Sequence record: MH243438.1
Strand: one strand, 5' to 3'
Source of the DNA: Escherichia phage vB_EcoM_NBG1
Length of the DNA: 64,000 nt
Part shown: positions 1 to 64,000 of the stretch, piece by piece
Numbering within the stretch: the first letter of the stretch is position 1
Layout of the letters: each line of letters starts with the position of its first letter
The notes under the pieces: generated by a model
Told to the model about the DNA's origin: nothing
The model's input: the letters and a program-made list of their open reading frames with translations, nothing else
The model's database searches: none
Translations under genes and position numbers: made by a program

Positions 1-1028
1 AAGTTGATGAACTGACGCTTAGCATCAATTTGCAATACACGATACACGTCGATAATGTTATAAGAAATATATCGTTGGTGATTGCTTTCACGAAGCTTAG
101 AAATAGGGCCGTCATATTTCAGTTTACCAACGTTCAATTCAAATTCTGAAATGTAATCCAGAGAATACGACGGTTGATTGGTAAAAGAGAATTTTTTGTA
201 AAGGTCAATGTAATCAAGAACAGAGATACCGAACAATGTAATGATTTCACGAGAACCATACATGTTTTCGATAACTTTAACACGAGTTTTACGATGTGGC
301 GATAAACGTTTCGCAGTAGATTCGCCAAAAATATTCTTGATTCGGTTATACACATATGGAATATCAAATGACTCAACGTTCCATCCAGTCAAAATGACAG
401 GAGTTTTCTGTTGCCAGAAGTTGAGATATTCCATCAATAATTCTTTTTCATTATCAAACGGCATATAAACAATTTTGTCGATAATTTCGGATGGAACTTC
501 ATCACCACCTTGTTCTTGAAGCTTAGCAGCGATTTCAATAGACCATTCTTCTACATTACCGTATGGAGAATTCAATAGATCAAATACGTAGAACCTGTCA
601 TCAATTGAGTCATAATGGGTGATAGCATCAATCGGATGTTTTGCTTGTGACGGCTCAGGGAACCCGTCCGGAGATGTTACTTCGATGTCGAAGTTAGCCA
701 CACGAATTTTTGTATGGTCATATTTGATTTCATAGTTATAAGTGTCAGACAAATACGCCAATTTGAAATCGTCCATGCCAAGTGCTTCAAGTCCGATATC
801 TTCCATGCGTTTAATCCATTGGGAAGCATCACGCATATTAGCGAACAGCTTACGAGTACACGGCTTACCGTAGATATCGAAATATTTCGTAGCCTGACTT
901 TCTGGACAATGAGCAAACAGTGATGGTTTATATTCTACTTCACGAGTACGTTCACGGCCATTAGAATCGATGTAACGTTCAAAAATTGAATCACCAATCT
1001 GTTCAACCGTTAAGTAAAATTCTTTCAT
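1..1028 (-). CDS. 43: DNA polymerase gp43, N-terminal ~342 codons (gene continues beyond window edge)
   Basis: Minus-strand ATG at 1026-1028 reads MKEFYLTVEQIGDSIFERYIDSNGRERTREVEY..., matching the T4 gp43 N-terminus; AGGA Shine-Dalgarno upstream; not in ORF track because truncated. Confidence 0.9.
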   Translation of the reverse strand, partial: MKEFYLTVEQIGDSIFERYIDSNGRERTREVEYKPSLFAHCPESQATKYFDIYGKPCTRKLFANMRDASQWIKRMEDIGLEALGMDDFKLAYLSDTYNYEIKYDHTKIRVANFDIEVTSPDGFPEPSQAKHPIDAITHYDSIDDRFYVFDLLNSPYGNVEEWSIEIAAKLQEQGGDEVPSEIIDKIVYMPFDNEKELLMEYLNFWQQKTPVILTGWNVESFDIPYVYNRIKNIFGESTAKRLSPHRKTRVKVIENMYGSREIITLFGISVLDYIDLYKKFSFTNQPSYSLDYISEFELNVGKLKYDGPISKLRESNHQRYISYNIIDVYRVLQIDAKRQFIN

Positions 1029-1109
1029 TTAATTTCCTTTAGACGAGTTATTGTCTTTTGTTTGTTGATGAACTTATTATACTCCAAATGGGACCGAAGT
1101 CCCATTGCT

Positions 1110-1478
1110 TTAATTACCAATTGTATATTTTGCTTTCAGAGTCCAGTCATCTTTCTGTTTAAAAGAGATAACACGGAAGTTATTAGTCAGGCCAAACAGA
1201 TCTTCACGAGCGGAGTCTTCAATAACAATCAAGCCCCAGTCTTCAAGCAACTGAGCAATCGAATCACGTCGTTGGTAGTCTTCACCATTGATATCAACTT
1301 GACGTCCGTCCATACGCAGCATTTCTTTAAAGTGGACGATGTAGTATTTACCTTGCTTTTGGAGGATATGACAGGACTGATAAAGGATTTTATCCTTGTT
1401 ATTAGCGATACCCATACGGGTCAGAGTCTCTTTGACTTTCAGAAAATCTTCAGGGTTCTTCAATTTAATTTCGATCAT
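1110..1478 (-). CDS. regA: RegA translational repressor
   Basis: MIEIKLKNPEDFLKVKETLTRMGIANNKDK... 122 aa from internal Met of track ORF; close match to T4 RegA. Confidence 0.85.
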   Translation of the reverse strand: MIEIKLKNPEDFLKVKETLTRMGIANNKDKILYQSCHILQKQGKYYIVHFKEMLRMDGRQVDINGEDYQRRDSIAQLLEDWGLIVIEDSAREDLFGLTNNFRVISFKQKDDWTLKAKYTIGN

Positions 1479-1480
1479 TT

Positions 1481-2044
1481 TTACCATTCCAATGCTAATT
1501 TTTTAAATTGTTTTTGTTCTTTCACATTTTTTGTAACTTCTTTGAGAAACTCATCAGTGACCATGGCCTTCAGTTCTTTAAGGACTATTGGCAGCTTGTT
1601 ATTTTTTTCAAGGAGCCGCTTATACTCGGTAGCATCATTCATGTTGATTGTGTAATGTTTCATCAACAATTTGATAACTAGTAACTCTGAAGTGTCTTCA
1701 ACCAGTTTAGCCCATTTAGAGAATCGTCGGCCACGCGGAATGGCGGCCATCATGTAGTTGAAGTGTGCTTCATCACTTAATTCAGAACCGACCAAGTTCA
1801 TCATGTAAACTGCGGGCATACATTCTGGAAACTGGGACAATGAGTTTTCAACCATAAATTTTGAGTAGTCAACCTGAGCAATTGACATCGATTTCTTTTC
1901 ATTAATTGCGTTAATGATTTTAAAGAATTCGTTCTCAGGTTTTTCTTTAAACATGTCAGCACATTTTTGAATCGCATCAGCGTCGTTAGACTTCCATGCG
2001 ATTTGGTGCTCGTTAAGTTGGACGTCATCATCAAATAAGTTCAT
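1481..2044 (-). CDS. 62: Clamp loader small subunit gp62
   Basis: 187 aa, position between regA and gene 44 as in T4. Confidence 0.8.
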
Positions 2045-2045
2045 A

Positions 2046-3008
2046 TTATTTCCAAGTCAATTCACAAGTCAATTGAAGAAGCATATACATAACATGTAAT
2101 TCAATATTACTAGCTAGTCCATGAAACTTATTATTTTCACCTGCAATTTCATAAAGCGAAATAATACTTTTACCTGGTGCGACTTTGTCATAACACTCAG
2201 AAACTAATTTATCGATGAACCATGAATAATCAGCGGCATATTTTGGAGCTAATGCACGAAGCTGTTTGATATCTTTATTTTTCATTGCTTCTATGACATC
2301 ATCTACCGTGCCACGATCATTGGTTACAATCGACAAAATACCTGCATCAAGAACACCTTTAGACGAGTACTGGTCTAATTGACCAATTGTACGACGAAAG
2401 TCCGGGAAGTTCTTTTTAACCAGAGCTGCAACAACTTTCATATCAGCGATTTCGATATTTTCGTTCTTACAGATTTCAACCATACGATGAATCATTTTCT
2501 TCATCATTGAGATTTTATCTTCTTCGGTTGGACGTCCGAATTCGATAACTCGACAACGACTACGTAACGGTTCGATAATTCCATCGATGTTGTTGGCAGT
2601 AATAATAATAGAACAGTTACTAGAGAATTCTTCCATGAATGTACGAAGGTGACGTTGTGATTCAGCGAGGCCACTACGGTCAAATTCATCAATAACAATA
2701 ACTTTAGGCTTGCCTTCCATTGAGACTGAACGAGCGAATGCAGTTAATGGACCACGCACAAAATCAATCTTACAATCAGAACCGTTGACGAACATCATTT
2801 CGGCATTGATATCATTACATAATGCTTTTGCTACGGTTGTTTTACCGGTACCAGGAGATGGAGAGTGTAAAATAATATGAGGAAGTTTTCCTTTAGATAC
2901 TAAAGACTTGAATGTTTCATGGTCATACGCAGGCAGAATACATTCGTCAATGGAAGAAGGACGATATTTCTGTTCTAGAATGTGTTCTTTGGAATTGATA
3001 GTAATCAT
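2046..3008 (-). CDS. 44: Clamp loader ATPase gp44 (RFC-like)
   Basis: 320 aa, Walker A GTGKTT, Walker B VIVIDEFD. Confidence 0.9.
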
Positions 3009-3083
3009 GTAATTTTCCTCATTATCATTAAACTGGAGGATTTCTCCTCCATAATCGTATCACAATAAACGTAAAGCTTTGAC

Positions 3084-3770
3084 TTAGAAGTCGTGAGTAG
3101 AATCGGCTTCCATCGCAATAACATAACTTACTTGAGAGCTTTCAAACTTAGCTGCAACTTTATCACCAGCTCCCCACAACATTACTTTATAGTTACCTGG
3201 CTGGATTTTCATATTAGCCATATTGATTACGAAGTTAAAGTTATTAGAACCGTCATAATCAGTAAGAGTCAAAGAATACTTAGGACGAGTTAGTCCGGAA
3301 TCTTCAACTTTATTATAGCCATTGATAACAATTTTACCATCTTTATTTGTAATAGCAATTGTATCAATCTGAAGACCACGTGAAACTCGAAGCAATTGTT
3401 GAAGGTCTTCAGCTTTAATTTCAGTAATCACAGAAGCCACTGGGAATTGAATTGGCTTATTAGGAAAAACAATGGTGCTCTTGTCGGCAGCAGGCCAATA
3501 AACTGTGGAACGTGTATCTGCAATTTTAATATTGCCATCAGTATGCATTGAAATTTCGGCATCATCAGACACTAGACTCAAAATGCTTAAGAAGCTATTC
3601 AAATCATAAAGTGCTACGTCAAAATCAATTTCATCAGAGATATTTGCTTCCGCATAAGTGGTGCCATTAACTGCACGAGTCATAATAAATTTACCTTGAC
3701 TCAGCAGAATGCCAGAGTTAATAGAGGCAAAGTTTTTCAGAATAGCGATAGTATCTTTAGACAGTTTCAT
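3084..3770 (-). CDS. 45: Sliding clamp gp45
   Basis: MKLSKDTIAILKNFASINSG... 228 aa from second Met; near identity to T4 gp45. Confidence 0.9.
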   Translation of the reverse strand: MKLSKDTIAILKNFASINSGILLSQGKFIMTRAVNGTTYAEANISDEIDFDVALYDLNSFLSILSLVSDDAEISMHTDGNIKIADTRSTVYWPAADKSTIVFPNKPIQFPVASVITEIKAEDLQQLLRVSRGLQIDTIAITNKDGKIVINGYNKVEDSGLTRPKYSLTLTDYDGSNNFNFVINMANMKIQPGNYKVMLWGAGDKVAAKFESSQVSYVIAMEADSTHDF

Positions 3771-3812
3771 TTTATTTCCTTTCAAGACAATTCAAAGTTT
3801 ATAACAAATTTA

Positions 3813-4229
3813 TTATGCAGCAACCATCTGCTTTTTAATAGCTTCAGGCAGTGATTCAATATATTCTGGAATTTTAGAAGCAACAATTTCGCCAGCTGCA
3901 ATTAGTTGTTCGTCGGCATCAACACAGTAAAAATCTTCAAGGCGTTCAGAACCGTCTTTATCAAGAACGATTTTAGCACCTGCTTCGATAGAATCTTTAT
4001 AGTGCTTACGCATCAAATGAATCCACATATCAGACACATCGTTATCAATAAAACCATAAATCATAAAACGAGTTTCTTGTGGCAAAGATTGGAGTTTTTT
4101 AGCACTTGCGTCATCACAATGCAGGACCCATGCTTTACGAACACGATTATGGTTATGCGGGTTAGCGTCAGTACGGATAGAAGTAACTTTCAGATCAGCA
4201 GCGGTAAAACCTTTAGCAGTAGTAAACAT
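3813..4229 (-). CDS. rpbA: RNA polymerase-binding protein RpbA (by position and size)
   Basis: 138-aa ORF directly upstream of gene 45 as in T4. Confidence 0.55.
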   Translation of the reverse strand: MFTTAKGFTAADLKVTSIRTDANPHNHNRVRKAWVLHCDDASAKKLQSLPQETRFMIYGFIDNDVSDMWIHLMRKHYKDSIEAGAKIVLDKDGSERLEDFYCVDADEQLIAAGEIVASKIPEYIESLPEAIKKQMVAA

Positions 4230-4241
4230 ATTATTTCTCTC

Positions 4242-4442
4242 TTATTCGTAGAAGTCGGTAACTGTCCATGCGGAATTGCGATTAGACATTATTTTATTAT
4301 ACTCATCTTTAAAAGCAGATTTGAGCATTTGTTCAGTAACAATATGTTCTTCACCTGAAAACGTATTGGTCAAAACATATTTTTTAATTTCAGGGACAAC
4401 GAGAAGATGTTGTCCAGTTGAATACTCCATGTTGTTCTCCAT
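4242..4442 (-). CDS. hypothetical protein (T4 45.2 position)
   Basis: 66-aa ORF, co-oriented, tight spacing. Confidence 0.45.
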   Translation of the reverse strand: MENNMEYSTGQHLLVVPEIKKYVLTNTFSGEEHIVTEQMLKSAFKDEYNKIMSNRNSAWTVTDFYE

Positions 4443-4484
4443 TTAATTTGATGTGGTCATTATAACCACATCGTGTTAAAGCGT

Positions 4485-6173
4485 TTATGAAACAGTCATT
4501 ACAGTAAATCGTCCAACTTTGCTCATCTGAAGATGTTGTCCATAACGTTGAGGGTCATGGTCTCTATGAGAGATAATGAACACATTAGTATTTTGTAAAC
4601 TACCAAGGATGGTATCTATAGCCTTAACAGCTTCAGAATCCACAGCGCCGTCAAAAACTTCATCTAAAATCAGAGTGTTGATTTTAACACCAGAAACCTT
4701 TTCAGCAATATCTCGCCATGTAAACAACAGTGCGATATCGATACGTGCTTTTTCACCTTGACTAAATGAAGCATAACTGAACTCTTCACGGCCACGTGAT
4801 TTTATAGACTCATTGAATTCTTCGTCAATAGAAAACACGTAATCGGCTTCCATGATTTTAAGATAATGGTTAATCTGCTTATTGAACAAAGGCACGTATT
4901 TTTTAATGATAGCACCTTTAATACCAGAATCTTTTAACATATCTGTGATAATACCACGATGGTATTTTTCAAGAACGATGTCTGATTTTGTTTTAATGAT
5001 TTTATCAAGTTCTTTTTGAAGCAAAGCTATCTCATCAGCATGGTCGATAAATTCTGCTGAGGCTTGCTCTATTGCAGCTTTAACTTTCTTAGCTTTATCA
5101 ATAGTGGCAATCATTGCTTGTTTCTTGGTACGAATATCAGATGCAAGGTCCTGTTTAGTCTTAACATTAGCTCTATATTCGTCCACTAGGACACTCAGAT
5201 TATCTCTGTGACAGGTAAGTTGCTCGAATGAGTGATTACATTCATGAAGCTTATCGGTAATCTTAGAGACAATAGGATCACCCTGGTGCAACTGTGATGC
5301 ACAAGTAGGACATGTACCGCCATCATGATACATCTTAATAACTTTGTTATATGAGTCAATTTTAGATTTAATCAAGAATGCTTCTTGTCCTATCTTGTCG
5401 AATGCCTCAGTAGGGTCTTCATCAAGAACGATATTAAGTAGTCGCTCATTAGCTTCTTCGATTTCTGCTTTTAATGAACGAGCTTCTTTGGCTAGGTCGT
5501 CATACATATTCTGTAGACGCGCTACATTATCACCGGATAATTTCTTTTGACGTTCGATATTCTCATTATAAATCTTAATTTGTTGGATAACACCATCTTT
5601 CTTGGCGTCGAGAACTTGCCCCTGGGAATTAAGTTCTCGAACTTGAGACTTATTGATTTTATCCATTTCAGCGAGCGTGCCAACTTCTAAAAGGTCTTCG
5701 ACAAGTTTTCTACGAGCAGGGGTGCTAAGAGCCATGAAAGGGGTATACCCTGCCGTCCCAAGCACAACGATTTGTTTAAAAGACGCGTATGACATTCCGA
5801 TGCTACGTTCAAATTCTTCTTGGAAGTCACGACTGCTGGCAGATTCATCGAGACGAACACCGTCAACGGAGATTTCGAAAATATTGGGCTTTTGGCCACG
5901 TTTAATGAAGTATTTTTTATCATCGAATTCCATCCAAAGCTCAACTAAGAGCTCTTTCTTGTTCGTGCTATTAATGATTTGTCCTTTCTTAACATCACGA
6001 AATGGTTTACCGAAAAGTCCGAAAGTAATGGCTTCTAACATCGTAGATTTACCACCGCCATTTTTACCAGTGATTAATGTCTTTTGGACTTTATCTAATT
6101 GGATATCAATAGGATTCCCACCTACCGACATGATGTTTTGATAACGAACACGATTTAATTTAAATGATTTCAT
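4485..6173 (-). CDS. 46: Recombination nuclease ATPase subunit gp46 (SbcC/Rad50-like)
   Basis: 562 aa, Walker A GKNGGGKST, long coiled-coil middle, C-terminal signature/Walker B LILDEVFDG. Confidence 0.9.
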   Translation of the reverse strand: MKSFKLNRVRYQNIMSVGGNPIDIQLDKVQKTLITGKNGGGKSTMLEAITFGLFGKPFRDVKKGQIINSTNKKELLVELWMEFDDKKYFIKRGQKPNIFEISVDGVRLDESASSRDFQEEFERSIGMSYASFKQIVVLGTAGYTPFMALSTPARRKLVEDLLEVGTLAEMDKINKSQVRELNSQGQVLDAKKDGVIQQIKIYNENIERQKKLSGDNVARLQNMYDDLAKEARSLKAEIEEANERLLNIVLDEDPTEAFDKIGQEAFLIKSKIDSYNKVIKMYHDGGTCPTCASQLHQGDPIVSKITDKLHECNHSFEQLTCHRDNLSVLVDEYRANVKTKQDLASDIRTKKQAMIATIDKAKKVKAAIEQASAEFIDHADEIALLQKELDKIIKTKSDIVLEKYHRGIITDMLKDSGIKGAIIKKYVPLFNKQINHYLKIMEADYVFSIDEEFNESIKSRGREEFSYASFSQGEKARIDIALLFTWRDIAEKVSGVKINTLILDEVFDGAVDSEAVKAIDTILGSLQNTNVFIISHRDHDPQRYGQHLQMSKVGRFTVMTVS

Positions 6174-6424
6174 ATGTATTCTCTTCGAATGAAGTCCTCT
6201 ACATATTTTAACATGTCATCTCTATCAGCAAAATATTCATCTAGTTCTGCATACATAACAACACCTGGTGCGTACTCACAGGTAACATACATTGTTCCAA
6301 AGAAACGAGGAGTTGATTCCTCGTAATTCTCAGTCCATTCAACGATACCAATATAACCGTCACCAATACTAAATTCATGACGATGGATTTCATAATCAGT
6401 CTTCGTCATTATACGCATCCTCAA
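6170..6424 (-). CDS. hypothetical protein (46.1 position)
   Basis: 84-aa ORF overlapping gp46 start by 4 nt. Confidence 0.5.
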   Translation of the reverse strand: MRMRIMTKTDYEIHRHEFSIGDGYIGIVEWTENYEESTPRFFGTMYVTCEYAPGVVMYAELDEYFADRDDMLKYVEDFIRREYI

Positions 6425-6653
6425 TACACGCTTCAGCCATTTTAAGAATAGAGCCGGGAGTATCGTTGTCCATTATATTAAAGCTAAATTCAATAGCCCA
6501 GTCGGTGCAGACATGAACTGCTTTAACTTCATTGCCTTCAACGCGTAATGGCTCAATCCAATACTTGATGGTGTTCTCGAATCCATCATCATCTTTAACG
6601 TCTATTTCAACTTCAAGCCCGAGCCCAGCATTGTTAAATTCATCTAAAGTCAT
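6396..6653 (-). CDS. hypothetical protein (46.2 position)
   Basis: 85-aa acidic ORF between 46.1 and 47. Confidence 0.5.
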   Translation of the reverse strand: MTLDEFNNAGLGLEVEIDVKDDDGFENTIKYWIEPLRVEGNEVKAVHVCTDWAIEFSFNIMDNDTPGSILKMAEACIEDAYNDED

Positions 6654-7669
6654 TGTGTTGCCTCAATATAAAGTTCGTTGGAATATTTGACCAGCGCTTC
6701 TCTGTCTTCGTCTGAGATATCTGGAATCGCGTCAATATATTCTTTAATGATATCTTGAAGTGATTTAATCTCGATTTCCTGGTCATCATCAGATTCAACA
6801 CTGTTATCAACTTTAGAAACCATACGAAGAGAGTGAACTACTTTTTCAAGTTCAGATTCAAACTTAGTCAACTCTGAATCAATTTCTGATACTATAACAC
6901 GTACGGCTAGATTAGTATAATCAGAATAATTAATTTTGCCTTTAAACGGATAAGTGATTCGTCGATGCCATGTTGTTTCATTAGGAATAAATTCCATACG
7001 TTCAACATCAGTGTCAAATACCCAGAATCCGCGCGGGTCGTTCTCGTCACCTGCAGTAAGGGTCCATGGTGTCCCAATATATTTGACGTTAGCAGCTTCA
7101 GAGATTGTGTGGAAGTGGCCAGACCAGACTTGTTTATAGGTCTTTAAGAAATCAGGTTCAAGCCCATGAGACTTCATTCCTTTATAGAAATAAAAGCCAT
7201 TCAGTTCCCAGTGCCCAACACAATACGCTGCGGAAGAAGTCTTGATGTGCTCTAAGATTTCACCTGTATTTTCTTCACACATCCATGGAACGATATCAAT
7301 CAGACATCCGTCAAAATCTACAGTAGTCGGATGCTCGTAAATAGTAAAGTTTTCAAATTGAGTTAACAATTCAGAAACAGTGTTAGGTGTTATTGTATTC
7401 TTAAACGCCATGTCATGGTTTCCTATCGTGACATGAACGTGAATGCCTGCTTTAGAAATCATATCAACGATTTCACGATTGAATTCCATTGTACGATGTG
7501 TTATTGCTTTACGGACGTCAAACCAATCGCCGTACTGAATCCAAGTTTTAATCCCGTGTTTCTTAGAGTATTCAATTGCTTGACGAATACCATCACGTTG
7601 AATATCTTGAACCCATGGGTCGTCTTGTTTGACTCCGATATGGAAGTCGCCTAAGTGCAAAATTTTCAT
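6650..7669 (-). CDS. 47: Recombination nuclease gp47 (SbcD/Mre11-like phosphoesterase)
   Basis: 339 aa, MKILHLGDFHIG and GNHD metallophosphatase motifs. Confidence 0.9.
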   Translation of the reverse strand: MKILHLGDFHIGVKQDDPWVQDIQRDGIRQAIEYSKKHGIKTWIQYGDWFDVRKAITHRTMEFNREIVDMISKAGIHVHVTIGNHDMAFKNTITPNTVSELLTQFENFTIYEHPTTVDFDGCLIDIVPWMCEENTGEILEHIKTSSAAYCVGHWELNGFYFYKGMKSHGLEPDFLKTYKQVWSGHFHTISEAANVKYIGTPWTLTAGDENDPRGFWVFDTDVERMEFIPNETTWHRRITYPFKGKINYSDYTNLAVRVIVSEIDSELTKFESELEKVVHSLRMVSKVDNSVESDDDQEIEIKSLQDIIKEYIDAIPDISDEDREALVKYSNELYIEATQ

Positions 7670-7713
7670 ATTATTTCCTCATTAGTTAATTCATTCTATC
7701 ATCCGTTTATAAA

Positions 7714-7739
7714 GCAAAAAAGGAACTCCGAAGAGTTCC
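7714..7739 (-). terminator. Rho-independent terminator upstream of gene 47
   Basis: Minus-strand hairpin GGAACTC-TTCG-GAGTTCC followed by TTTTTTGC. Confidence 0.55.
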
Positions 7740-7912
7740 TATCCACATAGTACACCGTACAGAGGCTCATTTGAACTTTTAAATCGAATGGGCTTGTATG
7801 TAATAGTTCCTTCGGCTTTAGCTTTATCATAAGACTCTTTAAAACGTCTCATTCTTTCTGCTTTGCCTTTACGGATTTTATCGAAATTTTCAGAAGTCGG
7901 GATGTTCGTCAT
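7739..7912 (-). CDS. small hypothetical protein (57 aa)
   Basis: MTNIPTSENFDKIRKGKAERMRRFKESYDK...; below track cutoff, hand-translated. Confidence 0.3.
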   Translation of the reverse strand: MTNIPTSENFDKIRKGKAERMRRFKESYDKAKAEGTITYKPIRFKSSNEPLYGVLCG

Positions 7913-7951
7913 GCATAAGCACCTCTCAGAAAATGCCTAAATCAATTTCTC

Positions 7952-8173
7952 TCATCGTTTCCACCATTTCTTAACTTGAAATGAATCAACCCACACGAGT
8001 TGTTTTGGGTCTGCCTTTACAATAGGCGGACAAATTTCTGTAATAGAACCGTCGTGATATTCCTTTTCAGAAATTTTAACACAAAGAGGACCTCCCAATT
8101 TAAGGGTGAACCCTGCGTTCAGCTTCAGACGTTTAAACTTTGTTTGAACTAGCGCCATTAATGATGTCCTCAA
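7952..8173 (-). CDS. hypothetical protein
   Basis: 73-aa ORF in 47-55 interval. Confidence 0.35.
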   Translation of the reverse strand: MRTSLMALVQTKFKRLKLNAGFTLKLGGPLCVKISEKEYHDGSITEICPPIVKADPKQLVWVDSFQVKKWWKR

Positions 8174-8456
8174 TAGCCTGACGAGTAGTAACCCACTGGA
8201 TTTTAATTAACTTGTCATTGTATGGTTGTCGTAGAATATCCCGAGATTTCTTAATAGCATATTCGTAAGCTTCGAAGTTGTTTTGAATTGCTGCTTCTTG
8301 AGCATGAGCATAAAGACGGTTTAGTTCAAAACGATTCTTTTTAAGAATCTTTTCGGATTTTTTACGTGCTTCAGCTTCATTTTTCTTTTGGATTTCTTGT
8401 AGCATTTTAGCTACTGCATCTTCTGCTTCTTTATTTTCAATAATCTCGGTAGTCAT
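8133..8456 (-). CDS. hypothetical protein
   Basis: 107-aa charged/helical ORF. Confidence 0.45.
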   Translation of the reverse strand: MTTEIIENKEAEDAVAKMLQEIQKKNEAEARKKSEKILKKNRFELNRLYAHAQEAAIQNNFEAYEYAIKKSRDILRQPYNDKLIKIQWVTTRQAIEDIINGASSNKV

Positions 8457-8457
8457 A

Positions 8458-8751
8458 TTATCTCATTAAATTAAAATAAAAACGTCCATCCTCTTCAATA
8501 CAGAACTCATATTCAACTGGAGTCCCGTTTATCGAAAATGACACGTCATGTGGGTTCAAAGGGTCGATGTCAAAATTAATTTTAAATTCACGACCCAACA
8601 GTTTTACCAAATAAGGGATTGCTTCGTCAAAAGGTTCTTCTAAGTAGTTAGAGATGTCAATTGTCATCCTCATATAAAAAATCCAAACTAGGCGAATCGC
8701 TAACAACTTCCTTCTTTTCAGCCCCAGGAGCTTTATAAGCGGATTCTTCAT
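8458..8751 (-). CDS. hypothetical protein (start probably internal, near 8673)
   Basis: 97-aa ORF whose 5' part overlaps gp55 3' end. Confidence 0.35.
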
Positions 8752-9232
8752 AATGCGTCATTTTATCGTAGATGTCTTGAATAAACGTTTCATCTACCAA
8801 CGCTACCATATCATCGTCATGACTGTCGTAGACATTATGAACGAAGTAACTATATTTCTTTGCAACTTCCTTACGTTCTTTTTTGATACGTTGGACAAAA
8901 GCATTAAAACAAGCTCGAGTTATGTATGCATGTGGGTTATTGTACTTAGTTTCGTCGAAATTATGAAGTCCCTTAATAGAGGCTTCAATCCCATCTGCAA
9001 TCATCTCCTGCTTCCAAGACTGGGTATATCCTGAAAAGTTGAAACGTTTGGACAGGCCTTCGGCGATAAGCATAATTGCTAAACCGATAGTATCATTCTG
9101 ACGAATAATTTTGTTTGGGTCTTTATTATTTAAGAGCTCCTTTTTCCACTCGATTATAGCGGCGAGAAGCTCTTTATTATTCACATAGTTATTTTTAGGT
9201 TTTTGTTCAGTCATAAGTACCTCTTGGCTCAA
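8657..9232 (-). CDS. 55: Late-transcription sigma factor gp55
   Basis: ...[82 protein letters not shown]... close match to T4 gp55; start may be internal Met at 9211. Confidence 0.9.
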
Positions 9233-9286
9233 TTCATAGGTCTATTATATCATAATATTTAGAGACCTATCTTAAAGCACGAGATA

Positions 9287-9556
9287 CTATCGGAGCAAAC
9301 AATAAGCCTGAAACACTTTTTCCATTAAACGTTTGAACTCATGGATATCGATATAAAGCTCAGTAAGACCGGCATTATAAAGAAAATCTAAAAAGTTCTC
9401 ATGTGTTTCGTTATAGTCGCCTTCGTTTAATTGAGATACATGAGTTTCCCAAAAACCAACACCTTTAACGAATGGAAAATACGTGACTTTCATGTATTCG
9501 TCAACATAAAATTCGCCCAGCTTTTCTTCAGTTATACTGATTCGAGTTAATTTCAT
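9287..9556 (-). CDS. hypothetical protein
   Basis: 89-aa ORF. Confidence 0.45.
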   Translation of the reverse strand: MKLTRISITEEKLGEFYVDEYMKVTYFPFVKGVGFWETHVSQLNEGDYNETHENFLDFLYNAGLTELYIDIHEFKRLMEKVFQAYCLLR

Positions 9557-9780
9557 TCTAGTTCCTTTGCTGCTTCAAGAGCAGCATCCAGCGAATCAAA
9601 TTGGTCAACGAAATCAATATTCAACGCATCGTCAACCGTAGCATATAACCACCATTGTTTGAATTCGTATTCTAGAATAAATCCAGGACCTTCAATCTGA
9701 GGAAGACCTAGACTATTTGTACCAACTTCGTAACCAGCTAGACGCAGGTCATTAATCAAAGTTTCTGTTAATACGCTCAT
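9553..9780 (-). CDS. hypothetical protein
   Basis: 75-aa acidic ORF, 4-nt overlap with neighbour. Confidence 0.45.
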   Translation of the reverse strand: MSVLTETLINDLRLAGYEVGTNSLGLPQIEGPGFILEYEFKQWWLYATVDDALNIDFVDQFDSLDAALEAAKELE

Positions 9781-10109
9781 TTTACCGCCTTAACAATTTT
9801 AAGGTCAACGAATTTTTTCTTACGTTGATTTTTCATACGACGGATAGTCTTTTCAGAGATTTCATGTTTCTGATAAGCTTTAGATTCAACACCAAATGCA
9901 GCAACGTCAAATTCAGAAAGAATATATTGTACTAGAATTTCACGAATAGAATTACGTCCAATTTTCTGGTCGTGTTTTTGCATGATTTCATAAAGACGGA
10001 ATTCCCACGCATCAAGAACTTGAGGAGTAACAATATTGCCAGATTCCAGAAGAGCAACAACTTTATCGAAAGCGAAAGAATTAACTACGTTTTTGATTTT
10101 AGTAGACAT
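9777..10109 (-). CDS. hypothetical protein
   Basis: Start reassigned to MSTKIKNVV (10109) because promoter cassette lies inside the longer track ORF; GAGGA Shine-Dalgarno upstream. Confidence 0.5.
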   Translation of the reverse strand: MSTKIKNVVNSFAFDKVVALLESGNIVTPQVLDAWEFRLYEIMQKHDQKIGRNSIREILVQYILSEFDVAAFGVESKAYQKHEISEKTIRRMKNQRKKKFVDLKIVKAVK

Positions 10110-10140
10110 ATTATTTTCCTCGGTTATTTTATTATCCAAC

Positions 10141-10176
10141 GAGAGAATTATACTCATCTCTCAAGAGTTTGTATAC
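10141..10176 (-). promoter_or_regulatory. Early (sigma70-type) promoter inside hairpin cassette
   Basis: Minus strand GTATAC -35, 18-nt spacer, TATAAT -10 sitting in loop of GAGAGA/TCTCTC inverted repeat; cassette repeated near 40919-40977. Confidence 0.5.
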
Positions 10177-10415
10177 TATTTTTTAAGCATGAAAAGTAAG
10201 TAATTTGTATCACGTGGAGTAATATCAACACCCATATCAAAGATGCCTTTATAGATTGGGTATTTGTTTTCGGTTGTATCGAAGCTGAAACTATTTCCAT
10301 CACATCTAACAGTAATAGCATCTGTTAAAATGTCATACTCAATCCTAACAATTGAATCCCCAATTTTAACGTCGAGGTGTTTTTTGAATTTGATAAAATC
10401 TAATTCTTGGGCCAT
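10176..10415 (-). CDS. hypothetical protein
   Basis: 79-aa ORF. Confidence 0.45.
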   Translation of the reverse strand: MAQELDFIKFKKHLDVKIGDSIVRIEYDILTDAITVRCDGNSFSFDTTENKYPIYKGIFDMGVDITPRDTNYLLFMLKK

Positions 10416-10478
10416 GATATTTTCCTCATTTTAAGACGATAGGAAGTCATGTTATTATCTTCCTATCGTTGTACATTA

Positions 10479-10691
10479 TTAACCGAACTTTTTAGCGCCT
10501 TTCCAGCCTTCGTACATAACTGCGCAAGTCAATAGCACGGCATGTTGGCATTCTTTGTATTTGTAAATCCAGAACCAGCGTAAAAAGTCTTCATCCTCAA
10601 CACCGTTGAGTTTCATATTGGCAAAGAATTCGGCACGTTCTTCACGAAGCTTTTGCGATAACATAGATTCAGGATTCATTTTGTGTTCCAC
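10479..10691 (-). CDS. hypothetical protein
   Basis: 70-aa ORF. Confidence 0.45.
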   Translation of the reverse strand: MEHKMNPESMLSQKLREERAEFFANMKLNGVEDEDFLRWFWIYKYKECQHAVLLTCAVMYEGWKGAKKFG

Positions 10692-10903
10692 GCCCCATTT
10701 TCATCGATGAACTTAATCCAGTCATTTACAGACCATTTAGTTGTATCACCCTTTGGATTAACATTTAAAGTATATAATCCCTGCTTAAAAAGCATTCGTT
10801 TGATATTCATAATTTCCTCAACTGTAACGATAACATTCGTTAGCTTTACGTTTGGCTTCAGTATGAGAAGTATTATAATCATACTCTTCTTTACTGTAAA
10901 CAT
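10676..10903 (-). CDS. hypothetical protein (start uncertain)
   Basis: 75-aa ORF; N-terminal part overlaps the next gene, true start may be MNIKRM near 10810. Confidence 0.3.
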   Translation of the reverse strand: MFTVKKSMIIILLILKPNVKLTNVIVTVEEIMNIKRMLFKQGLYTLNVNPKGDTTKWSVNDWIKFIDENGAWNTK

Positions 10904-11138
10904 CTTTTTTCAACTTACGAACTTCTTTGCGGAGTTGTCGATTCATTTCGTTCTTGACTTCAGAATCAACGCCTTTCATACGTTTCCATTTATCTGAGCG
11001 GAAGATGTTTTCAACCATGTCTTTGTGGCTAACACCGTCAGGAGCTTTACGCTTACCAAAATAGTCGTAATCGCGAACTTTCAAATCTTTACGACGATAT
11101 GTTTTACCCATAAGTACCTCAGAGGTTGATTGATACAA
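10818..11138 (-). CDS. hypothetical basic protein
   Basis: 106-aa Lys/Arg-rich ORF. Confidence 0.45.
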   Translation of the reverse strand: MYQSTSEVLMGKTYRRKDLKVRDYDYFGKRKAPDGVSHKDMVENIFRSDKWKRMKGVDSEVKNEMNRQLRKEVRKLKKDVYSKEEYDYNTSHTEAKRKANECYRYS

Positions 11139-11367
11139 CGCGTTTGATAAAATTCACTTCACTTACTGAAAGGTCTTTAAGACCGATTGATTCTAAACGC
11201 TGAGTAAGCGTCAACATCGGGATATAATCCCAATGAGTTTTATTTGCTTGATAAGTACGAACGCCATTAGCAATTTCAACATGCAAATCGGAAATGGTAA
11301 CGAATACCGGACGTTCGTCATTAACTTTAAGGGTTAGAACAACTTTCTTTGAATCTAAACTAATCAT
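11119..11367 (-). CDS. hypothetical protein
   Basis: 82-aa ORF. Confidence 0.45.
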   Translation of the reverse strand: MISLDSKKVVLTLKVNDERPVFVTISDLHVEIANGVRTYQANKTHWDYIPMLTLTQRLESIGLKDLSVSEVNFIKRVVSINL

Positions 11368-11546
11368 GACTTAATTTCCTTCGCAATTGAACAGAAGATA
11401 CCACGGTCACAAAGCATTTCACCAATTTCTGGATATTTGATTGAACGGTACCAAACATCCAGGCTTGAAACTTTGGTTATCTGTATTGCATTACCGTTGA
11501 CAGAATAGTACTGGTCAACCTTAATTTCTTTATCTTCAATTGTCAT
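11364..11546 (-). CDS. hypothetical protein
   Basis: 60-aa ORF with GAGGAAAATAAA-ATG initiation region. Confidence 0.45.
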   Translation of the reverse strand: MTIEDKEIKVDQYYSVNGNAIQITKVSSLDVWYRSIKYPEIGEMLCDRGIFCSIAKEIKS

Positions 11547-11679
11547 TTTATTTTCCTCTATAGTAAGATGGTGTTAATCTTAACATATCTATCGAGGATG
11601 TAAACTGGTTTTATGAAAATATTTTTGATTTGAGAGGGGCACAAGGAGATAGTGAAGTGAAGATTCCAATGGATTATAT

Positions 11680-11716
11680 TAGAAATGAGATAAAGAAGAC
11701 CAGGCGGCACCTGGTC
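11680..11716 (-). terminator. Rho-independent terminator after nrdH-like gene
   Basis: Minus-strand hairpin GACCAGG-TGCCG-CCTGGTC followed by TTCTTTATCTCATTTCT. Confidence 0.45.
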
Positions 11717-12038
11717 AATCTTCTATGATATCGGAGTCATATCCTAATGAAATCAAGGACTTTTTAAACTCTGCAATATTCTTTTGTTTCTTATCATTTA
11801 AAAATATGACAGGATAACGAATATTAAGTGAAGTGAATCCTGCACGTTTAGCAAGAGATACGATTAAAGGACGGTCATATTCAATCTTACCATTATTAGT
11901 GAGGACTTTATAAAATGTATAAGGAGCATTGAGCTCCTTTAAAAGTTTTGTAACAGCATAACATCCTGGACAACGTCCTACTTCTTCAGGGATGCCATAG
12001 ATTTCAATCTTGTTCTTTAAGTTCGAGTTTTGTTCCAC
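11715..12038 (-). CDS. nrdH: Glutaredoxin/NrdH-like redoxin
   Basis: KIEIYGIPEEVGRCPGCYAVTKLLKE... thioredoxin-fold CxxC motif; no in-frame ATG, start provisionally GTG at 12038. Confidence 0.5.
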   Translation of the reverse strand: MEQNSNLKNKIEIYGIPEEVGRCPGCYAVTKLLKELNAPYTFYKVLTNNGKIEYDRPLIVSLAKRAGFTSLNIRYPVIFLNDKKQKNIAEFKKSLISLGYDSDIIED

Positions 12039-12321
12039 GAGAAATAATTCCTTGGTAAGCCCAATAAGGAGGATTAACAGAATCCTCACCAGAGTTTTCT
12101 TCAGGAAAATAAACCTGGATAACAAATCCAGACTCATCAAAGGTAAAATAAACCGTAGGCAGTTCACCTAACAAATCGGCACGAGCGTTGATTTCTTCGA
12201 GGTCTTGTTCACGTCCAGCCCAAAAACTAGGATTTAGATTACATTCGTAAAAATAATAGTCATTACCGAACATATCAAACCCCTTCCAACTCTCTACCAC
12301 ATACCGCTCAAAACTAATCAT
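12004..12321 (-). CDS. hypothetical protein
   Basis: 105-aa ORF. Confidence 0.45.
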   Translation of the reverse strand: MISFERYVVESWKGFDMFGNDYYFYECNLNPSFWAGREQDLEEINARADLLGELPTVYFTFDESGFVIQVYFPEENSGEDSVNPPYWAYQGIISRGTKLELKEQD

Positions 12322-12323
12322 AA

Positions 12324-12539
12324 TTAAGCCTTTTTATCAAGAACAGAATTCAGTTTATTAGTAATTTTGTCCAAACGTTCATTGAATTCGCTGGAGGATA
12401 AACCCTTTTCCGGAGAAATTAAACTAATCACGAAAAATACACCAGTAAAAGGAATAAGAAAAATAGCTCCAACTGCCATAAACAAAAAGAACGTTACAGT
12501 TGTAAGAAAATCAGCTAAACCTTTACGAAATTTGTACAT
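12324..12539 (-). CDS. small membrane protein
   Basis: 71 aa with one hydrophobic helix. Confidence 0.45.
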   Translation of the reverse strand: MYKFRKGLADFLTTVTFFLFMAVGAIFLIPFTGVFFVISLISPEKGLSSSEFNERLDKITNKLNSVLDKKA

Positions 12540-12649
12540 ATTTACCCTTAATTAACTAAGCATTGATAATCATTAAACTATATTGCGAATAAAATTCTGG
12601 ACCAAAACGAAAAATCATATCATTTATAGTATCCATAATGTAATTCAAT

Positions 12650-13120
12650 TTAATCATGTTTCCACACCCCATCGGTATTTGACCAAAGTCGCTGATTATC
12701 TGATCCTCGCCACAGCTTTTTGGTCGGAAGATTTTTCTCATACTTCCCATCAATAATAACATCAACATATTTAAGCATTTCTAGTTGTTTAATATCTTCA
12801 AACTTATATCCTGTCCACAACCAAATGCTTTTACTGGGATAAAGATTTTTAATAGTTTGAACCACAGAGTGAATCACATCTCGGTTATCAGGATAGAGAG
12901 GGTCACCTCCGGTTATAGTCAATCCTTCTATATAATCATTATTCAAACATTCAATTAATTGTTCTAGTGTTTCACCAGTGAATGGAATACCATTTCTAGC
13001 ATTCCATGTTGATTTATTATAACACCCTTCACATTTATGCAAACAACCTGTAACGAAAAGAACGACCCTGCAACCAGGGCCATTCACAAAATCGCAAGGA
13101 TAAAATCTATCATAATTCAT
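12650..13120 (-). CDS. nrdG: Anaerobic ribonucleotide reductase activating protein NrdG (radical SAM)
   Basis: 156 aa, cysteine cluster GCLHKCEGCYN. Confidence 0.9.
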   Translation of the reverse strand: MNYDRFYPCDFVNGPGCRVVLFVTGCLHKCEGCYNKSTWNARNGIPFTGETLEQLIECLNNDYIEGLTITGGDPLYPDNRDVIHSVVQTIKNLYPSKSIWLWTGYKFEDIKQLEMLKYVDVIIDGKYEKNLPTKKLWRGSDNQRLWSNTDGVWKHD

Positions 13121-14934
13121 TGGTGTTTAACCCTATGCATGATTTCTTTATTTTTACCGAGATTAAATCCGCGTTCGTTCGGATTTCCCAAATAGCCGCA
13201 TGTTCTTCTTATTGTGTTCATCTTTTTAGGATCAGTTTCTCCACAGATAGAACAAACAAATCCGTTTTCAGTAGGAGTCATTTCATGAGTACTTCCGCAT
13301 GTAAAACATTTATCTACTGGCATATTAACACCAAAATAATCTAAATGTTGTGCAGCATAATCCCACACGGCCTCAAGACCTTTTAAGTTATTTTTCATAT
13401 CAGGAAGTTCAACATAAGAAATGTGACCACCTGTCGCAATGAAATGATATGGCGCTTCACGAGAAATCTTTTCAAACGGAGTAATATTTTCTTCTACTGA
13501 AACGTGGAAACTGTTAGTGTACCAGCCTTTATCGGTAACATATTTTACACTTCCATATTTTTCTGTATCAAGTTTACAGAAGCGGTAACAAAGGTTTTCA
13601 GCAGGAGTCGAATATAAACTAAAAGCAAATCCAGTTCTTTCAGTCCATTGCTTAAGATGAGCATTCATTTTAGTTAAAATTTCTTGTCCAATATCACGAC
13701 CAACAAGAATATTCAATTCGTGAATACCAATGTATCCTAAAGACACTGAACTTCTACCGTTTTTAAATAACTCAATTATGTCGTCATCAGGTTTAAGACG
13801 AACCCCGAATGCACCTTCTTGGTAAAGAATAGGAGCAACAGTCGCTTTAACTCCTTTTAAGGAACTAATTCTACACATCAAAGCTTCAAAACACAGGTCC
13901 ATTCGTTCGTTAAATAGCTCAACAAATTTCTGTTCATTGAACTGTGTTCCAATATAAGAATCTAACGCAATACGAGGAAGATTCAGTGTTACAACACCAA
14001 GATTATTACGTCCATCAAGAATTTCATTACCAGTCGAATCTTTCCATACGCTCAAGAAACTACGGCAACCCATCGGAGAAACAGGAACTGAAGAACCGGT
14101 AATAGCTTTATTATTCTTAACCGAAATAATGTCAGGATACATTCTTTTGCTTGCACATTCTAACGCAAGTTGTTTAATATCATAGTTTGGATCATCTTTA
14201 TAAAGATTAACACCTTCTTCAACAAACATAACAAGCTTAGGGAAAATAGGAGTTATCCCATCACGACCAAGACCTTTAATACGATTTTTCAGAATTGCTT
14301 TCTGAATCATTCGTTCAGTCCAGTCAGTTCCCGTACCAAATGTAATTGTTACAAAAGGCGTTTGCCCGTTTGAACTAAAAAGAGTATTTACTTCATATTC
14401 ATAAGCTTGGAATGCATCGTATACATCTTTTTCTGTTTTAGATTGAGCATAATTCAACGCATCAGCGATTTGCCATTTTTCTGCATCCTCAATATGTTTT
14501 GCATAGGTGCGTTTAACATAAGGAGAAAGTACTTTATCTACATTAGCAAAAGTCGTTCCGCCGTATTGATGGGAAGCAACTTGTGCAGTAATTTGTGCCA
14601 TAACTGCAGTAGCAACACCAATCGATTTAGGCGTTTCAATTTGAGCATTGCCTAATTTAAATCCGTTCTCAAGCATCCCCTTTAAATCGACTAAACAGCA
14701 ATTAGTAAATGGAAGAGCAGGGGAATAATCAATATCGTGGAAATGGATAATTCCGCTTTCGTGTGCTTTCATAATAAAAGACGGGACCATATTTTTGGCA
14801 ATGTGTTTAGACACAATACCAGCCATAAGGTCCCGTTGAGTTGGAAAAACACGAGAATCTTTATTAGCATTCTCGTTTAAAAGGTCTTTATTAGTTTTAT
14901 GAATCAGTCCTTCAATTTCTTTTTCAATTTTCAT
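13117..14934 (-). CDS. nrdD: Anaerobic ribonucleoside-triphosphate reductase NrdD
   Basis: 605 aa, C-terminal glycyl-radical motif RTCGYLG and Zn-ribbon cysteines; uninterrupted. Confidence 0.95.
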   Translation of the reverse strand: MKIEKEIEGLIHKTNKDLLNENANKDSRVFPTQRDLMAGIVSKHIAKNMVPSFIMKAHESGIIHFHDIDYSPALPFTNCCLVDLKGMLENGFKLGNAQIETPKSIGVATAVMAQITAQVASHQYGGTTFANVDKVLSPYVKRTYAKHIEDAEKWQIADALNYAQSKTEKDVYDAFQAYEYEVNTLFSSNGQTPFVTITFGTGTDWTERMIQKAILKNRIKGLGRDGITPIFPKLVMFVEEGVNLYKDDPNYDIKQLALECASKRMYPDIISVKNNKAITGSSVPVSPMGCRSFLSVWKDSTGNEILDGRNNLGVVTLNLPRIALDSYIGTQFNEQKFVELFNERMDLCFEALMCRISSLKGVKATVAPILYQEGAFGVRLKPDDDIIELFKNGRSSVSLGYIGIHELNILVGRDIGQEILTKMNAHLKQWTERTGFAFSLYSTPAENLCYRFCKLDTEKYGSVKYVTDKGWYTNSFHVSVEENITPFEKISREAPYHFIATGGHISYVELPDMKNNLKGLEAVWDYAAQHLDYFGVNMPVDKCFTCGSTHEMTPTENGFVCSICGETDPKKMNTIRRTCGYLGNPNERGFNLGKNKEIMHRVKHQ

Positions 14935-15404
14935 TTTAAACTCTTTCTAAGCTGCTTTTTGAATGAAGCTATTAATTGTGTTTTAGTATCAGATTCATTA
15001 TATTCAAATCCTCTTTGAAGCATCTCAGCCATCATTTCCTCTTTACCTAGTCTTGAGAACTCTTTAGTTTTGTCTGGAACAAAATTAGGATGGATATTAT
15101 TATCAGAATAATCTTGTTTCAAATAAGCAAGAAGAGCTTCAAGCCATTTGAGGTAGTCGACATCACGACCTTTAAGACCAGAACGGTTGAACTTATGCTT
15201 CATTTGGCCTTCTGCTGCGTTGCACAGATTACAGAGTAACCCACGAACTCTACCTGCTTTTGGCCCGTTTAATTCGTGGTCGTGGTCAAGATGGTTACCT
15301 TGAACATCAGGGTCTAATTCACGGTGGCAAATAGGACACTTACCGTTCTGTGCATCATAAAATTTTTGTTTTTCTTCTTTGTATAATTTGCCAGATAATA
15401 ACAT
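14931..15404 (-). CDS. 49: Endonuclease VII (Holliday junction resolvase) gp49
   Basis: MLLSGKLYKEEKQKFYDAQNGKCPICHRELD... 157 aa, close match to T4 endo VII. Confidence 0.9.
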   Translation of the reverse strand: MLLSGKLYKEEKQKFYDAQNGKCPICHRELDPDVQGNHLDHDHELNGPKAGRVRGLLCNLCNAAEGQMKHKFNRSGLKGRDVDYLKWLEALLAYLKQDYSDNNIHPNFVPDKTKEFSRLGKEEMMAEMLQRGFEYNESDTKTQLIASFKKQLRKSLK

Positions 15405-15440
15405 AATAAACCCTTACCATATTAGATAAGGGTATTTATA
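15405..15440 (-). promoter_or_regulatory. Gene 49 leader: late promoter TATAAATA (15433-15440) overlapping a hairpin next to the start codon
   Basis: Minus strand reads TATAAATACCCTTATCTAATATGGTAAGGGTTTATTATG; inverted repeat ACCCTTA/TAAGGGT. Confidence 0.5.
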
Positions 15441-15442
15441 AT

Positions 15443-15622
15443 TTAATAAATGTTATAAAAGTCACGATGGAAACGTTTGTATTGACGAATCATTCTTTTA
15501 GTAGGACGTGTTACCGAAATGATTGAAGTCCTCATGTTCGGATTGTTTGGAGCACCAATTATAACAAATTTCCAAGATTTTTGGCCGTTTGTTCTTTCGC
15601 CAAAAAATAATGCAGTTTTCAT
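15443..15622 (-). CDS. small basic protein, paralog A (59 aa)
   Basis: Hand-translated MKTALFFGERTNGQKSWKFVIIGAPNNPNMRTSIISVTRPTKRMIRQYKRFHRDFYNIY; paralog of 16047-16244. Confidence 0.45.
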   Translation of the reverse strand: MKTALFFGERTNGQKSWKFVIIGAPNNPNMRTSIISVTRPTKRMIRQYKRFHRDFYNIY

Positions 15623-15631
15623 AATAAGCCC

Positions 15632-16045
15632 TTAACTTAAACGTCTTTCTAAATATTCAATGTATTCCGCTGCGGCTTGCATCAGATTACCTTCATAACC
15701 GTCATTATTTTCTTGACCGGCTAATTTAGCTAAAGCATAAGAAATACGTTCACCTTCGAATTCGCCAAGTCCACCATCACAAACTACTTGGTCAATTTCT
15801 TCGAGTTCATCTATTGAATGGGATTCCCAGAAGCACCAAAGAGAAGTATCACGGTCATAGATGCAAAGTTTCTCACCTGTGTTCAACATCACTTCGTTAA
15901 TGCCATGGTCGCCATAACCATCTTCGGTAGTAGTACCAATTACCTTGATGATTGTTCCTTTCTTTAATTCAGGAAACTTGACTTGTAGTTCTTCATCTTC
16001 TTTAACAATCTTGAACCATTTACCGCGAGTTTCAGAAATATTCAT
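15632..16045 (-). CDS. hypothetical protein (T4 pin/49.x region)
   Basis: Start reassigned to MNISETRGKWFK; hydrophobic N-terminal extension in track ORF judged spurious. Confidence 0.5.
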   Translation of the reverse strand: MNISETRGKWFKIVKEDEELQVKFPELKKGTIIKVIGTTTEDGYGDHGINEVMLNTGEKLCIYDRDTSLWCFWESHSIDELEEIDQVVCDGGLGEFEGERISYALAKLAGQENNDGYEGNLMQAAAEYIEYLERRLS

Positions 16046-16046
16046 A

Positions 16047-16244
16047 TCAATATTCTCTATAAAAGTTACGATGAGAACGTTTAGCTTTGCGAAGCTGACG
16101 TTTAGTAGGACGAACTGTAAATGGTTGTCCAGAGAAAAAATTAGGATCGGTTTTAATAAGCAAATACCAATCATGTTTGCCATTTTTTAATAAACGGTAC
16201 AATAATTTAACTTGCATAATAATCTCTTCCCATTTCCATATCAA
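16047..16244 (-). CDS. small basic protein, paralog B
   Basis: ...NGKHDWYLLIKTDPNFFSGQPFTVRPTKRQLRKAKRSHRNFYREY shares NG-K-W...VxRPTKR...HRxFY with paralog A. Confidence 0.45.
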   Translation of the reverse strand: MIWKWEEIIMQVKLLYRLLKNGKHDWYLLIKTDPNFFSGQPFTVRPTKRQLRKAKRSHRNFYREY

Positions 16245-16345
16245 TTAATTCATTTATTGAAGGTTCATCATAACACGTTTCTTCGTCGTTGTAAACTGTT
16301 TCGACGTCTGGCTCGACCGTCTCCCATCGAGCCGAATACCACGGT

Positions 16346-16702
16346 TTAACCGCGGAGCTTATTGAGCTCTTCATAATCAATCCAGGATTCTAACCCAGAT
16401 GGCAGGTCACATTCGATGTTCCACAGAAGCTCTTCAATGGCTTGTAGACGATTGAGTTCTTCAACGGTAATAGTAACCATTGGTTCAACCGGTTTTGCCT
16501 TTTTAACCATCATGTCATTCATCAGGACGTACAAGTCGTCACGAACAACGGTATCATTCCAACCCCATGATTTGGCTGCATACGCTAATGATGATGGGAG
16601 CACATTTAAAACTTCAATAATAGATGGAGATTCAGGACCAAGCTCAGATACACAAACTTCGTATACATCTTGGAAATCTTTAAGATTTAATGAATATGTC
16701 AT
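16346..16702 (-). CDS. hypothetical protein
   Basis: 118-aa acidic ORF; start codon inside 22-bp repeat. Confidence 0.5.
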   Translation of the reverse strand: MTYSLNLKDFQDVYEVCVSELGPESPSIIEVLNVLPSSLAYAAKSWGWNDTVVRDDLYVLMNDMMVKKAKPVEPMVTITVEELNRLQAIEELLWNIECDLPSGLESWIDYEELNKLRG

Positions 16703-16721
16703 TTAAAATATTCTCGCAGTT
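16700..16721 (-). repeat. 22-bp direct repeat, copy 1 (catttaaaatattctcgcagtt)
   Basis: Identical to 17015-17036; here intergenic between stop of 16721-17017 and start of 16346-16702. Confidence 0.7.
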
Positions 16722-17017
16722 TATTGTTCTACACATGCACAGGAAACTTCGAAATCAGGACCGTCGTACTTCCAGTGATATTCACCAACAGGAATCCAGT
16801 CACCATGCTCGTTTTCTTCATAGTCCTCAGGCTCAAGGCCAACGAATCGCCATTGGACACCGATGATTCTATTACCCATCATTACTCGAAATTCGCCCCA
16901 TGGATTATCAATAGCATACTGAATATCGTTCTTAGCACGAGAGCACATTTCTTGATATAACAAAGTTTCTAATTCGTCCTGGTCATAAGGGCCTGGGAAA
17001 GTTAAATCGATATTCAT
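16721..17017 (-). CDS. hypothetical protein (candidate inserted gene)
   Basis: 98-aa acidic ORF flanked by the 22-bp direct repeats. Confidence 0.5.
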   Translation of the reverse strand: MNIDLTFPGPYDQDELETLLYQEMCSRAKNDIQYAIDNPWGEFRVMMGNRIIGVQWRFVGLEPEDYEENEHGDWIPVGEYHWKYDGPDFEVSCACVEQ

Positions 17018-17277
17018 TTAAAATATTCTCGCAGTTGGTCAAATCCACCAATGTGACTTCCGTCAGGAGCAAACACTTGAGGCATCGTCAATCCAACATG
17101 TGTTTCACGTCCAAGCTTAGCCAGAAGCTCAGCAATTTTCTCATCGTCGAACACACCTTTTTCTGGCATAACATTAATGAATTCGAATGGTTGTTTCTTA
17201 ACAGTCAGCAATCGTTTCGCATTATCACAATAAATGCATTTATGAATAGTAGAGTCATACCCGTACACTTTAAACAT
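17014..17277 (-). CDS. nrdC: Thioredoxin/glutaredoxin NrdC
   Basis: MFKVYGYDSTIHKCIYCDNAKRLLTVKKQPFEFINVMPEKGVFDDEKIAELL... near-identical to T4 NrdC; start at internal Met. Confidence 0.85.
   Translation of the reverse strand: MFKVYGYDSTIHKCIYCDNAKRLLTVKKQPFEFINVMPEKGVFDDEKIAELLAKLGRETHVGLTMPQVFAPDGSHIGGFDQLREYFK
17015..17036 (-). repeat. 22-bp direct repeat, copy 2
   Basis: Identical 22-mer; here it encodes the nrdC C-terminus (LREYFK-stop) and overlaps the next start codon. Confidence 0.7.
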
Positions 17278-17683
17278 TATTTTTCCTTTCATCAATTAAA
17301 TATGCAATGCCAAATACAATACATGTAATAAAACCTGTGATACAGATAGAAACCAACAACACTGTACCAAAGAACCAAATCAAGTTATCTTTAGTAGTTT
17401 GTTTGATATCCATCTCACGAATTTCTATAGCTATCGTATCACCTTTATTCAGAAGCGTATAAAACGATGGCGATACACGTCTGTCAAAAACTCGTCCTTG
17501 CTCATCTTTATAGACTGCAATAAATTCTAATTTAGAATATTTTCCTGTAGATTGACCTGAGATTAGCTCTACTACCTCCACAGGAATTACTTTAGTTTCC
17601 ATGTAAGTATTCTGGCTGTTCCAAATGAATGGAATAATAGCAAAAACTAAAGCTGCGATAAAACAACGAAAGCTATATCTCAT
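17270..17683 (-). CDS. membrane protein
   Basis: 137 aa with N- and C-terminal hydrophobic helices. Confidence 0.5.
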   Translation of the reverse strand: MRYSFRCFIAALVFAIIPFIWNSQNTYMETKVIPVEVVELISGQSTGKYSKLEFIAVYKDEQGRVFDRRVSPSFYTLLNKGDTIAIEIREMDIKQTTKDNLIWFFGTVLLVSICITGFITCIVFGIAYLIDERKNNV

Positions 17684-17988
17684 TATAATGTTCTCTCAAA
17701 TTTGTGGAAGCATTTACGGCATTTCAATTTCAAGTTATCACTGGTCCAGTTAACCAGTTGGACTTGGATAGTTCCACATTCCGGACATGGATGTTTTGCT
17801 GCCGATTTGGCAGCATTTTCACGTCGTTCAACCATTTTCATTATTTCGTTCCATGCTGGAGGAACGAACTCTTCTTCACCATGAATTTTATCTCGCTGAA
17901 CAAATTCAATCTTTGAACTATCATCAATAAACTTAACCAAGTCATGATTAGTGCTCATATCAATATCCTCTAAAAGACGTAGTTTCAT
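17683..17988 (-). CDS. zinc-ribbon protein
   Basis: CPECG...CRKC cysteine pairs; start may be MSTNHD at 17958. Confidence 0.5.
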   Translation of the reverse strand: MKLRLLEDIDMSTNHDLVKFIDDSSKIEFVQRDKIHGEEEFVPPAWNEIMKMVERRENAAKSAAKHPCPECGTIQVQLVNWTSDNLKLKCRKCFHKFERTL

Positions 17989-18938
17989 TATAAAACCTCA
18001 ATGGCATTTCGTAAACCATCCGCTTTCGCATTCAGAGCTTTTAACGATTTAGTTTGTTCTTTAATCTGAGCTTCGACTTCTTTCAGACGAGATTTGAGAT
18101 ATTCACGTTCTTCGGCCATAATATCTACCTTTTCTGCTTTAGGTTCTTTAATAGGCTTAGGCTTATACGTATTAGGGTTCTTCAACTTAATTTGAATGCG
18201 AGAACTGAATAACATCGAACCGTTATCTTCGGTTTCATCATGCATTTCTACCACGTCCATGATTCTTAACATCATGCGAAGTTTATAAGACAGCGAACGA
18301 ACGGTTTTATTGTGCTTCTTAATTTCTTCAGCTTTCATGGTGCCGAGATTACGTGAGTAATAATAAGGAACCTGAATATCAATTGATAATGATGCAGTAC
18401 CATTACCGGTTGGTTTGAACACTGCAGTAACCCAATCTTTAGCATGAACTGTATTTGTACGATCATCGCCGCCTGTGAATAATTTACGAGAATGTTTAAA
18501 AAGCATATTCACTTGGTTATTGAATTCACAAGCAAATTTATCAGCAAATTTAGTTTCAGGAATGGTAGATAACCAATCAGCCAAATGAGTCTTTTTAACA
18601 TCATTAACAATAGTGAATTCAACCAAATCGGTTTTAGATGTCACAGATTTAATAAAGCTCGGCTTCATAAAGTTTTTAATGTTATCGCGAGCTACAGTAG
18701 AAGATAATAAACGAGAACGTTTGAACCATTGAAGCAGTGTCCCTAATGAATGAGAATATGCATTTTGAGTATCTTTACAGATATGATTTTCTTGGCCTAT
18801 GTATGTACCAAAATCTCGAAGAATACCACTTACTACATCTCGGTGTGGAACATCAAATCCTAGTGCACCAGAAGCACGTTGGGCATGAACGTTAGCGATA
18901 AGACCTGCAAAGTATTCAATGTAATGTGAACGTGTCAT
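17988..18938 (-). CDS. hypothetical protein with C-terminal coiled coil (316 aa)
   Basis: ~250-aa globular part then heptad-rich tail EEREYLKSRLKEVEAQIKEQTKSLKALNAKADGLRNAIEVL. Confidence 0.6.
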   Translation of the reverse strand: MTRSHYIEYFAGLIANVHAQRASGALGFDVPHRDVVSGILRDFGTYIGQENHICKDTQNAYSHSLGTLLQWFKRSRLLSSTVARDNIKNFMKPSFIKSVTSKTDLVEFTIVNDVKKTHLADWLSTIPETKFADKFACEFNNQVNMLFKHSRKLFTGGDDRTNTVHAKDWVTAVFKPTGNGTASLSIDIQVPYYYSRNLGTMKAEEIKKHNKTVRSLSYKLRMMLRIMDVVEMHDETEDNGSMLFSSRIQIKLKNPNTYKPKPIKEPKAEKVDIMAEEREYLKSRLKEVEAQIKEQTKSLKALNAKADGLRNAIEVL

Positions 18939-18966
18939 AATATTTTCCTCTCGTTAAGATAAATTC

Positions 18967-18996
18967 ATTATACTCCAACCATCCTTGGTTGTAAAC
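18967..18996 (-). promoter_or_regulatory. Early promoter with spacer hairpin
   Basis: Minus strand GTTTAC -35, 18-nt spacer containing CAACCA-AGGA-TGGTTG hairpin, TATAAT -10. Confidence 0.5.
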
Positions 18997-19000
18997 TATT

Positions 19001-19960
19001 TTATGATTTTAATGCATTCATTGCGTTAAAAAGTTTAGAATACTGCAACTGGAGATTCGTTACAACACTTTGAGCATCACGAAGCTTAGCTTGTGCTTTG
19101 TCAAGTTCAACAGACAGTTGGTCCATAGTGGCCTTGATTTGATTGTAATGGTAATCTTCGGCCGGAAGAAGGTCATTAGAAACATTTAGTTTTACTGCAG
19201 ACAGTTTGCACACATTTGGCAAACCTTTAAACATTGATTTAGCCGAAGTAGAATAAGCACTTAGGACTTCGGCTTGTTCAATTGGGGTCCCAGTAAGCGA
19301 TGCTTCAAACAATGCATTTTCCTTTTTAAGATTTTGATAGTATTCAGAGTCTTTGTGCCACCATGGCGCAGGAACCTTTTTACCAATAGATACACGAGCC
19401 TGGATAGCGATATTGCCCTTATTCTTGATAGGGTCGATAATATTAAGCTCACGAGAATAAATTGCTTTAATCTGGTGAATATTATCACCTAAAACTTCCA
19501 ACGCTTGGTGGAATACACGAGCAACGTTATCATTCTTAGGTTTATACGTGAGAGTGAACTCGTTCTCACTGATAACCATGATTTCCAACTTATCGTAAGT
19601 ATATTTCAAATGTTTCATGTTAATTGCTTGAGGACGAATACGAGAAGCAATGGCCATCAGATTGTTAAGGTTATTCCGGAACTGCTTAGCGAAATATTGT
19701 CCTTCACCGCCAATACAAAAATTACGAAGTTTCTGTTTGGCCAATAAACGGCTGAACTCGCCATTTTTAATGAACTCTTTAACGGGTGTGTTAGTAACGC
19801 ATTCAAATTGAGTAAACTTACGAGAATTAATCCCATAATACGAACAGATTTCCTCAATCTCTTCAGGAGTCTTTACAGGCATACGGATAGGATTAGGTCC
19901 TGGAGTATATGCGTTCGAGGTAAATTCTTTGATAAGTTCTCTACGTGTAATAAAAGCCAT
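19001..19960 (-). CDS. hypothetical protein with C-terminal coiled coil (319 aa)
   Basis: Same architecture as neighbours. Confidence 0.6.
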   Translation of the reverse strand: MAFITRRELIKEFTSNAYTPGPNPIRMPVKTPEEIEEICSYYGINSRKFTQFECVTNTPVKEFIKNGEFSRLLAKQKLRNFCIGGEGQYFAKQFRNNLNNLMAIASRIRPQAINMKHLKYTYDKLEIMVISENEFTLTYKPKNDNVARVFHQALEVLGDNIHQIKAIYSRELNIIDPIKNKGNIAIQARVSIGKKVPAPWWHKDSEYYQNLKKENALFEASLTGTPIEQAEVLSAYSTSAKSMFKGLPNVCKLSAVKLNVSNDLLPAEDYHYNQIKATMDQLSVELDKAQAKLRDAQSVVTNLQLQYSKLFNAMNALKS

Positions 19961-19986
19961 TTTATATTCCTCATGTTGAAAAATTT

Positions 19987-20016
19987 ATTATACTCCAACC
20001 ATCCTTGGTTGTACAT
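19987..20016 (-). promoter_or_regulatory. Early promoter with spacer hairpin (copy of 18967-18996 core)
   Basis: 24 bp identical to 18968-18993 (ttatactccaaccatccttggttgta); -35 variant ATGTAC. Confidence 0.45.
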
Positions 20017-21011
20017 CATTCCTTAAGAAGTTTTACTACTTGAATAAGATTAGCTCGTTCTGTTTTATTTTTACCATTTAAGCCTGCTAATCGTGAGATT
20101 TCATCGTCAGTCTGTTGAATAGTTACATTAAGTTCGTTAATCAAAGCTTCAAAGTATTTGATTTGCTCAGCATGTTTTGATTCAAATTTCTGAACAGGAA
20201 TAACGTCTTGGTTCAGTTCATCAATAAGGTCTTTAAGAGCATCTTCTTGGTTGATATCATATTCAACTTCTTTTATTTCTTCAACGAGCTCGTCTTTATA
20301 TCTAACGTCTTTTAGTCCTGGTGCTGGTCCTGAAATCTCTTCTTTAAGAGTACAAACATATCCAATACGGTATCCAATGCCGTCTCGCTTGATATCAACT
20401 TCGTCGATAAATCCACAATGTTTAAGCCCGGAGCCGATTATGTCAAAATATCCTTGACGTCGTCCTTCAAACGTTACACGAACTACTAAGACAGTTTTAC
20501 CTGCAACCTTTTGAAGCTCACATTTATAAAAGTCAGTTGAACCTGAATAACGTGGATTAGTTTTAAAGTTCATCTGACGATCTAGGCCCATTTGTAAGCG
20601 TGCTGTTACGGCCATAAAACGTGTTTGGTTCTCGTTAAGATGAGCAACAATCCATTTCAAAGGCATTTTACACTGTTCACGGCCGAACAAATCAGTACGT
20701 CCTAAATTACGCAGGATATTGTTAGAGTTAATCATCGACAGAACGTTAAGTTTATTCAGCGCGCTGAAGATTCCATCGGCCATTGATTTTCCGTAACCTT
20801 TACACGCTTTAATAAGTGCTCGCGGTAGATTAGTATAGATTTCAGACGGCATATGAAAATCAAATTTACTAACCAGTAATTGATGAACTTGGATAGCAAT
20901 TTGTTCATAATTAAGTGCTCTGCGATCATTATGGTCTTTAAACCACACTTTAATCTGTGAAGCACATAAACCGTTAATTTCATGTTTTACCGCATCAGAT
21001 GTAATGCTCAT
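20016..21011 (-). CDS. hypothetical protein with C-terminal coiled coil (331 aa)
   Basis: Globular N-terminal part plus acidic coiled-coil tail. Confidence 0.6.
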   Translation of the reverse strand: MSITSDAVKHEINGLCASQIKVWFKDHNDRRALNYEQIAIQVHQLLVSKFDFHMPSEIYTNLPRALIKACKGYGKSMADGIFSALNKLNVLSMINSNNILRNLGRTDLFGREQCKMPLKWIVAHLNENQTRFMAVTARLQMGLDRQMNFKTNPRYSGSTDFYKCELQKVAGKTVLVVRVTFEGRRQGYFDIIGSGLKHCGFIDEVDIKRDGIGYRIGYVCTLKEEISGPAPGLKDVRYKDELVEEIKEVEYDINQEDALKDLIDELNQDVIPVQKFESKHAEQIKYFEALINELNVTIQQTDDEISRLAGLNGKNKTERANLIQVVKLLKE

Positions 21012-21073
21012 AACTATTTCCTCAGATTGAATTGGAACTCAAAACCATTATAACCCGTCCTTGGGTAAAGCGT

Positions 21074-21601
21074 TTATGCGTGAACCGTCTTTAAACGTTC
21101 TTCAAATTTCCGAAGAGTACTAATACGTTCTGCTTTCTGTTTTGTATAGTTTGCAATACGTTCTGAAGTGAGAGCGTATCGTTCGTTTACTGTTTCTTTC
21201 ATGAAGTCAGGGATTTCACGAGAAGCTTTAATTTCATCAAACTTATCGAGTACTGCCTGGTCTTCAGCAATTAAATTTTCGTACATCTCGATATCTTTCT
21301 TGATGAAGTCGATATCTTCCTGGGTTACTTTGGATAAACGAGATGCTTTATCCTTTTTGTACTGCTCGTTAGTTTCACGAGACCAGAATAATGTACGTTT
21401 TTTGTTAGTGTTTTTGTAGACTTCCACAATTCCAACTGAATCGATGATAACAATCCAATTCCAGCGAGATTTGAAAATCTGACCTCCGTCCACGGTAATC
21501 TCGTTACCATAAGCAATGTCATTAAAGAACTTACTTTGTGCTTCAGATTTAAATTTACCGTCGTTATAATTTACCAGGTTGAAAATATCTTTAGCGTTCA
21601 T
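21074..21601 (-). CDS. hypothetical protein
   Basis: 175 aa; GGAGG Shine-Dalgarno. Confidence 0.55.
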   Translation of the reverse strand: MNAKDIFNLVNYNDGKFKSEAQSKFFNDIAYGNEITVDGGQIFKSRWNWIVIIDSVGIVEVYKNTNKKRTLFWSRETNEQYKKDKASRLSKVTQEDIDFIKKDIEMYENLIAEDQAVLDKFDEIKASREIPDFMKETVNERYALTSERIANYTKQKAERISTLRKFEERLKTVHA

Positions 21602-21628
21602 GTTTTACCTCCAGTAGTTGATAGGTCT

Positions 21629-21657
21629 ATAATAACATAACCATAGACCTTGTAAAC
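21629..21657 (-). promoter_or_regulatory. Early promoter with palindrome GGTCTAT...ATAGACC
   Basis: Minus strand GTTTAC, 17-nt spacer, TATTAT. Confidence 0.5.
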
Positions 21658-21659
21658 AA

Positions 21660-21947
21660 CTAAAAGAAACTTTTTTCGGTATTTTTTCCACTGAACCAAA
21701 CAGACTTCGGGATTTTTTGTAATTTTTCAGATTTAAGTTTCTCTTCCTGTTCTTTCTTATATACACCCTTGTCGTACTGGAGCATCTCTATGGCATTCTT
21801 TTGCAAACGATCTAAGGTAATTAAGGCTTTAGTTTTTCCTTTCAAGGAAGAGTCCTGGCGAACCTCCTCACTATATTGCATCGTAGAACTAACCATACGA
21901 TGAGCATACAGTTCGACTGCGGCTTTAATTTTTTGCATAAAATCCAT
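21660..21947 (-). CDS. hypothetical protein
   Basis: 95-aa ORF. Confidence 0.5.
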   Translation of the reverse strand: MDFMQKIKAAVELYAHRMVSSTMQYSEEVRQDSSLKGKTKALITLDRLQKNAIEMLQYDKGVYKKEQEEKLKSEKLQKIPKSVWFSGKNTEKSFF

Positions 21948-22084
21948 AACATATCCTCTTTGATTTGTACATCATTATTTTAAATATTTCTATGCCCTCA
22001 GTAGGTTCCTGGTGTCCTTCTTTGAGGTAAGCCATATGATTATTCATCTTTATGGCTTTTGTTACCTCAGAACTTCCTATAAGC

Positions 22085-23086
22085 TTATTTCAGTAAAGTT
22101 ACTTCAGAGATTTCCTCCCAACCATCTTTATCAGTTGAAATAAAATCTGCTACATAAAGAGCGGTACGTAATGATACATTGCGAAGACGAGATACATTAG
22201 CCTTCATCCAGGACAATGCTTTGTACGTTTCTGCATCCGTCAGGCCACGTTTCTGCATCATGTCAGTAGATAATATTACATCTTCAACTCGAACCATAAT
22301 CTCTTCATTAGAGTGTACTCCAAGGTCGAGATACACTGAACGAGATACTAAAGCTTGAAGGTGTGGAGCAAGTTTCGAACCCCGTTCTAACTCTTTATCG
22401 ATATCAACGTTTGTAATGAAAACGATAGTACCTTCAAACTCAAATTCTTTATCAATACCCTTATCCTCGAGATAAGATGACGCAGTGCTCCAACAAACTT
22501 TGCGTTTATCGCCTGTATCTAATGCTGCTTTAAGAAGGTTCAAGATGTCCATATCTGAGAATACGTCAACGTCGTCGATTAAGAGAACGCTGTCTGCATC
22601 ACGGTTGAGCCAAAGTTGTTCGTAAAGGCCAATACCAGAGATTTTACCATTAATGCTTTTGTATTTGATGAAACCATTACCATTAGCATTATTAAGTGCT
22701 TTATCCAGAGAGTACGTCTTACCAATACCGGCTGCACCTGAAATAATGAGTGAACGAATTTTGCCATCGATAATGCCATTCGTCATCATGTTCATTACTT
22801 TAAAGCGTTTGTTGATACGAGTTTTCATATCTTCAGCGCTTTCAATAACTGCAACTGGTGACGTCTCAACTCCTTCCATTACGATGTCTGATTTGAAGAC
22901 CCATACTCCACGTTCAGAACCATCAATCATAACGAAAATTTTACCATCACCTAAGTGGGAACATTCAGGATTAAGCTTTGCCGGGAACCATGTCTTTGTG
23001 GCGACATAAGAACCAGAGATTTCGTTATTACGATAGATACCTTTTTTGATTTGAACGTTGAACATTTTATTCTCCAATTTACTCAT
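22085..23086 (-). CDS. P-loop NTPase (AAA-like) of unknown function
   Basis: Walker A GAAGIGKT, Walker B VLLIDDVD, sensor-like FITN; ~110-aa N-terminal extra domain. Confidence 0.6.
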   Translation of the reverse strand: MSKLENKMFNVQIKKGIYRNNEISGSYVATKTWFPAKLNPECSHLGDGKIFVMIDGSERGVWVFKSDIVMEGVETSPVAVIESAEDMKTRINKRFKVMNMMTNGIIDGKIRSLIISGAAGIGKTYSLDKALNNANGNGFIKYKSINGKISGIGLYEQLWLNRDADSVLLIDDVDVFSDMDILNLLKAALDTGDKRKVCWSTASSYLEDKGIDKEFEFEGTIVFITNVDIDKELERGSKLAPHLQALVSRSVYLDLGVHSNEEIMVRVEDVILSTDMMQKRGLTDAETYKALSWMKANVSRLRNVSLRTALYVADFISTDKDGWEEISEVTLLK

Positions 23087-23184
23087 TTCGTTTCGATAGG
23101 TCTATAATAACATATCCTAAAAGCATGTACACTACTTTTTTAAAAATATTTTAACCCCCTAAAGGGACCCGAAGGTCCTCGCAT

Positions 23185-23451
23185 TTACTTATCGCACTTA
23201 GCAACATAATTAGGCATATCACAGAATACGGAGCGAGTAACTATTCGTCCCTTTGACCATGCTTCAGTTGCTTGTCCGGCCGTGCTATTAATATAGCTTG
23301 ATTTGATATTCTCAATACCCTGAGAATGTGATGCATTTACCGAACCGTTGGAAGGCCCAGAAGACTGGTTACCACCAGCTCCTGTACCTGTGGTAGCACC
23401 AACAGAGAATGCCATCATTACTGCGAATAAACCAATTACTAATTTTTTCAT
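23185..23451 (-). CDS. small secreted protein
   Basis: 88 aa, N-terminal signal-like MKKLVIGLFAVMMAFSVGA, Gly/Ser-rich. Confidence 0.5.
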   Translation of the reverse strand: MKKLVIGLFAVMMAFSVGATTGTGAGGNQSSGPSNGSVNASHSQGIENIKSSYINSTAGQATEAWSKGRIVTRSVFCDMPNYVAKCDK

Positions 23452-23482
23452 ATTTACCTCAAGTTAAGAGTTATTTATCTAC

Positions 23483-24472
23483 TTATTTATAGTAAGAATT
23501 ATGATTTTCGAGATAGACTTGCTCAAGGAAATCATCCCAGAAACTCATATCTACTTTTTGTTGCATACCGTTCTTAGCGGCTTGTTCTGATGCTTGTTCT
23601 ACCTGGTCAACAATGACTTCCAGGAATTCTTGTACAGTTTTAAACGTATGTTTACCAAGCTTAACATCGAGAATAAATGGAGCATCCTGAAGTGGGTAAA
23701 CCAAGTCACCGGTTTTGTAAATTTCCAATAATTGAAGTCCACCACGACATGCATGACTCAATGCTTTCCAGTCAATACCTTCGTTAGCTTCTGCCTTACG
23801 AGCACGTTCACCATAGTTCTCTTCCAGTTTAACCAGGATGGCATTGAACTCTTTATTGGTTAACGTATCTTGGAATTTACGGTCTAACAGATTATAGAAT
23901 GTTTGCTTACCTGTTTTCTCGTTTTCGGTTTCAATCCACGAAGCAAATTCACCTACAGGCAGAACATTCTTCATATGTGATAAACGAATTACTGCGCCAT
24001 TATCAAAGTATTGTCCCCATTCATTAGAACGTTTAAGGGCTTGACGAAGAACAGCCAGTCGAGAACCCTTGACACCGTATTTAGAAGCTTGCTTACGGAC
24101 ATACCCCAAATAAGATTTCATGTTAGTGGTATAGAAACGAGACCTGTTATCTTGAATATACTTCCACACGTCAGGCAAATCAGATTTAACCACTAGACTT
24201 GGTGGAGTGTGAAGCATATCTAATGCGACAGTTTCACCATCCGCAGCTAGTTTAAAGAAATATTTGAGACTATACAACTCATGGTCCACGTCGTCTTTTG
24301 TGTTCTTAGAAGATGTGTTATTCGTGTTCTTGCTCATGTGTTCTTTAACGTTACCGGTCAAGATATCACGAGCATGAGGGACATAAATTTCTTTAAAATC
24401 GACGTCAGATTCAGGAGTAGACGTTCCATAAAGGTGGCTACCAAAGTAGCCTTTCATAATTGTTTTCATCAT
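23483..24472 (-). CDS. Nucleotidyltransferase-fold protein (Pol-beta superfamily)
   Basis: N-terminal GSHLYGTSTPESDVDF (GS-x9-SDxD) plus downstream acidic residues; ~250-aa helical C-terminal part. Confidence 0.55.
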   Translation of the reverse strand: MMKTIMKGYFGSHLYGTSTPESDVDFKEIYVPHARDILTGNVKEHMSKNTNNTSSKNTKDDVDHELYSLKYFFKLAADGETVALDMLHTPPSLVVKSDLPDVWKYIQDNRSRFYTTNMKSYLGYVRKQASKYGVKGSRLAVLRQALKRSNEWGQYFDNGAVIRLSHMKNVLPVGEFASWIETENEKTGKQTFYNLLDRKFQDTLTNKEFNAILVKLEENYGERARKAEANEGIDWKALSHACRGGLQLLEIYKTGDLVYPLQDAPFILDVKLGKHTFKTVQEFLEVIVDQVEQASEQAAKNGMQQKVDMSFWDDFLEQVYLENHNSYYK

Positions 24473-24942
24473 TTAGCCTTATATTCAAGAGTAGGACAGA
24501 CTTTTTCTTTACGAGCTTTAAGGTATTCGCCTATTAATGATTTCTTACGTTCAATAGGCTCAAGTCCATTTTTAATTCGTTCTTGGTTTTGCGCAATGAG
24601 CTCAATTTCTTTATAATATTTTCTGTCGTTATATTTGTCTAACAGCCAAGACGGACCAATTACCAACCCGGTAGCAATAAAAGCCATGACTGCTACAATT
24701 AAAATGCCCACACCAATTGAGGCCGGAACTAATGTCCATAGACTGCTAAAAACAAAGAATTTAGTTAAAATTTCCTGGCCAATGATTGTGACTGCTGCTA
24801 AAATCGCAAATCCAATAATTGAAGCAGCCAATACCGGGATTAACGTTTTCCAAAAATAAGCACACAACGTTTTCGGACGATTCCATGTACTATTGAACGC
24901 GGCATAAATTTTAAAGTGCCAAGAGTTTTCATTGATAATCAT
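24469..24942 (-). CDS. membrane protein (about 3 TM helices)
   Basis: 157 aa; stop overlaps start of NTase gene by 4 nt. Confidence 0.5.
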   Translation of the reverse strand: MIINENSWHFKIYAAFNSTWNRPKTLCAYFWKTLIPVLAASIIGFAILAAVTIIGQEILTKFFVFSSLWTLVPASIGVGILIVAVMAFIATGLVIGPSWLLDKYNDRKYYKEIELIAQNQERIKNGLEPIERKKSLIGEYLKARKEKVCPTLEYKAK

Positions 24943-24951
24943 AATAATTCC

Positions 24952-25482
24952 TTATTTCAAAGTTGGGATAATAGAATCGAGATAAGCTTTAAGAGCAACT
25001 GCTTCATCTTTGTCTAATGTAATGATATGCTGACGAAGGTCATCAATTTGGCGAATAACTACGACATCACCGTCTTCATAAGAAGGATTAACGCCTAGGA
25101 CTGTTGTATAGTCAGGGCGGTCCTGATTTGTAATAAAAGCATTACGGCATTTAGCCCATTGAAGTTTGGCCTTTTTGGCAGTTTCAGATTCTATGAATTC
25201 TTTCACCTTAGTGACGAATGTTTTCCAATTATTGATAGAAAGGCATTCATCTTCTGTTTCGATATTAACCCCACTATAAAGACCGTGATAAAAACGAACT
25301 TGAAGGTCTTCATCAATGTTAATTACAGATGCATGGCCGGGCGGATTGAGTTTCAAAATCTTGTCCAGTTCCATAGGAAGAATAGTAACAGCATCATCTT
25401 CTTGTGTCAGAACGTAAGCATAACCACGTTTTTCGATACATAAATCGCCAAACAACTCGGTTGTTTCAATTACAGTTTTCAT
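24952..25482 (-). CDS. hypothetical protein
   Basis: Track ORF begins at TTG; likely ATG start MKTVIETTELF at 25482. Confidence 0.5.
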   Translation of the reverse strand: MKTVIETTELFGDLCIEKRGYAYVLTQEDDAVTILPMELDKILKLNPPGHASVINIDEDLQVRFYHGLYSGVNIETEDECLSINNWKTFVTKVKEFIESETAKKAKLQWAKCRNAFITNQDRPDYTTVLGVNPSYEDGDVVVIRQIDDLRQHIITLDKDEAVALKAYLDSIIPTLK

Positions 25483-25483
25483 A

Positions 25484-25663
25484 TTATTCACCAATTAAAG
25501 TTTCAACAAAATTCACCAAATCATTCAGACAAGCATCAACCTGATTTTCATAAAAGTCTTCGTTATCATTTACTGCATGATAAGCTACATCATTCAAATC
25601 TGAATCGGCTTCACGTAAGTTACGGATAAGTTCCATCAATTTATTAGCTTGTTCACGGGTCAT
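25484..25663 (-). CDS. small hypothetical protein (59 aa)
   Basis: Hand-translated MTREQANKLMELIRNLREADSDLNDVAYHAV... Confidence 0.35.
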   Translation of the reverse strand: MTREQANKLMELIRNLREADSDLNDVAYHAVNDNEDFYENQVDACLNDLVNFVETLIGE

Positions 25664-25827
25664 TTTACCATACTCGTTTCAATAAGATTCACTATGCCGT
25701 TTACCATGTTATAAGTAAACATCGGATAATTGTATTGTACTACAACATAAGAGATAAGCAAAAGTTTCATTTTGTTCTCCGTTCGTTTTGGTAGGACTAC
25801 TATAACATAATCCTACCAAGATGTAAA

Positions 25828-26061
25828 CTACCGATTGTGTTTTAAATGTTGATAAAGTTCTTCAACTTGTTTAGGGTCCAAAACAATTAGGTCATTTTCT
25901 TGACGAAGATAAATCCATCCCTTATCCCCAGGTCCATTTTTACAAAACATCACCACCATATCATCATCTTCAGCGCTTTCAGGTAAAAGTTCAAGTACAC
26001 CGTCTTCAGATTTTCCAGTATAATCGTAAAGCATAATATCCTCACATAATCTCGTTAACAT
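25828..26061 (-). CDS. hypothetical protein
   Basis: 77-aa ORF. Confidence 0.45.
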   Translation of the reverse strand: MLTRLCEDIMLYDYTGKSEDGVLELLPESAEDDDMVVMFCKNGPGDKGWIYLRQENDLIVLDPKQVEELYQHLKHNR

Positions 26062-26221
26062 ACATTTGCAATTCGGAGTGGGCGATGGTCATCTTTTTCA
26101 TAGCTCTGTTAATGTCGATGTCTCCATCTTCGCAACCATGAGCATTTTCCCAATCAGATACCGCATTAGCGTACTCTTCAATCAAAAACATTAACTTTGA
26201 AATCTTTTCTTTACGCGTCAT
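26042..26221 (-). CDS. hypothetical protein (59 aa)
   Basis: Start reassigned to MTRKEK downstream of GAGGAG; longer track ORF would include its own promoter and terminator. Confidence 0.45.
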   Translation of the reverse strand: MTRKEKISKLMFLIEEYANAVSDWENAHGCEDGDIDINRAMKKMTIAHSELQMYVNEIM

Positions 26222-26277
26222 AATGTTCTCCTCTAGTAAGTAAGGACTACTATAACACAACCTGAGGAGAAGTAAAC
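26222..26277 (-). promoter_or_regulatory. Early promoter/Shine-Dalgarno cassette (near-copy of regB cassette)
   Basis: Minus strand GTTTAC-TTCTCCTC...TATAGT...CTAGAGGAGAACATT-ATG. Confidence 0.45.
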
Positions 26278-26285
26278 TGATAGAT

Positions 26286-26316
26286 GCCAAAAAGCCCCAA
26301 CCATAAGGAAGGGGCT
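26286..26316 (-). terminator. Rho-independent terminator downstream of rI
   Basis: Minus-strand hairpin GCCCC/GGGGC with inner CC/GG, then TTTTTGG; ~22-bp arm identical to element at 41863-41884. Confidence 0.55.
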
Positions 26317-26322
26317 AGTAAA

Positions 26323-26625
26323 TTAGATAGATGTAGGCTCTAATTTTATTTTCATGAACTCGGCAAATTGTCTGGCTGTTTTTATGCCTTGTTCATGACA
26401 TTCAAATGCATCATCACAGGGGCTATTTTTGTAATGCTTTGCCATATACTTATAGAATTTTTCAGAATTCTCGACATTTTGAATTTCAAACAAAGTATAT
26501 ACGTTTTTAATCCCTGATTCCATAAAGTTATCAAAATATGGGTCAACATATGCAGTGCCAACAATAGGAGTTGTTACTGCAAAAAACCCCAGCATCACCA
26601 TGACGGCTATCGCTCTTAAGGCCAT
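26323..26625 (-). CDS. rI: Lysis inhibition regulator RI (periplasmic antiholin)
   Basis: MALRAIAVMVMLGFFAV...YVDPYFDNFMESGIKNVY...SPCDDAFECHEQG matches T4 RI. Confidence 0.8.
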   Translation of the reverse strand: MALRAIAVMVMLGFFAVTTPIVGTAYVDPYFDNFMESGIKNVYTLFEIQNVENSEKFYKYMAKHYKNSPCDDAFECHEQGIKTARQFAEFMKIKLEPTSI

Positions 26626-26637
26626 ATAGGCCTCCTG

Positions 26638-26850
26638 TTAATTTTGGCCAGTATTTATTTTTCGCCTTTGGACGGCCTTAACATCTGCGAGGTATTTTTC
26701 CAGCTTGCGCTTGCGTGTATAATCAGCTTTAGAACCAGTTTGACGGATATCCTCGTTTAAATGAGAAATAGAATGTCCTAATTCTCTTCGGATTTCATCC
26801 AATTGGGTTACAGTAAGATTACGAAGTTGTCTTTCGTTTAATTGCTGCAT
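26638..26850 (-). CDS. hypothetical protein (rI-flanking)
   Basis: 70-aa basic ORF. Confidence 0.5.
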
Positions 26851-26874
26851 ATATACCTCTTGGTTAGATATTAG

Positions 26875-26882
26875 TATTTATA
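26875..26882 (-). promoter_or_regulatory. Late promoter TATAAATA
   Basis: Exact octamer on minus strand ~25 nt upstream of ORF 26638-26850, overlapping tk stop codon. Confidence 0.4.
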
Positions 26883-27459
26883 ACAATCCTGTTAAATCAT
26901 TCCAATGCTTCCGGCATAATGACACATATCTATCGGTATCACCAATTTCAATTTGACTGCCATCTGTAATTGGAAGACCGTCTTCCGTGACTCTAGCTAC
27001 CATTGTGGCCTTTTTACCACAATGACAGACACCTTTAAGTTCAACAAGCTTATCGGCAATAGCCATTAATGCTTGAGAACCTTCAAATAGATTACCTTTA
27101 AAATCTGTTCGTAGTCCATATGCCATTACCGGCACATTGTATACGTCAACAATACGACTAAGTTGATACACCTTTTCAGTAGTTAAGAACTGAGCTTCGT
27201 CAACAAATACGCAGTGAATATCCTTTTGTGCTGCAGCCCATTTATAGAATTCAAAGATATCCATGTCTTTTGTAATTATATTGGCGTCCTGACGAATACC
27301 AATACGAGAGACTATTTCACCTTTTGAATCGCGAGTATCAATAGCCGGTTTAAGAACTAATACACCCATGCCACGTTCTTTATAGTTATGTGCGGCAGTA
27401 AGTAATGAAGCAGACTTACCAGCGTTCATAGCGGCATAGGTAAAAATTAAACTAGCCAT
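26878..27459 (-). CDS. tk: Thymidine kinase
   Basis: MASLIFTYAAMNAGKSASLLTAAHNYKERG... 193 aa, close match to T4 Tk. Confidence 0.9.
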   Translation of the reverse strand: MASLIFTYAAMNAGKSASLLTAAHNYKERGMGVLVLKPAIDTRDSKGEIVSRIGIRQDANIITKDMDIFEFYKWAAAQKDIHCVFVDEAQFLTTEKVYQLSRIVDVYNVPVMAYGLRTDFKGNLFEGSQALMAIADKLVELKGVCHCGKKATMVARVTEDGLPITDGSQIEIGDTDRYVSLCRKHWNDLTGLL

Positions 27460-27468
27460 AAGAGTCCC

Positions 27469-27651
27469 TTATAGTGAATTCACGTAGTCAATGAGTTCTT
27501 GTTCTTTCCTGTCAAATGATTCCAACAATGCTTGATATTCTTCGTCCGTCAAAGGAGCATATTCATCATACGCATTGGTGGCTGCTTGCTCATCCAATAG
27601 GTCATGGATAAGTTCAAACAGTTTAGTTTTCTCTTCTTTAGTCAATTTCAT
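27469..27651 (-). CDS. hypothetical protein
   Basis: 60-aa acidic ORF. Confidence 0.45.
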   Translation of the reverse strand: MKLTKEEKTKLFELIHDLLDEQAATNAYDEYAPLTDEEYQALLESFDRKEQELIDYVNSL

Positions 27652-27875
27652 TTAGGTTCACCTTCTTTAACGAAATCTGGGTAAGGGTAAAATCCTGAGT
27701 AAAACCATTCACCTTTATGATTGCTACAACCTTTGTTCGAACAGTAACACCAATAATCAAAATCACAAGCCATTTCGTCATTGCATAAAGCAAAAACTAC
27801 AGGCCATTCGCATTTTTCGCATTTAGCACCTGTAAGAATTTTTGTTTGACTCATAGCCATGTCACCTTTAAGCAA
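27648..27875 (-). CDS. cysteine-rich small protein
   Basis: 75 aa with multiple Cys pairs. Confidence 0.5.
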   Translation of the reverse strand: MLKGDMAMSQTKILTGAKCEKCEWPVVFALCNDEMACDFDYWCYCSNKGCSNHKGEWFYSGFYPYPDFVKEGEPK

Positions 27876-28078
27876 TATTCTTCTACATGTTGTTTACGGC
27901 CTTTCTTATCAATAAAGGTATATTCAACGAATGTTCCGATGTAGTCTTTATCTACATCATGTGGACTATTAATTGGACATTTAGTACGACAAATGCGTTC
28001 CCATTGACGAATAATTACTGCCTTATTCTTTGGATCGTATGGATGTGGATAATGTATATTCATAATAACGGTTCCCAA
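27851..28078 (-). CDS. hypothetical protein
   Basis: 75-aa ORF. Confidence 0.45.
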   Translation of the reverse strand: MGTVIMNIHYPHPYDPKNKAVIIRQWERICRTKCPINSPHDVDKDYIGTFVEYTFIDKKGRKQHVEEYCLKVTWL

Positions 28079-28557
28079 TCAACAATCACAATTTCTAGTT
28101 TAGTAGAATACGTATCTAAAATCTCTTCGATGACATCCCAGTTTCCACCACCAATACCTGCACCAATTCTTGGCATATAAATTACAGGCTTTGTTATCTT
28201 ATTCTTTCCGAATTCATTTAATTCTATTATACAATTCATTAAAGCAGAGTACTCAAAATTAGGTCCCGGCTCAAACTGTGTATAAAGATTAAAGCAATAA
28301 GCTTTATAGGTCTTAAAATATTTTTCATAAACCGAATAAGTCCCGAGTTTAGACTTGTCTCCGAATTCGGTTTGAAGTTTATCGGCTTCTAAAATTTTTG
28401 GATAAGCCTTTGCTAATTGGCCTGCTACACCGGCGCCCATTGTATGAAAACAATTACACCCATGAGCAATATTATTACCTTTAGAAAACAGGGCGACAAT
28501 ATCGCCCTTGATATAGTTTTTAATCACTTGCTGCAAGTCCTCTATTATAAGAGTCAA
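28060..28557 (-). CDS. Macro-domain-like protein (possible ADP-ribose binding/processing)
   Basis: GNNIAHGCNCFHTMGAGVAGQL and MPRIGAGIGGG resemble the two macro-domain glycine-rich motifs. Confidence 0.5.
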   Translation of the reverse strand: MTLIIEDLQQVIKNYIKGDIVALFSKGNNIAHGCNCFHTMGAGVAGQLAKAYPKILEADKLQTEFGDKSKLGTYSVYEKYFKTYKAYCFNLYTQFEPGPNFEYSALMNCIIELNEFGKNKITKPVIYMPRIGAGIGGGNWDVIEEILDTYSTKLEIVIVDWEPLL

Positions 28558-28867
28558 CTAGACGGTCCACCATAGAATTGCATGCTGCCTTATCTTTAGG
28601 TTCCGCCACTGAGCATTCTAATATTTGCCATTTTTTATAGTATCTTTTAATTAAGGTAGACGCCTTGAACCTACTAGACGCCCCATCTTTTTCTCCGTCT
28701 TTATACGCGTATAACAATTTTTGTGAAAAATCTACTTTACACTCTTGACTTTTACCACAATAATCAGACGCCGTTCTGTTTGTATACTCCGTTACATCAG
28801 TATATGTAGTATTAGCAAGAGCGTTAAATGAAACCAAGCTAACTATTAAAGCCAACATTTTGGTCAT
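28520..28867 (-). CDS. secreted protein
   Basis: 115 aa with N-terminal signal-like MTKMLALIVSLVSFNALA and four Cys. Confidence 0.5.
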   Translation of the reverse strand: MTKMLALIVSLVSFNALANTTYTDVTEYTNRTASDYCGKSQECKVDFSQKLLYAYKDGEKDGASSRFKASTLIKRYYKKWQILECSVAEPKDKAACNSMVDRLVDSYNRGLAASD

Positions 28868-29406
28868 TCTTTTATTTCCAGTAGTTTATTTGATTTAAGG
28901 TAATTAGCCTTTTCTAGGACTTCAGAAGCATATTTACTTCCAGCACTTGTCTTCCATCCCGCATTATATGAGGATATAGCTTTTCTTATATCCCCGTTAT
29001 GTATATTTAACCAATAAGAAAATTCGATATAAGCCCATCTGGCTGAATTAGACCGCTTAGATAGCATTTTCTTAATTTGGGCATCAGTCATATTATAACC
29101 AAGCTGGTTAATTCTTGCCCTCATTGTTGGTAGATAATTTTGGAACATTCCATACGCATGGTGACCTTTCTTATCTTTAAGATTAATACCGGCAGATGAT
29201 TCCTGCCATAGTATTGCGGCCATTATGTATCCAAGTCCTTTCTTATGCATATTTTCATGCGTTTTAAATTTTCCGTCCTTAGAAAACTGTTCCCCAAACT
29301 GATAAGCATAATTCAAGTTATCGAGTTGGACATTACTAAAAGTATGCTCGGAGCTATGTGCTGATAACGAAAGAGCAAATAGACCAGCGAGTAGTGCTTT
29401 TCTCAT
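28864..29406 (-). CDS. Periplasmic lytic transglycosylase-like protein (SLT domain)
   Basis: Signal peptide MRKALLAGLFALSLSA; motifs LWQESSAG, GMFQ, SSYNAGW. Confidence 0.6.
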   Translation of the reverse strand: MRKALLAGLFALSLSAHSSEHTFSNVQLDNLNYAYQFGEQFSKDGKFKTHENMHKKGLGYIMAAILWQESSAGINLKDKKGHHAYGMFQNYLPTMRARINQLGYNMTDAQIKKMLSKRSNSARWAYIEFSYWLNIHNGDIRKAISSYNAGWKTSAGSKYASEVLEKANYLKSNKLLEIKE

Positions 29407-29414
29407 GTTTACCT

Positions 29415-29873
29415 CTAGATTTTAATCACTGCTTTAGAAGCTTTTCCTGGTAGTCGTTTACTGTTAATAATAGCCATTCTGCATTGAAGAGTCTTCATTT
29501 TGAATGCCGGATTTTCGCGACAAACTGTAAGTCCTAACCAAAGATTTCCGTCAGTTATTTCTAAACGGCCTGGACGATACTCGACACCTTCGACAAAATC
29601 TTCATCAACATCTGGACGTGCCGGCATTGATAAAAATTCTGCAACTTCTTTAACGTGATTTTTTACTTTATGAAATAATTCAAAAACGTAATTCTCATCT
29701 ATTTCTCTCTGGATGGCACGATCTAAGAGATGTTGAGAATACTTGATATGAAAGCCTGGTAGTCCAAGAGACTTTGCAGCATCTTTTATACCGGCATTTA
29801 TTTTGCGGAACTCCGTTTCAAAGATTCGACGGAGTTTATTACGGCGGATAAAAACTTCCGAATTGATAGTCAT
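29415..29873 (-). CDS. regB: RegB endoribonuclease
   Basis: MTINSEVFIRRNKLRR...LKYSQHLLDRAIQREIDE...RPGRLEITDGNLWLG...QCRMAIINS.RLPGKASKAVIK matches T4 RegB. Confidence 0.85.
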   Translation of the reverse strand: MTINSEVFIRRNKLRRIFETEFRKINAGIKDAAKSLGLPGFHIKYSQHLLDRAIQREIDENYVFELFHKVKNHVKEVAEFLSMPARPDVDEDFVEGVEYRPGRLEITDGNLWLGLTVCRENPAFKMKTLQCRMAIINSKRLPGKASKAVIKI

Positions 29874-29880
29874 TTTGATT

Positions 29881-29930
29881 TCTCCTCTAGTTGACAAGTC
29901 TATAGTAACACAACTAGAGGAGAAGTAAAC
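29881..29930 (-). promoter_or_regulatory. regB early promoter with anti-SD/SD stem
   Basis: Minus strand GTTTAC-TTCTCCTCTAG-TTGTGT-TACTAT-...-CTAGAGGAGA-AATCAAA-ATG; 10-bp perfect inverted repeat. Confidence 0.55.
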
Positions 29931-30229
29931 TACTCTTTGAAAGGAATTAACTTTTTAACTGCTTTAGATACTTCGTCACGAACCTGATGGAAGTTCTTGA
30001 GCTGTTCAAGGCGTTGTTCGTAATACGCAATCTCATCTTCTTCAAGACAATCGTCAGCGTCTTCTTTCAGATATGCCTTGTACTCATTAAAGAGGGCCCA
30101 TAGGCGGTTCTCAAAGTCATCAAGGCTTTGAATTTTCTTGTGCTTCGGAACAAGGCCAAAAGGATTGCTTTCAGTTATGCGTCTAGATGCTTCATAATGA
30201 GTTCCAAAGCCTGATAGGATTTGAGCCAT
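29930..30229 (-). CDS. hypothetical protein
   Basis: 99-aa ORF. Confidence 0.5.
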
Positions 30230-30510
30230 TAGTATTTTTCCTCAGGTCGAAATACTGCACGACATGCCCACATGCTGGCTTCTTTTAGATGTTGCTTAGC
30301 ATACTTAAGAGCCTGTACTGCATCCATATCTTCTTTGGTTTGTTGCTCTGTTTCATTTTCTTTCAAGATATATGCTTCTTCAATCAGAGCATCAAACAAC
30401 AATCCAAGACGGACTTCTGCATCTTTAATAGCGTTCACTTTACCGATTTTATCATCGGTATGCGGCTTGTAGCCTTTGATGTCTTCAATCGACATAAGGA
30501 ATTTCCTCAT
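30229..30510 (-). CDS. hypothetical protein (T4 vs.4 position)
   Basis: 93 aa from internal Met [13 protein letters not shown]; assignment positional only. Confidence 0.4.
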
Positions 30511-30709
30511 CGGTGGCAAGGTCATATTCGACCAATTGGATAGGCTCATTAATACCATATCCACGTACAGTGATATCAGTTGCCGGATAGTTTCCAGTAA
30601 TATCACCCATTCTAAATGCTTCAATGAATGATTGCTCGCCTGAGCAACTAAACCAGGCGGCAAAACATTTTAAAACATCTTCAGACCCTTCTATAATCAA
30701 TTTAGCCAT
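30485..30709 (-). CDS. hypothetical protein
   Basis: 74-aa ORF. Confidence 0.45.
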   Translation of the reverse strand: MAKLIIEGSEDVLKCFAAWFSCSGEQSFIEAFRMGDITGNYPATDITVRGYGINEPIQLVEYDLATDEEIPYVD

Positions 30710-31071
30710 TATAGACTCTCAGTAAAGGTACGAGCGATAACGTCGCGCTGCTGTTCCGGAGTCAGAGAGTTAAAGCGAACTGCATAACCGGATACACGGA
30801 TGGTCAACTGCGGATATTTTTCTGGATGCTTAACTGCATCTTCCAGAGTTTCACGACGCAGAACATTAACGTTCAGGTGTTGACCACCTTCAATTTTAAC
30901 TTTAGGTTGATGTTCAATTTCAATTTCACGGGCATTCAAACCGTAGAAAATTTCCGGGTCTACAATAGCGTCTTCTTTAAAAGTCTTAGAGACAATAATC
31001 CGGGCTTGAGTACCGTCTTCAAAATAAATAGTGCCTTTGTGTGTGCCTTCAAGAATTTGATATGCTTTCAT
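30709..31071 (-). CDS. Autonomous glycyl-radical cofactor (GrcA/YfiD-like; T4 Y06I equivalent)
   Basis: C-terminal [29 protein letters not shown] is the glycyl-radical motif. Confidence 0.8.
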
Positions 31072-31077
31072 ATAACC

Positions 31078-31386
31078 TCAATTAGAAAATAAATTTATCC
31101 AAGTTTTTTCTTTAATCAAAAATGGGTCGGAATTAAACGCCATTAAACTTTGAGTGATTAATCCCTTAAATGGCCCATCAATAAATTCCATTTTGAAATG
31201 TGGAATACTAGTCATCAACCGTGCATTAGGAGCAGTACAAAGAACCTGCTGCCCTGCGAACGGACCTTTAGTCAAACGGTATCGTTTAGGTTTAAAATGG
31301 TAAATCTCGTAATTTTCTACAAGGGCCCTTTTATTGCATACTGGGCTGGTATAACAATATTCAAAAACTTCAATAGTGGTCATCAT
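31078..31386 (-). CDS. hypothetical protein
   Basis: 102-aa ORF. Confidence 0.5.
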   Translation of the reverse strand: MMTTIEVFEYCYTSPVCNKRALVENYEIYHFKPKRYRLTKGPFAGQQVLCTAPNARLMTSIPHFKMEFIDGPFKGLITQSLMAFNSDPFLIKEKTWINLFSN

Positions 31387-31958
31387 TGCATTCCAATCAC
31401 AAAAAATTGAGGACGAGCATTACCGCCGATGCAATATTTGCTTTTGCAACAGTGTTGGACTGTTTTAATATGTACATTGTAAATCTTATCCATATCAGGA
31501 GCTTTAATAGGCTCGTCAATTATATACAGAATACGAGAAAGCGTTAATCCACGGAATTTAGAACCTTCATTGCCAATAAAACTACGAACAGAATCAGTAA
31601 ATAAACGGAATCGAATATCGTCGCTAGAATAACGAGAAAATTCTTTTTCAATGTTGCCAGCAGAAATTTTAGCATAAGCTGAAGTATTAGAAAGAACAAT
31701 AACTGTTCCGCCATCATACAGCCAATTAGCAGCAAAGTTAGTCACAGCAATTGATTTACCTGATTGTCGGCCGCCGTCTAAACGAAGTGTACAGTACTGC
31801 TTGAGTACGTCTTCAAATGGTGGGACGTAACCGTTCTTACAAATTTCTTCTACTCTAGCATCAGAATGGTGTGTAAAAGCATTCATCAGGGATAGATAAG
31901 GTCCAGTTAAAAATGTTCTCATATTATTTCTCTTAAGGTTGGGGCCCTTCCGTGGCAC
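31383..31958 (-). CDS. hypothetical protein with P-loop-like motif
   Basis: 191 aa; GGRQSGKS motif. Confidence 0.45.
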   Translation of the reverse strand: MPRKGPNLKRNNMRTFLTGPYLSLMNAFTHHSDARVEEICKNGYVPPFEDVLKQYCTLRLDGGRQSGKSIAVTNFAANWLYDGGTVIVLSNTSAYAKISAGNIEKEFSRYSSDDIRFRLFTDSVRSFIGNEGSKFRGLTLSRILYIIDEPIKAPDMDKIYNVHIKTVQHCCKSKYCIGGNARPQFFVIGMQ

Positions 31959-32094
31959 ATGTTAGGTCCTTCGACTCGCTATGTAAACCCATTACCGCAT
32001 TGCGCTCGACCTTATTACAGGTTGGAAAAGGTACATCACTCAGAGGACTCGACGTTCATGAGGAGAGGTTGCGTTTCCCTTTATTAGGCAAGAA

Positions 32095-32424
32095 TTATAC
32101 TCTAGGCTTTTGAGCTTGTTTGGTATTGGATTCCCATGCGGCTTTGGTAATTTTGTTAGCGGCATAACCAAAGGCATTAGATAGAACACCTTTAGAGTTG
32201 AATACATCCAATCCAATAAGTACACCGGCTGTGTTAAATTTAGGAGCAAAGTACGCATTAGTTTTAGAAAGAGCTTTTTTCAATTCAGGGTCTTGAACCA
32301 AGCCATCAAAAACGCCTTTACTATTTACTTTGTATGTTACTTTGGGATTTTTACCTTCTTCGATAGCAGCTTTCTGTTCCGCAGATAATGTAACTTCAGT
32401 GATAAACTCCTGATATGTTTTCAT
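32095..32424 (-). CDS. Internal-protein-like capsid protein with N-terminal targeting sequence
   Basis: Starts MKTYQEFITE, the conserved T4 internal-protein targeting sequence. Confidence 0.6.
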   Translation of the reverse strand: MKTYQEFITEVTLSAEQKAAIEEGKNPKVTYKVNSKGVFDGLVQDPELKKALSKTNAYFAPKFNTAGVLIGLDVFNSKGVLSNAFGYAANKITKAAWESNTKQAQKPRV

Positions 32425-32449
32425 TTTGTTCCTATTGTTTTAATTTATG

Positions 32450-32764
32450 TTATTCTTTAGGGAAGTTTTTAGAGTATGCATCATAAAGTTTATTACCAAT
32501 ACGACGGAAGACTTTAGCTGCAAAACGGTTTTCAGGGTTTTTAATCATGATTTGCATCATGTAAGTTCCTGCATCCGAAAGAGCTTCTTCATAGTACCCA
32601 TTAATTTCTTTAAGAGTCCTACGTTTACCACCAGGACCATCAACAGTAATTTTCCATTTACCTGTAGAAGTGCGGCTCGGTGGCTCAACTTGTTCAATCC
32701 AAATATAACCACCTTCAACGCGTTGGTTGGCGGATTCTGCAATAAATTCTTTATACGTTTTCAT
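32450..32764 (-). CDS. Internal-protein-like protein
   Basis: Starts MKTYKEFIAE. Confidence 0.6.
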   Translation of the reverse strand: MKTYKEFIAESANQRVEGGYIWIEQVEPPSRTSTGKWKITVDGPGGKRRTLKEINGYYEEALSDAGTYMMQIMIKNPENRFAAKVFRRIGNKLYDAYSKNFPKE

Positions 32765-32828
32765 TTTTTGTTTCCTTGTTTGTTTTGATAGAGTAATTAT
32801 ACCATATTAATACTTAAGCGTAAACAAT

Positions 32829-33089
32829 TTAAGCTTTACCGCCAGAAATAATTCCGAAGTTGTTAAAATCGTATCCAGTATCGTCAACATCCACTTTAGG
32901 ACTTGCTACAACATAAGCAATTTCACTACGTTTTGCATAGGTGTTGATTTCTTTACCATCGCCACCTAAGAAAGAATACCCATTACGTTTTAATGAGCCA
33001 AAGTCTTCGGCATCACCAATGAAAGCTTTAACTTTAAATTTAGGACATTTGGCATCTGCTTCAATGATAAATTCTTGATACATTTTCAT
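32829..33089 (-). CDS. Internal-protein-like protein
   Basis: Starts MKMYQEFIIE. Confidence 0.55.
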   Translation of the reverse strand: MKMYQEFIIEADAKCPKFKVKAFIGDAEDFGSLKRNGYSFLGGDGKEINTYAKRSEIAYVVASPKVDVDDTGYDFNNFGIISGGKA

Positions 33090-33095
33090 TTTTCC

Positions 33096-33509
33096 TTAGT
33101 AAATTGATTTACCATAGTATTTGTACCAAGTCGGACGTTGAGCAATTTTTTCATCTAAGCGTGCTTGACTTATCGCAATGGACTCTTCGGACGGGATGTA
33201 ATTATTACGAAATTCTACAGGAATGTCGGAAATATCCTGGACTGTCGTGTCCTTGATTTTGAAACCACGTTTCAAACATTCGGCTATTAGCTCGATTTGA
33301 CGTAAACGTAAAAATTCGAGTTTGTCGTAAAAGAATGTTACGTGACCTGTGCCTAAGATAAATGTTGGAGAGATTTTAAAATCTTTTACACGTTTACCAT
33401 TTTGAACATGTTTACGGACTGCACCAAATACGCGTGGTAATTCACGATACTCAGCCATAAGATGTTGGTCGGACAGTTCAGAAACAAGTGTTAAATTGAT
33501 ACGAGTCAT
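33096..33509 (-). CDS. denV: Endonuclease V (pyrimidine-dimer DNA glycosylase)
   Basis: [35 protein letters not shown]... close match to T4 DenV. Confidence 0.9.
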
Positions 33510-33513
33510 AATT

Positions 33514-33566
33514 TCCTCCAAGTAGTTGATAGATGTATAGTATCAAAGTCCTTGGAGGAAGTAAAC
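33514..33566 (-). promoter_or_regulatory. denV early promoter with anti-SD/SD stem
   Basis: Minus strand GTTTAC-TTCCTCCAAG-...TACTAT...-CTTGGAGGAA-ATT-ATG; 10-bp perfect inverted repeat. Confidence 0.55.
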
Positions 33567-33567
33567 A

Positions 33568-33849
33568 CTATTTTTCTGAAGCGCCTGAAATATATTTTTC
33601 AAGACGTTGTTTCATTAGCGAGCCGTTCTTAGCGATTTCTTCTGGTTTATCGCACATACGCAACAAGGCTTCAAGCTTAGCGATATCGCTGGTACGTTCA
33701 AATTTGCGAGTATCTATCTTACTAGCAAGTTCAGAAATACGTGCTAATAGACTTTCGGCTTCAACCAAAGCTGCACCTAACTTAGTTGCAAATGTGTCAG
33801 TAGCTTCATTAAGAATAGATTCTGATAAAAATTCACTATATGTTTTCAT
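33568..33849 (-). CDS. Internal-protein-like protein
   Basis: Starts [10 protein letters not shown] at internal Met of track ORF. Confidence 0.55.
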
Positions 33850-34334
33850 ATATACGCTTTCCAAGTTCCTGTTTTAAATGTTGAGATTACGCGTTTCGCG
33901 CGATTAGGTGTCTGACGATACCATTTAGATTGGGCTAGATTTACTGCCGCTTCATCCCAACGTTTCTGTTGAAGCATACGAAGAGAATTAGTAAAACCGG
34001 CGACGCCTGCTACGCCCATTTGGAAGACCATATTGACCAATGCACATCGACGAACCGCATCTAAAGAATCATATACCGGTTTAAGTTTAGCATTACCCAA
34101 GATTCCGCGAACGGCTTTATCAACGTCTTCATTAAATAGCTTTTCAGCCTCATCAAGGGTAATTGTACCGTTGCATTTACGACCGATCATTCTGTCAAGT
34201 TCAGCTTTAGCTACGGCTAAAGACGGGTTCTTTGTTACTAAATGGCCTATGCCAATCGTCCAAAAGCCTTCAGTGTCTTTGTATAAAGTCAGTCTAAGAC
34301 CTTCGTCATTACGAAGCATTTCAAATATATTCAT
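33846..34334 (-). CDS. e: Lysozyme (endolysin) e
   Basis: [32 protein letters not shown]... near-identical to T4 lysozyme. Confidence 0.9.
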
Positions 34335-34362
34335 AATACCTCCCACGTTTATAGGAGGTATT
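34335..34362 (-). promoter_or_regulatory. Hairpin sequestering the lysozyme Shine-Dalgarno
   Basis: 9-bp stem AATACCTCC/GGAGGTATT; 3' arm abuts ATG; loop TATAAACGTG resembles late-promoter core. Confidence 0.55.
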
Positions 34363-34368
34363 TATTAC

Positions 34369-34827
34369 TTATAGTAGGGTAGTGAGTACCTTATATAACG
34401 ATTTGCCCATCACATATTCCCATTGAGAAGGTTTAATTAAAGCGAATGCATCAAATTCAGGAATCTGTCGTCCGTCTGGGAATGTATGATAGGAATTACA
34501 AACACTGTTTCTGAATTGCTCGTGCTCTACAGGGATGGTATATAGGAACAGATGAATATTCTTATTGTCTGAGTAATGATGTTCACCTAGGTCTTTCAGG
34601 AAGGCAGGGTCGTATTGTGTAAACCCAGTTTCTTCTTCGCATTCACGAATAGCGGCTTCAATAGGAGATTCGCCAGGTTCGACACGGCCTTTAGGAATAT
34701 CCCACCTATGAGCTAATGCACCTTTAGAACGAGAACCAGTTACACGCCCCATGAATAATTCTTTATCTTCGGTAAGGAAAATAATACCGGCTGATAGTTC
34801 TTTCACTTTATTTTTCTTACTCATCAT
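34369..34827 (-). CDS. nudE: Nudix hydrolase
   Basis: Nudix box GRVEPGESPIEAAIRECEEETGF. Confidence 0.8.
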   Translation of the reverse strand: MMSKKNKVKELSAGIIFLTEDKELFMGRVTGSRSKGALAHRWDIPKGRVEPGESPIEAAIRECEEETGFTQYDPAFLKDLGEHHYSDNKNIHLFLYTIPVEHEQFRNSVCNSYHTFPDGRQIPEFDAFALIKPSQWEYVMGKSLYKVLTTLL

Positions 34828-35068
34828 CTCGGTCCCATGATTTGGCCATTAATTCGGACATAAATTCTTCAATGCGCGTTTCTTTAGATGGACTTTCACT
34901 ATTAGAGACCGCAAGTTTGTAATCTGCAATAGGACAGAACATATCAAGGTCCATATTAAGGTCGTCTTTGATTTTTTCTTCTGACACATCTTTATCGTAT
35001 GTGTACAGATAACTATCACATGATTCTGATTTAATGTAAATTGCTATACTCATCTCAAATTCCTGCAT
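34817..35068 (-). CDS. hypothetical protein
   Basis: 83-aa acidic ORF. Confidence 0.45.
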   Translation of the reverse strand: MQEFEMSIAIYIKSESCDSYLYTYDKDVSEEKIKDDLNMDLDMFCPIADYKLAVSNSESPSKETRIEEFMSELMAKSWDRDDE

Positions 35069-35541
35069 TCGGTAATAAAACGTTCAACTTCATTATTCTT
35101 GGCCTTTATCTTGTCTTTACGTTCCTGTAAACTACTTTTAACAAGATTAATAATGATGCCTACAGTACCGCCGCCAATGATGCCGCCAACAACACTTATG
35201 ATAATAGATGCTAATAAGATAGCAATAATATCAACAAAACCGAAAGAACTCACCTTAGTACTAAAAAACCATACCGACGGTACAAATATAATCCATCCTG
35301 TTATCCATTGGCACTTATTGAAAAACTTTTCAAGCTCAGCTTGAGTTGTTCGTATTACTTCATCGATAGGTTGATATCCATTAATGTATCTGTTCACGAT
35401 AATACCTGCTGGCTGGTCGATTTTAAATTCTTGGCAAATATGTTTCACTAAGTAGGATGGACATCCTGTCCAATCTACTGAATAGTATGAAATACCTTCG
35501 TTGCCATCGTCTATATTAGACCAATATGTTTTGTTAATCAT
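35050..35541 (-). CDS. membrane protein with C-terminal FITECR tail
   Basis: 163 aa, two hydrophobic helices, ends ...EVERFITECRNLR. Confidence 0.5.
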   Translation of the reverse strand: MINKTYWSNIDDGNEGISYYSVDWTGCPSYLVKHICQEFKIDQPAGIIVNRYINGYQPIDEVIRTTQAELEKFFNKCQWITGWIIFVPSVWFFSTKVSSFGFVDIIAILLASIIISVVGGIIGGGTVGIIINLVKSSLQERKDKIKAKNNEVERFITECRNLR

Positions 35542-36227
35542 TACCAGCCTTCCATAGGGAATTCCAGATAAACTTGAGCATTGACACGAATTTCATTGGT
35601 AATCTTTTTAACTCGGTCTGTATTACGAGATACACGTCCGAACCAACGCCATCCGTTACTAATTGCACGAGAACCAGTGTGCCATGTTTGCCAATCAAAC
35701 TGAAGAAGAGTACGATCTGGAGCTTCCCATTTCTCTAGTTCACCTTTTTCAATTTTTTCGAGGACTTCTTTGTGCCACTGGCGATAGATAAGTTCGCCAT
35801 CAGGAATCTGACTGAACTCTGCAGTTCCTGTTGCAAAATGAGTAGGACACACGTCAGCGTTAACAAGACCAAGAATATGTTCAGAATGGTAACGAGGGTT
35901 GTCATAGTCAGGTTGTCCTGCAGTAATAAAGTGTTGACCAACTGGAATATCAGGGCGAGGAACATCATCATGGTGGTATCCAGGAATAGCAGGATACCAA
36001 CCAGGCATCAGCATATGAACCCGAGAATCAAATACAACATGTTGATTAGTCCAATCAATTGGGAGATTGGCAATAAAGCTACGAGTGATTGAGCCACCAT
36101 TATCCCAAGCAAAACCCAAATCACAATTAAAGAACATTGGTTCATTTTTGATTCGGTCATTTTGTACGTTATGTGCAAAACTACCAACTGCACGAGCTTG
36201 ACTATTAAAAGTTTTAGAACTATTCAT
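35541..36227 (-). CDS. hypothetical protein (228 aa, His/Trp-rich)
   Basis: No recognised motif. Confidence 0.5.
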   Translation of the reverse strand: MNSSKTFNSQARAVGSFAHNVQNDRIKNEPMFFNCDLGFAWDNGGSITRSFIANLPIDWTNQHVVFDSRVHMLMPGWYPAIPGYHHDDVPRPDIPVGQHFITAGQPDYDNPRYHSEHILGLVNADVCPTHFATGTAEFSQIPDGELIYRQWHKEVLEKIEKGELEKWEAPDRTLLQFDWQTWHTGSRAISNGWRWFGRVSRNTDRVKKITNEIRVNAQVYLEFPMEGW

Positions 36228-36228
36228 A

Positions 36229-36534
36229 TTATTTTCCTCGACATTCTTTAATGAAATTTTCTAGATTGGTAGATTCAATAGCTTTTTTACGAGCTTCTGC
36301 ATGTTCTTCTTCAGACAATTTACATTTATAATTAACCCAGACATTATGGTCGAAACTAGTCGTGGCATATAATAACAATGCTCCAACGAATAGCAAAAAC
36401 GGCGATAAGAATACAAAACCAGGAACACCATCCATATCGTAAGCCTTTTGTAATACTGCAACAGAAAGAGCTGCGTAAAAAGGTGATGCAAATATTGTTA
36501 AAAGACCAATTCGGTTGGTTTCGCCTAATTTCAT
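36229..36534 (-). CDS. membrane protein with C-terminal FIKECR tail
   Basis: 101 aa, two TM helices, ends ...NLENFIKECRGK. Confidence 0.5.
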   Translation of the reverse strand: MKLGETNRIGLLTIFASPFYAALSVAVLQKAYDMDGVPGFVFLSPFLLFVGALLLYATTSFDHNVWVNYKCKLSEEEHAEARKKAIESTNLENFIKECRGK

Positions 36535-36592
36535 AATATTCTCCTCATGTTTTAATAGGACTACTATAATATATCCCTATCAGTTTGTACAC

Positions 36593-36811
36593 TTATTTTG
36601 ACATTTCTTCGATGTCACGACGATACCCATCACGAACTTCACGAAGAGCTTCAAGGCCACACATAGGCTCGATACCAGTAATGTGAACTTGATTAATCTG
36701 ATACTCTACATCTTCTAACTGAGCGAAAACATAACGACGTTCTGCTGCACAACCGGGTTTAGCTTTACCGAAACGTTTATTCAAAGTAGTCATTTTTATA
36801 TCTCCATTCAC
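36593..36811 (-). CDS. hypothetical protein
   Basis: 72-aa ORF. Confidence 0.45.
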   Translation of the reverse strand: MNGDIKMTTLNKRFGKAKPGCAAERRYVFAQLEDVEYQINQVHITGIEPMCGLEALREVRDGYRRDIEEMSK

Positions 36812-36873
36812 TCATTTGTTTTGATAGGTCTATAGTATCAACAACTACAGACCTTGTAAACTGTTTTGTGAAA

Positions 36874-37830
36874 TTATTTGAAAGGTTTTACCATATGAAA
36901 GTTTTGTTTGAAACGCTTGACGTAATCGTCGTGTCCTAAGCTTTGGTACATACTTACTACTTTGCTATAATTTTCCCAAGCGAACTCACGGAACCATCCT
37001 GATGTGATTGATGTACAGACCTTTTCAAGGGCCATCATAAAACTATCACGTGGATGGATTTTAAAGTCGTTAGGAATCTGTGAACGTTCAAGAGCTAATA
37101 CACAAGCTTCTTCATATACACCGGCTAATTTAACCATTTCTGGTAATGATTTGAACTTCTCGCGTGATGTCATAACTTCTGAGCCTTCTTTCATATAAAA
37201 CTTATAAGCAGGCTGGTCAGTTAGTGCAATGGCTTCATGAATAGTATCATGGTCATATGTATAGATGTCATCTTTAAAGAACGCACTTTTAGAAGTGTCA
37301 AGAACTGGGTGAGCATAATTCAAGGTTTCTTTCTGGCGTTTCAGCATAATTTCAGTAAGTTCATCGTTCAGTGTAACACCTTTACCACGAAGATACTGAA
37401 TATGATTCATAGTCTTTAAAAAGAATGGATTATTTTTCTTGAAACGATGAGACATCTTAATTGCAAGACATATCTCGGGAGTTGCCCAGTAAAACCCGTT
37501 CAAACGGTCTTTAGTCAAATTTTTCTTGGCGTATTTTAAAAGGTCATAAGAAGACGTGAAATCTTCAGGAGTGAGTTCACCAACTAATTCACGGACATTA
37601 GTGATTGCCGGAACAATATATGCTTCAAAATGAGTTTCGCGTCCATTATGGAAGCATTTGAAAACTTGGACGTCAGGGTTATCTTGGTGAACGTATACAC
37701 CCATCATTTGATTTTTGAATGCATTCCAAGAACATTGGTCCGCAATAAAATCCCAATCACTATTTTTGATAGCGCTAGAATCAATAAGACCATGATAGTG
37801 AAGTGCACGAGAACCAATAACTAACATCAT
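36874..37830 (-). CDS. hypothetical protein (318 aa)
   Basis: N-terminal GSRALHYHG...DWDF loosely nucleotidyltransferase-like; not convincing. Confidence 0.5.
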   Translation of the reverse strand: MMLVIGSRALHYHGLIDSSAIKNSDWDFIADQCSWNAFKNQMMGVYVHQDNPDVQVFKCFHNGRETHFEAYIVPAITNVRELVGELTPEDFTSSYDLLKYAKKNLTKDRLNGFYWATPEICLAIKMSHRFKKNNPFFLKTMNHIQYLRGKGVTLNDELTEIMLKRQKETLNYAHPVLDTSKSAFFKDDIYTYDHDTIHEAIALTDQPAYKFYMKEGSEVMTSREKFKSLPEMVKLAGVYEEACVLALERSQIPNDFKIHPRDSFMMALEKVCTSITSGWFREFAWENYSKVVSMYQSLGHDDYVKRFKQNFHMVKPFK

Positions 37831-37855
37831 AATAATTTCCTCGAATTTAGATTAC

Positions 37856-38107
37856 TTAAATTTCACGACATGCGATATTATATTCATCCCAGAGGTCATC
37901 ATGTGAAGCCTCTACCAATGGAACGATTGTACCGTTTATGTCTTCATTATAAGGGCAAATTGTACAGTGCGCATCTTCGAATCGGATGCCTTTGTGTTCA
38001 GATTTTTTATAACGCATATCGAATATCTTTGCAAACTTTTCACGAGTAATAGTTTTAGCAACCACTTTGGTTCCGATACTTTCGTAATAAATCATTGTGG
38101 ACTCCAT
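37856..38107 (-). CDS. hypothetical protein
   Basis: 83-aa ORF. Confidence 0.45.
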   Translation of the reverse strand: MESTMIYYESIGTKVVAKTITREKFAKIFDMRYKKSEHKGIRFEDAHCTICPYNEDINGTIVPLVEASHDDLWDEYNIACREI

Positions 38108-38157
38108 TTGTTTTGATAGGACTACTATAACATAGCCCTATCTTGTTGTAAACTGTT

Positions 38158-38355
38158 TTAGCAAGAATAACTAGATGATACCCAGCCTTGAACAGTGATA
38201 CTATTGTGGGATAATGAGATCGCGTCCTGGAGATTCAGACCTGCGTTATCTTCAATCCATAATGTAACTTCTTCGCGTTCTTCTGTTGCAATTTGGAACA
38301 GGTTTTCCAGAGCAGCTACTGCCGTACGTACAGCACAATCTAATTCACGAGACAT
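38158..38355 (-). CDS. small protein, GxWVSSSxxC family member A
   Basis: 65 aa ending QGWVSSSYSC. Confidence 0.5.
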   Translation of the reverse strand: MSRELDCAVRTAVAALENLFQIATEEREEVTLWIEDNAGLNLQDAISLSHNSITVQGWVSSSYSC

Positions 38356-38364
38356 ATTGTTTCC

Positions 38365-38637
38365 TTAGCAAGTGTGAGAAGATGCGACCCAACCACCAGT
38401 TTCGAGGCTCAGGTTGTAGTCGTATTGGTAAACGTCAGCCCATTCAGCATAGCCGTTTTTTGTACAACGTTCAAGATCGGCTTTAAGATGTCCGGGTGAA
38501 TGATAGGTTCCACCCATACCATAAGCTGGATACAAGTCGAATGTTGTGTTTTGTTTATCAGCAATTTCTTTGGCAGCCTCAATAGCTGCATAGATTTTTG
38601 CTACAGCTTCAGCCAGTTCGGTTTGTTCTTTAGACAT
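38365..38637 (-). CDS. small protein, GxWVSSSxxC family member B
   Basis: 90 aa ending GGWVASSHTC. Confidence 0.5.
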   Translation of the reverse strand: MSKEQTELAEAVAKIYAAIEAAKEIADKQNTTFDLYPAYGMGGTYHSPGHLKADLERCTKNGYAEWADVYQYDYNLSLETGGWVASSHTC

Positions 38638-38646
38638 AATGATTCC

Positions 38647-38952
38647 TTAGCACAACGCAGAAGACGAAACCCAAGCACCTTCAGTAATAACGTAACCGTT
38701 ACCTTCACGCTTAACATCGCCACCATTATTTTCAATTTCATCTTTCATCCACTGGGATACGATTTCACCCTTAGGATAATAAGTACGACCACTACCATAA
38801 TCACCTACAGAAAATGATACAGCATATTGGTCTGCGATCTTTGTTGCTTCTTCTTCGATACGTTCAGCTTGATTCAGAAGTTTATAAATTGCATCTGAAG
38901 CGGATTTGGCATCATTAAACTCTGGTACTTTAATTTCAATAATCTTACTCAT
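38647..38952 (-). CDS. small protein, GxWVSSSxxC family member C
   Basis: 101 aa ending GAWVSSSALC. Confidence 0.5.
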   Translation of the reverse strand: MSKIIEIKVPEFNDAKSASDAIYKLLNQAERIEEEATKIADQYAVSFSVGDYGSGRTYYPKGEIVSQWMKDEIENNGGDVKREGNGYVITEGAWVSSSALC

Positions 38953-39308
38953 TTTCTACATTCCTTAATAAAGTTTTCGATTGTTTCATTTTCACGTTTA
39001 GCTAGGAGTTCATTATAACTAATCATTTGAGAAGCGTAAACCTTTTTATTTTTCTTGTTATGGTTTATAAAATCGTAGTAAAAATAGACCACAGTACAAA
39101 ATGATGCGATGGATGCAAAGGCTTGGGTATACCGTAAGTCCTGCCATTGGTCTGTGAATCCACCGGTATTCCCTATAAATCCTAACACAACTCCGTCAAT
39201 AAGAAATCCAACTAATCCAAAGGCAAATCCCATGCCAATACTCATAATAAAAATTAGAATGTTCTCGCCGAGAGAAGGCCGAACAGTTAAGAGTTTAGGT
39301 TTTTGCAT
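38949..39308 (-). CDS. membrane protein with C-terminal FIKECR tail
   Basis: 119 aa, ends ...ETIENFIKECRK. Confidence 0.5.
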   Translation of the reverse strand: MQKPKLLTVRPSLGENILIFIMSIGMGFAFGLVGFLIDGVVLGFIGNTGGFTDQWQDLRYTQAFASIASFCTVVYFYYDFINHNKKNKKVYASQMISYNELLAKRENETIENFIKECRK

Positions 39309-39712
39309 CTTATTTCCTTAACGAATTCCATAGCTTCTTCGTATTCGTACTTTTTAACAGCTTCGTCATACTGAGCTTGGGCTTTTGCGCACTGAACTTT
39401 CCATTCGCGTACTCGAGCTCTATAATGACGTCCTTGGTACCAATATCCCACCCAGTTAATAGGCATTAATAAAAATGGCACAATAAACGACCCGGCTATA
39501 ATAAGTAAAAACACTGCATCAGACGATATAACTTCACTAGAATCTAAAACAGCTCCTATAATCATAAAGATTAAAAATGCTAAAGCTAAAATAGGGCCAA
39601 ATAGTACTTCGTTTGGGATTAATTTACGTTTGTATTCGTATGCCCAGGGCTTAATTGGTTGATAAAGGGTTGGCTTTGACATATTCTCTACATTCCATAA
39701 TAAATTGCTCAA
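39287..39712 (-). CDS. membrane protein with FVKEIRC tail variant
   Basis: 141 aa (or 131 from MSKPTLY), ends ...EEAMEFVKEIRCKNLNS. Confidence 0.5.
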   Translation of the reverse strand: MSNLLWNVENMSKPTLYQPIKPWAYEYKRKLIPNEVLFGPILALAFLIFMIIGAVLDSSEVISSDAVFLLIIAGSFIVPFLLMPINWVGYWYQGRHYRARVREWKVQCAKAQAQYDEAVKKYEYEEAMEFVKEIRCKNLNS

Positions 39713-40253
39713 GGATTAAATTGTTAGTGAAATTAGGACTAACAACCATAGTTTCATAAAGCGCATCAATAGCACTTAAAGCATCAACTCTCTTAAGCAA
39801 AGGCTTGCCTTCATACATAGTTTCAGAATCGACGATTAAAGTGAAGTAGTATTTTTTATTATTGACCAGAACTTCTGTATCAATATAAAACATGTTAGAC
39901 CTCAGAAGCTTATCTCTAAAACCATAATAATCTTTAGAGCGTTCGCTGATATATTCCCATTCAGTGTTTAAACAACAAACAGACCATGTAGGAGCAACGA
40001 AATCGGTGAATCTAATATCATGGTCTGCAACTAGTTTAGCAATAGCTCCGATATCATGAATCATAATACCTGGGGTTAATAAAGATTTTCTGCTATGGCT
40101 AGCCGTTTTCTCAGTAGTCTCATAAGAAGACGACCAGTACCATTTACGTCCAGTTGCAACATATCGTAATGAATCAACTAAAGACGTAGGTGGATTTACC
40201 TTATCTCGGAACTCTTCGAACATTGAGTCAATATCATTATTTTGGTTTCGCAT
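39651..40253 (-). CDS. hypothetical protein with FIMECR near C-terminus
   Basis: Start reassigned to MRNQNNDIDSMFEEF (AAGGAG upstream); ends ...LEQFIMECREYVKANPLSTN. Confidence 0.5.
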   Translation of the reverse strand: MRNQNNDIDSMFEEFRDKVNPPTSLVDSLRYVATGRKWYWSSSYETTEKTASHSRKSLLTPGIMIHDIGAIAKLVADHDIRFTDFVAPTWSVCCLNTEWEYISERSKDYYGFRDKLLRSNMFYIDTEVLVNNKKYYFTLIVDSETMYEGKPLLKRVDALSAIDALYETMVVSPNFTNNLILEQFIMECREYVKANPLSTN

Positions 40254-40272
40254 GTTAACTCCTTTATTATCC

Positions 40273-40294
40273 AAAAGGAGGACCGGAGTCCTCC
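40273..40294 (-). terminator. Hairpin terminator after gene 40303-40896
   Basis: GGAGGAC-CGGA-GTCCTCC with T-rich tracts on both sides. Confidence 0.5.
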
Positions 40295-40302
40295 GTATTA
40301 TT

Positions 40303-40896
40303 TTATTTCAAAGAGTTAATATATTCTTGTACATCAGCAGAAGTGGTTTCGACACCAGCTGGAGTGCCATTGAACGTTTCAACACGAGTCAGAGTGTCTT
40401 CGATATCAACCTTAGTCAGTGCAGCGATTTCAATTACATCATCAGCCGTAGAGATACCAAGGGCATTGGCTGCTCGAGTTTCACGAATGTATTCGAGTTT
40501 GATTGCCAGATTCTGACGAGCATCATCAAGTTCAACCACCTTACGAGCAATTTCAATTCGCATAGCGGCATACCCGTCAGCTTTTGTATTAAGTTGTTCG
40601 GCAGTTCGACGATACAGAAGACCAAGCTTAGCATGCATAGTAACATCTTGTCCTTCAGCCAGGAGCTTACGAATTTCACGTTCCTTAGAAGCGGCTTGCT
40701 TGTTCTTTTCATTAACAAGTTCGCGAATACGTTTTTCTTCATTAATAGATTTAACAGAAGCCGTTTTTAGTTCTTTGATTTGGGTAATCAACTTATCTGC
40801 AGCTGCGTTATACTGTTCTTCGACAGTCAGATTTTTAGCCATAGCAGTACCCAGTTTAGTGCGGATGAATTCAACAAGTTTCTTCAGTGTGTTCAT
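40303..40896 (-). CDS. coiled-coil protein
   Basis: 197 aa from [14 protein letters not shown] (track uses upstream TTG). Confidence 0.5.
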
Positions 40897-40918
40897 ATTA
40901 TTACCTTTCAATTGGTGG

Positions 40919-40977
40919 TTTATTATCCAACGAGAGCATTATACTCTGCTCTCAAGAGTTTGTAAATTATTTTTTAA
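40919..40977 (-). promoter_or_regulatory. Early promoter hairpin cassette (copy of 10128-10186)
   Basis: ~59 bp, 5 differences from the 10.1-kb copy; stem arms GAGAGC/GCTCTC show compensatory change. Confidence 0.5.
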
Positions 40978-41194
40978 TCAAATTGACATAAAACTCGGCG
41001 TCTTCCGGGTGCATGCCTTCGCAGTATTCTTCAACCATGAACTTCTTAACAGCTTCATAAGGACCACTCAGATTAAGCTCAGTTGTCCAGAACTTGGAAT
41101 CTTGGGCTGAATCGATACGAACTTCAGGGTGTCGGTTGCGAATAACTTCTTCGGTGTATTCATAATCAACGACATCAATACTAACTTTAGCCAT
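40967..41194 (-). CDS. hypothetical protein
   Basis: 75-aa ORF. Confidence 0.45.
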   Translation of the reverse strand: MAKVSIDVVDYEYTEEVIRNRHPEVRIDSAQDSKFWTTELNLSGPYEAVKKFMVEEYCEGMHPEDAEFYVNLIKK

Positions 41195-41240
41195 TTTGTT
41201 TTCCTCTTGATTTGATGTGATTACTATAACATAAACTTAC

Positions 41241-41405
41241 TTAGATGTAAATTATTTCAACGTCACCTTTAGCTGCTTTATAACCTTCAGCCCAAGATAC
41301 AACAGAGTTTTTATCCGAGGATTCAAATTCAGGCATTGGACTTTCACCAATATTCACACAGTATGTTTCTTCATTTTCATCGAACCAAATAATTAAAGTA
41401 GTCAT
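41241..41405 (-). CDS. small hypothetical protein (54 aa)
   Basis: Hand-translated MTTLIIWFDENEETYCVNIGESPMPEF... Confidence 0.3.
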   Translation of the reverse strand: MTTLIIWFDENEETYCVNIGESPMPEFESSDKNSVVSWAEGYKAAKGDVEIIYI

Positions 41406-41473
41406 TTTGTTTACTCCTCTGTAGTTGATAAGTCTATAGTATCACCGTCCTTGGTGCTTGTACATCGTTATTT

Positions 41474-41779
41474 TTAATTTTTCCAACTTAACAACTTGTA
41501 GTGTCCTTCATTCATACATGGTTTATCCCAAGAAATACTAATATATGATTCACCGTCAATAGAAGTCGCCGGGTTTTTCTCTACCGTAAGACCTTCACTT
41601 TCCAGCCATTCAATAGTATTTGCGCATAAATCGGAAGAACACCTCATCGGAAACCTGCAAGATTTTTCACCTTTAGCTGCAGTGTTATACATCTTTTCTA
41701 AAATACGCTTTTGCACGTTTTTAAAAATAGTTTCAGCAGATTCTTCAGATTTTTTATTCAGTTCAGTGTAAAGACTCAT
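41474..41779 (-). CDS. hypothetical protein
   Basis: 101-aa ORF. Confidence 0.5.
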   Translation of the reverse strand: MSLYTELNKKSEESAETIFKNVQKRILEKMYNTAAKGEKSCRFPMRCSSDLCANTIEWLESEGLTVEKNPATSIDGESYISISWDKPCMNEGHYKLLSWKN

Positions 41780-41865
41780 AATATTTTCCTCATGTTTTTA
41801 TAGGTCTATAGTAACACATCTAGGGAAGAAGTAAACAACTTTATGAAATATTTTTATGCCCTAGA

Positions 41866-41896
41866 TGCCAAAAAGCCCCAACCTTTCGGAAGGGGC
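41866..41896 (-). terminator. Rho-independent terminator closing the tRNA transcription unit
   Basis: Hairpin GCCCC..CC-TTTC-GG..GGGGC followed by TTTTTGG; sequence copy of terminator at 26286-26316. Confidence 0.55.
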
Positions 41897-41939
41897 TATG
41901 CCTTGCGGCAACCTTGTCGGGGTTCCACCTGCTAAGGCA

Positions 41940-42205
41940 AGTGTTTGTACGAAACGCCGGGATTCGAACCCGGTTATTAAGCAGTTGACGCTACTCAATA
42001 TTTTTAAAAGGCCATATCTCGACCATATCCGAACGTTCCGTCAAAAACGCTACTCGGCTTACGGCAAATATATTTCCTCGAATCGATAATTCTGTGCGCC
42101 GTTTCTGCTGTGATGTAAGGGGATATTAACAAATCGTAAAGATTTATTAAGACCAGTCCTTACTCAGGGAACATCAGTCCGACGACTTACCGGTAGCGAC
42201 CCGGC
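41940..42205 (-). ncRNA. candidate small stable RNA(s) with tRNA-like 3' domain
   Basis: Perfect T-arm ACCGGG-TTCGAAT-CCCGG followed by acceptor-like CGTTTCG able to pair with upstream CGGAACG; no canonical cloverleaf found. Confidence 0.3.
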
Positions 42206-42208
42206 TTC

Positions 42209-42553
42209 TTATTTTGGCATATCATCAATTTGCTCTCGACGCCGACGCCATAGATTAATCGCTTCATTGGCACATTCTGCGTTTGGTATATGACGGCAGT
42301 AATATAATGATTCGCGTTTCTGGAACCGATGTTGCAACGGGATTTCGTTTAAAAGGTCTTTACGGTCAAAGTATTCAAAACTAGTTAACCCAGAACGGTT
42401 TTTAATGAACTTCCAATGGCCGAATTCATTTTGAACATAGATGTAATCTGCATGTTGGTATAACAAATTAATCAATCGGTCTGAAATAACTGTATCATTT
42501 TCGTTAAAATAAAACGTTAAATCATGAACTACCAAATAAATATTGCCTTTCAT
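42209..42553 (-). CDS. hypothetical protein abutting tRNA-Arg
   Basis: 114 aa from MKGNIYLVVHDL; longer track ORF would overlap the tRNA. Confidence 0.45.
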   Translation of the reverse strand: MKGNIYLVVHDLTFYFNENDTVISDRLINLLYQHADYIYVQNEFGHWKFIKNRSGLTSFEYFDRKDLLNEIPLQHRFQKRESLYYCRHIPNAECANEAINLWRRRREQIDDMPK

Positions 42554-42571
42554 ATTTTCCTCACTTAAAGT

Positions 42572-42648
42572 TGGCCGAGACAGAAGGATTCTAACCTTCA
42601 ACCTACGGATTAGAATTCCGTTGCTCTATACAATTGAGCTATGCCTCG
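42572..42648 (-). tRNA. tRNA-Arg (anticodon UCU)
   Basis: 77-nt cloverleaf folded by hand with 7-bp acceptor stem, GCTC/GAGC D-stem, anticodon loop AUUCUAA, T-arm GAAGG-TTAGAAT-CCTTC, encoded CCA. Confidence 0.7.
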
Positions 42649-42654
42649 AATATA

Positions 42655-42728
42655 TGACCCAGACCAGATTCGAACTGGTAACCTTTCCCTTATGAGGGGA
42701 CTGCTGCTAACCATTGAGCTACAGGGCC
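42655..42728 (-). tRNA. tRNA with CAU anticodon (Met or Ile2 type)
   Basis: 74 nt, anticodon loop CUCAUAA, T-arm ACCAG-TTCGAAT-CTGGT; one acceptor mismatch and unclear D-stem in my reading. Confidence 0.6.
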
Positions 42729-42805
42729 TAAATAACTTTCTATTATGAAAGGCACTTTAGAGCACCTTTGGTAATAGAGGGTAGATTAATAATAACACAT
42801 AATTC

Positions 42806-43321
42806 TTAAAGCAAATCAATCATTTTAACAGTCGGCAAAACAATTTCTTCTTCAATATAAGCGAATTCAACACGTTCAACTACACGCAAGAAATCATAGT
42901 CGTAGTATTCGGAAGCATAGCCAAGAATATCAATAAGTCCTTGAGATATCTCATCGCCTTTCACAAAGAACAGGTCGAATACGCGGGCTTCGTCTTCTTC
43001 AGATTTATCACCAAGGTCTACTTCGATACCAAAGACCTTTTTAATAAATTCCGGTTGGAGTTGGTCTGAGAACAGTCCTTCAACCAAGTATTCATAGATT
43101 AAAAGCGAGCAATCACTGAATGGTGTATTACCACAATAACGTTCGGCTTTAGTGCTAGAATGACGACTCTTAAATTTCTTCAAGAGATATTTAAACTGTT
43201 GGAGCTCATGCTCTTCTACACCAAATAATGTTTTGGTTTTATAGTTGTCGCCGTCATTTTCCCAAGTAGTGACATCAATTACGTAACCCTTAGGAATTGT
43301 ACTGCCTAAACAAATATTCAT
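42806..43321 (-). CDS. hypothetical protein
   Basis: 171-aa acidic ORF. Confidence 0.5.
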   Translation of the reverse strand: MNICLGSTIPKGYVIDVTTWENDGDNYKTKTLFGVEEHELQQFKYLLKKFKSRHSSTKAERYCGNTPFSDCSLLIYEYLVEGLFSDQLQPEFIKKVFGIEVDLGDKSEEDEARVFDLFFVKGDEISQGLIDILGYASEYYDYDFLRVVERVEFAYIEEEIVLPTVKMIDLL

Positions 43322-43325
43322 TTAC

Positions 43326-43616
43326 TCACCGTACCATATTAATGTAATTATATTCAATGCAACGTAATTTCAAAGGATTCTTGAAAATATCATATTCAAG
43401 AGGGCCTTTTTCTGTTTCAATAAAGAAATCAAAGTTAACTGTGTTAAATTTATCGTCTTCACAAAATAATTTAACCTGTGAAGATGAACGGTCGATATAA
43501 ACCTTTTCAACCTCAAAGTTGGTCAGAATACCGTAGTCATCGACTAGTGCTTTAGCTGCACGTTGATCGCTTTCGTATCCGTTCTCAATAGATGACACTT
43601 TAGCATAAAGAATCAT
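43326..43616 (-). CDS. hypothetical protein
   Basis: 96-aa ORF. Confidence 0.5.
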   Translation of the reverse strand: MILYAKVSSIENGYESDQRAAKALVDDYGILTNFEVEKVYIDRSSSQVKLFCEDDKFNTVNFDFFIETEKGPLEYDIFKNPLKLRCIEYNYINMVR

Positions 43617-43993
43617 GAGTGTTCCACCACTTCAAAGGTATGAGCATCAACAATATGATACCAGTCAAAATTTTCTTCTGCGTTTTTATAAATTTCACGA
43701 AGAGCCTCAACAGTTTTTCCTGTAGCAACAAGGTCGTCAATACCGCCAAGAGGATAACAGTCGTAACCAGCAAACAGAAGGAAATTAACAGTTTCTGTAG
43801 GTTCTGGATGCAGAACACCGTTATCGTCTACCACTTCAAAGAAAGTGTAAGAAGGAGTACAAGTTTTAATCCAAGCCCATGCTTGAGCTGCTGAATCAAA
43901 TGGTCTGCGTATCAAACGACAATCAGGGTCTTTAGAAGGATTTGCTTCAAAATCAGCATATACGTGATATTTCATTTTACTCACCTTTTGCAA
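43613..43993 (-). CDS. hypothetical protein
   Basis: 126 aa; start may be MKYHVY at 43975. Confidence 0.5.
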   Translation of the reverse strand: MQKVSKMKYHVYADFEANPSKDPDCRLIRRPFDSAAQAWAWIKTCTPSYTFFEVVDDNGVLHPEPTETVNFLLFAGYDCYPLGGIDDLVATGKTVEALREIYKNAEENFDWYHIVDAHTFEVVEHS

Positions 43994-44183
43994 TTTTATC
44001 CATAACGATAGCGATTAAACCGATTAGAAATGCTACTACCAATGAGATAGAATTTTCTGTTGTTGTCAGTAGTCCACAAATGAATCCTACAAACATCGAA
44101 AAACTAAAAGCCATTGAAGCAATTACTACAGCAACATTACGAATCAGTTCAGCGCGTTTCATTTTATTTCTCCATTTACTCAT
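43977..44183 (-). CDS. small membrane protein
   Basis: 68 aa, one or two hydrophobic helices. Confidence 0.45.
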   Translation of the reverse strand: MSKWRNKMKRAELIRNVAVVIASMAFSFSMFVGFICGLLTTTENSISLVVAFLIGLIAIVMDKIAKGE

Positions 44184-44232
44184 TTGTTTTGATAGGACTA
44201 CTATAACATAGTCCTATCAGCATGTAAACTAC

Positions 44233-44520
44233 TTACAGAAGAGTTTTTGCAATAATTTTAAGCTGAGCTACAGAAATATGCTTAGCTTTAAACAGTGCAG
44301 TCTCTTCGGCCGGAGAGATAACAATAGTAGCGCCGTCTTTCTTAGCAGACCATCCATCCCCTAAGTAAACAGTACCTTTTACTTCTTCACCGTCAACCAG
44401 ACTAATCATTGGTTTACCCTCACGTCCTTTATTTGCTTTAATAACTTCGGAAGTAAGGGTTGCTTCGGTCAGAGTAGAAACGTTAGCAACAGGTGATATA
44501 AATTCTTTATAGGTTTTCAT
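44233..44520 (-). CDS. ipI: Internal protein I-like
   Basis: 95 aa starting MKTYKEFIS; positioned upstream of 57B as T4 ipI. Confidence 0.6.
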   Translation of the reverse strand: MKTYKEFISPVANVSTLTEATLTSEVIKANKGREGKPMISLVDGEEVKGTVYLGDGWSAKKDGATIVISPAEETALFKAKHISVAQLKIIAKTLL

Positions 44521-44597
44521 TTTATTTCCTTGAGGTTGTTTATTTGATAGGATGATAGTAACACACCATCATCCTTATGTAAACTGTTTTGTGAAAA

Positions 44598-45283
<686 letters not shown>

Positions 45284-45287
45284 TTTA

Positions 45288-46022
45288 TTACCTTAAGATT
45301 GTTTCAATTTTAGAATAAAGCTCTTCTAAAGAGCCGTCGTTTGTAATAACTAAATCGCCTTCTTCAATAGGCAACCCAGCTTCTGTAATATGTTTATCAG
45401 TGGATTCCGTACCAGAGCGAACCACATGAATAACTGTAGCACCCATCGCTCTAGCGGTTTCCATTTCATGGACTTGGCGTGTATCGGTCACAACATAGTA
45501 ATCGAAATCACTTCCAATATAATCCATATAGTTTAATGCAAAAAGTTTAACCCAATACATACGGTCAAATAAATTAACGACAACATCCGTACCGAGGGCT
45601 TGCATAAGACGGCGGATTGACCATGTGTCGTTGATATTATTTATAGCTTCACGCAGGGCTTCATATGGTTTAATATCTAGATACGAATATCCACCTTCTA
45701 ACGATGATAATACTTTAACATTATTAATCGGTAAATATTGACTTTGCAAATAAATTAGCGCTTCTTCCAATAATTCAATAACATCCAACTTATTGAGATT
45801 TAATGGTGTTTCACGGTCGTATCCAATGCCTTCAAAGTATTCGTATTTCAACTCTGTGAATACATCAGGATTTTCAGCATGTTTACGCCCCCAGGCTATT
45901 GCTAGAGCGTCTTTAATCGGATACGCCAATTGGTATTTTACGGATTTAAAGTTTGAATTGATGTAATCAGCAGTGGTGTCTTTACCACTACGTTTGATGC
46001 CACTTAAAAAGATTAGCTCCAT
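45288..46022 (-). CDS. 1: Deoxynucleoside monophosphate kinase gp1
   Basis: MELIFLSGIKRSGKDTTADYI... P-loop; close match to T4 gp1. Confidence 0.9.
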   Translation of the reverse strand: MELIFLSGIKRSGKDTTADYINSNFKSVKYQLAYPIKDALAIAWGRKHAENPDVFTELKYEYFEGIGYDRETPLNLNKLDVIELLEEALIYLQSQYLPINNVKVLSSLEGGYSYLDIKPYEALREAINNINDTWSIRRLMQALGTDVVVNLFDRMYWVKLFALNYMDYIGSDFDYYVVTDTRQVHEMETARAMGATVIHVVRSGTESTDKHITEAGLPIEEGDLVITNDGSLEELYSKIETILR

Positions 46023-46076
46023 AGGTTTTTCCTCATATAATTTATGAGTGATTATAACATACGGAGCTAGAAGCGA

Positions 46077-46667
46077 TTAACGCAAGGAAGGGTGTCTAGA
46101 AATGGATTTAGATTCGACTGCTTGACGTGGTTGTTGAGATACAATGACTTCACCATCCTTTTCTATCGTCATATACGCATAGTGAATAGTTGCTACGCAC
46201 GTAACGGCAGGGTCAGAGTCTTCGGTGTAACTAAATTCAATTTCACTCAAATCAGAAATCCATGGTTTATAGAAATTCGCCGTCAAAACTACTTCTGTCT
46301 TATTGTTATTTAAAATGTGCAAAGTAACAAACTCAGGACCATCGGAGTGGGCCGTATTATGTCCGGTTATATAGTTATTAGTGCTGAGCATCCATTTATA
46401 CATGTTCAACCAGGACGTCATGTCTTCATCAACTATAAATCGTACAATAAAAGGGTCATATTCAAATGTGGTGCCTGCACGCATTGCACGTCCTAACCCC
46501 ATCGTGCCTGTCACAGTTTCAACAACAGGAATTCTCACACCTGGCAATGGAGCTGTTTGGGCATTGAGCACAAAACCTGAAGTTCGTGTACTATCTGGGA
46601 TATCCACAACAAAGTTTGTTATATTTGTTTGGTTAAAAATCTGTCTCGTTGGACGAGTCATAAGCAC
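46077..46667 (-). CDS. 3: Tail completion/sheath stabiliser gp3
   Basis: Position between genes 1 and 2; start may be a few codons internal. Confidence 0.6.
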   Translation of the reverse strand: MLMTRPTRQIFNQTNITNFVVDIPDSTRTSGFVLNAQTAPLPGVRIPVVETVTGTMGLGRAMRAGTTFEYDPFIVRFIVDEDMTSWLNMYKWMLSTNNYITGHNTAHSDGPEFVTLHILNNNKTEVVLTANFYKPWISDLSEIEFSYTEDSDPAVTCVATIHYAYMTIEKDGEVIVSQQPRQAVESKSISRHPSLR

Positions 46668-46763
46668 CTCAAAAACGCTTTAATAAAAATGCAGTATAAT
46701 GGTTTTAGGTCTCTTCCATTAATCCGGTTCAACAGAATATCAGAAGAACGGAAGAGAATAGAA

Positions 46764-47585
46764 TTAAGATTTCCAAACAGTATTCGCGGAGAAACGTTTT
46801 CCTTTTGACATAAACTGCTGAGTAGGTAACATGATTATGTTAGCCCAGTCTTTAGGAGCTATTTCTGTTATTGTTCCTCTAATGTGGCCTGGCAGGTATG
46901 CTTTAATCATTTTGTCAGCACCTTGAAATCCTTTCACCTTGCTCCAGTCTATCTTCAACTTTGTGTTATTAGTAATAGTGGTTGTGCTAGCATATTGCTT
47001 CAGCAATTCTTCAAGAAACTGTTGTCGTGCTTTAGGTGGGATGTAGTGCAAGTTTAACCCATACATCAAATTATGTTTACCTAATCCTAAATAAATAATC
47101 AAAGGATATCTGTCCCAGTATGGCAGAGTATCTTTATGTTTAGCATCATACACGTAAGTATAAATTTTGCCTGGCGTAGGCTTGACTACTTTATGGCCTT
47201 TTACACTTTTCTTAATTGTTTCAACAAACCACTTAGATGATTTGTTGTTTACTGCTGCGCCTTCATTTCTAATCTTTTCTCGTATTGAACTGCGAAACGA
47301 GTTTATCATCAGAAGTTGACGTTCTTGCTTATTGAGTTTATTTTTAGGTTTAGATTCAAGCGTTTCAATTTTCTGTGCAGTCTTAATAGATGATGCATAT
47401 CTAGACATTGCAGATGTAAATGACGAGTATTTTATTCCTTTTGATTCTGCAAATGCTTTTGCAGTGATTCCTTTCTCTTTAGCTTTCTTGTATTCTAATC
47501 CTATCTCAATCCATTTTCTTTCATTCATAGACTGAGCAATCTTAGGGGCTTGTACGCCTTCAGATATAATTTGGAATATGCTCAT
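46764..47585 (-). CDS. 2: DNA end protector gp2
   Basis: 273 aa, position and size as T4 gp2. Confidence 0.7.
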
Positions 47586-47587
47586 AA

Positions 47588-48040
47588 TTACCCCTTGTAT
47601 CCGAGTTTTCTAAGACCATCTTCGGTTAGAACTCGAAATTTTATATTTCTCTTTTCAGCAACAGCTGAGGCAGCTTTCCATTTGTCACAGTTCACAGACC
47701 AGGTATATATTTCATTCATATAACGTTTCTTTGCTGCGGTAGTAAGATTTGCAGGCTTAATAGGTGGTTGAGTTTCTTTCTTTGGTTTTATTTCTACAAA
47801 GAACTCTTGACCTGATGCATCTTTCATCCATATGTCCATATAGTATCGACGTTTCTTACCTTCTGCGTTACAGAAATATGGAATTACTGCTGTTTCACTA
47901 CCCCATGCAATAATTTCTGGATTTTTATCCAACCATTCGAAAAAGAATTTTTCCCAGTTTGAACGATACGTTATTTTGGTATGGTCTCCACGGTATTTTT
48001 TTAAATTTTTTGGGACCCATTTACCAGAGTAGGCCATGTT
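47588..48040 (-). CDS. 4: Head completion protein gp4
   Basis: [18 protein letters not shown]... 150 aa from internal Met; near-identical to T4 gp4. Confidence 0.85.
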
Positions 48041-48048
48041 GTCCTCCT

Positions 48049-48056
48049 TATAAATA
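48049..48056 (+). promoter_or_regulatory. Late promoter TATAAATA for gene 53
   Basis: Exact octamer ~43 nt upstream of gene 53 start. Confidence 0.6.
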
Positions 48057-48063
48057 GTATTAT

Positions 48064-48071
48064 TATTTATA
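48064..48071 (-). promoter_or_regulatory. Late promoter TATAAATA for gene 4 (divergent)
   Basis: Exact octamer on minus strand ~24 nt upstream of gene 4 start. Confidence 0.55.
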
Positions 48072-48098
48072 CCAATTTCATATTGGAAGGAGACTATC

Positions 48099-48674
48099 TT
48101 GTTATTTACATTCTTCGACCCAATAGGATATAGTGCTAAAACAGTTGATAAGAATGCACCTACTATTCCTATGACAGACATATTTCGTAACTATAAAGAG
48201 TACTTTAAGCGTGTTGCTGCCAATTATAGATTACGTTCTTATTATATTAAAGGCTCTCCACGTCCTGAAGAACTAGCTAATATCATTTATGGCAACCCGC
48301 AATTATACTGGGTTCTTTTGATGTGCAACGATAACTACGACCCGTATTATGGTTGGATTACATCTCAGGAAGCAGCGTATCAAGCTTCTATTCAGAAATA
48401 TGCTAATGCCGGTGGAGACCAAATTCTTTACCATATTAACGAGAACCGTGAGAAATTTTACAATTTAGTTTCATATCCAGACGAGCCTTTAGTGTGGTAC
48501 GATAAAGGTGATGAAGCTCGTAAGTATCCGCAATATAAAGGACCTTTAGCTGCAGTAGATATTTATGAAGCGGCTGTATTAGATAACGAAAAACTTCGTA
48601 AAATAAAAATTGTTGCAAAAGAAGATATAAACTCGTTTATTACTGATTTGATTCGTGAGATGGAGATTGCATAA
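48099..48674 (+). CDS. 53: Baseplate wedge protein gp53
   Basis: MLFTFFDPIGYSAKTVDKNAPTIPMTDIF...; apparent TTG initiation codon. Confidence 0.85.
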   Translation: MLFTFFDPIGYSAKTVDKNAPTIPMTDIFRNYKEYFKRVAANYRLRSYYIKGSPRPEELANIIYGNPQLYWVLLMCNDNYDPYYGWITSQEAAYQASIQKYANAGGDQILYHINENREKFYNLVSYPDEPLVWYDKGDEARKYPQYKGPLAAVDIYEAAVLDNEKLRKIKIVAKEDINSFITDLIREMEIA

Positions 48675-50407
48675 TGGAAATGATTAGCAGTAGCCTTAAT
48701 TGGTTCGTGGGTGTTGTCGAGGACAGAATGGACCCATTAAAACAAGGGCGAGTTCGAGTGCGAGTGGTTGGACTTCATCCCGCACAGAGAGTACAAGGCG
48801 ATGTGCAGGGTATTCCTACAGAAAAACTTCCATGGATGACTGTTATTCAACCTATTACGTCTGCATCAATGTCAGGTATTGGTGGTTCTGTTACAGGTCC
48901 TGTTGAAGGAACTCGAGTATATGGTCATTTCTTAGACAAATGGAAAACAAACGGGATTGTACTTGGTACATACGGCGGAATCGTACGTGAAAAGCCTAAT
49001 AGACTTGAAGGTTTTTCAGACCCGACAGGCCAATATCCGCGACGTTTAGGTAATGATACGAACGTATTAAACCAAGGTGGTGAAGCTGGTTATTATTCGA
49101 ACTCTAACGTAATTCAAGATAACAACTTGGATTATGGTATAAACCCAGACGATACAGATTTAGCAAATATTCCAGAAGATGATGACCCTAATTTTACAAT
49201 AACAGAAATGTTACGTCGTGACGAAGGTCTTCGTGATAAAGTGTATTGGGACCATCTCGGATATCCTACCGTAGGTATTGGACACCTTATCGTAATGGAA
49301 AAGACCCGAGATATGTCTCGAATTAATAAATTGTTATCCGATCAAGTAGGGCGTGAAGTAACAGGAAATCCGGGAACTATTACATTAGAAGAAGCAACAG
49401 CGTTATTTGAGAAAGACCTTGCTAAGATGCAGAAAGACATTCGTTCTAATTCTAAAGTAGGTCCTGTTTATGCTAAAATGAACAGGTCTCGTCAAATGGC
49501 ATTAGAAAACATGTGTTTCCAAATGGGCGTTGGTGGTGTAGCAAAATTCAATACTATGCTTAAAGCAATGGCCACAGGCGATTGGAAAACTGCATACAAA
49601 TCTGGACGCGATTCATTATGGTTCCAACAGACTAAAGGACGCGCTTCACGTGTAACAACAATTATTTTAACCGGTAACATGGAATCATACGGTGTTCCTG
49701 TTAAAACTCCGCCTTCACCAGGAGTTGGTGCCGATTTAGTTACTAGAAATACCGATCCAGAAGACCCGGCCGGTCCTCCTGTTCCATTAGATTCACGTAT
49801 CCTTTTTAAAGAACCAGAATCAAGTTATCGTGGTGAGTATCCATACGTTCATGCTATGGAAACAGAAAGTGGTCATATCCAAGAATTTGACGATACTCCA
49901 GGTAATGAACGTTATCGCTTAGTTCATCCAACAGGGTCATATGAGGAAGTTTCTCCATCCGGCCGTCGTACTCGTAAAACTGTAGAAGACCTTTTTGACA
50001 TCACTAATGGCGATGGGAACTTTTTGATTTCTGGCGATAAGCTTGTTAACGTTGGTGCTAATGAAATATATTATAACATGGCAGACCGCCTCCATCAAAT
50101 AGACGGCAATGACACAATCTTTATTCGTGGTAACCAATCTAAAACTGTTGAAGGCGATGGAACTCTTTACGTTAAGGGTAATATCAAAATAGTTGTTGAC
50201 GGAAATGCAGATATTCTTGTTAAAGGTGATGCTAAAACTCAGGTCGAAGGGAATCATGATTACACCGTCAACGGAAACGTTAAATGGACTGTTAATGGTA
50301 ATGTTGATATGACTGTTGCCGGGGATTGGGCAGAAACAATGTCTACAATGAGCTCAGTAGCTTCAGGACAATACACCGTTGACGGATCTCGTATTGATAT
50401 TGGGTAA
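48674..50407 (+). CDS. 5: Baseplate hub/cell-puncturing protein gp5 with lysozyme domain
   Basis: 577 aa; OB-fold N-terminus, lysozyme domain (DEGLRDKVYWDHLGYPTVGIGHL), C-terminal beta-helix repeats. Confidence 0.9.
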   Translation: MEMISSSLNWFVGVVEDRMDPLKQGRVRVRVVGLHPAQRVQGDVQGIPTEKLPWMTVIQPITSASMSGIGGSVTGPVEGTRVYGHFLDKWKTNGIVLGTYGGIVREKPNRLEGFSDPTGQYPRRLGNDTNVLNQGGEAGYYSNSNVIQDNNLDYGINPDDTDLANIPEDDDPNFTITEMLRRDEGLRDKVYWDHLGYPTVGIGHLIVMEKTRDMSRINKLLSDQVGREVTGNPGTITLEEATALFEKDLAKMQKDIRSNSKVGPVYAKMNRSRQMALENMCFQMGVGGVAKFNTMLKAMATGDWKTAYKSGRDSLWFQQTKGRASRVTTIILTGNMESYGVPVKTPPSPGVGADLVTRNTDPEDPAGPPVPLDSRILFKEPESSYRGEYPYVHAMETESGHIQEFDDTPGNERYRLVHPTGSYEEVSPSGRRTRKTVEDLFDITNGDGNFLISGDKLVNVGANEIYYNMADRLHQIDGNDTIFIRGNQSKTVEGDGTLYVKGNIKIVVDGNADILVKGDAKTQVEGNHDYTVNGNVKWTVNGNVDMTVAGDWAETMSTMSSVASGQYTVDGSRIDIG

Positions 50408-50410
50408 TAT

Positions 50411-50926
50411 ATGGCACAAATACTTCCTTTAAATACCGACTTAGGAGAAGACATGGAAGGGGCGTCTATTGACGTCCTTTTTACTCCACAGTTAGAAACA
50501 ACCGAAACTTTGGTGTCAATAAATATAACAGATTATGAACCGACACAAGGCATTACGGTAGATGGTAATCGTTTATATGGAACATATGAAAGTGTGTTTA
50601 GCTTTTCTTCGGACGCATTGAAATACCGATTAAATGATGATTTTGAAACTGCATCTTCATGGGATGATTTACCAAAAGATGAGTCTACACAGTTATATTT
50701 GTGGAGAGCTCCTCAGAATCTTCGTAAAGTGTTTAGTTATACGGTTGAAATGATTTATAACTACCAAGAAGAAAGTTCATCAGGCGGTTCTAGAAGTGAC
50801 TCTGGTACAGAACCTCCACCGGCTCCAGTACAAAAAACTCTTACTAAGGTTTATACAAAAACTATAGTAGGAAATTGGAGCAAATGGGCTCATCAATTAC
50901 GAAACTATGTTTATGTGAGGCCGTGA
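50411..50926 (+). CDS. gp5.1-like protein
   Basis: 171-aa ORF after gene 5. Confidence 0.55.
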
Positions 50927-50928
50927 AA

Positions 50929-51222
50929 ATGTCTGGCTTAAGTTACGACAAGTGCGTTACAACAGGTCATGAAGCATGGCCTCCTACTGTAATAAATGCT
51001 TCCCAATCTAAAGTGTTCACCGGCGGTATTCCTGTTCTTGTGGCAGGAGACCAAATAACACCTCATACAGAAATTAAAAAACCATACGAGACTCATGGAG
51101 GTGTTACTGAACCTCGTACATCTAAAGTATACGTCACCGGTAAAAAGGCCGTTCAAATGGCTGACCCAATTTCATGCGGGGATACTGTTTCTCAGGCCTC
51201 GTCAAAAGTCTTTATAAAATAG
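50929..51222 (+). CDS. 5.4: PAAR-repeat spike-tip protein gp5.4
   Basis: 97 aa from [16 protein letters not shown]...; small Gly/Pro-rich PAAR-like fold. Confidence 0.7.
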
Positions 51223-51230
51223 GAATTAAA

Positions 51231-53204
51231 ATGGCAAACACTCCTGTAAATTATCAATTAACCCGAACAGCGAATGCTATTCCCGAGATTTTTATCGGGG
51301 GCACATTTGCCGAAATCAAACAGAACATTATCGAATGGCTTAATGGGCAGAATGAATTTCTTGATTATGATTTTGAAGGTTCGCGTTTAAACGTATTGTG
51401 TGACCTTTTAGCATATAACACTCTTTACATCCAACAGTTCAGTAATAGTGCAGTGTATGAAAGTTTTATGCGTACTGCAAACTTGCGTAGTTCTGTTGTA
51501 CAAGCGGCTCAAGATAACGGATATCTGCCTTCATCTAAATCAGCGGCACAAACAGAAATTATGCTCACATGTACGGATGCATTAAATAGAAACTATATCA
51601 CCATTCCGCGTGGCACTCGTTTCTTAGCATACGCTAAAGATACTTCTGTTAACCCGTATAACTTTGTTTCTACTGAAGATGTCATTGTAGTTAAAGACAA
51701 AAATAACCAATATTTCCCACGTCTTCGATTAGCTCAGGGTCGTATTGTTCGCACTGAATTAACATTTGATAGATTAAAACCTATCATTATTCGTGATAAG
51801 AATATTGACCGTAATTTGGTTAAGTTGTATGTTGACGGGGCAGAATGGATTAACTGGACTCGTAAGTCGATGGTTCACGCTGGTTCTACGTCAACAATCT
51901 ATTATATGCGTGAAACAGTTGATGGGAACACCGAATTTTATTTTGGTGAAGGCGAAATCTCTATTAACACGTCAGAAGGTGCGTTAACATCTAACTATAT
52001 TGGTGGCCTTAAACCTGTTCAGGGTTCTAAAATCGTAATTGAGTATATTTCTACTAATGGCGCAGATGCTAACGGTGCTGTAGGATTTTCTTATGCTGAT
52101 ACATTAGCTAATATCACGGTAATCGATATTAATGAGAACCCTAGCAATAACCCAGACTTTGTCGGGGCCGATGGTGGCGGTGACCCTGAAGATATTGAAC
52201 GTATCCGCGAATTAGGCACAATTAAACGCGAAACTCAACAACGTTGTGTAACCGCTTCCGACTATGACACATTCGTCTCTGAGCGGTTTGGTTCTATTAT
52301 TCAAGCGGTTCAAACATTCACAGATTCATCTAAACCAGGGTACGCATATATTGCTGCTAAGCCTAAATCTGGATTGTATTTGACTTCTGTCCAACGCGAT
52401 GATATCAAAAACTATTTGAATGATTATAACTTAGGGACTATTACACCTGTTGTTATTTCGCCTGATTATTTGTTTATCAAAATGAATATCAAAGTTACAT
52501 ACGCGTTGAATAAACTCCAAGAATCAGAACAATATCTTGAAGGGCAGATTATTAATAAAATAGACCGTTATTATATTGAAGATGTAGAAATTTTTAACTC
52601 ATCGTTTGCAAAATCTAAAATGCTAACTTATGTCGATGATGCAGATATTTCTATTATTGGTTCTTCAGCTACTATTCAAATGGTTCGCGAAGTACAAAAC
52701 TTCTATAAAACGCCTGAGGCCGGTATTAAATACAATAATCAGATTAAAGATAGATCGATGGAATCTAATATATTCTCGTTTGATTCGCACAGACCTAATC
52801 CAGAAAATGCAAACGAAACTATTAAATATGGTGTTCGCATAGTATCTTCTGACCGTAATGACCGTGGCATAGGTCAAGTTATTATTGGTCCATTTGCAGA
52901 CGGTGATGTTGTTGAAAACGAAAATATACAACCTTATACAGGTAATGATTTTAATAAACTTACTGTTACTGACGGACGAAACAAATACTATTCAATTGGT
53001 GAAGTGAATTATCCTGCCGATTCGATTTATTGGAACATTGCTAAAATTGACCTCACTTCAGACCGTTTTGAAGTTCAAACAATTGAACTTTATTCCGACC
53101 CTGCAGATGATATTATTTTTACAAAGGATGGTTCTTTAATCGTATTCGAAAATGACTTACGTCCTCAGTACTTAACTATAGATTTGGAGCCTATTTCACA
53201 ATGA
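51231..53204 (+). CDS. 6: Baseplate wedge protein gp6
   Basis: MANTPVNYQLTRTANAIPEIFIGGTFAEIKQN... matches T4 gp6 N-terminus. Confidence 0.9.
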   Translation: MANTPVNYQLTRTANAIPEIFIGGTFAEIKQNIIEWLNGQNEFLDYDFEGSRLNVLCDLLAYNTLYIQQFSNSAVYESFMRTANLRSSVVQAAQDNGYLPSSKSAAQTEIMLTCTDALNRNYITIPRGTRFLAYAKDTSVNPYNFVSTEDVIVVKDKNNQYFPRLRLAQGRIVRTELTFDRLKPIIIRDKNIDRNLVKLYVDGAEWINWTRKSMVHAGSTSTIYYMRETVDGNTEFYFGEGEISINTSEGALTSNYIGGLKPVQGSKIVIEYISTNGADANGAVGFSYADTLANITVIDINENPSNNPDFVGADGGGDPEDIERIRELGTIKRETQQRCVTASDYDTFVSERFGSIIQAVQTFTDSSKPGYAYIAAKPKSGLYLTSVQRDDIKNYLNDYNLGTITPVVISPDYLFIKMNIKVTYALNKLQESEQYLEGQIINKIDRYYIEDVEIFNSSFAKSKMLTYVDDADISIIGSSATIQMVREVQNFYKTPEAGIKYNNQIKDRSMESNIFSFDSHRPNPENANETIKYGVRIVSSDRNDRGIGQVIIGPFADGDVVENENIQPYTGNDFNKLTVTDGRNKYYSIGEVNYPADSIYWNIAKIDLTSDRFEVQTIELYSDPADDIIFTKDGSLIVFENDLRPQYLTIDLEPISQ

Positions 53205-56200
53205 CAGTAAAAGCGCCAGCAGTCACAAGTCTCAGAATATCCAAGTTGTCCGCTAACCAAGTTCAAATACGCTGGGATGACGTTGGTGCTAATTTCTACT
53301 ATTTCGTAGAAATCGCTGAGACTAAAACGGCAGACGGGGAAATAATTCCCCCTGCCAGCTACAGATGGATAAATTTAGGATATACTCCTAATAGCAACTG
53401 GTTCGAAAGTAGCTTAGACCCATTAACTTCTTATATTATTCGTGTATCAACTGCCGCCGAAGGCTTCGAGAGATCTGATTGGGTATATACCGAAATATTT
53501 GAATCATTTCAGACTAACGCGTATACATTTCAACATATGATTGAAATGCAATTGGCTAACACTTTTATTAGAGAAAAATTTACAAATAACAACATGGCTT
53601 ATGTCGATTTTAATAACGACACTATAATGGCAGCTCTAATGAATGAATCGTTCCAATTTAGCCCTGCTTATGCGGATATTTCATCTATTAAAAATTTCAT
53701 TATTGGCGAAAATGAGTATCATGAAATTCAAGGTTCGATTCAACAGGTGTGTCATGATATAAACCGTGTTTATTTGATGGAATCCGAAGGAATTCTTTAT
53801 TTGTTTGAACGGTATCAGCCCGTGGTTAAAGTCTCTAATGATAAGGGACAAACCTGGAAATCGGTTAAATTGTTTAATGACCGTGTAGGGTACCCTGTAT
53901 CAAGAACAGTGTATTACCAGACAGATTACACCACGTATGTTCTTGGGTATGATAAGTTATTTTACGGTCGTAAATCAACTGACGTTCGTTGGTCTGCTGA
54001 TGATGTGAGATTTAGTTCTCAAGATATAACATTTGCTAAAATTGGTGACCAGTTAAATTTAGGATTTGACGTAGAAATATTTGGTAACTACGCATCATTA
54101 CCTGCTAACGTATCACGTATTGCAGAAGCTATCGTTTGCAATGACGATTATGTGTACGTCGCTGCTCGAGATAAAGTTCGTTTTATTAAAACTAGTAATG
54201 CCCCTATTGATTCAGACCCGTTATCTCCGACATATTCCGAACGTTTGTTTGAACAAGAAACATTTAACATCACAGGTAACCCTAAGGCAGTTTGCTATAA
54301 AATGGATTCTGTCGGTGGTAAAATATTTGCACTGATTATCGGCGAAGTTGTTAATCTTAACGACGACCCGAGGACCACTCCTATTGTTGATTCTGCTGAT
54401 AAGGGTGTTTACGTTCTAGACCATGATGCTGGCACATTTAAACGTGTGTTTGGTAATACTGAAGAAGAACGTCGTCGTATTGAACCTGGGTACACCAGTA
54501 TGTCTACTGATGGTGTTGAGTTATCTATTTCATCTAGTAATTTTAAATTTCTAGAATCGGATATTGTTGATGACCCAAAAACACAAATCAAGTACGGTTT
54601 AATCGGTGCTGTTAAATATGAGTATCCTCGCGAATGGTTGGCTGATAAACATTATCATATGATGGCATTTATTTCAACTGAAGACTCTCAATGGGAATCG
54701 TTCACTCCTCAACCGATGGAATACTATGCTGAGCCATTCTTTAGTTATTCTAGAAAGTCCGGTACTCGATGTTGGATTAATAACTCAGACAAGGCTGTTG
54801 TAATTTATTCTGATTTACTTTACACTAAGGTTATTGAGAATCATCCACTTAGTTCTTCAGACCGTGAAGTTCATGAATATTGGAAGGACGGTGACTGTAC
54901 AATAGTGATGCCTAACGTAGATTTCACCGGATTTAAAAAATATGCATCCGGCATGATTTTCTATAAATCATCAGGTGAGATTATTTCTTATTATGATTTT
55001 AGTTATCGTGTTAGAGATAATGTTTCTATAATTTGGAAGCCTACTAATATATTCTTAACAGCATCGTTACAAAACCAAGAAAAAGATACCACATGGACTC
55101 CTGTAGAAGAGAACGGTATTGCAGACCCAGATTTACGACCATTGCTCACTACAATGATGCCGGAGTCTTATCTTTTAGATAATACAAACTTCGAAGCATT
55201 CTGCGAGGCTTATATTCAGTATCTTTCTGACGGTTATGGGACTCATTATAACAACCTTTTAAATCTTATTAAAAATCAATATCCGCGAGAAGAACATGCG
55301 TGGGAATATTTATGGTCTGAGATTTATAAACGAAACATTTACTTAAACGCCGAAAAACGCGACTTAGTGTCTCGTTTCTTTGAATCAAGAAGTTATGACT
55401 TCTATTCAACTAAAGGAACTGAAGCATCATATAAATTCTTGTTTAAAGTGCTTTATAACGAAGATGTTGAAATTGAAATTGAATCTAGTTCCGGGACCGA
55501 ATATGATATCATCATTGAATCTGATTCGTTGACAGAAGATTTGGTCGGACAAACCATATACACCGCTACAGGACGTTGTAATGTGACGTATATCGAGAGA
55601 AGTTACTCTAAAGGTAAATTACAATGGACTGTAACAATTCACAACCTCTTAGGTCGTTTAATCCAAGGACAGGAAGTTAAAGCTGAAAGACTCCCTGGTT
55701 TTGAAGGTGAAATTGTTCGTGGTATTAAAGGTAAAGAGCTTTCTCAGAACAACATCGATTACATAAATCGTGGTAGAGCATACTACGTAATGAAGATTAA
55801 ATCTAAACTTCCATCATCTCGTTGGAAATCAGACGTATTACGTTTTGTTCATCCGGTTGGATTTGGATTTATCGCAATTACCCTTCTCACAATGTTTATT
55901 AACACCGGATTAACACTTAAACATGTTGAAACCATTATTAATAAATACAAAAACTATAAGTGGGATTCTGGATTACCGACTAAATATGCAGACCGAGTGG
56001 CTAAATTAGACCCACAAGGAAATGTTGAGTTTGACCCTATTACAGGTAAAGCGATATATGAAATAGGCCCTATGGCTGGTCAAGATTATCCATTGCCTGA
56101 AGATTATAACGCTGAAAACAATAACTCCATATTTCAAGGTCAACTTCCATCGGAACGACGTAAATTGATGAGCCCATTATTTGATGCGTCCGGAACAACA

Positions 56201-56299
56201 TTCTCTAGATTTAGAGATTTGGTTGAACAACGGTTAATCGATAATGTAGGAAATCCAAGAGACCCCGTGAATCCACCACAGGTTAAATTAGATGAATGA
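53201..56299 (+). CDS. 7: Baseplate wedge protein gp7
   Basis: 1032 aa, same length as T4 gp7; 4-nt overlap with gene 6. Confidence 0.85.
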   Translation: MTVKAPAVTSLRISKLSANQVQIRWDDVGANFYYFVEIAETKTADGEIIPPASYRWINLGYTPNSNWFESSLDPLTSYIIRVSTAAEGFERSDWVYTEIFESFQTNAYTFQHMIEMQLANTFIREKFTNNNMAYVDFNNDTIMAALMNESFQFSPAYADISSIKNFIIGENEYHEIQGSIQQVCHDINRVYLMESEGILYLFERYQPVVKVSNDKGQTWKSVKLFNDRVGYPVSRTVYYQTDYTTYVLGYDKLFYGRKSTDVRWSADDVRFSSQDITFAKIGDQLNLGFDVEIFGNYASLPANVSRIAEAIVCNDDYVYVAARDKVRFIKTSNAPIDSDPLSPTYSERLFEQETFNITGNPKAVCYKMDSVGGKIFALIIGEVVNLNDDPRTTPIVDSADKGVYVLDHDAGTFKRVFGNTEEERRRIEPGYTSMSTDGVELSISSSNFKFLESDIVDDPKTQIKYGLIGAVKYEYPREWLADKHYHMMAFISTEDSQWESFTPQPMEYYAEPFFSYSRKSGTRCWINNSDKAVVIYSDLLYTKVIENHPLSSSDREVHEYWKDGDCTIVMPNVDFTGFKKYASGMIFYKSSGEIISYYDFSYRVRDNVSIIWKPTNIFLTASLQNQEKDTTWTPVEENGIADPDLRPLLTTMMPESYLLDNTNFEAFCEAYIQYLSDGYGTHYNNLLNLIKNQYPREEHAWEYLWSEIYKRNIYLNAEKRDLVSRFFESRSYDFYSTKGTEASYKFLFKVLYNEDVEIEIESSSGTEYDIIIESDSLTEDLVGQTIYTATGRCNVTYIERSYSKGKLQWTVTIHNLLGRLIQGQEVKAERLPGFEGEIVRGIKGKELSQNNIDYINRGRAYYVMKIKSKLPSSRWKSDVLRFVHPVGFGFIAITLLTMFINTGLTLKHVETIINKYKNYKWDSGLPTKYADRVAKLDPQGNVEFDPITGKAIYEIGPMAGQDYPLPEDYNAENNNSIFQGQLPSERRKLMSPLFDASGTTFSRFRDLVEQRLIDNVGNPRDPVNPPQVKLDE

Positions 56300-57296
56300 T
56301 TCAAGTGTTATCTATCGTGCAATAGTTACATCAAAATTTAGAACAGAGAAAATGCTGAATTTTTATAATTCAGTTGGGGATGGAGATGATAAGAACTCCA
56401 TTTATATTACGTTTGGACGTTCAGAGCCTTGGGCGTCAAATGAAAATGAGGTGGGCTTCGCCCCACCTTATCCTACAGATTCTGTTCTTGGTGTTACTGA
56501 TATGTGGACCCATATGATGGGTACCGTTAAAGTTTTACCTTCAATGTTAGATTCTGTTATTCCTAGACGTGATTGGGGAGATGTGCGATATCCAGACCCT
56601 TACACGTTTAGAATTAACGATATAGTCGCATGTAATACTGCTCCGTACAACGCGACAGAAGTTGGAGCTGGTTGGTTAATTTACCGTTGTTTAGATGTCC
56701 CTGACGTAGGGCTCTGTTCAATAGAATCTTTAGATAATAAAGATGAATGTCTTAAATTAGGTGGTAAATGGACCCCGTCTGTTCGTTCTATGTCTCCTCC
56801 TGAAGGCAGAGGCGATGCTAATGGGGTTATCGAAACCGGTGATGGATATATTTGGGAATACCTTTATGAGATTCCTGCCGATGTGTCAATTAACCGTTGC
56901 ACTAACGAATATCTTGTAGTTCCATGGCCGGAAGAAATTAAAGAAGACCCCACCCGTTGGGGATATGAAAATAACTTAACTTGGCAACAAGATGACTACG
57001 GTTTGATTTACCGTGTTAAAGCTAATACGATGCGGTTTAAAGCATATTTTGATTCTGTTTATTTCCCTGAGGCAGCTTTGCCTGGTAACAAGGGTTTTAG
57101 ACAGATATCAATTATCGCAAACCCGTTAGAAGCTAAGAAAAATCCAAATGACCCTAATGTTAAAGCAGAAAAGGATTATTACGACCCTAGAGACCTGCAA
57201 CGTCATTCCGGTGAAATGATTTATATGGAAAACCGACCACCTGTTATTATGGCAATGGACCAAACAGAAGAAATTAACATTTTGTTTATGTTTTAA
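56292..57296 (+). CDS. 8: Baseplate wedge protein gp8
   Basis: 334 aa, same length as T4 gp8. Confidence 0.85.
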   Translation: MNDSSVIYRAIVTSKFRTEKMLNFYNSVGDGDDKNSIYITFGRSEPWASNENEVGFAPPYPTDSVLGVTDMWTHMMGTVKVLPSMLDSVIPRRDWGDVRYPDPYTFRINDIVACNTAPYNATEVGAGWLIYRCLDVPDVGLCSIESLDNKDECLKLGGKWTPSVRSMSPPEGRGDANGVIETGDGYIWEYLYEIPADVSINRCTNEYLVVPWPEEIKEDPTRWGYENNLTWQQDDYGLIYRVKANTMRFKAYFDSVYFPEAALPGNKGFRQISIIANPLEAKKNPNDPNVKAEKDYYDPRDLQRHSGEMIYMENRPPVIMAMDQTEEINILFMF

Positions 57297-57299
57297 TTA

Positions 57300-57324
57300 G
57301 GGAGCCTTCGGGCTCCCATTTTTG
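57300..57324 (+). terminator. Rho-independent terminator after gene 8
   Basis: GGGAGCC-TTCG-GGCTCCC followed by ATTTTTG. Confidence 0.65.
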
Positions 57325-57328
57325 TATC

Positions 57329-57336
57329 TATAAATA
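57329..57336 (+). promoter_or_regulatory. Late promoter TATAAATA for gene 9
   Basis: Exact octamer 33 nt upstream of gene 9 ATG. Confidence 0.6.
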
Positions 57337-57368
57337 GAATATAATATCGGACAACAAAAGGCAGAATT

Positions 57369-58241
57369 ATGGCATTTTTTAAGCAAACTCCTAAACAATT
57401 AATCGATACCGGCGAAATTGGTAATGCCTCAACAGGTGATATCTTATTCGACGGTGGTAATAAAATAAATGACGATATCAACGCTATTTACAATGCATTT
57501 GGCGATCAACGTAAAATGGCCGTAGCAGATGGAACCGGACCTACAGGTCAAACTATTCATGCCACAGGTTATTATCAAAAAGGAAAGGCGGTCGATTATC
57601 AAACTCCTATTAAACCAGGCACTATGCATGATATTGATGCTTCTGATGGTGGTGTGATTGTTATTATTGACCGTCCTGAATTAGGTGACTCTGTAGAATT
57701 CATAAACTCTAATGGGTCTATTTCTGTTAACAATCCTTTAAGTATCCAAGTAACCGATGGTTCGATTAAAGGTGTTCTTAATAATCTTGTTATTTCAACC
57801 CCTTATACCCATGTTGTTCTTCGTTGTGTTGAACTTAATGGGCCAACTTCAGTATGGAATTATTCTACTGATAGCATGTTTGGGCAGAAAGAATCTCCTG
57901 TCGATGGGACTTGGAGTCTTACAGGAAACACAGTTTCTATTCCTCTGTTTTATCGCACAGATTATAACATGGCTAAATTGCTTGTTACATGCCAATCCGC
58001 TGACGGTAGAAAAATAAAAACATGCGAAATAAATATTCTAATAGATACAATTAACTCAGAAGTTCTTTCTACCGAATTTGCAGTAATGCGAGTTGGTAAT
58101 GTAGATGAAACAGACGAGATTGCTAATATTAGCTTTAGTATTATTAACAACTTTGCTACTATGACGATTACATCCGATATTATTGGATTACGTTCAGCAG
58201 TTAAAATTATCTCAACTCAGAAAATTGGGGTCGCTCAATAA
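57369..58241 (+). CDS. 9: Baseplate wedge/long tail fibre socket gp9
   Basis: 290 aa; position and size. Confidence 0.8.
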   Translation: MAFFKQTPKQLIDTGEIGNASTGDILFDGGNKINDDINAIYNAFGDQRKMAVADGTGPTGQTIHATGYYQKGKAVDYQTPIKPGTMHDIDASDGGVIVIIDRPELGDSVEFINSNGSISVNNPLSIQVTDGSIKGVLNNLVISTPYTHVVLRCVELNGPTSVWNYSTDSMFGQKESPVDGTWSLTGNTVSIPLFYRTDYNMAKLLVTCQSADGRKIKTCEINILIDTINSEVLSTEFAVMRVGNVDETDEIANISFSIINNFATMTITSDIIGLRSAVKIISTQKIGVAQ

Positions 58242-60046
58242 TGAAACAAAATATTAAAATTGGTAACGTCGTTGATGACGGACAAGGCGATTACCTTCGT
58301 CGAGGTGGTGAAAAAATAAATGAGAACTTTGACGAAATCTATTATGAATTAGGTGATGGTGAAGTTCCTTACGCCGCTGGTGCGTGGAAGACTTATGATG
58401 CGGCTGATGGTCTTAATCTTAAGGCCGCTTGGGGTAAATCTTATGCAATTAATACTACTTCTGGACGAGTTTCGGTAAATCTTCCTAAAGGGACAATTGC
58501 AGACTATAATAAAGTTATTCGTGCTCGTGACGTATTTGCAACTTGGAACATTAACCCTGTTACTTTAATTCCGGCAAACGGAGACACGATTAAAGGTTCT
58601 TCATCTCCGGTAGAAATTAACGTTCAGTTCTCTGATTTAGAATTAGTTTATTGTGCTCCTGGACGTTGGGAATACATCAAGAACAAACAAATTGATAAAA
58701 TAGTTAGCTCTGACATTAGTAATGTTGCTCGTAGAGAATATCTGGTTGAAACCCAAGGTCAGACCGATTTCATGGATGTTTTTAATGGAACCTCTTATAA
58801 CGTTAACAACATTCGCGTAAAACATCGTGGCAACGAATTGTATTATGGTGATGTATTCAGTGATAATAGTGATTTTGGTTCTCCAGGCGCTAATCCTGGT
58901 GAACTGGTTGCACTCGATGGATTTAATATTAGATTACGCCAACCATGTAATGTTGGCGACACTGTACAAATTGAGACATTCCTAGACGGTGTTTCTCAGT
59001 GGCGTAGTTCATATACTCGTCGCCAAGTTCGCATTTTAGATAGTAAATTGACTGCTAAAAAGTCTATTGACGGAAGTATTTACGTCACTGATTTGAGTAC
59101 ATTCAGGTCTATTCCATTTACAGCATTTGGTATTAATCCTACGGAACCACCTAACCCGAATTCATTAGAAGTTCGCTTCAATGGTATTCTCCAAGAATTA
59201 GCTGGTACTGTTGGAACTCCTATTTTCCGTTGTGAAGGTGTGGATGCTGATTCTGAAGAGTCATGCGCTAATCTCGGTGGGACATGGACTCAATCGTATA
59301 CAGATTATGCGATTGAATATACTGATAATATCCCTAGCGCAATTCTGTTTGACCGTCAATTTGAAGACCAAGACATTATTACCATCACATGGTTTAATAA
59401 CGATTTAGGAACTCTTCTTGAAATGGAAGAAATCCTTGATGCCACTGACGAGAAATATGTTTCTCAAGGGTCTAACATTGAAATTACTGGCGATGTTGCA
59501 TTAACCGATTTTGATAAAATCGGCTGGCCTAATGTAGAACCTGTTCCTACATATGAACGTGAATTCTCGACTATCTCAGCAATATTTGACACAATTTATC
59601 CTGTTGGGACTATTTACGAAAATGCGGTTAACCCTAATAATCCAGCCACTTATTTAGGTTTTGGTTCGTGGAAAATTTGGGGACAAGGCAAAGTATTAGC
59701 AGGTTGGAATGATGACGCGTCGGATCCTAATTTTGCATTAAATAATAATGACCTTGACATCAATGGTAACCCTACTCATACCGCAGGTGGTACCGTTGGT
59801 GTAACAACCATCACATTAGAAAATGCTGATTTACCAGCTACACAAACCGATGAAAAGGTTCTTATTTCTGATGATAATGGTACAGTAATTATAGGCGGTT
59901 GCCAATATGACCCGGATGAAGAAGGTCCTATTTACACTAAATATCGTGAAGACCATGCAAAGACTAATGGATCTCATGTTCCAGCGCGTTCTATAACTAA
60001 TATTCAGCCATCTATAACTGTATACCGTTGGGTAAGGATTGCATAA
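58241..60046 (+). CDS. 10: Baseplate wedge protein gp10
   Basis: 601 aa; position and size. Confidence 0.8.
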
Positions 60047-60705
60047 TGACTGTACTTAATACAAAGGCGGGAGTTATTTCCCGTCATGCTGATTTTTTGA
60101 ATTACAGAAAAAATCCAGATCAAATTGATGTTTTAAACAACCAAGCTGTAGGTTCCGTGACTATTTCTCAGTTAGCTCGCGGTTTTTATGATGCTAACGT
60201 AGAATCTGCAATAAATGATGTCCATAATATGGCACGAGCTGATATTGGTACTGTTGTCACAAACACTTCAGGCATATCGCCTGAAGGTACAGCACAAGTT
60301 GATTATTGGACTTTTTCTGGTGATGTTCTCGACGATACTTTGGCCCCTGGAACGCCGGTCGTTATTAACGTATTTGGACTTGCGGTTAAAGCAACAATCG
60401 GTATGACTGATAACGAATTAACGGCACAAGTTCGTATAGCTTTACAAGAAGCCATTGCTAATCAAATCGCTATTTCTTCTTATAAAGACCATCCGTCCGA
60501 AGGTAATAAACTTCAGGTGACATATTTAGATAACCAACGTCATGTGTTGCCAACATATGCTTCGTTTGGTGTAACAATTTCGCAAGAAATTTTGTCTGAA
60601 GCAAAATCCGGATACGGAACATGGAATTTATTGGGTGCCCAAACGGTTACTCTTGATAACCATAATACTCCTACCGTTTTCTACCACTTTGTGAGAGCCT
60701 CATGA
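60046..60705 (+). CDS. 11: Baseplate wedge/short tail fibre connector gp11
   Basis: [22 protein letters not shown]... 219 aa from internal Met; matches T4 gp11. Confidence 0.85.
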
Positions 60706-62285
60706 GTAATAACAATACATACCAACACGTTTCAAACGAATCCATTTACGTTGAATTCGACCCTACGGGGTCGAATTTTCCAGATACAGTCACTAATGTC
60801 CAAGCCGCATTAGCTGCTATTTCTCCTTCAGGTGTTAATGGTGTACCGGAAGCAACAACTACTACACCAGGAATTATTCAAATAGCTACTCCACAAGAAG
60901 TTATTGATGGATTAGATAATAGTAAAGCTGTTACTCCGGCATCACTGAATGCTCGTCTACAATATCCTAATGCAACCGAAACTCAATATGGCTTAACTCG
61001 TTATGCTACTGAAGATGAAGCAGTAACAGGAACTATTGACGATGCATCAATTACTCCGCTTAAATTGAATCAAAAAATAGACGATGTATTTCAGACAAAA
61101 GTGTCAACAGAAGCAACAAATGGTGTAATTAAAATTTCAACTTCTGCTGCGGCATTAGCTGGTTCTGATGATACAACGGCAATGACCCCGTTAAAAACAC
61201 AACAATTAGCAATTAAACTTATTTCACAAATTGCTCCAAATAATAGTGACGCCACCGAATCTATTACCGGTGTTGTTCGTTTGGCTACAGTTGCTCAAGC
61301 ACAACAAGGCACCCTGCGTGAAGGCTATGCAATTTCACCTTATACCTTTATGAATTCAGTAGCATCAGAAACTAATAAAGGTGTCGTTAAACTAGGGACA
61401 CAGACTGAAGTAAATAGTAACAACTCTTCAGTTGTAGTGACCGGCGCAACATTAAACGGACGTGGTGCTACAACTTCTTTACGTGGAGTTGTTCGTTTAA
61501 CTACACAAGCGGGTAGCCAATCAGGTGGTGATGGTTCTTCTGCCCTTGCTTGGAATGCTGATGTTATCCACCAACGAGGCGGACAAACTATTAATGGCAC
61601 GCTTCGCATTAATAATACGTTGACGGTTGGTTCTGGTGGCGCTAATATAACGGGTAATGTCAATATGACCGGTGGTTATATTCAAGGCAATCGTATTGTG
61701 ACTCAAAATGAATTAGACCGAATTCTTCCAGTTGGCGCTATTACAATGTGGGCTGCAGATAGTTTACCGAGTTCTGACTGGCGCTTCTGTCACGGTGGGA
61801 CCGTTTCTGCTTCAGAATGTCCGGTATATGCTTCCAGAATTGGGACACGATATGGCGGTAGTTCTTCTAACCCAGGCTTGCCTGATATGCGTGGATTATT
61901 TGTTCGTGGCTCAGGTCGTGGCTCTCACTTAACAAATCCAAATGTTAATGGTAATGACCAGTTTGGTAAGCCTAGATTAGGTGTAGGTTGTACTGGTGGA
62001 TATGTTGGTGAAGTACAGAAACAACAGATGTCTTATCATAAACACGCTGGCGGATTTGGTGAGCATGATGATTCTGGAGCATTTGGTAATACCCGTAGAT
62101 CAAATTTTGTTGGTACACGTAAAGGACTTGACTGGGATAACCGTTCATACTTCACCAATGACGGATACGAAATTGACCCGGCATCACAACGAAATTCCAA
62201 ATATACATTAAATCGTCCTGAATTAATTGGAAATGAAACACGTCCATGGAACATTTCTTTAAACTATATTATTAAGGTAAAATAA
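60702..62285 (+). CDS. 12: Short tail fibre gp12
   Basis: 527 aa, same length as T4 gp12. Confidence 0.85.
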
Positions 62286-63733
62286 TGACTGATATAACTC
62301 TGGTAGATTTACCATATGTTGACGGTCCGCCAGACGCGGGTCAGAGTCGTATTGAATGGATTAAAAACGATGAAGAAATAACAGGCGCTGACACAAAATA
62401 CGGTTCTGAAGGTGTAATGAACCGTCCTATTGTTGAAGTTCAACGTAACGTAGAAGCGTTAGATGTTAATATTAAAACTATAGCATCTTCTTTGAATACG
62501 GCCAATGAAGATATCAAAGTTATTCAAGGTATTTTAGATGTTTCTGGGGATGTTGATGCTCTTGCACAGATAGGTCAGAACACCCAAGATATCGATGTCA
62601 TTAAAGTCACAGTTCAAACCCATGCTAGTGAATTGAATGATTTGAATGAACATATTGATGCGAATACTGATGATATTGGTGTTTATAATCAGGAAACAGA
62701 TTCAGTTTATAGAACGGTTCGTAACGACCTGCTTTGGATTAAAAATGAATTAGGACAATATACTGGTCAAGATATTAATGGGGTTCCTACTCCAGGAAAT
62801 GATAGCACTGGTATGAAACGCCGTATTATGACTAATAGCTCCGTAATTGTTGACCATGGCGTTCGATTAACTGATTTAGAAACTAAATTTGCTGATTCTG
62901 ATGTTGGCTCTTTAACTATTGAAGTCGAACACTTGCGCGAAGAAATGGGGCCTCGTACTTCTTTCACTACCCCGGTGTTTAGTCGTCTTTCCAGTATTGA
63001 TTTAACTTTGTCGCGTCAAAATGCTGACTTGGATGGCATTAAACAGTCTATTGGGTATCCTAATACGACTTCTATTATTACTACCACTAATGCAAATAGT
63101 TCAGCAATAAATGACATTAATCTTGAGCTCAATCAATCAGGTGGTATTAAACCTCGTTTGACTACGGTAGAAACTGCCATTGGCGCTGATGATTTGCCTA
63201 CTACAATCCAAGGACGTATTAAACTCAATACTGATGCTATCGGAGCATTGAACACTGTTGTCGGCTCTGATTCTTCGTCAGGACTGCGTTTTAATGTGTC
63301 ATGGTTAAATAACGTAGTCGGTGTTGACGCTTCAGGTGGGAAACCGGAACCAGACGGCTCTTTGCTTTATCGTACTCGAGAGCTTGAAGGAACTATCAGT
63401 GGGATGAGTAATGACATTCAGAACATTCAAACTGATGTTGGGACTAATAGCACAGGAATTAAGGGTTCTGTAAACACATTAAATACTCTTATAAATGGCA
63501 CCAACCCAAATGGTTCGACTGTTGAAGAACGCGGTATATTGCCTACAGTTAAAAGTCATGATACGACAATTAATGGTTTAACTTCTAGAATTGCTACTCT
63601 TGAAACTGATTTGGCCGCTGCAGAAGCTGAAATCCAAACTCTTAAGGAAGCTGGATATATTGAAGATGCTCCTTCAGACGGTAAATTCTATGTTCGCAAA
63701 GATGGTGCATGGGTTGAACTTCCTACAGCTTAA
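62285..63733 (+). CDS. wac: Fibritin (whisker) wac
   Basis: 482 aa coiled-coil-rich; ends ...GYIEDAPSDGKFYVRKDGAWVELPTA (foldon-like). Confidence 0.85.
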   Translation: MTDITLVDLPYVDGPPDAGQSRIEWIKNDEEITGADTKYGSEGVMNRPIVEVQRNVEALDVNIKTIASSLNTANEDIKVIQGILDVSGDVDALAQIGQNTQDIDVIKVTVQTHASELNDLNEHIDANTDDIGVYNQETDSVYRTVRNDLLWIKNELGQYTGQDINGVPTPGNDSTGMKRRIMTNSSVIVDHGVRLTDLETKFADSDVGSLTIEVEHLREEMGPRTSFTTPVFSRLSSIDLTLSRQNADLDGIKQSIGYPNTTSIITTTNANSSAINDINLELNQSGGIKPRLTTVETAIGADDLPTTIQGRIKLNTDAIGALNTVVGSDSSSGLRFNVSWLNNVVGVDASGGKPEPDGSLLYRTRELEGTISGMSNDIQNIQTDVGTNSTGIKGSVNTLNTLINGTNPNGSTVEERGILPTVKSHDTTINGLTSRIATLETDLAAAEAEIQTLKEAGYIEDAPSDGKFYVRKDGAWVELPTA

Positions 63734-63739
63734 TGAAAA

Positions 63740-63753
63740 GGGCCTTCGGGCCC
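63740..63753 (+). other. Stable stem-loop (UUCG tetraloop) after wac
   Basis: GGGCC-TTCG-GGCCC; no clear U-tract. Confidence 0.4.
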
Positions 63754-63765
63754 TAAAGGATTTAT

Positions 63766-64000
63766 ATGTCAGGTTATAATGCACAAAACCCTAAAGAATT
63801 AAAGGACGTAATATTACGTCGTTTAGGCGCTCCTATTGTAAATGTTGAATTAACTACAGACCAAATTTATGATTGTATTTCACGAGCGTTAGAACTTTAT
63901 GGCGAATACCATTTTGACGGGTTGAATAAAGGTTTCCATGTATTTTTTGTTGATGACGAAGAAAAATACCGTCACGGCGTATTTGATATGCGTGGTTCTA
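63766..64000 (+). CDS. 13: Neck protein gp13, N-terminal part (continues beyond window)
   Basis: [57 protein letters not shown]... matches T4 gp13 N-terminus. Confidence 0.85.

Follow-up and report, generated by a model that had tools for sequence, protein, structure and literature searches.

The window analysed here, a 64,000-nucleotide stretch of Escherichia phage vB_EcoM_NBG1 (MH243438.1), carries five minus-strand open reading frames (ORFs) with an N-terminus of the form MK[T/M]YxEF[I/L], at 32095-32424, 32450-32764, 32829-33089, 33568-33849 and 44233-44520. We refer to these genes as ipA, ipB, ipC, ipD and ipI, respectively. A six-frame regular-expression search of the window for K.Y.EF[ILVM] returned exactly five sites, each directly behind the initiator methionine, against an expected count of 0.06 from the amino-acid composition of long ORFs or 0.07 from 300 shuffles. 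The longer motif MK.Y.EF[ILVM] occurred in 0 of 300 shuffles. The original prediction, that five ORFs share a leader and then diverge completely, is borne out: the ORFs lie at the coordinates it gave, the motif is unique to them and the cargoes that follow it are unrelated. It had also counted four genes in 32095-33849. Four leader-bearing genes are indeed found there, but the interval also holds denV (33096-33509, minus strand), a pyrimidine-dimer glycosylase (PF03013) that lies between ipD and ipC and is not an internal protein (IP).

The window is from a Mosigvirus. Over the 2.5 kb around denV the identity is 97.6% with RB69 and reaches 98.9% with other Mosigvirus coliphages, and 66 phage records hold at least 80% of this region; at the ipI locus the identity to RB69 is about 94%. 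In RB69 (NC_004928) the order is vs.8 - 123c - 124c - 125c - denV - 127c - e, and the four window genes correspond to ORF123c, 124c, 125c and 127c. Together with ipI they are the same genes in the same order in both phages, and the mature parts are 95–100% identical, the frameshifted C-terminus of ORF124c excepted. RB69, unlike the window, has variant or damaged leaders and a truncated ORF124c. The T4 order is vs.8 - denV - ipII - ipIII - e, with ipI between tRNA.4 and 57B. The five genes are therefore found in both classical T-even IP loci, denV/e (vs.8-denV-e) and 57B-tRNA.4, with a synteny shared by T4, RB69, RB3, SP18, WG01, CC31, CJ20 and Bas37. In the window, three of the cassettes are found between vs.8 and denV, whereas T4 has both of its own between denV and e. 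The genes for the protease gp21 and for the scaffold proteins gp22, gp67 and gp68 fall outside the window, which ends near gene 13; all are in the complete RB69 genome.

How far the similarity among these proteins extends was examined by BLASTP among the window leader proteins and T4 IPII and IPIII. Most pairs align only over a segment that begins at residue 1 and ends between residues 10 and 17, and after residues 10–12 the five leader proteins have no common sequence. The sole longer alignment is between ipA and ipB (32% over 72 aa, E 2e-4 in a seven-sequence database). These two both match phrog_3966 and were considered as paralogues; the idea was rejected, as hhalign of the two families aligns only 12 leader columns. 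The shared segment is of the same type as the capsid-targeting sequence (CTS) of T4 IPII and IPIII, MKTYQEFIAE, and the CTS pattern of T4-type internal proteins, MKT(Y/F)xEF(I/L/T) at the extreme N-terminus, was scored in all five ORFs. Across the five genes M1, K2, Y4, E6 and F7 are invariant, with synonymous codon differences at T3 (ACA/ACG/ACC), E6 (GAG/GAA) and I8 (ATC/ATT/ATA). Such differences inside the leader indicate that conservation acts on the peptide and does not reflect recent copying of DNA. Distant cargo homologues in WG01, CC31, CJ20 and RB3 (32–55% identity) all retain the leader. In a sample of viral metagenomes, with at least 120 leader-bearing stretches, it stands in front of no fewer than about 48 cargo families that are unrelated to one another, enzyme-like cargoes among them.

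Nearest to e lies ipD (33849 to 33568, minus strand; 93 aa), whose ATG overlaps the stop codon of e (ATGA). The ORF could be extended to an upstream TTG, but its homologues begin at the ATG used here. ipD belongs to the Ip5 family by full-length homology: it aligns with RB3 Ip5 (RB3_140), a protein identical to bas37_0261, at 48% identity over 84 aa (E 9e-24). Beyond denV, ipC (33089 to 32829, minus strand; 86 aa) starts 6 nt past the denV stop codon. It represents the RB69ORF125c family, the RB69 member of which has the RefSeq name 'internal head protein', and is present in 217 phage records, some of them with two copies. The next gene, ipB (32764 to 32450, minus strand; 104 aa), is homologous over its full length to the Ip10 family: it is 72% identical (E 1.9e-44) to Ip10 of Shigella phage SP18 (gp124), annotated there as 'similar to Ip10 of Bacteriophage Pol', and has homologues at 48–55% identity in Enterobacter phages (CC31) that keep the leader. 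Both Ip5 and Ip10 are among the T-even IP variants that, according to papers citing that work, were named by Repoila et al. (1994).

The last gene of this group, ipA (32424 to 32095, minus strand; 109 aa, starting MKTYQEFITE), defines with RB69 ORF123c a family of its own, and its mature part is 100% identical to that of ORF123c. It is present in 90 phage records and annotated as 'hypothetical' in all listed annotating ones except ESCO10, where a ~32% homologue carries the label 'RNA polymerase ADP-ribosylase'. The only distant relatives of ipA are ~32–39% homologues in Dhakavirus WG01 and similar phages, again with the leader kept. A HMMER scan of 1.8 billion representatives with ipA found one other family cluster only, the WG01-type 119-aa protein; its other matches were long repetitive proteins, which we took as compositional.

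The fifth gene, ipI (44520 to 44233, minus strand; 95 aa, starting MKTYKEFISP), encodes internal protein I. Residues 20–95 match the whole of the Pfam model PF11634 (IPI_T4) with E 1.3e-50 and 169.7 bits (cutoff 25), a model matched by none of ipA, ipB, ipC and ipD. T4 IPI, the CT596 GmrSD inhibitor, has the same length, the same 19-residue propeptide design ending in (L/I)TE before A, and the same place by 57B. The propeptide of ipI differs from it at 7 of 19 positions (MKTYKEFISPVANVSTLTE vs. MKTFKEFTSTTTPVSTITE), and the mature IPI* differs from T4 IPI* at four residues, the same count that has been published for RB69 IPI, also a GmrSD inhibitor (PMC6024577).

Alignment with the three T4 proteins thus identifies 44233-44520 as IPI, but no IPII or IPIII cargo is found among the other four, for which BLASTP alignments to IPII and IPIII stop at residues 11–18. 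T4 IPII and IPIII (Ip2 and Ip3, inhibitors of the ECOR21 and ECOR17 GmrSD variants) have the leader and the denV/e locus in common with the window genes; IPII is also of similarly small size, and prohead loading, gp21 cleavage and injection are presumed to be alike. Sequence searches of Pfam, NCBIfam and the PDB with the four non-IPI cargoes returned nothing significant, and their PHROGs matches were to 'internal head protein' or unknown-function families only. AlphaFold models of ipB and ipC, built from shallow alignments, were of low confidence (pLDDT 49.3 and 45.2). Compositional matches aside, deep protein searches with the cargoes found relatives in T4-like phages only. Depending on the cargo, conservation of the four extends to between 90 and about 500 sequenced phages, and our literature search found no paper that names the RB69 ORFs of these families.

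The T4 prohead protease cleaves after (L/I)xE. A motif of this form closes each predicted propeptide in the window: ITE10 before V in ipA (MKTYQEFITE), IAE10 before S in ipB (MKTYKEFIAE), IIE10 before A in ipC (MKMYQEFIIE), LNE15 before A in ipD and LTE19 before A in ipI. The motif is also conserved in homologues. Cleavage at these sites would leave mature proteins of 99, 94, 76, 78 and 76 residues, respectively, a range of 76–99. For ipD there are two motifs, LSE10 before S and then LNE15 before A. In the Ip5/ipD family the site at residues 13–15 is present in every variant, including the frameshifted leader of RB69, a database variant without Glu10 and Ip5 itself (ITE15 before S), while some variants have another residue than Glu at position 10; ipD therefore probably begins at A16 in its mature form. 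Ip5 of RB3 and Bas37 likewise has a propeptide of 15 residues built in this way. Outside this family, too, the residue-10 site is not kept in every copy, as the RB69 reference copy of ipA lacks Glu10 (FIAAV). The original reading of the N-terminus as a T4-type capsid-targeting leader is supported by all of these features, namely the match to the IPII/IPIII leader, the position in the two T-even IP loci, the (L/I)xE sites and the identity of the fifth ORF as IPI.

Several sites of the general form TTTAC-N17-TAnnAT, resembling T4 early promoters, accompany the genes. One, identified by consensus match, lies upstream of ipB (32796-32824, minus strand; TTTACG-17-TATAAT with TG). ipA starts 25 nt after ipB, and with so short a spacing the two are probably co-transcribed. 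A second, TTTACT-17-TACTAT with a small stem-loop (-9.7 kcal/mol, z -2.55), lies between ipD and denV (33537-33565, minus strand) and is likely the promoter for denV-ipC. Such elements lie on either side of ipI. The upstream one (44549-44583, minus strand; TTTACA-17-TACTAT), again a consensus match, has a 12-bp stem-loop between the -35 and -10 hexamers (-18.3 kcal/mol, z -4.17), and 0 of 200 shuffles were as stable; the other (44200-44228, minus strand) lies directly downstream of ipI and resembles the element upstream of RB69 ipI. An exact match to the T4 late promoter TATAAATA was found upstream of none of the five IP genes. Since the promoter-like sites found are of the early type only, expression of the five genes during head assembly is assumed here.

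The family had been described as expanded, a word that needs qualifying. RB69 has seven leader-bearing ORFs, two beyond those of the window, ORF156 (beside ipI) and ORF149c, and more than 30 IP variants had been counted by 2007 (Comeau 2007, as reported in PMC2839356). No cargo homologue of ORF156 or ORF149c is present in the window, and by BLASTN their RB69 segments are missing from it. The window is identical to the region upstream of RB69 ORF156 up to ATGAAAACCTAT and thereafter follows the RB69 ipI body. Two BLASTN blocks that overlap by 27 bp, together with a three-way alignment, place this presence/absence junction at 44498-44524 (minus strand), within leader-coding DNA. A junction in that position is what homologous exchange between the heads of cassettes should leave behind. 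The promoter and ribosome-binding-site segment upstream of the leader is repeated as well. The arrangement without ORF156 is the common one, and 262 records hold at least 80% of this locus in one place.

Other genera also differ in the order of the cassettes and in the locus where they stand. In CJ20 and SP18 the Ip10-like gene and the ORF125c-like gene have changed places; WG01 and CJ20 carry IPIII-like and IPII-like cargoes. In RB3 and Bas37, Ip5 is part of the ipI locus, but the family member in the window stands beside e, so this cargo family can occupy either IP locus. Polymorphic IP loci with promoter/stem-loop elements were described by Repoila et al. (1994), as summarized in PMC2839356. 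Sites similar to the PeSL regulatory cassettes of Arbiol et al. (2010; PMC2839356) and to the analogous IP-associated early-promoter stem-loop elements flank ipI and precede both ipB and denV-ipC in the window. The likeness extends to a gene-sized presence/absence polymorphism with its junction in the repeated cassette head. The two differ in that the window crossover maps to the leader-coding part, whereas in PeSL-type elements it maps to the promoter part.

What would such proteins do? In T4, no more than the first 10 residues of IPIII are needed for packaging, also of foreign proteins (Mullaney and Black, 1996, as cited in PMC9026906 and PMC3012670). T4 Ip1, Ip2 and Ip3 each block one GmrSD type IV nuclease variant, with no cross-protection (PMC12373910; PMC9391042), and IPIII supplied in the cytoplasm works without its CTS (PMC9391042). 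The authors of the former study predicted that the other genes of both Ip loci target GmrSD variants too (PMC12373910). Another leader-bearing protein, Bas37_0260, inhibits McrBC, and the accessible part of the same preprint reports no phenotype for its neighbour bas37_0261, which is Ip5 (10.1101/2025.11.20.689424). No homologue of the Bas37_0260 cargo is present in the window. Mosigvirus DNA contains arabinosylated cytosine, and BrxU, a GmrSD-family enzyme, still cuts it and restricts a Mosigvirus (PMC13390438). Since arabinosylated DNA remains a substrate for BrxU, Mosigviruses have reason to carry such inhibitors.

Taken together, we suggest that each of the five genes is a cassette in which a conserved N-terminal CTS is fused to an unrelated small cargo. 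Extrapolating from T4, the CTS would bind the scaffolding core of the assembling prohead and trap the protein inside. gp21 would then cut after (L/I)xE, at residue 10 in ipA, ipB and ipC, residue 15 in ipD and residue 19 in IPI, and the mature 76–99-residue proteins would be ejected into the cell with the DNA. There the cargoes would form a first line of defence by inhibiting the host nucleases directed against sugar-modified cytosine DNA, a role that published work has shown for IPI and that is proposed by extension for the other four; distinct GmrSD-family or other type IV restriction enzymes would be the most likely targets. Finally, the RB69 comparison shows that the repertoire turns over by homologous recombination between the repeated promoter, ribosome-site and CTS-coding segments. 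We put the probability that CTS-headed IP cassettes, encoding injected inhibitors and turned over by recombination, are the best overall explanation at roughly 80%. The parts differ in strength. By analogy with T4, we have high confidence that the five are CTS-loaded, gp21-processed and injected internal proteins. Again by analogy, we lean slightly towards a role of the four uncharacterised cargoes in specifically inhibiting type IV nucleases or related ones. The original prediction had spoken of several injected effectors of unknown targets; the idea of injected effectors agrees with what has been published for Ip1-3 and Bas37_0260, but the target of the fifth protein, IPI, is known.

The strongest competing view is that these small basic proteins have a generic role in association with DNA. 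The internal proteins would still be packaged, but their function would be mainly physical, neutralizing or organizing the head DNA or assisting its ejection, with no specific inhibition of defences. Apart from ipC, all the predicted mature forms are basic (pI 9.7 for ipA, 9.6 for ipB, 8.1 for ipD and 9.0 for ipI), several of the leader-bearing metagenome cargoes are very basic and of low complexity, and about 1000 IP molecules are embedded in the DNA of T4 (PMC3012670), as a physical role would have it. However, ipC is near neutral (pI 6.4), and an arms race better fits cargoes that are unrelated, patchily distributed and exchanged between close relatives. Moreover, all three T4 IPs as well as Bas37_0260 have turned out to be specific inhibitors of type IV nucleases (PMC12373910; 10.1101/2025.11.20.689424). 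We therefore regard a mainly physical role as unlikely.

A second possibility is that the 5' end of these genes is conserved as DNA or RNA, either as a recombination linker or as a translation-initiation region, and that the proteins are not targeted to the head at all and act only in the infected cell. The position of the ORF156 junction within the leader-coding segment, the repetition of the upstream promoter and ribosome-binding-site segment and the early-type promoter-like sites in front of the genes would all be compatible with this. Yet synonymous differences within a leader whose M1, K2, Y4, E6 and F7 are invariant argue for selection on the peptide, a protease motif always follows the leader, and in T4 the 10-residue peptide alone is described as packaging foreign proteins (PMC9026906; PMC3012670). 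Conservation at the level of nucleic acid is thus very improbable as the explanation. The idea that individual ORFs are remnants of the hyperplastic region, decaying or no longer functional, deserves even less credence: in the RB69 reference ORF124c is indeed frameshifted at its C-terminus, the ORF127c leader has a compensated frameshift and ORF123c lacks Glu10, but the window copies are intact, have Shine-Dalgarno sequences and are 96–100% identical to the majority forms across tens to hundreds of phage genomes.

Within the preferred reading, in which the cassettes deliver injected inhibitors, it is conceivable but rather doubtful that at least one of ipA, ipB, ipC and ipD inhibits a defence outside the set of GmrSD variants that T4 Ip1-3 block. 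Such a defence may be a nuclease specialized on the arabinosyl-cytosine DNA of Mosigviruses, or a first-responder system other than restriction. If a cargo did hit a non-GmrSD defence, the leader would be a general delivery tag.

The shared leader is real and its first interpretation was correct, and both the gene family and its shuffling have already been described. The tag, the two loci, the diversity of cargoes and the shuffling of cassettes have been in the literature since 1994–2010, so nothing here is conceptually new, and the lineage is well represented in GenBank. The kind of system is not new, and the value lies in four conserved candidates for injected proteins that counter restriction. 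Internal proteins enter with the DNA before any phage gene is expressed, and so decide the survival of T4-family phages against modification-dependent nucleases. Targets are known for just four cargo families (Ip1, Ip2, Ip3 and Bas37_0260); ipA, ipB, ipC and ipD offer themselves as candidates in the search for further inhibitors of type IV restriction, a matter relevant to host range in phage therapy.

Immediately upstream of ipI, the internal protein I gene at 44233-44520 on the minus strand, lies gene 57B (44598-45053, minus strand), which by its match to Pfam PF23474 (E = 8.5e-59) encodes the anti-CBASS 2H phosphoesterase Acb1; this places the ipI locus within a small anti-defence neighbourhood. 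The surrounding nudE-ipI-gene 3 segments are 93-96% identical to RB69, and the interval of internal-protein (IP) genes in the denV/e region is 97.6% identical. In the stretch with the genes for baseplate, short tail fibre and fibritin (genes 10-12 and wac; 59480-64000), by contrast, identity to RB69 drops to 75-77%, a case of mosaicism in host-range determinants.

When the denV/e IP genes of the window (32095-33849) were compared with the RB69 reference copies, three of the latter, ORF123c, ORF124c and ORF127c (1696-2025, 2094-2366 and 3169-3450 of the retrieved RB69 locus L001), were found to deviate. RB69 ORF123c reads FIAAV where the window and the majority of database forms have FITEV, and Glu10 is absent. 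ORF127c of RB69 has a compensated frameshift within the capsid-targeting leader (MKTYMNFYQNLSLNE), again differing from the window and the majority database forms, while ORF124c is frameshifted at its C-terminus (90 aa vs. 104 aa). These deviations could be either true decay in RB69 or sequencing errors. A stretch of ~274 bp at window 36581-36854, between blocks aligning to RB69 ORF133c and ORF134c, is missing from RB69.

RB69 carries another leader-bearing gene, ORF149c (146 aa, MKTYAEFLTE...; 7551-7991 of RB69 locus L004), which is located between e.8 and the tRNA genes, outside both classical IP loci, the denV/e and 57B/tRNA.4 regions. The window has neither ORF149c nor ORF148c, both carried by RB69; 76 bp (41794-41869) stand in place of RB69 segment 6883-8081. 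The tRNA genes of the window number just two (Arg-TCT and Met-CAT; 42572-42728, minus strand), as in RB69, whereas at this locus T4 has eight and RB3 and Bas37 have ten each.

Scanning IMG/VR viral contigs (loci L013 onward) for the leader-coding pattern returned at least 120 stretches, with at least 110 distinct complete leader ORFs and at least ~48 cargo families besides the references. Among the matches listed, many leader ORFs are on metagenome contigs of sizes other than the ~170 kb of T-even phages, and several of the encoded cargoes combine strong basicity with low complexity. In two environmental leader-bearing ORFs (L074, 754-1311, and L013, 3985-4524, both plus strand) the cargo resembles an enzyme. 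The first of these cargoes to note is like a cytidylyltransferase (PF01467, E = 1e-5), and the second belongs to the 2H phosphoesterases of LigT/2'-5' RNA ligase type and also matches Acb1 weakly, below threshold. The leaders of these two ORFs may be N-terminal resemblances arising by chance. If both proteins are indeed packaged, their cargoes would be injected enzymes.

What the first reader, a model, noticed from the sequence alone, without database searches (positions are those of the whole stretch)
33514..33566. denV promoter with the same anti-SD/SD architecture
Minus strand reads GTTTAC-TTCCTCCAAG-GACTTTGA-TACTAT-...-CTTGGAGGAA-ATT-ATG with a 10-bp perfect inverted repeat. The 3' arm contains the denV SD GGAGGA and the 5' arm lies in the promoter spacer. 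It has the same logic as the regB element but different arm sequence, arguing for selection on structure rather than shared descent of the sequence.
Basis: seen in the sequence. Interest (0 to 1): 0.5.

Follow-up and report, generated by a model that had tools for sequence, protein, structure and literature searches.

The report
Promoter-embedded anti-SD hairpin at denV
The early promoter of the phage UV-repair gene denV contains a short segment that pairs with the gene's own ribosome-binding site, so RNAs reading in from upstream are probably untranslatable while RNAs started at this promoter are open; this is a conserved early-promoter version of a trick already known for T4 lysozyme.

Summary
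On the minus strand a T4-type early promoter (GTTTAC, 18 nt, TGnTACTAT) sits 58 nt upstream of denV. Ten bases of its spacer (33551-33560) are perfectly complementary to the 10 bases containing the denV Shine-Dalgarno sequence (33513-33522).

A 10-bp inverted repeat alone is not unusual here: 6 are seen in the window and 3.5 are expected. The comparative evidence is much stronger:
- T4 and about 29 other T4-like denV loci keep the pairing with different arm sequences.
- 7 of 13 pairs change on both sides.
- Cognate promoter-to-SD complementarity beats all 20,000 permutations.
- Two geometries occur, with the anti-SD either in the spacer or in the -10/+1 segment. In both it lies upstream of the predicted start site.

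Folding predicts a fully paired SD in read-through RNA and an open SD in the promoter's own RNA. The opening cost is 13.3 against 3.0 kcal/mol. The experimentally established gene e leader next door gives the same signature.

The element is one of about 20 repeated early-promoter cassettes (PeSL-like). regB and two small ORFs share the design. The cassettes are homologous, so "no shared descent" is wrong. It is best read as an early-promoter variant of the e/soc/49/I-TevI mechanism. The function has not been tested experimentally.

The parts
33561..33566 (-). -35 hexamer GTTTAC of a T4-type early promoter. It lies one base after the TAG stop codon (33570-33568) of the upstream internal-protein-like gene.
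   Evidence: The same hexamer at the same spacing occurs in about 20 cassettes in the window and in nearly all T4-like denV loci. BLAST homology to T4-type phages starts exactly here (query position 74-76).
33551..33560 (-). 5' arm, the anti-SD TTCCTCCAAG, occupying the first 10 nt of the promoter spacer. It is transcribed only in RNAs that start upstream.
   Evidence: Covariation with the 3' arm across phages.
33537..33545 (-). Extended -10 element TGATACTAT: TG at 33545-33544 and hexamer TACTAT at 33542-33537. The spacer to the -35 hexamer is 18 nt.
   Evidence: T4 has GTTTAC-17-TACTAT at the same place.
33526..33546 (-). Inner helix of the long-RNA hairpin: UUGAUA (33546-33541) pairs with UAUCAA (33531-33526), closing the loop that holds the -10 box.
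   Evidence: MFE and centroid structures.
33530..33530 (-). Predicted transcription start (A, the 7th nt after the -10 hexamer), giving a 21-nt leader AUCAACUACUUGGAGGAAAUU. This is a prediction only.
   Evidence: Inferred from the promoter consensus. The conserved ...TATCAAC... initial transcribed sequence recurs in many cassettes. The accessibility result holds for starts between 33534 and 33527.
33513..33522 (-). 3' arm CTTGGAGGAA, containing the denV Shine-Dalgarno GGAGG (33519-33515).
33096..33509 (-). denV coding sequence (endonuclease V, pyrimidine-dimer glycosylase), 137 aa, ATG at 33509-33507.
33568..33849 (-). Upstream internal-head-protein-like gene (RB69ORF127c type, N-terminus MKTYSEF...). 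Its ATG overlaps the stop codon of gene e (ATGA). No terminator-like site lies between it and denV, so it is a source of read-through RNA.

Best explanation
The element is a transcript-isoform switch for denV translation, built into a T4-type early-promoter cassette.

RNAs that start upstream contain both arms. These include early read-through RNAs and, later, the e/internal-protein mRNAs. The spacer segment UUCCUCCAAG pairs with CUUGGAGGAA. An inner UUGAUA/UAUCAA helix closes the loop. The denV SD is then buried, and 30S subunits cannot load.

RNAs that start at the cassette's own promoter, about 7 nt after TACTAT, lack the 5' arm and have an open 21-nt leader, so they are translated. DenV synthesis is therefore tied to the activity of its own early promoter. 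It is insulated from whatever is transcribed upstream.

Shown here: the sequence layout, the predicted structure and its energetics, and conservation with covariation.
Shown in the literature: the same mechanism for T4 e/soc/49/I-TevI, early denV transcripts in T4, and early-RNA/early-protein behaviour of DenV.
Inferred: the start site in this phage, that read-through RNAs exist and fold this way in vivo, and that masking lowers DenV translation.
For: 1. Structure. The fold is -19.9 kcal/mol with z = -3.8. SD unpaired probability is 0.000 in RNA with 120 or 400 nt of upstream sequence, against 0.33-0.47 for any start between 33534 and 33527. The cost of opening the ribosome-binding region is 13.3 against 3.0 kcal/mol.

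2. Positive control. The gene e leader 800 nt upstream, whose T4 counterpart has been shown experimentally to work this way (PMC3014915), gives the same signature: 0.000 against 0.19, and 16.9 against 6.7 kcal/mol.

3. Conservation. In 29 of 30 distinct T4-like denV loci (genomes of 160-177 kb) the SD is at most 0.10 unpaired in long RNA, and mostly at most 0.02. In short RNA it is 0.2-0.8 unpaired. With shuffled upstream sequence it is 0.17-0.37. Jumbo-phage denV loci lack the effect.

4. Covariation. The arms differ between lineages, for example UUCCUCCAAG, UCUCCUGUAG, CUCCGUUUG and UCUCCUGUG. Seven of 13 pairs change on both sides, and shuffled and slid controls score far lower. Cognate against non-cognate pairing gives 0 of 20,000 permutations.

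5. Two geometries. The anti-SD lies either in the spacer or in the -10/discriminator segment. In both, the SD's partners lie upstream of the predicted +1. That is expected if the selected property is presence in long RNA and absence from the promoter's own RNA.

6. RNA level. Lineages with imperfect arms use G.U wobbles, so the sense strand folds much better than the antisense strand. Examples are L034 at -23.5 against -14.8 and T4 regB at -22.4 against -12.5 kcal/mol.

7. SD involvement is not forced by the cassette. Six sister cassettes in the window form strong hairpins around the -10 box that leave the SD free.

8. Context. There is no terminator between e, the IP-like gene and denV. In T4, e, ipIII and ipII are classed early RNA/late protein, while denV is early RNA/early protein (PMC9697503 supplements). 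T4 denV early transcripts with a promoter stop were seen at 3 min (PMC1702504).
Against: - There are no experimental data for this phage. The start site is predicted from the consensus only.
- In the window and the other spacer-arm phages the stem is pure Watson-Crick. For them the sense/antisense and RNA/DNA test is uninformative, and antisense even folds slightly better (-21.9 against -19.2 kcal/mol).
- The short RNA is only about 45% open by prediction, not fully open.
- A ribosome terminating at the upstream stop codon, 7 nt before the 5' arm, could melt the first few base pairs. Masking on translated read-through RNA may therefore be partial.
- The PeSL literature assigns the stem-loops of such cassettes a terminator/attenuator role, shown experimentally for a G+C-rich RB49-type stem (PMC2839356). 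I could not exclude some pausing or 3'-end protection by this hairpin.
- One T4-like locus (L036) shows no masking, and three (L028-L030) show weak masking.
Confidence: 0.62

Rival explanations
1. PeSL-type terminator/attenuator and recombination module. The stem-loop exists to stop or attenuate transcription arriving from upstream. The repeated cassette also serves as a substrate for modular shuffling. Overlap with the SD would be incidental to a very compact intergenic region.
For: - The element fits the published description of PeSL cassettes: an AT-rich region, an early promoter, a stem-loop, and then SD and ATG (PMC2839356, PMC4122927).
- About 20 such cassettes occur in the window.
- Homology to other phages breaks exactly at GTTTAC, and the upstream gene differs between lineages.
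- Cassette frameworks appear to be exchanged between loci: T4 denV against window regB is 75% identical.
- An RB49-type stem reduced downstream lacZ expression as strongly as rrnB T1 did.
Against: - No U-tract follows the stem in any lineage. The 3' arm is followed by AAUUAUG, ACACUAAAAUG or UUAAAAAUG, and the terminator scan finds nothing here.
- The loop is 28 nt and the stem is only 50% G+C.
- At denV the SD is always inside the stem, in two different geometries. Sister cassettes show that hairpins can be built without touching the SD.
- Recombination does not explain compensatory changes in the arms.
- The recombination role is compatible with the main explanation and probably also applies to the cassette as a whole.
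Confidence: 0.15
2. RNA-stability or RegB-shield element. The hairpin protects the intergenic GGAG from RegB cleavage, or protects the 3' end of upstream e/IP mRNAs from exonucleases, and so stabilises polycistronic RNA. Control of DenV translation would be a by-product.
For: - RegB cuts GGAG in early intergenic regions and is inhibited by secondary structure (PMC3014915, PMC1702504).
- The window's SD context GGAGGAAAUUA has the G at position 5 that enhances RegB cleavage.
- The hairpin begins 8 nt after the upstream stop codon.
Against: - The T4 denV GGAG is already RegB-resistant because of the sequence 3' of it, yet T4 keeps a perfect 10-bp stem.
- regB's own SD is efficiently cleaved in vivo although its cassette has the same design. 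The biologically relevant regB RNA is therefore the open, short one.
- Late mRNAs are not RegB substrates.
- This account does not explain why the 5' arm always lies upstream of the predicted +1.
Confidence: 0.1
3. DNA-level palindrome: a protein-binding site or a cruciform that affects promoter activity or replication and recombination, with no role for RNA structure.
For: The window's arms are a perfect Watson-Crick inverted repeat flanking the -10 box. For spacer-arm phages, sense and antisense folds are equally good.
Against: - Arm sequences differ completely between lineages, so there is no conserved recognition motif.
- Arm spacing varies from 17 to 28 nt, and the position of the 5' arm jumps between the spacer and the discriminator.
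- Lineages with imperfect arms use G.U wobbles, which pair only in sense RNA.
- One arm is always the SD.
Confidence: 0.05
4. Chance inverted repeat between a pyrimidine-rich spacer and a purine-rich SD.
For: Perfect 10-bp inverted repeats are not rare in the window: 6 observed against 3.5 expected.
Against: - Conservation in about 29 loci with different arm sequences.
- Compensatory changes on both sides of the pairs.
- Permutation tests with no permutation reaching the observed value.
Confidence: 0.03

Closest known systems
T4 inhibitory hairpins at translation-initiation regions with an internal promoter (genes e, soc, 49 and I-TevI; also segB and Aeh1 mobE)
   Same: The SD and/or AUG is buried in a local helix in transcripts that start upstream. 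A promoter placed over or inside the 5' half of the structure gives a shorter RNA that lacks the 5' arm and is translated (PMC3014915). The gene e example is present in this window 800 nt upstream and behaves identically in my accessibility test.
   Different: - The documented cases use late promoters (TATAAATA), so translation is restricted to late infection. Here the embedded promoter is an early sigma-70-type promoter, so the timing is reversed: translation only from early, self-initiated RNA.
- The anti-SD sits inside the promoter's -35/-10 spacer, or in other genera in the -10/discriminator segment.
- denV and regB are not among the examples listed in the 2010 review.
PeSL (promoter-early stem-loop) cassettes of T4-like phages (Arbiol et al. 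2010; Comeau et al. 2014), and the PeSL-like repeats at T-even internal-protein loci (Repoila et al. 1994, as cited by those papers)
   Same: A composite unit of AT-rich region, strong early promoter, stem-loop, SD and start codon. The unit is repeated many times, lies in variable regions including the internal-protein locus, and sits at the borders of gene replacements. The denV element is one of about 20 such units in the window.
   Different: - Published PeSL stems are compact hairpins placed within or next to the promoter, and are read as terminators or attenuators.
- Neither paper's text mentions translation or ribosomes.
- Here the two arms are separated by the -10 box and the start site, the 3' arm is the SD itself, and no U-tract follows.
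Translational coupling through an SD-masking hairpin opened by upstream ribosomes (a general bacterial and phage operon mechanism, from established knowledge)
   Same: The SD of a downstream gene is paired with a segment near the end of the upstream gene's message.
   Different: The 5' arm begins 8 nt after the upstream stop codon in the window. In the -10/+1-arm lineages it lies about 30 nt downstream of the stop. Opening by terminating ribosomes is therefore at best partial and is not a conserved feature.

Membership tests
T4-type inhibitory TIR hairpin with internal promoter (e/soc/49/I-TevI class) | SD and/or start codon base-paired in a stable local helix in the longer transcript | tested here: met
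   The fold is -19.9 kcal/mol with z = -3.8. SD unpaired probability is 0.000 with 120 or 400 nt of upstream sequence, and the opening cost is 13.3 kcal/mol.
T4-type inhibitory TIR hairpin with internal promoter (e/soc/49/I-TevI class) | A promoter positioned so that its own transcript lacks the 5' arm | tested here: met
   In silico only. GTTTAC-18-TGnTACTAT predicts +1 near 33530, which is 21 nt downstream of the end of the 5' arm. The SD's partners lie upstream of the predicted +1 in all 29 sequences examined. The TSS has not been mapped in this phage. T4 early denV transcripts were seen by primer extension (PMC1702504).
T4-type inhibitory TIR hairpin with internal promoter (e/soc/49/I-TevI class) | The embedded promoter is a late promoter (TATAAATA), giving late-only translation | tested here: not met
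   There is no TATAAATA within 1 mismatch between 33500 and 34300. The promoter is of the early type. This feature is common to the documented members but is not required by the mechanism.
T4-type inhibitory TIR hairpin with internal promoter (e/soc/49/I-TevI class) | Long transcripts are poorly translated, and the arm and compensatory mutations behave accordingly | not testable with these tools
   This needs reporter fusions, toeprinting or ribosome profiling.
PeSL (promoter-early stem-loop) cassette | Strong early promoter with an AT-rich upstream region, followed by the SD and start codon of the next gene | tested here: met
   AGAAAAATAG lies upstream of GTTTAC, followed by the extended -10 element, then GGAGG and ATG.
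PeSL (promoter-early stem-loop) cassette | A stem-loop within or directly next to the promoter (five described placements, all ending before the start site) | tested here: inconclusive
   The 5' arm lies between -35 and -10 as described for PeSLs. The 3' arm, however, lies in the leader at the SD, beyond the start site. That placement is not among those described.
PeSL (promoter-early stem-loop) cassette | Repeated in the genome, concentrated in variable regions and at gene-replacement borders | tested here: met
   About 20 cassettes lie on the minus strand of the window. Homology to T4-type phages starts at GTTTAC. Upstream genes differ between lineages. Cassette similarity crosses loci.
PeSL (promoter-early stem-loop) cassette | The stem-loop acts as a transcription terminator or attenuator | tested here: not met
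   Sequence criteria only. No U-tract follows the stem in any lineage, and the terminator scan reports no site here. Functional termination cannot be tested here.
Rfam RNA families | Match to a curated covariance model | tested here: not met
   The only hit is a sub-threshold mir-1912 match (25 bits against a gathering score of 72), and it lies over the gene e leader. Nothing matches at 33500-33570.

The most novel reading that the evidence does not exclude
Anti-SD segments embedded in early promoters may be a general insulation device of T4-like phages. Genes that move as promoter-plus-gene cassettes (denV, regB and some small ORFs) would carry a built-in lock. The lock makes their translation depend only on their own promoter, whatever locus and upstream transcription they land in. 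It would be maintained by compensatory evolution across genera in two interchangeable geometries. That would give PeSL-type cassettes a translational function alongside the published terminator and recombination roles.
Probability: 0.35. Interest if true: 0.6.

Novelty: new variant of a known kind. Interest (0 to 1): 0.45.

Why it matters
If the mechanism holds, DenV and RegB synthesis in T4-like phages is gated by which promoter made the RNA, not only by when RNA is present.

This bears on an open observation from T4 omics: many genes are transcribed early but translated at other times, and neighbouring genes on the same read-through RNA differ in protein timing (PMC9697503).

It would extend the classical e/soc hairpin mechanism from late promoters to early ones. 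It would also give the widespread PeSL-type promoter cassettes a translational role.

Practically, it predicts that annotating or engineering these phages by moving genes without their 58-nt leaders, or with them, will change expression in a context-dependent way.

The claim can be tested directly with existing T4 tools. Arm mutants and compensatory mutants can be made at denV, a non-essential gene.

Tried and rejected
- Generic sigma-70 and terminator scan. It reports neither this promoter nor a terminator here. The promoter miss is explained by the T4-specific -35 hexamer.
- Window-wide count of perfect inverted repeats. It showed that the repeat alone is not significant, so I moved to comparative evidence.
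- Annotated T4 records NC_000866 and AF158101. They carry no promoter or regulatory features in the held copies.
- Literature. I found no description of an anti-SD in the denV or regB promoter.
- Papers not held in the library: Miller et al. 2003 (PMC150520), Repoila et al. 1994 (PMC395341) and Piesiniene et al. 2004 (PMC524301). The 1984 denV sequence papers did not turn up in the searches either. An earlier mention of the T4 denV stem therefore cannot be excluded.
- T4 dRNA-seq preprint. The TSS table is not in the held supplement, so I could not confirm the T4 denV start site.
- Rfam. Nothing relevant.
- Sense against antisense folding as an RNA/DNA discriminator. It is informative for the -10/+1-arm lineages and T4 regB, but not for the window's own perfect Watson-Crick stem.
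- Late promoter immediately upstream of denV as the source of read-through. None was found. The nearest late-like boxes are those of gene e at 34373-34359.
- Translational coupling to the upstream ORF. Considered and set aside, because the distance from the stop codon to the arm is not conserved.

Full report
**What is there.** The window comes from a T4-like phage of the RB69/Mosigvirus type. The best match is vB_Eco_F31 at 98-99% identity, and phage ATK48 is classified as Mosigvirus.

On the minus strand the order of genes is nudE, e (lysozyme), a 93-aa internal-head-protein-like gene (RB69ORF127c type, MKTYSEF...), denV (33509-33096), and then three more internal-protein-like genes.

The 58-nt gap between the upstream TAG (33570-33568) and the denV ATG (33509) reads T-GTTTAC-TTCCTCCAAG-GACTTTGA-TACTAT-ACATCTATCAACTA-CTTGGAGGAA-ATT-ATG. 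The 3' arm ends at 33513, one base beyond the stated start.

**Is it more than chance?** The arms are a perfect 10-bp inverted repeat with a 28-nt loop. Taken alone this is weak evidence. The window holds six perfect repeats of at least 10 bp with loops of at most 45 nt, and dinucleotide shuffles give 3.5 +/- 1.8.

Locally the RNA folds at -19.9 kcal/mol against -10.1 +/- 2.6 for shuffles (z = -3.8). An inner UUGAUA/UAUCAA helix closes the loop. The decisive evidence is comparative.

**Comparative evidence.** T4 itself has the same layout with different arms: GTTTAC-A-TCTCCTGTAG-GTATGA-TACTAT-...-CTACAGGAGA-ACACTAAAATG.

Among 36 T4-like denV loci from IMG/VR plus T4, nearly all keep a GTTTAC early promoter abutting denV together with a segment complementary to the SD region. 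There are two geometries:
- In the spacer-arm class the anti-SD directly follows the -35 hexamer. This class includes the window, T4 and the L004, L009, L024, L017, L019 and L014 groups.
- In the -10/+1-arm class the anti-SD runs from the last bases of the -10 box through the discriminator, and pairs with the SD plus the bases down to the start codon. This class includes L006, L011, L012, L013, L023, L028-30, L034 and L036. An example is L023, AUGUCCUCCUA / UAGGAGGACAU.

Partition-function folding gives three results:
- The SD is at most 0.10 unpaired (mostly at most 0.02) in RNA carrying 120 nt of upstream sequence, in 29 of 30 distinct T4-like loci.
- It is 0.2-0.8 unpaired in RNA starting at the predicted +1.
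- It is 0.17-0.37 unpaired when the upstream part is shuffled.

Jumbo-phage denV loci have a different terminator-promoter arrangement and show no effect. Cyanophage-type denV genes overlap the upstream gene and have no leader at all.

**Covariation.** I paired each lineage's promoter segment (-35 to -1) with each lineage's leader. Cognate duplexes average -14.6 kcal/mol against -9.3 for non-cognate ones, and none of 20,000 permutations reaches the cognate mean.

I then aligned the arms using only the invariant CUCC/GGAG core as anchor. Seven of 13 pairs show changes on both sides; the pair next to the core, for example, occurs as G-C, U-A and A-U. Overall 77.5% of cells pair, against at most 48.7% when partners are slid. 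The covariation score is 0.41, against 0.16 +/- 0.03 in shuffles (0 of 500) and 0.04-0.15 when slid.

This alignment is anchored on the core by construction, so the core pairs carry no information. The signal comes from the flanking pairs.

**RNA or DNA, and which strand?** Where arms are imperfect, the mismatches are G.U wobbles in the sense strand. The sense RNA then folds far better than the antisense RNA:
- L011: -12.2 against -5.9 kcal/mol
- L013: -21.1 against -15.7
- L034: -23.5 against -14.8
- T4 regB: -22.4 against -12.5

For the window and the other spacer-arm phages the stems are pure Watson-Crick, so this test cannot discriminate. In all 29 sequences the bases that pair with the SD core lie upstream of the predicted start site: -21 to -15 relative to the end of the -10 box, or +4 to +8 with an A at +7 to +9.

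**Mechanism.** The stem can form only in RNA that starts upstream of this promoter. Such RNA is expected for three reasons:
- Gene e has late-promoter-like boxes at 34373-34359.
- The IP-like gene's ATG overlaps the stop codon of e (ATGA).
- Nothing terminator-like precedes denV.

In T4, e, ipIII and ipII are classed as early RNA but late protein, while denV and regB are early RNA and early protein (PMC9697503 supplements). Early denV transcripts with a promoter stop were seen at 3 min by primer extension (PMC1702504).

I therefore propose that read-through RNAs carry a masked denV SD, and that only RNAs made from the cassette's own early promoter are translated. In the window, the predicted cost of opening the ribosome-binding region is 13.3 kcal/mol in long RNA and 3.0 in short RNA.

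The neighbouring gene e leader serves as a positive control. Its hairpin is ATACCTCC/GGAGGTAT with the late-like boxes over the 5' arm, and the T4 counterpart has been shown experimentally to block translation of long RNAs about 100-fold (PMC3014915). It gives 16.9 against 6.7 kcal/mol and the same 0.000 unpaired probability in long RNA.

**Relation to regB and other cassettes.** The window has about 20 GTTTAC-N17/18-(-10) cassettes on the minus strand. They fall into three groups:
- Four mask their SD only in long RNA: denV, regB (a 14-bp perfect stem, 29924-29911 with 29893-29880), and cassettes at 26277 and 11605 upstream of 59- and 60-aa ORFs.
- Six have 10-13-bp hairpins straddling the -10 box that leave the SD free.
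- The rest have no strong structure.

T4 regB has a 15-bp anti-SD/SD stem with two wobbles and different arm flanks from the window's regB.

The cassette frameworks are homologous. T4 denV against window regB is 75% identical, while T4 denV against window denV is 59%. BLAST homology between phage lineages begins exactly at GTTTAC, and the upstream gene varies.

This matches the published picture of PeSL cassettes as mobile promoter units at the borders of gene replacements, including the internal-protein loci (PMC2839356, PMC4122927).

**Rivals.**
- A terminator/attenuator role, which is the PeSL reading, is weakened by three points. No U-tract follows the stem in any lineage. The stem has a long loop and moderate G+C. 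The SD is always included at denV, although sister cassettes show this is avoidable.
- A RegB-shield or mRNA-stability role is possible but does not explain why the anti-SD always precedes the start site. The T4 denV GGAG is RegB-resistant for sequence reasons anyway (PMC1702504).
- A DNA palindrome is disfavoured by the absence of a conserved motif, by variable spacing and by the wobble asymmetry.
- Chance is excluded.

**Novelty and limits.** The principle of a promoter inside an SD-masking hairpin is established for the T4 late-translated genes e, soc, 49 and I-TevI. Those are the only examples listed in the 2010 review. The PeSL papers describe the cassettes but never discuss translation. 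I found no description of the denV or regB early-promoter version.

Several key older sources were not available: Miller et al. 2003, Repoila et al. 1994 and Piesiniene et al. 2004. The 1984 denV papers did not turn up either. Prior mention of the T4 stem therefore cannot be excluded.

I rate it a new variant of a known kind: an early promoter, reversed timing, and two interchangeable geometries. The evidence for selection is strong, but there is no functional test. The start site, the in vivo fold and the effect on DenV synthesis are all inferred.

Noticed in passing
window 34336-34373 (minus strand): The gene e (lysozyme) leader carries the classical SD-masking hairpin ATACCTCC (34361-34354) / GGAGGTAT (34343-34336). 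Late-promoter-like boxes TATAAGTA and AATAAATA overlie the 5' arm. This is the RB69-type version of the T4 e element, and I used it as a positive control.
   Followed up: partly
window 29871-29930 (minus strand): The regB leader is GTTTAC, TTCTCCTCTAGTTG, TGT, TACTAT, ..., CAACTAGAGGAGAA, ATCAAAATG. It forms a 14-bp perfect anti-SD/SD stem. SD unpaired probability is 0.001 in long RNA against 0.73 in short RNA. T4 regB has a 15-bp version with two G.U wobbles and different flanks.
   Followed up: partly
window about 26219-26277 and 11544-11605 (minus strand): Two more early cassettes, upstream of 59-aa and 60-aa ORFs, have spacer segments (TTCTCCTC; TCCTCGATAG) that pair with the SD. SD unpaired probability in long against short RNA is 0.165 against 0.72 and 0.003 against 0.49. 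The ORFs were not identified.
   Followed up: no
window cassettes starting at 44584, 44229, 38153, 36861, 25828, 21657 (minus strand): Six early-promoter cassettes have strong 10-13-bp hairpins whose arms flank the -10 box, pairing the spacer with the first transcribed bases (for example GATAGGACTA/TAGTCCTATC). The SD stays free. These look like the T-even PeSL stem-loops. Their function is unexplained, since no U-tract follows them.
   Followed up: partly
window 32095-33849 (minus strand): Four small genes with MKTY(Q/K/S)EF(I/L) N-termini, the capsid-targeting sequence typical of T4 internal proteins, surround denV: 33568-33849, 32829-33089, 32450-32764 and 32095-32424. In this phage, denV is therefore embedded in a polymorphic internal-protein locus.
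   Followed up: no
window 33565-33567; loci L004-L037: BLAST homology between this phage and T4-type phages begins exactly at the GTTTAC hexamer. The gene upstream of the denV cassette differs between lineages: an IP-like gene, ipII, gene e directly, or others. The left edge of the promoter therefore behaves as a recombination junction.
   Followed up: partly
window 33846-33849 (minus strand): The start codon of the IP-like gene overlaps the stop codon of gene e (ATGA). This suggests translational coupling of an internal head protein to lysozyme, and no separate promoter for the IP-like gene.
   Followed up: no
loci L026, L027, L031, L032 (jumbo phages, 346-378 kb): denV in jumbo phages is preceded by a different composite. 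A G+C-rich hairpin whose arms include TTGAC...GTCA overlaps a TTGAC -35 box and is followed by a T-run and then TATAAT. This is a terminator-promoter overlap much closer to the RB49-type PeSL, and it gives no SD masking.
   Followed up: no

Follow-up and report, generated by a model that had tools for sequence, protein, structure and literature searches.

In T4-like phages, the genes next to the PspA-like gene e.6 encode otherwise unrelated membrane and soluble proteins that end in the same short motif, hydrophobic-[E/N/D]-x-F-[I/V]-x-x-C-[R/K], and this motif is selected as protein and not as DNA. We tentatively propose that it would act as a docking helix for one common partner, most likely the neighboring e.6 product.

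Results

The window, that is the whole 64-kb stretch of DNA analyzed here, belongs to a Mosigvirus. Its carrier genes are homologs of T4 e.2-e.5 plus one extra gene, and the cluster as a whole is the Mosigvirus counterpart of T4 e.2-e.6 (Table 1). The sequence-only reading had described five co-oriented genes with almost identical tails. All five are indeed on the minus strand and their coordinates hold; four of them end in E-x-F-I-x-E-C-R, while the tail of G4 is degenerate (FVKEIRC). Across all six translated frames of the window, a regular expression for E.FI.ECR gave exactly four matches, each located 1-11 residues from the stop codon in ORFs of 115-218 codons (stop to stop), whereas 100 shuffled sequences gave none, with an expectation of 0. 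With the tail HMM these four motifs scored 15.7-21.7 bits and the next best ORF of the window 4.0 bits. Within the window the motif is confined to the e.2-e.5-type cluster, and in the whole T4 genome e.5, e.3 and the e.2 remnant alone have it near a C-terminus. The window paralogs resemble each other only in the tail.

Identity to the T4 proteins ranges from 30 to 52% for e.2-e.5 and reaches 88% for e.6. G1 (30%, N-terminal domain) consists of a soluble N-terminal domain, a hydrophobic hairpin (hydrophobic block 94-134) and a tail with 9 K+R versus 5 D+E. G2 (cluster C11) was restricted to Mosigvirus among the loci examined. G3 is 36% identical to T4 e.3, the tail of which reads KEFVIDCRKIK. 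G5 (48%) is devoid of a hydrophobic segment and thus soluble, and over its final 11 codons it overlaps the beginning of G4 (52%), whose start is most likely the ATG at 39682 rather than position 39712. The G4 tail, MEFVKEIRCKNLNS, lacks a Cys where the motif has one, but it is nevertheless a true relative, because e.4 homologs elsewhere end in FIKEVRNGTA or FLKEIRK. Tails of the e.4 family take the forms FVKE[IS]RCK, FIKEVRNGTA and FLKE[IM]RK, and the tail HMM gives that of T4 e.4 itself a score of only 3.5 bits.

Table 1 Features of the e.2-e.6-type cluster in the window
Feature	Position	Strand	Basis and remarks
G1, T4 e.2-type, 163 aa	35050..35541	-	ORF; phrog_2203 match; ends ...NNEVERFITECRNLR
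G1 motif ERFITECR	35062..35085	-	regex; tail HMM 17.5 bits
G2, 2-TM, 101 aa, phrog_9798	36229..36534	-	ORF; ends ...NLENFIKECRGK
G2 motif ENFIKECR	36238..36261	-	regex; tail HMM 21.7 bits
G3, T4 e.3 homolog, membrane protein, 119 aa	38949..39308	-	ends ...TIENFIKECRK
G3 motif ENFIKECR	38955..38978	-	regex; tail HMM 18.9 bits
G4, T4 e.4 homolog, 2 TM, 131 aa (most likely start)	39287..39682	-	degenerate tail ...AMEFVKEIRCKNLNS
G4 variant motif FVKEIR, Ile replacing Cys	39308..39325	-	sequence
G5, T4 e.5 homolog, soluble, 200 aa	39651..40253	-	ends ...LILEQFIMECREYVKANPLSTN
G5 motif EQFIMECR	39687..39710	-	regex; tail HMM 15.7 bits
Terminator-like element between e.6 and G5: GC-rich hairpin, then a T-run	40277..40294	-	sequence
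T4 e.6 homolog, PspA/IM30/Vipp1-like, 197 aa	40303..40896	-	AF2, Foldseek, profile, Pfam

Counted from the Phe at position 0, the core of the tail comprises a hydrophobic residue at -3, E/N/D at -2, I/V at +1, C at +4 and R/K at +5, followed by 0-15 further residues. Positions -3 and -2, which were not included in the search pattern, carry 2.4 and 2.0 bits, and the hydrophobic residues at -3, 0, +1 and +4 follow the geometry of a helix. The two Glu residues of the consensus first drawn from the window do not belong to the core. E is found at +3 in only 37 of 91 tails, and more than 20 different residue pairs occupy the x-x positions. In an AF2 model of G5 (low confidence, mean pLDDT 53) residues 179-194 are helical; a model of this quality is too poor to tell a free tail from one packed against the domain.

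Selection acts on the peptide. Among 83 distinct nucleotide tails, F is encoded by TTT (57) or TTC (26), C about equally by TGT (43) and TGC (40), and I by ATT (43), ATC (15) or ATA (9), while Arg makes use of all six codons (CGN 43, AGR 35). The choice of F and I codons matches that in the remainder of the same genes. The synonymous differences reported before are correct for the window and hold in this larger sample, and a repeated nucleotide cassette is refuted as the main cause of the similarity.

The carriers were previously regarded as a family of small membrane proteins, a description that does not hold: after removal of the tails, 110 distinct carriers form about 18 clusters with no BLAST relationship to one another, and 44 of the 110 are soluble. 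The other 66 are membrane proteins. The most widely conserved carrier is the soluble e.5-type protein encoded directly after e.6. Membrane carriers have a 2-TM hairpin, a linker of typically 16-41 residues between the last TM segment and the motif, and tails with 8-13 K+R versus 2-9 D+E; this excess supports, by the positive-inside rule, the predicted cytoplasmic location of the charged tails that had been proposed earlier, and the presence of the motif on soluble proteins points to the same side. The motif is retained in homologs from related phages. HMMs built from the carrier bodies after cutting the tails off retrieved homologs with the motif in 35 of 38 cases for the e.5 type, 22 of 23 for the e.2 type and 16 of 16 for the e.3 type; the four homologs lacking it are shortened ORFs, and for three of them the tail is encoded in a separate ORF. 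In the e.5 family, with identities of only 14-21%, F184, C188 and R189 rank among the four columns with the highest conservation; only N96, F184 and C188 are invariant, and R189 nearly so. G5 is homologous to the post-e.6 protein of other genera even with the tails removed (hhalign probability 93%, E=3.6e-7). No carrier matched the Pfam models of PspC, PspB or SHOCT.

We examined more than 35 T4-like loci; each of them has motif carriers, and these invariably lie next to e.6. Every e.6-anchored locus extending past e.6 encodes 2-5 of them just downstream, a co-occurrence that is partly built in since most loci were collected through e.6. The identity of the motif residues changes in concert between clades. 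Loci of the Tevenvirinae type have 79 F..C tails versus one F..A and one I..A, whereas on distant T4-like contigs the genes flanking the PspA-like gene have tails of the form I-[ILV]-x-x-[A/S]-[R/K], such as ESILARAR, DSIIKHAR, KTIIARAK and DEIVTKAR. Of the ORFs in T4 and the window that are not members, about 600 in number, none matched the loosened pattern. In RB49 the sequence I-[IV]-x-[DE]-A-R is present close to the C-terminus of two adjacent paralogs, and e.6 was not detected in the 140 kb scanned; therefore, the loosened motif may occur without e.6. At the most distant e.6-like locus (L051), the two downstream genes preceding the contig end have no motif.

The e.6 product is a homolog of PspA/IM30/Vipp1 (ESCRT-III superfamily), because Foldseek, a search of PDB sequences with the family profile and family members above the Pfam cut-off all lead to this family. 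The AF2 model is a long helical hairpin (pLDDT ~90), for which the top 8 PDB matches found by Foldseek are all Vipp1. The top 8 PDB sequences found with the e.6 family profile are Vipp1/PspA, colinear and with E-values of 7e-5 to 9e-4, and P0081 and P0075 of the e.6 family, which are in the same phrog_1203, lie above the cut-off of PF04012 (PspA_IM30). Y192 is among the five most conserved e.6 residues. The names “host specificity protein” for e.6, “sulfurtransferase” for e.4 and “phosphoserine phosphatase” for e.5 in some records are supported by nothing we found. In the T4 reference record e.2-e.6 are hypothetical and without function, and in PHROGs e.3-e.6 are unknown and e.2 is merely a “membrane protein”. 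The sequence-only reading did not mention the adjacent PspA-like gene.

Discussion

We propose that the tail forms a short amphipathic helix in the cytoplasm that would serve as a portable docking motif on unrelated early proteins, namely the 2-TM inner-membrane proteins of the e.2, e.3, e.4 and G2 types and the soluble e.5 type. That it ties all carriers to one partner, most likely the e.6 product, is a tentative proposal to which we give slightly less than an even chance; gene neighborhood and analogy suggest the link to e.6. Membrane carriers would then recruit or organize the e.6 polymer on the cytoplasmic side of the host's inner membrane, and the helix may sit in a helix-binding site of the e.6 hairpin. 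The physiological role we infer is that the inner membrane would be stabilized or reshaped during infection. A common interaction partner, as suggested earlier, is still the best reading of a protein-level motif found on about 18 unrelated clusters, but the GxWVSSSxxC proteins are unlikely to be the general partner: the T4 stretch e.2-e.5, the part translated for this comparison, has the motif and encodes no GxWVSSSxxC protein.

The arrangement resembles the proteobacterial PspA-PspB/PspC system, where the gene of a PspA/IM30-family coiled-coil protein lies beside genes of small inner-membrane proteins; on the phage side, PspA-like e.6 has 2-TM neighbors with C-terminal helices predicted to be cytoplasmic. 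By analogy, the tails would dock to e.6 as PspC does to PspA. Yersinia PspC is described as polytopic in a reference-list entry. Unlike the Psp proteins, however, the carriers have no sequence match to PspC or PspB, a peptide of 9-10 residues is common to all of the unrelated proteins including soluble ones, and the genes are phage-encoded among early-promoter-like sites with no PspF-like regulator present.

In Bacillus subtilis, the small membrane protein LiaI anchors the PspA homolog LiaH, which is encoded in the same gene cluster, an architecture that the phage locus shares. We know of no shared terminal peptide in LiaI. With four TM segments, the LiaI-LiaF-TM domain differs from the 2-TM hairpin of the phage proteins, and no homology between LiaI and the phage carriers was detected. 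LiaI is listed among PSP partners, and SHOCT-like modules are described as short helical modules at the ends of disparate proteins in PSP neighborhoods; they are overrepresented around PspA systems, and their predicted role is to deliver various activities to the membrane's inner face and to interface with PSP (PMC11237479). SHOCT is bi-helical and longer, whereas the phage motif would form just one helix, in which F, C and R hardly vary. In ESCRT-III, the MIM helices at the extreme C-terminus are docking peptides. Helix alpha5 of Vipp1/ESCRT-III docks in trans on the hairpin tip of a neighbor, Interface 1 (PMC8281802). The tails would likewise be short amphipathic docking helices, and the e.6 C-terminus has the same hydrophobic spacing. 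The tail HMM did not match the e.6 C-terminus, and mimicry of this C-terminus by the tails is only a lead. Neither an MIT-domain protein nor a Vps4-like ATPase was seen in the cluster.

A docking helix could also have a different partner, which we consider rather unlikely. This could be a host protein, for instance a membrane protease or a factor in cell division or secretion, or the tails could bundle with each other into a hetero-oligomeric membrane complex. A short protein-level motif that changes in concert between clades fits any single receptor, 2-5 carriers per genome would suit a helical bundle, and e.6 is tied to the motif by neighborhood and analogy, not physically. However, a conserved host target leaves the switch from F..C to I..A/S unexplained unless the hosts differ in step, self-bundling leaves the persistence beside a PspA-like gene unexplained, and e.6 is the one neighbor in every carrier locus examined, most of these having been collected via e.6. 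Less probable still is an amphipathic helix lying in the plane of the membrane, comparable to those of MinD, FtsA or SHOCT-like modules, that holds soluble carriers on the inner leaflet or senses its state. The amphipathic pattern with flanking K and R and the possible need of soluble carriers for an anchor would fit, and such a role is predicted for SHOCT-like terminal modules in PSP neighborhoods (PMC11237479). Membrane-targeting helices, however, keep amphipathicity and not identity, while here F, C and R are near-invariant across unrelated families; moreover, there are only four hydrophobic positions and 60% of the carriers are integral membrane proteins in any case.

Two further readings are highly improbable. 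The tail could be a nascent-peptide arrest or coupling signal in the manner of SecM, MifM or VemP, tuning translation of the next gene by membrane insertion, or a C-terminal degron or protease site. It always lies near the stop codon just upstream of the next start, and its distance from the last TM segment is within the range of force-sensing arrest peptides. As to the gp21 site (L/I)-x-E and the capsid-targeting sequence MKTYQEFIAE, the window tails contain I-x-E and one of the neighboring internal-protein genes starts with MKMYQEFIIE. Yet the motif is also found on soluble proteins, its spacing is not fixed (0-15 codons to the stop, 1-128 nt to the next ATG), (L/I)-x-E is not conserved given the low frequency of E at +3, capsid-targeting sequences are N-terminal, and clustering beside one particular gene is not expected of such signals. 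Equally doubtful is a chemically active Cys, acting as metal ligand or forming a disulfide or persulfide, either between tails or between a tail and the C-terminal Cys of a GxWVSSSxxC protein. The neighboring GxWVSSSxxC proteins do end in Cys. All Tevenvirinae-type tails have the motif Cys because the search demanded it, but its invariance in the e.5 alignment is independent of the search. But e.4-type tails have V, I, S or M instead, FIKNVRRK and FITYVKK have V, and the distant clade has A or S throughout; these replacements therefore indicate a small packing residue. Furthermore, the translated T4 stretch keeps the motif without a GxWVSSSxxC protein, and cytoplasmic tails would be in a reducing compartment.

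Finally, a DNA cassette at gene junctions, either a translation-initiation region or a recombination junction, has next to no probability: the tails do overlap or abut the region where translation of the next gene starts, as was noted before (median distance from the Arg codon to the next ATG 8 nt), the Shine-Dalgarno sequence often derives from K-E/K-G codons or from AGG, AGA-GG or CGA-GG at the Arg, AGG is overrepresented (17 of the 78 Arg codons, ~22%, versus 7% background) and promoter-hairpin cassettes are present in the region, but third positions vary freely at invariant residues, Arg alternates between CGN and AGR, the distance varies from 1 to 128 nt, cluster C6 retains the motif though an intergenic promoter comes next, and the DNA constraint shapes only the variable x-x positions, where the frequent K-E and K-G partly reflect the next gene's Shine-Dalgarno sequence.

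If the tails are indeed docking helices for the e.6 product, the e.2-e.6 cluster would represent a previously unnoticed phage membrane module with a common docking tag.

Results

Conserved C-terminal tails in the e.6 neighbourhood

The window shares 98% identity with Mosigvirus (RB69-like, T4-type) coliphages, and between 33 and 42 kb the minus strand carries all genes. Five of them (G1-G5) and the neighbouring e.6 were named by comparison with T4. G1-G5 obtained no match in a Pfam search and no NCBIfam assignment, and they belong to five different PHROGs, four of unknown function and one, the e.2 type, labelled only "membrane protein". Direct comparison of G1-G4 with PspC and PspB gave no match in Pfam (E ≤ 0.1) or in NCBIfam.

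Features of the e.6 gene cluster and its surroundings in the window
Feature	Position (nt)	Strand	Description
G1	35050-35541	-	homologue of e.2
G2	36229-36534	-	extra gene, 101 aa; among the examined loci in Mosigvirus only
G3	38949-39308	-	homologue of e.3
G4	39287-39682	-	homologue of e.4
G5	39651-40253	-	homologue of e.5
e.6	40303-40896	-	homologue of T4 e.6
Hairpin with TTTT	40277-40294		between e.6 stop and start of the e.5 homologue
WVSSS gene	38158-38355	-	tandem gene
WVSSS gene	38365-38637	-	tandem gene
WVSSS gene	38647-38952	-	tandem gene
Intergenic cassette	38107-38160	-	precedes gene starting at 38107
Intergenic cassette	36812-36870	-	precedes gene starting at 36811
Intergenic cassette	36535-36600	-	precedes gene starting at 36534
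DUF7277/DUF7275 gene	36874-37830	-	318-aa protein
phrog_1843 gene	35541-36227	-	228-aa protein
Internal-head-protein-like gene	32829-33089	-
Internal-head-protein-like gene	33568-33864	-
tRNA-Arg(tct)	42572-42648	-	position of the T4 tRNA cluster
tRNA-Met(cat)	42655-42728	-	position of the T4 tRNA cluster

The sequence-only reading had described five genes ending in nearly the same peptide, with the motif E-x-F-I-x-E-C-R. In the six-frame translation of the window the pattern E.FI.ECR occurs exactly four times, compared with no occurrence in 100 shuffles, and the four matches end 1-11 residues before the stops of G1, G2, G3 and G5. These four proteins score 15.7-21.7 bits against a profile of many tails, and the next best ORF of the window reaches 4.0 bits. 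G4 ends in MEFVKEIRCKNLNS, by itself a weak match. Because e.4 homologues of other genera end in FIKEVRNGTA or FLKEIRK, we regard G4 as a degenerate member with I, S, V or M at the Cys position. The similarity of the five tails is therefore real, with G4 included only in this degenerate sense.

Further loci were collected with e.6 as anchor: 34 from IMG/VR (e.6 identity 55-100%), to which T4, a Dhakavirus, a Kanagawavirus, an Aeromonas phage and a Pseudotevenvirus were added. Every locus reaching past e.6 contains, just downstream, 2-5 ORFs that end in F-[IV]-x-x-C-[RK] followed by 0-15 residues. The sample comprises 110 distinct carrier proteins, whose tails exist in 83 distinct nucleotide versions. 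Counting the F as position 0, an alignment of 91 distinct tails revealed conservation outside the search pattern at -3 (L/I/F/V, 2.4 bits) and -2 (E/N/D, 2.0 bits), and the hydrophobic positions -3, 0, +1 and +4 lie on the same helix face. In the AF2 model of G5, residues 179-194 are predicted to be helical at low confidence (mean pLDDT 53). The conserved part of the tail is a single stretch of 9-10 residues, in contrast to SHOCT, a bi-helical terminal module of roughly 28 residues, whose Pfam profile matched none of the carriers.

The complete T4 genome was scanned for F[IVL]xxC[RK] near the end of ORFs of at least 45 codons. Matches on the early-gene strand were limited to e.5, e.3 and a remnant of e.2 (3' part, out of frame, unannotated), and the sole other near-stop match is an unannotated plus-strand ORF. 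In the 64-kb window the motif is confined to this cluster. From the distribution in T4 and in the window it follows that the motif marks the gene block from e.6 to nudE. The annotated e.2 of T4 has 102 aa and is truncated relative to the 162-aa e.2 of other Tequatroviruses. Its 3' part with the tail ...NLNNFITECRKLK persists in the "gap" before nudE, where it forms a 53-codon ORF that is in another frame and lacks annotation (about 9500-9961 of our T4 locus, L001; about 67430-67960 of NC_000866, minus strand). A frameshift, a pseudogene or a sequencing issue may lie behind the truncation. In phage mobillu the e.2 homologue is likewise annotated as two genes.

Conservation at the protein level

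The Phe codons of the tails (TTT 57, TTC 26) and the Ile codons (ATT/ATC/ATA 43/15/9) are used at the background frequency of the same genes, TGT (43) and TGC (40) are used about equally for Cys, and Arg is encoded by all six codons from both the CGN and the AGR families. The x-x positions hold more than 20 residue pairs, and between the Arg codon and the following ATG lie 1 to 128 nt (median 8). Due to this codon usage, the diversity at x-x and the variable spacing, the tails cannot be traced to identical DNA at the gene junctions, which would have spoken against the sequence-only reading; the 83 versions vary synonymously at invariant residues, and selection acts on the protein and not on the DNA, the level that the sequence-only reading had named correctly.

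A secondary dual-coding effect survives at the x-x positions and in the choice of the Arg codon. With a spacing of 1-2 nt to the next ATG, the x-x codons (K-E, K-G) form AAGGA or AAAGGA; with a spacing of 7-10 nt, the Arg codon reads AGG, AGA-GG or CGA-GG. AGG is enriched, with 17 of 78 tail Arg codons (~22%) compared with 7% in the background. Part of the E-C-R ending originally proposed is thus a Shine-Dalgarno sequence encoded at variable positions.

Carrier proteins

Without their tails the 110 carriers fall into about 18 clusters that are unrelated by BLAST, and hydrophobic segments are found in 66 of the carriers and absent from 44. The initial description as one family of small membrane proteins has to be abandoned on both counts; in the window, hydrophobic hairpins are present in G1-G4 and G5 is soluble, with none. 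Carriers of the e.5 type are soluble, have 154-316 aa and are encoded by the gene that immediately follows e.6; their two sequence clusters are homologous (hhalign probability 93%). In the e.2 type the tail follows an N-terminal domain and a 2-TM hairpin, two TM segments are found in the e.3 and e.4 types, and the remaining carriers include many other small 2-TM and small soluble proteins.

As a check independent of the tail, HMMs were built from the same carriers minus their tails and the ends of the matches were inspected. The motif was present in 35 of 38 e.5-type, 22 of 23 e.2-type and 16 of 16 e.3-type matches. The four matches lacking it are shortened ORFs, and for three of these the tail persists as a separate ORF. 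In separate searches, an e.4 alignment retrieved only 6 loci, and the first e.5 protein search returned only 4 proteins. In an alignment of 13 e.5 proteins sharing 14-21% identity with G5, only N96, F184 and C188 are invariant and R189 is nearly so, which makes the tail the best-conserved part of the e.5 family. The tails of membrane carriers contain 8-13 K+R versus 2-9 D+E, with an excess of K+R in nearly all, and are thus predicted to be cytoplasmic by the positive-inside rule. Such a location would fit the occurrence of the same motif on soluble proteins.

Relationship of e.6 to PspA, IM30 and Vipp1

In single-protein searches the e.6 of the window, a coiled-coil protein, found no Pfam match (PF04012 not even at E ≤ 1) and no PDB match. 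The AF2 model, calculated with 30 homologues, consists of an N-terminal helix, a long hairpin (pLDDT ~90) and short C-terminal helices. This predicted layout is that of PspA/IM30/Vipp1 proteins, in which an N-terminal helix, an alpha1-alpha2/3 hairpin and C-terminal helices form the ESCRT-III fold. In a Foldseek comparison with the PDB, Vipp1 took the first eight places (best E = 3e-4); PspA and CdvB2, an archaeal ESCRT-III protein, came next. When 1.84 billion representative proteins were searched exhaustively with HMMER, no more than 45 relatives emerged, all of ~200 aa. A 36-sequence profile of the family, run against PDB sequences, retrieved Vipp1/PspA as its top eight matches (E = 7e-5 to 9e-4) in alignments colinear from residue 1 (1-146 to 1-147); E. 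coli PspA (4whe) gave E = 0.41. PF04012 (PspA_IM30) is matched by 5 of the 36 members, more than any other family, and two distant members pass its gathering score of 33.9 bits (P0081, 39.0; P0075, 35.1). The e.6 profile recovers both, at E = 8e-17 and E = 3e-20, respectively, and they share phrog_1203 with e.6, a group labelled unknown function. Based on the structural matches, the PDB profile search and the PspA_IM30 matches of family members, we take e.6 to be a divergent homologue of PspA/IM30/Vipp1.

Many GenBank and UniRef records label e.6 as "host specificity protein"; the evidence here points to a PspA/Vipp1-like protein instead. For the labels "sulfurtransferase" (apparently e.4) and "phosphoserine phosphatase" (e.5) found in some records, our analysis gave no support. 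The C-terminus of e.6 has the same hydrophobic spacing as the tails, and Y192 is among the five most conserved e.6 residues. The tail HMM did not support the e.6 ends (…EYINSLK at the C-terminus, …LVEFIRTK at the N-terminus) as copies of the motif, and mimicry of the e.6 C-terminus by the tails is only a lead.

Tails in distant clades and in RB49

The contigs of P0081 and P0075 are T4-like and also encode UvsX and gp41 helicase. Here, and at three additional distant e.6-like loci, the products of genes next to the PspA-like gene close with a helix of the same type made of other residues: ESILARAR, DSIIKHAR, ESILANAR, KAIVHRAR, KTIIARAK, EHIIEQAR, DEIVTKAR, DSIIEHSK, EMIINEAR and MEKYIHRCKK. 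A loosened pattern matched 9 of 82 ORFs near the e.6-like gene versus 2 of 299 elsewhere, and none of ~600 non-member ORFs of T4 and the window. Applied to Tevenvirinae-type loci, the loosened pattern gave 79 F..C tails, one F..A and one I..A. This split between clades, F..C on the one side and I..A/S on the other, means that the motif residues change in concert across unrelated carriers, as would be expected if all tails fit one co-evolving receptor.

RB49 served as negative control, with 140 of its 164 kb scanned (the other 24 kb are late genes). The scanned part contains neither an e.6 homologue nor an F-I-x-x-C-R tail. Beside the holin gene, two adjacent paralogues, RB49p256 and RB49p257 (41809-42579 of our RB49 locus, L063; 155908-156678 of the record), carry I-[IV]-x-[DE]-A-R and end in ...KIIDEARIMTENIFGKF and ...DIVKDARKLAENVYGKF. 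Judged by sequence, these tails resemble the I-[ILV]-x-x-A-R form of the motif. The two paralogues make the control ambiguous.

Other features of the cluster

The hairpin between e.6 and G5 is GC-rich with a stem of 7 bp and could be a terminator or an RNA-stability element. On its 3' side, from 40253 down to 38158, the e.5-e.4-e.3 homologues and three WVSSS genes overlap or abut. The products of the latter end in G-x-W-V-[SA]-S-S-x-x-C (phrog_899, phrog_4882), a second C-terminal motif family of the cluster that is unrelated to the F-I-x-x-C-R tails. Four to five such genes, with variants including WQPSSC and WYSSSMQNC, are found in the Dhakavirus and Kanagawavirus loci, and none in the translated e.2-e.5 stretch of T4. 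The three near-identical intergenic cassettes each consist of a T4-early-type promoter (GTTTACA ... TATAGT) overlapping a hairpin, e.g. tagggctatgttatagtagtcctatc; they resemble the promoter-stem-loop cassettes that have been proposed as agents of gene shuffling in T4-type phages. A similar cassette lies 3' of a motif-bearing gene in two sampled loci (L036/L038).

The 318-aa protein matches Pfam DUF7277 (E = 1e-27) and DUF7275 (E = 2e-78) and is also a conserved part of this cluster at the Dhakavirus and Kanagawavirus loci. The phrog_1843 protein is very strongly conserved even in the Aeromonas Ceceduovirus, where its gene (L046, 8247-8933) lies directly upstream of the e.6 homologue; the window's phrog_1843 protein and its Aeromonas counterpart share the C-terminus ...NEIRVNAQVYLEFPMEGW. 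The protein is another constant companion of e.6. Both internal-head-protein-like genes encode an N-terminal leader, with MKMYQEFIIEA as one of the two sequences.

Discussion

The C-terminal tail is a portable tag that is widespread in T4-like phages. It is conserved at the protein level, has a helical pattern, is predicted to be cytoplasmic, occurs on unrelated membrane and soluble proteins, is confined to the neighbourhood of a PspA-like gene and changes its residues in concert between clades. We infer from these properties that the tail is a docking helix for one partner, and by context and analogy this partner would be e.6. The putative functional link between tag and e.6 is the key step of the following proposal: T4-like phages may own a membrane module of the ESCRT-III/PspA type, composed of e.6 and changeable adaptors (e.2-e.5 and others) that share a C-terminal helix, which holds or reshapes the host inner membrane during infection. 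We advance this module tentatively, as one possible reading. Membrane and soluble carriers would plug into the PspA-like e.6 through the shared helix, and a plausible docking site would be a helix-binding surface on the e.6 hairpin. LiaI-type small membrane proteins, which anchor a PspA homologue, are analogous to the phage membrane carriers. The carriers may also be likened, by context and analogy, to PspC, whose C-terminal cytoplasmic domain binds PspA (PMC5596341). In polymers of Vipp1/ESCRT-III proteins the hairpin surface receives helix alpha5 of the neighbouring subunit (PMC8281802). Like the phage tails, SHOCT-like terminal modules occur on disparate proteins in PSP neighbourhoods (PMC11237479). 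The word "virus" is absent from that large survey of PSP systems. The literature we searched contained nothing relevant on e.4/e.5/e.6 or a phage PspA, and no paper describing the tail motif or a T4-type PspA homologue, an absence that is no proof of its being unpublished.

That the tails dock on another partner or bundle with each other is unlikely, though far from negligible: the concerted change of residues would suit any single receptor. Improbable, in our view, is an in-plane membrane-binding helix; the hydrophobic positions do share one helix face, and the tails are found on soluble as well as membrane proteins. We give very little credence to a nascent-peptide or degron signal. Arrest motifs of the SecM/MifM/VemP kind have a fixed position relative to a regulated downstream start and are located on a secreted or membrane protein, whereas the tails lie 1-128 nt from the next ATG and 0-15 codons from the stop, and 44 of the 110 carriers are soluble. 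Cysteine chemistry is just as hard to credit: A, S or V can stand in place of Cys, which is thus more readily explained as a small packing residue than as a metal or redox site. A repeated DNA cassette is effectively refuted, and codon usage together with variable spacing rules out a cassette or translation start as main cause.

Two resemblances were considered and rejected. The T4 capsid-targeting sequence is an N-terminal leader of the MKTYQEFIAE type with the gp21 cleavage site (L/I)-x-E. The EFIxE of such leaders, also seen in the internal-head-protein-like genes, is judged a coincidence: our motif is C-terminal, and E at +3 is found in 37 of 91 tails, is absent in many genera and is not conserved. 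A rhodanese-like CRxGxR loop, suggested by the Kanagawavirus ending CRNGRRS and the "sulfurtransferase" labels, was dismissed since most tails stop 1-3 residues past C-R.

T4 is the best-studied virulent phage, yet its e.2-e.8 block is without assigned function, and the tag has led to a PspA/Vipp1 homologue previously unrecognised in T4 itself. We speculate that its role is to keep the inner membrane and the proton-motive force intact in infection, or to reshape the membrane. For instance, the module would sustain the proton-motive force while DNA enters and during superinfection and lysis inhibition; alternatively, it would blunt host defences that kill by membrane depolarisation. If our reading is true, a conserved early gene present in more than 1,100 phage records would be a viral member of the PspA/Vipp1/ESCRT-III superfamily, and the puzzling small membrane proteins beside it would be its adaptors, marked by a ten-residue tag. 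Dozens of "hypothetical" phage protein families could then be annotated by a simple sequence rule, the recruitment of PspA-type polymers by membrane partners would gain a compact model, and there would be a handle on how lytic phages control the integrity of the host inner membrane.

Follow-up and report, generated by a model that had tools for sequence, protein, structure and literature searches.

Introduction

Nucleotidyltransferases of the Pol-beta type modify hydroxyl groups, including those of proteins, as is the case for GlnE and MntA. In the type VII toxin-antitoxin system HepT-MntA, the nucleotidyltransferase adenylylates its protein partner on a Tyr residue. Small acidic carriers of 50-100 aa served by a dedicated enzyme are represented by the citrate-lyase ACP, CitD, together with CitX, and by LysW, which has a C-terminal EDWGE tail. 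In epidermin and cypemycin, a C-terminal S/C-x-x-C sequence forms aminovinyl-cysteine.

MenT toxins add nucleotides to the acceptor ends of tRNAs (PMC10435456). In MenA1-MenT1 of Mycobacterium tuberculosis, the 68-aa protein MenA1, encoded upstream of MenT1, blocks the active-site face of the toxin and induces auto-phosphorylation of its active-site Thr (PMC10435456; PMC11375011).

The locus described here, from Escherichia phage vB_EcoM_NBG1, has the gene arrangement of MenA1-MenT1 and of AbiEi/AbiEii-MenT, with small genes placed upstream of a gene for a Pol-beta nucleotidyltransferase. The phage enzyme resembles MenT1, TglT/MenT3 and MenT4 in its predicted fold and GS...DxD signature, but has no detectable sequence relationship to AbiEii/MenT (DUF1814). 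In contrast to MenA1, its putative small partners have another predicted fold, no known relative and an invariant W-x-x-S-S-x-x-C end. Unlike MenAT, each phage enzyme is accompanied by one to five paralogous partners, and the module, known here from genes and models, occurs in virulent phages and was not found in cellular genomes.

HepT-MntA likewise combines a Pol-beta nucleotidyltransferase with a small cognate protein. However, the small phage proteins contain no HEPN domain or Rx4-6H motif, the 318-aa phage enzyme differs from MntA in having a large helical domain, and the candidate target in the phage partners would be Ser or Cys of the C-terminal motif rather than Tyr. By analogy, the phage proteins also recall CitD and LysW, in that they are small and acidic, with a conserved reactive tail and a candidate cognate enzyme encoded nearby; no sequence or fold similarity to these carriers was detected, however, and the phage loci have no metabolic gene context. 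The evidence presented below points to an undescribed enzyme-plus-partner module in virulent phages.

Organization of the locus

The window analyzed is a 64,000-nucleotide stretch of the phage genome (record MH243438.1). All genes of the array region lie on the minus strand, and the region is 96-98% identical to Mosigvirus genomes (RB69/JS09-like T4-type coliphages). The array block is the equivalent of the e.2-e.8 block beside the phage tRNA genes; an Rfam search of the window yielded two tRNAs at 42.6 kb, 3.6 kb from the module, and no other RNA element. The features of the region are as follows:

39287-39712, minus strand: e.4, upstream of the array; product ending EFVKEIRCKNLNS
38949-39308, minus strand: e.3, upstream of the array; product ending ENFIKECRK
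39012-39040, minus strand: promoter-like site TTTACG-17-TATAAT inside e.3, upstream of the array (consensus match only)
38647-38952, minus strand: member A, 101 aa, orthologue of RB69ORF139c; tail GAWVSSSALC, i.e. ...TEGAWVSSSALC followed by the stop
38647-38673, minus strand: W-x-x-S-S-x-x-C tail codons and stop of member A
38365-38637, minus strand: member B, 90 aa, YGMGGTY type; tail GGWVASSHTC, i.e. ...ETGGWVASSHTC followed by the stop
38365-38391, minus strand: W-x-x-S-S-x-x-C tail codons and stop of member B
38158-38355, minus strand: member C, 65 aa, orthologue of RB69ORF136c; tail QGWVSSSYSC, i.e. ...TVQGWVSSSYSC followed by the stop
38158-38184, minus strand: W-x-x-S-S-x-x-C tail codons and stop of member C
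38124-38159, minus strand: promoter-like cassette AAAACAGTTTACAA ... TATAGT, between member C and the 83-aa ORF with the nucleotidyltransferase gene
37856-38107, minus strand: 83-aa ORF (phrog_3723), between the array and the nucleotidyltransferase gene
36874-37830, minus strand: gene for the 318-aa protein (Pfam DUF7277 and DUF7275), downstream of the array

In T4, e.2 is joined straight to e.3, and both the array and the gene for the 318-aa enzyme are missing from this region. Judged from this comparison, block 35541-38952 of the window is therefore an insertion relative to T4. The 83-aa ORF is lineage-specific: it was seen in Mosigvirus, in Dhakavirus and in some loci of Klebsiella phages but nowhere else, and it probably does not belong to the core of the module. 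The promoter-like cassette has a near-identical copy at 36813-36867, downstream of the nucleotidyltransferase gene (repeat families D1 and D10). In phage SA79RD, a middle promoter is annotated at the place equivalent to 39012-39040, and a terminator at the site equivalent to the 38124-38159 cassette.

The original prediction described three tandem genes whose products share a GxWV(S/A)SSxxC end. Their coordinates, tails and codons were confirmed, and no other ORF of the window matches. A C-terminal W..S[ST]..C is carried by 3 of the 544 window ORFs of at least 30 aa, all three in the array, and only 12 of these ORFs have Cys as the last residue; chance is therefore excluded.

The 101- and 90-aa proteins, said to have N-terminal features in common, are homologous, with a pairwise BLASTP E value of 1e-4 and matches of both to phrog_899 (1e-22 for member A, 3.5e-19 for member B). 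Both contain the helix ...A..IAD....F and a YG[SM]G[RG]TY[YH] loop; in member A, a long N-terminal helix is followed by the loop (DYGSGRTYYP), a small beta-sheet and the tail. Member C (phrog_4882) is a divergent short paralogue that lacks the YGxGxTY loop. Against a family HMM built without it, member C gave a borderline E value of 0.027, the third-best among the window ORFs.

The family was defined by a length of 60-175 aa, the N-terminal helix ...A..[IF]A[DN]....F, usually YG[SM]G[GR]TY, a C-terminal W-x-x-S-S-(x0-2)-C and location of the gene upstream of that for DUF7275. Members A and B display all of these elements, and member C all except the YG loop. The three genes are true paralogues, the placement of member C in the family resting on its tail, N-terminal helix and array position.

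The array had also been tied to the two membrane proteins with FIKECR tails, with a check of their co-occurrence proposed. This link was rejected: outside the relatives of Mosigvirus and Dhakavirus the array is not flanked by homologues of e.3 and e.4, which are missing from most family loci, and the FIKECR codons hold the Shine-Dalgarno sequence and start codon of the next gene.

Conservation of the C-terminal motif

The tail codons differ between the three genes (gct tgg gtt tcg tct tct in member A, ggt tgg gtc gca tct tct in member B and ggc tgg gta tca tct agt in member C), which had been read as a sign of purifying selection on the peptide. This reading was borne out in 164 distinct homologues. 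The Cys codon is TGC in 111 of them and TGT in 53, the stop codons TAA, TGA and TAG are all used, all six Ser codons (TCN and AGY) are seen at both invariant Ser positions, and the hexamers downstream of the tail are heterogeneous. The use of both Cys codons, three stops and six Ser codons shows that the tail is selected as protein, i.e. that it is under purifying selection at the protein level.

The same data bear on the proposal that the motif reflects a conserved DNA junction and not the protein, the junction being TGC-TAA-GGAA and comprising a stop codon and a Shine-Dalgarno sequence for re-initiation. Members A and B do share TGCTAAGGAA followed by ATG, and their junctions form a 48-nt repeat with 75% identity. 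However, member C has no GGAA, and across the 164 homologues codons, stops and downstream sequence all vary, by which a junction artefact is refuted; the probability left to this explanation is practically negligible. The 48-nt repeat is left over from the tandem duplication and therefore cannot explain the motif.

Among 137 new representatives at 50% identity, an exact W..SS..C$ is carried by 125, in which Trp, the two Ser and Cys do not vary. Homologues thus keep the motif, whose loss would have spoken against the original prediction. The terminal Cys may, as suggested there, mark a modification, thioester or metal site. The residue before SS is S, A or P, and the one before W is usually G. 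The claim that the Cys is strictly terminal stood only in part: 130 of the 137 representatives end in Cys, but a few members carry one residue beyond it, and a sub-group ends in W-x-x-S-S-C or SSxC, the spacing between SS and C ranging from 0 to 2 residues.

The small-protein family and its predicted fold

A word-indexed search retrieved 57 relatives of the small proteins, and an exhaustive profile search (E at or below 1e-3) retrieved 672 clusters at 50% identity. The best 150 of the 672 cluster representatives are 68-175 aa long, with the match nearly always ending at the last residue, and no fusion to the enzyme or to another domain was found among these 150 representatives, none of which exceeds 175 aa. 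Enzyme ORFs of greater length were explained by start-codon extension artefacts or by an unrelated N-terminal extension. Minimal members of about 60 aa consist of a helix, YGMGGTY, a short loop and W..SS..C. The YGMGGTY type is the most widespread, occurring in Acinetobacter, Ralstonia and Pseudomonas (Otagovirus) phages and in coliphages of roughly 150 kb. The family is strongly acidic (median pI 4.46, below 5 in 90% of members; median net charge -9), with variable, often repetitive and acidic bodies and a constant tail. Cys residues other than that of the tail number about 0.6 per member on average.

No match to the small proteins was found in Pfam, NCBIfam or PADLOC, and pattern-based scans of 185,579 bacterial and archaeal species genomes, which distant copies could escape, gave 0 matches to the family. 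Bacterial homologues, in the form of chromosomal toxin-antitoxin or defence-island copies, were rejected as a candidate, with none for the small family in these scans and the enzyme present on five phage-looking MAG contigs only. A literature search for DUF7275, DUF7277, the PHROG ids and the RB69 ORF names found no paper in the library searched. As far as these searches reach, the family is phage-only, large and unnamed.

An AlphaFold2 model of a small protein, with the features of member A and built from a 27-sequence alignment, was confident (pLDDT 92). The predicted fold opens with a long helix (residues 15-43) ending in a conserved A-D; after it come a short strand, the YGSGRTYY loop with a strand, a second, short helix and a set of three strands. 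Of these three, the last comprises A-W-V-S and leads into one turn, S-S-A-L, and the terminal Cys. Residues 91-100 have a pLDDT of about 91, and in the model the tail is packed within the compact fold beside the other conserved motif rather than forming a free arm. A Foldseek search of the model against BFVD returned only uncharacterized members of the same family, and no fold similarity to any solved structure, MenA1 included, was found. Ubiquitin-like or sulfur-carrier proteins (ThiS/MoaD) were considered as well, but neither their beta-grasp fold nor their C-terminal Gly-Gly was found in the small proteins.

The predicted packing raises the question of whether the conserved end is a structural, metal-binding or oligomerization element of a self-contained mini-protein, with no role at the enzyme active site. 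Cys thiolates and carboxylates from several subunits would then share a metal, or the Cys would form a disulfide. The confident placement of the tail as a beta-strand and turn within the fold, beside the other conserved motif, fits this explanation, as does the invariant Trp, expected of a core residue. It appears improbable nonetheless: it leaves the near-obligate pairing with the enzyme described below unexplained, the few other Cys residues per member leave no room for an intramolecular metal site, and no clean correlation with a matching invariant Cys in the enzyme was seen.

Another explanation is that the genes encode RiPP-like precursors, with the C-terminal S-x-x-C closing into a ring of the aminovinyl-cysteine type or the Cys undergoing some other processing by dedicated tailoring enzymes. 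As in RiPP arrays, tandem small ORFs with one shared motif adjoin one enzyme, and most members (the 125 representatives with the exact motif) have a Ser three residues before the terminal Cys. Unlike RiPP loci, however, the whole 60-100 aa chain, tail included, is predicted to be one compact domain with no leader and core, and the W-x-x-S-S-C, SSxC and post-Cys residue variants break the spacing. Moreover, no dehydratase or flavin decarboxylase (LanD-type) family was detected among the neighbours with Pfam and NCBIfam, the adjacent enzyme being a nucleotidyltransferase. We regard this explanation as very improbable.

The 318-aa nucleotidyltransferase

The 318-aa protein encoded downstream of the array yielded a confident AlphaFold2 model (pLDDT 90). 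Its nearest structural neighbours were:

MenT1 (8an4): 7.7
TglT/MenT3 (6j7n): 6.8
ANT(2''): 6.6
MenT4: 6.1

These were followed by lincosamide and other nucleotidyltransferases. In the alignment of homologues, G6-S7, D25-x-D27 and E69 are invariant and constitute the hG[GS]...DxD...carboxylate signature of Pol-beta nucleotidyltransferases; in the helical domain, K125, H128, R129, H174, D193-H-D195 and H198 are invariant. All of these residues are kept in about 97 distinct long-type homologues, and the protein is therefore very probably an active enzyme, modeled as a Pol-beta-type nucleotidyltransferase.

The Pol-beta fold, the hG[GS]...DxD...carboxylate core and the C-terminal helical domain that characterize the MenT/AbiEii fold are all present in the model. 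Pfam, however, yielded DUF7275 and DUF7277 only, not DUF1814/AbiEii, a profile search against PDB sequences retrieved no MenT, and PADLOC gave no match. Because no sequence link to DUF1814, to the MenT structures or to the PADLOC models was found, we describe the enzyme, on the basis of its model, as MenT/AbiEii-like in fold and not as a member of the MenT/AbiEii family.

A homologue of the enzyme is encoded in 733 deposited phage genomes, with hosts including Escherichia, Klebsiella, Acinetobacter, Aeromonas, Pseudomonas and others; many therapeutic-candidate T4-like phages are among the carriers. Copies of the module are annotated as hypothetical, apart from a few enzyme entries called putative nucleotidyltransferase. 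Pattern-based scans of the 185,579 cellular genomes gave five enzyme matches, all on phage-looking MAG contigs, four of them with a partner upstream. Distant short-type homologues (33% identity or less) in KVP40, Gordonia phage ClubL, Streptomyces phage Wakanda and Vibrio phage K406 lack the Cys-tailed family and adjoin a different conserved small protein.

No Cys of the enzyme was found to co-vary cleanly with the terminal Cys of the partner. C243 is often replaced by Y, M or L where partners are present, and C272 is found in some partnerless enzymes.

Linkage of the small genes to the nucleotidyltransferase gene

The conserved partner of the array is the downstream 318-aa nucleotidyltransferase, to which it shows near-obligate same-strand linkage. 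Starting from the small proteins, 62 of 64 loci had a same-strand DUF7275 homologue at a distance of 0.2-2 kb downstream; both exceptions are contigs that stop short of it. Across the 64 loci, this is the sole conserved neighbour. This genomic context is a new finding and was missed in the original prediction.

The search was also conducted from the enzyme alone. Upstream same-strand W..S[ST]..C ORFs were present in 71 of 80 loci, and none of the approximately 4,800 ORFs of these loci carried the motif on the opposite strand or downstream of the enzyme gene. Of the nine loci that seemed to lack a partner, four have the W-x-x-S-S-C variant immediately upstream of the enzyme; when this variant is allowed, 75 of the 80 loci contain one to five upstream tail-bearing ORFs. 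A few enzyme genes have no upstream partner (L090, L108, L112 and L134).

In the minimal loci L138 and L147 (GC-rich contigs) and L158, the small gene directly abuts the enzyme gene. The pairing is kept where the other neighbours differ, i.e. in jumbo contigs of roughly 360 kb, GC-rich contigs, Otagovirus and MAG contigs. As with MenA1, a short protein is encoded upstream on the same strand; in the window, the 83-aa ORF and the promoter-like cassette intervene.

It should be considered whether the small proteins act independently of the enzyme, as nucleic-acid mimics, small-molecule sponges or inhibitors of host factors or defence, and merely share its neighbourhood. They are small, acidic, fast-evolving products of tandem early/middle genes in a hyperplastic region, as is typical of anti-defence genes, and in the window the array has an apparent promoter of its own and an annotated terminator. 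Independence is nevertheless quite unlikely in view of a linkage that outlives other synteny, from Straboviridae genera and Otagovirus to coliphages of roughly 150 kb, jumbo contigs of roughly 360 kb and GC-rich contigs, with order and strand fixed and the genes often directly abutting.

Possible roles of the small proteins

The small proteins are most likely cognate partners of the nucleotidyltransferase, either as regulators or as acceptor substrates. The explanation that we favour, tentatively and at somewhat less than even probability, is that they act as MenA1-like regulators in a two-part module. This is an interpretation of the near-obligate upstream position of the small gene, of the pairing of an acidic partner with a presumably electropositive nucleic-acid cleft, and of an invariant hydroxyl/thiol/carboxylate cluster alongside an intact catalytic centre. 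We infer that the proteins interact physically, that the tail acts at the active site, that the outcome is regulatory and that the enzyme works on RNA or tRNA.

The small proteins would bind the electropositive substrate face of the enzyme, as MenA1 acts on MenT1, and would bring their conserved hydroxyl/thiol/carboxylate end to the catalytic Mg-nucleotide site, which this end may block or retune, or where it may cause the enzyme to modify itself. The phage could thereby control the timing and target of the enzyme during infection, and arrays of one to five diverged paralogues would supply alternative versions of the partner.

Several observations are consistent with such a regulatory role. 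The linkage was recovered from both search directions (62/64 and 75/80 loci), both genes are absent together from the T4 e.2-e.3 region, and both families are essentially absent from the cellular genomes, with four of the five enzyme matches on MAG contigs accompanied by a partner. The acidity of the small proteins (pI 4.46, charge -9) would complement a nucleic-acid-binding cleft. A precedent is provided by the 68-aa MenA1 upstream of MenT1 (PMC10435456; PMC11375011), and tRNA or RNA-repair genes lie near the module in several phages. This last association is a weak hint that the ultimate substrate of the enzyme is RNA.

Other observations fit a regulator less well. The small proteins have no fold similarity to solved proteins, MenA1 included, and several antitoxin-like paralogues per enzyme are unusual for toxin-antitoxin pairs. 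The invariant Ser-Ser and Cys suggest chemistry at that point rather than plain steric blocking, and in the model the tail is packed within the fold instead of projecting as a free arm. In the window, the array is parted from the enzyme by the promoter-like cassette, an annotated terminator and the 83-aa ORF. In addition, a few enzyme genes are partnerless, and the short-type homologues have a different small neighbour.

A further possibility, somewhat doubtful in our estimate, is that the small proteins are acceptor substrates or carriers, with the enzyme nucleotidylylating or phosphorylating the invariant Ser-Ser (or Cys) of each paralogue. The variable body would have an activity that is turned on or off by this modification. 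Exactly the reactive residues W, S, S and C are invariant across the 672 clusters, variable acidic bodies are combined with a constant tail, and the catalytic centre of the enzyme is intact. Arrays of one to five paralogues per single enzyme would follow the one-enzyme/many-precursors logic of RiPP loci, and HepT-MntA offers a precedent for a nucleotidyltransferase that modifies a conserved hydroxyl residue of its partner. Against this, the proteins that the enzyme most resembles in structure target tRNA 3' ends rather than proteins (PMC10435456). The tail is also packed in the predicted fold, SS and C are separated by 0 to 2 residues depending on the member, and in some members the Cys is followed by a further residue. 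The multi-copy arrays and invariant reactive residues favour modification of the small proteins, whereas the structural relatives of the enzyme favour regulation by them.

It is also conceivable, though unlikely, that the module is an unrecognized protein-modification system of virulent phages, in which the enzyme covalently attaches nucleotides to, or primes an oligonucleotide on, the Ser-Ser/Cys end of the mini-proteins, and that the resulting conjugates act on host translation or immunity.

With 672 clusters of the small family and enzyme genes in 733 deposited phage genomes, the module is widespread. Should the enzyme prove to be a MenT-like tRNA nucleotidyltransferase, lytic phages would possess a version of a bacterial abortive-infection or toxin enzyme, along with dedicated partners. 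This would be relevant to host shut-off, to the arms race that phages and bacteria fight over tRNA, and to the regulation of nucleotidyltransferases. The invariant Trp, Ser-Ser and terminal Cys are precise and cheap targets for mutagenesis and mass spectrometry, which makes a specific hypothesis directly testable.

The gene neighbourhoods of individual phages also include Rnl1 and PNK near the module in locus L003, RNA ligase 2 in DSS3_VP1, and a tRNA cluster in ClubL.

Variation within the Cys-tailed family

In some phages, four or five tandem members of the Cys-tailed family (small proteins with the tail W-x-x-S-S-x-x-C) are encoded directly before the nucleotidyltransferase gene (phage loci L063, 6974-8126; L055/L057; L106; L113). 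The members of these arrays differ widely in length (52-160 aa), and their tail variants include WFASSQSC, WHSSRC, WNYSSC and WNSSSYDC. In one family member (P0054), WESSSEG occurs twice and is followed by a terminal WVSSSSQC. The RB69-reference orthologue of the 101-aa protein (38647-38952), RB69ORF139c (P0002), comprises only 71 aa and ends in QWYEK, without the Cys tail. This shortening is due either to a strain-specific frameshift or to a sequencing error, and it suggests that the 101-aa paralogue is dispensable in the laboratory.

Gene neighbourhood of the nucleotidyltransferase

The Cys-tailed family was not present with the very distant, short-type nucleotidyltransferase homologues (248-263 aa) of KVP40, Vibrio K406, Streptomyces Wakanda and Gordonia ClubL. 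Each of these adjoins another conserved protein of ~100 aa, distinct from the Cys-tailed family, with the pattern ...GGGEG..EYCY..L..DG.Y.K.E.SYYSY.G.D...V.P....I..Y, which may represent an alternative partner family.

Genes for the ~100-aa neighbour of short-type homologues
L151, 2360-2656 (KVP40.0036)
L153, 3620-3985
L149, 3594-3893
L148, 3600-3890

tRNA or RNA-repair genes are often located within a few kb of the nucleotidyltransferase module, examples being Rnl1 with PNK, RNA ligase 2 with a phosphoesterase, and tRNA clusters (L003, 1456-4249; L150, 265-1810; L148, 4847-6112; the window, 42572-42728).

Downstream of the nucleotidyltransferase gene, the window carries a 228-aa ORF (35541-36227, minus strand), which is missing in the syntenic region of T4. 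Its identity of 73-93%, from coliphages to Aeromonas phages, is unusual and far above that of its neighbours; searches of Pfam and NCBIfam gave no match.

Repeated promoter-like cassettes

Two near-identical promoter-like cassettes of ~55 nt (AAAACAGTTTACAA ... TAGTCCTATCAAAACAAATG) were found on the minus strand of the window, with partial copies at 36544 and 37758. In appearance they are repeated early promoter modules of the T4 type, placed on the flanks of the inserted genes.

Full cassette copies
38105-38159, minus strand, directly past the third small gene
36813-36867, minus strand, directly past the nucleotidyltransferase gene

FIKECR-like protein ends

C-termini resembling F-[IV]-K-E-[CI]-R recur in several neighbouring, mutually unrelated proteins of the window.

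FIKECR-like tails
38949-38975, e.3, ENFIKECRK
36229-36262, 101-aa ORF at 36229, ENFIKECRGK
39287-39325, e.4, FVKEIRCK...
39651-39720, e.5, FIMECREY...
37856-37880, 83-aa ORF, NIACREI

These tails may be a motif of the proteins themselves, or they may represent a coupling cassette. In e.3 and e.4, a Shine-Dalgarno sequence sits within the tail codons (AAG GAA ...), and the start codon of the following gene overlaps these codons as ATGA. At the amino-acid level, too, the tail is conserved: T4 e.3-e.5 have it, as do further phages (L090, L108).
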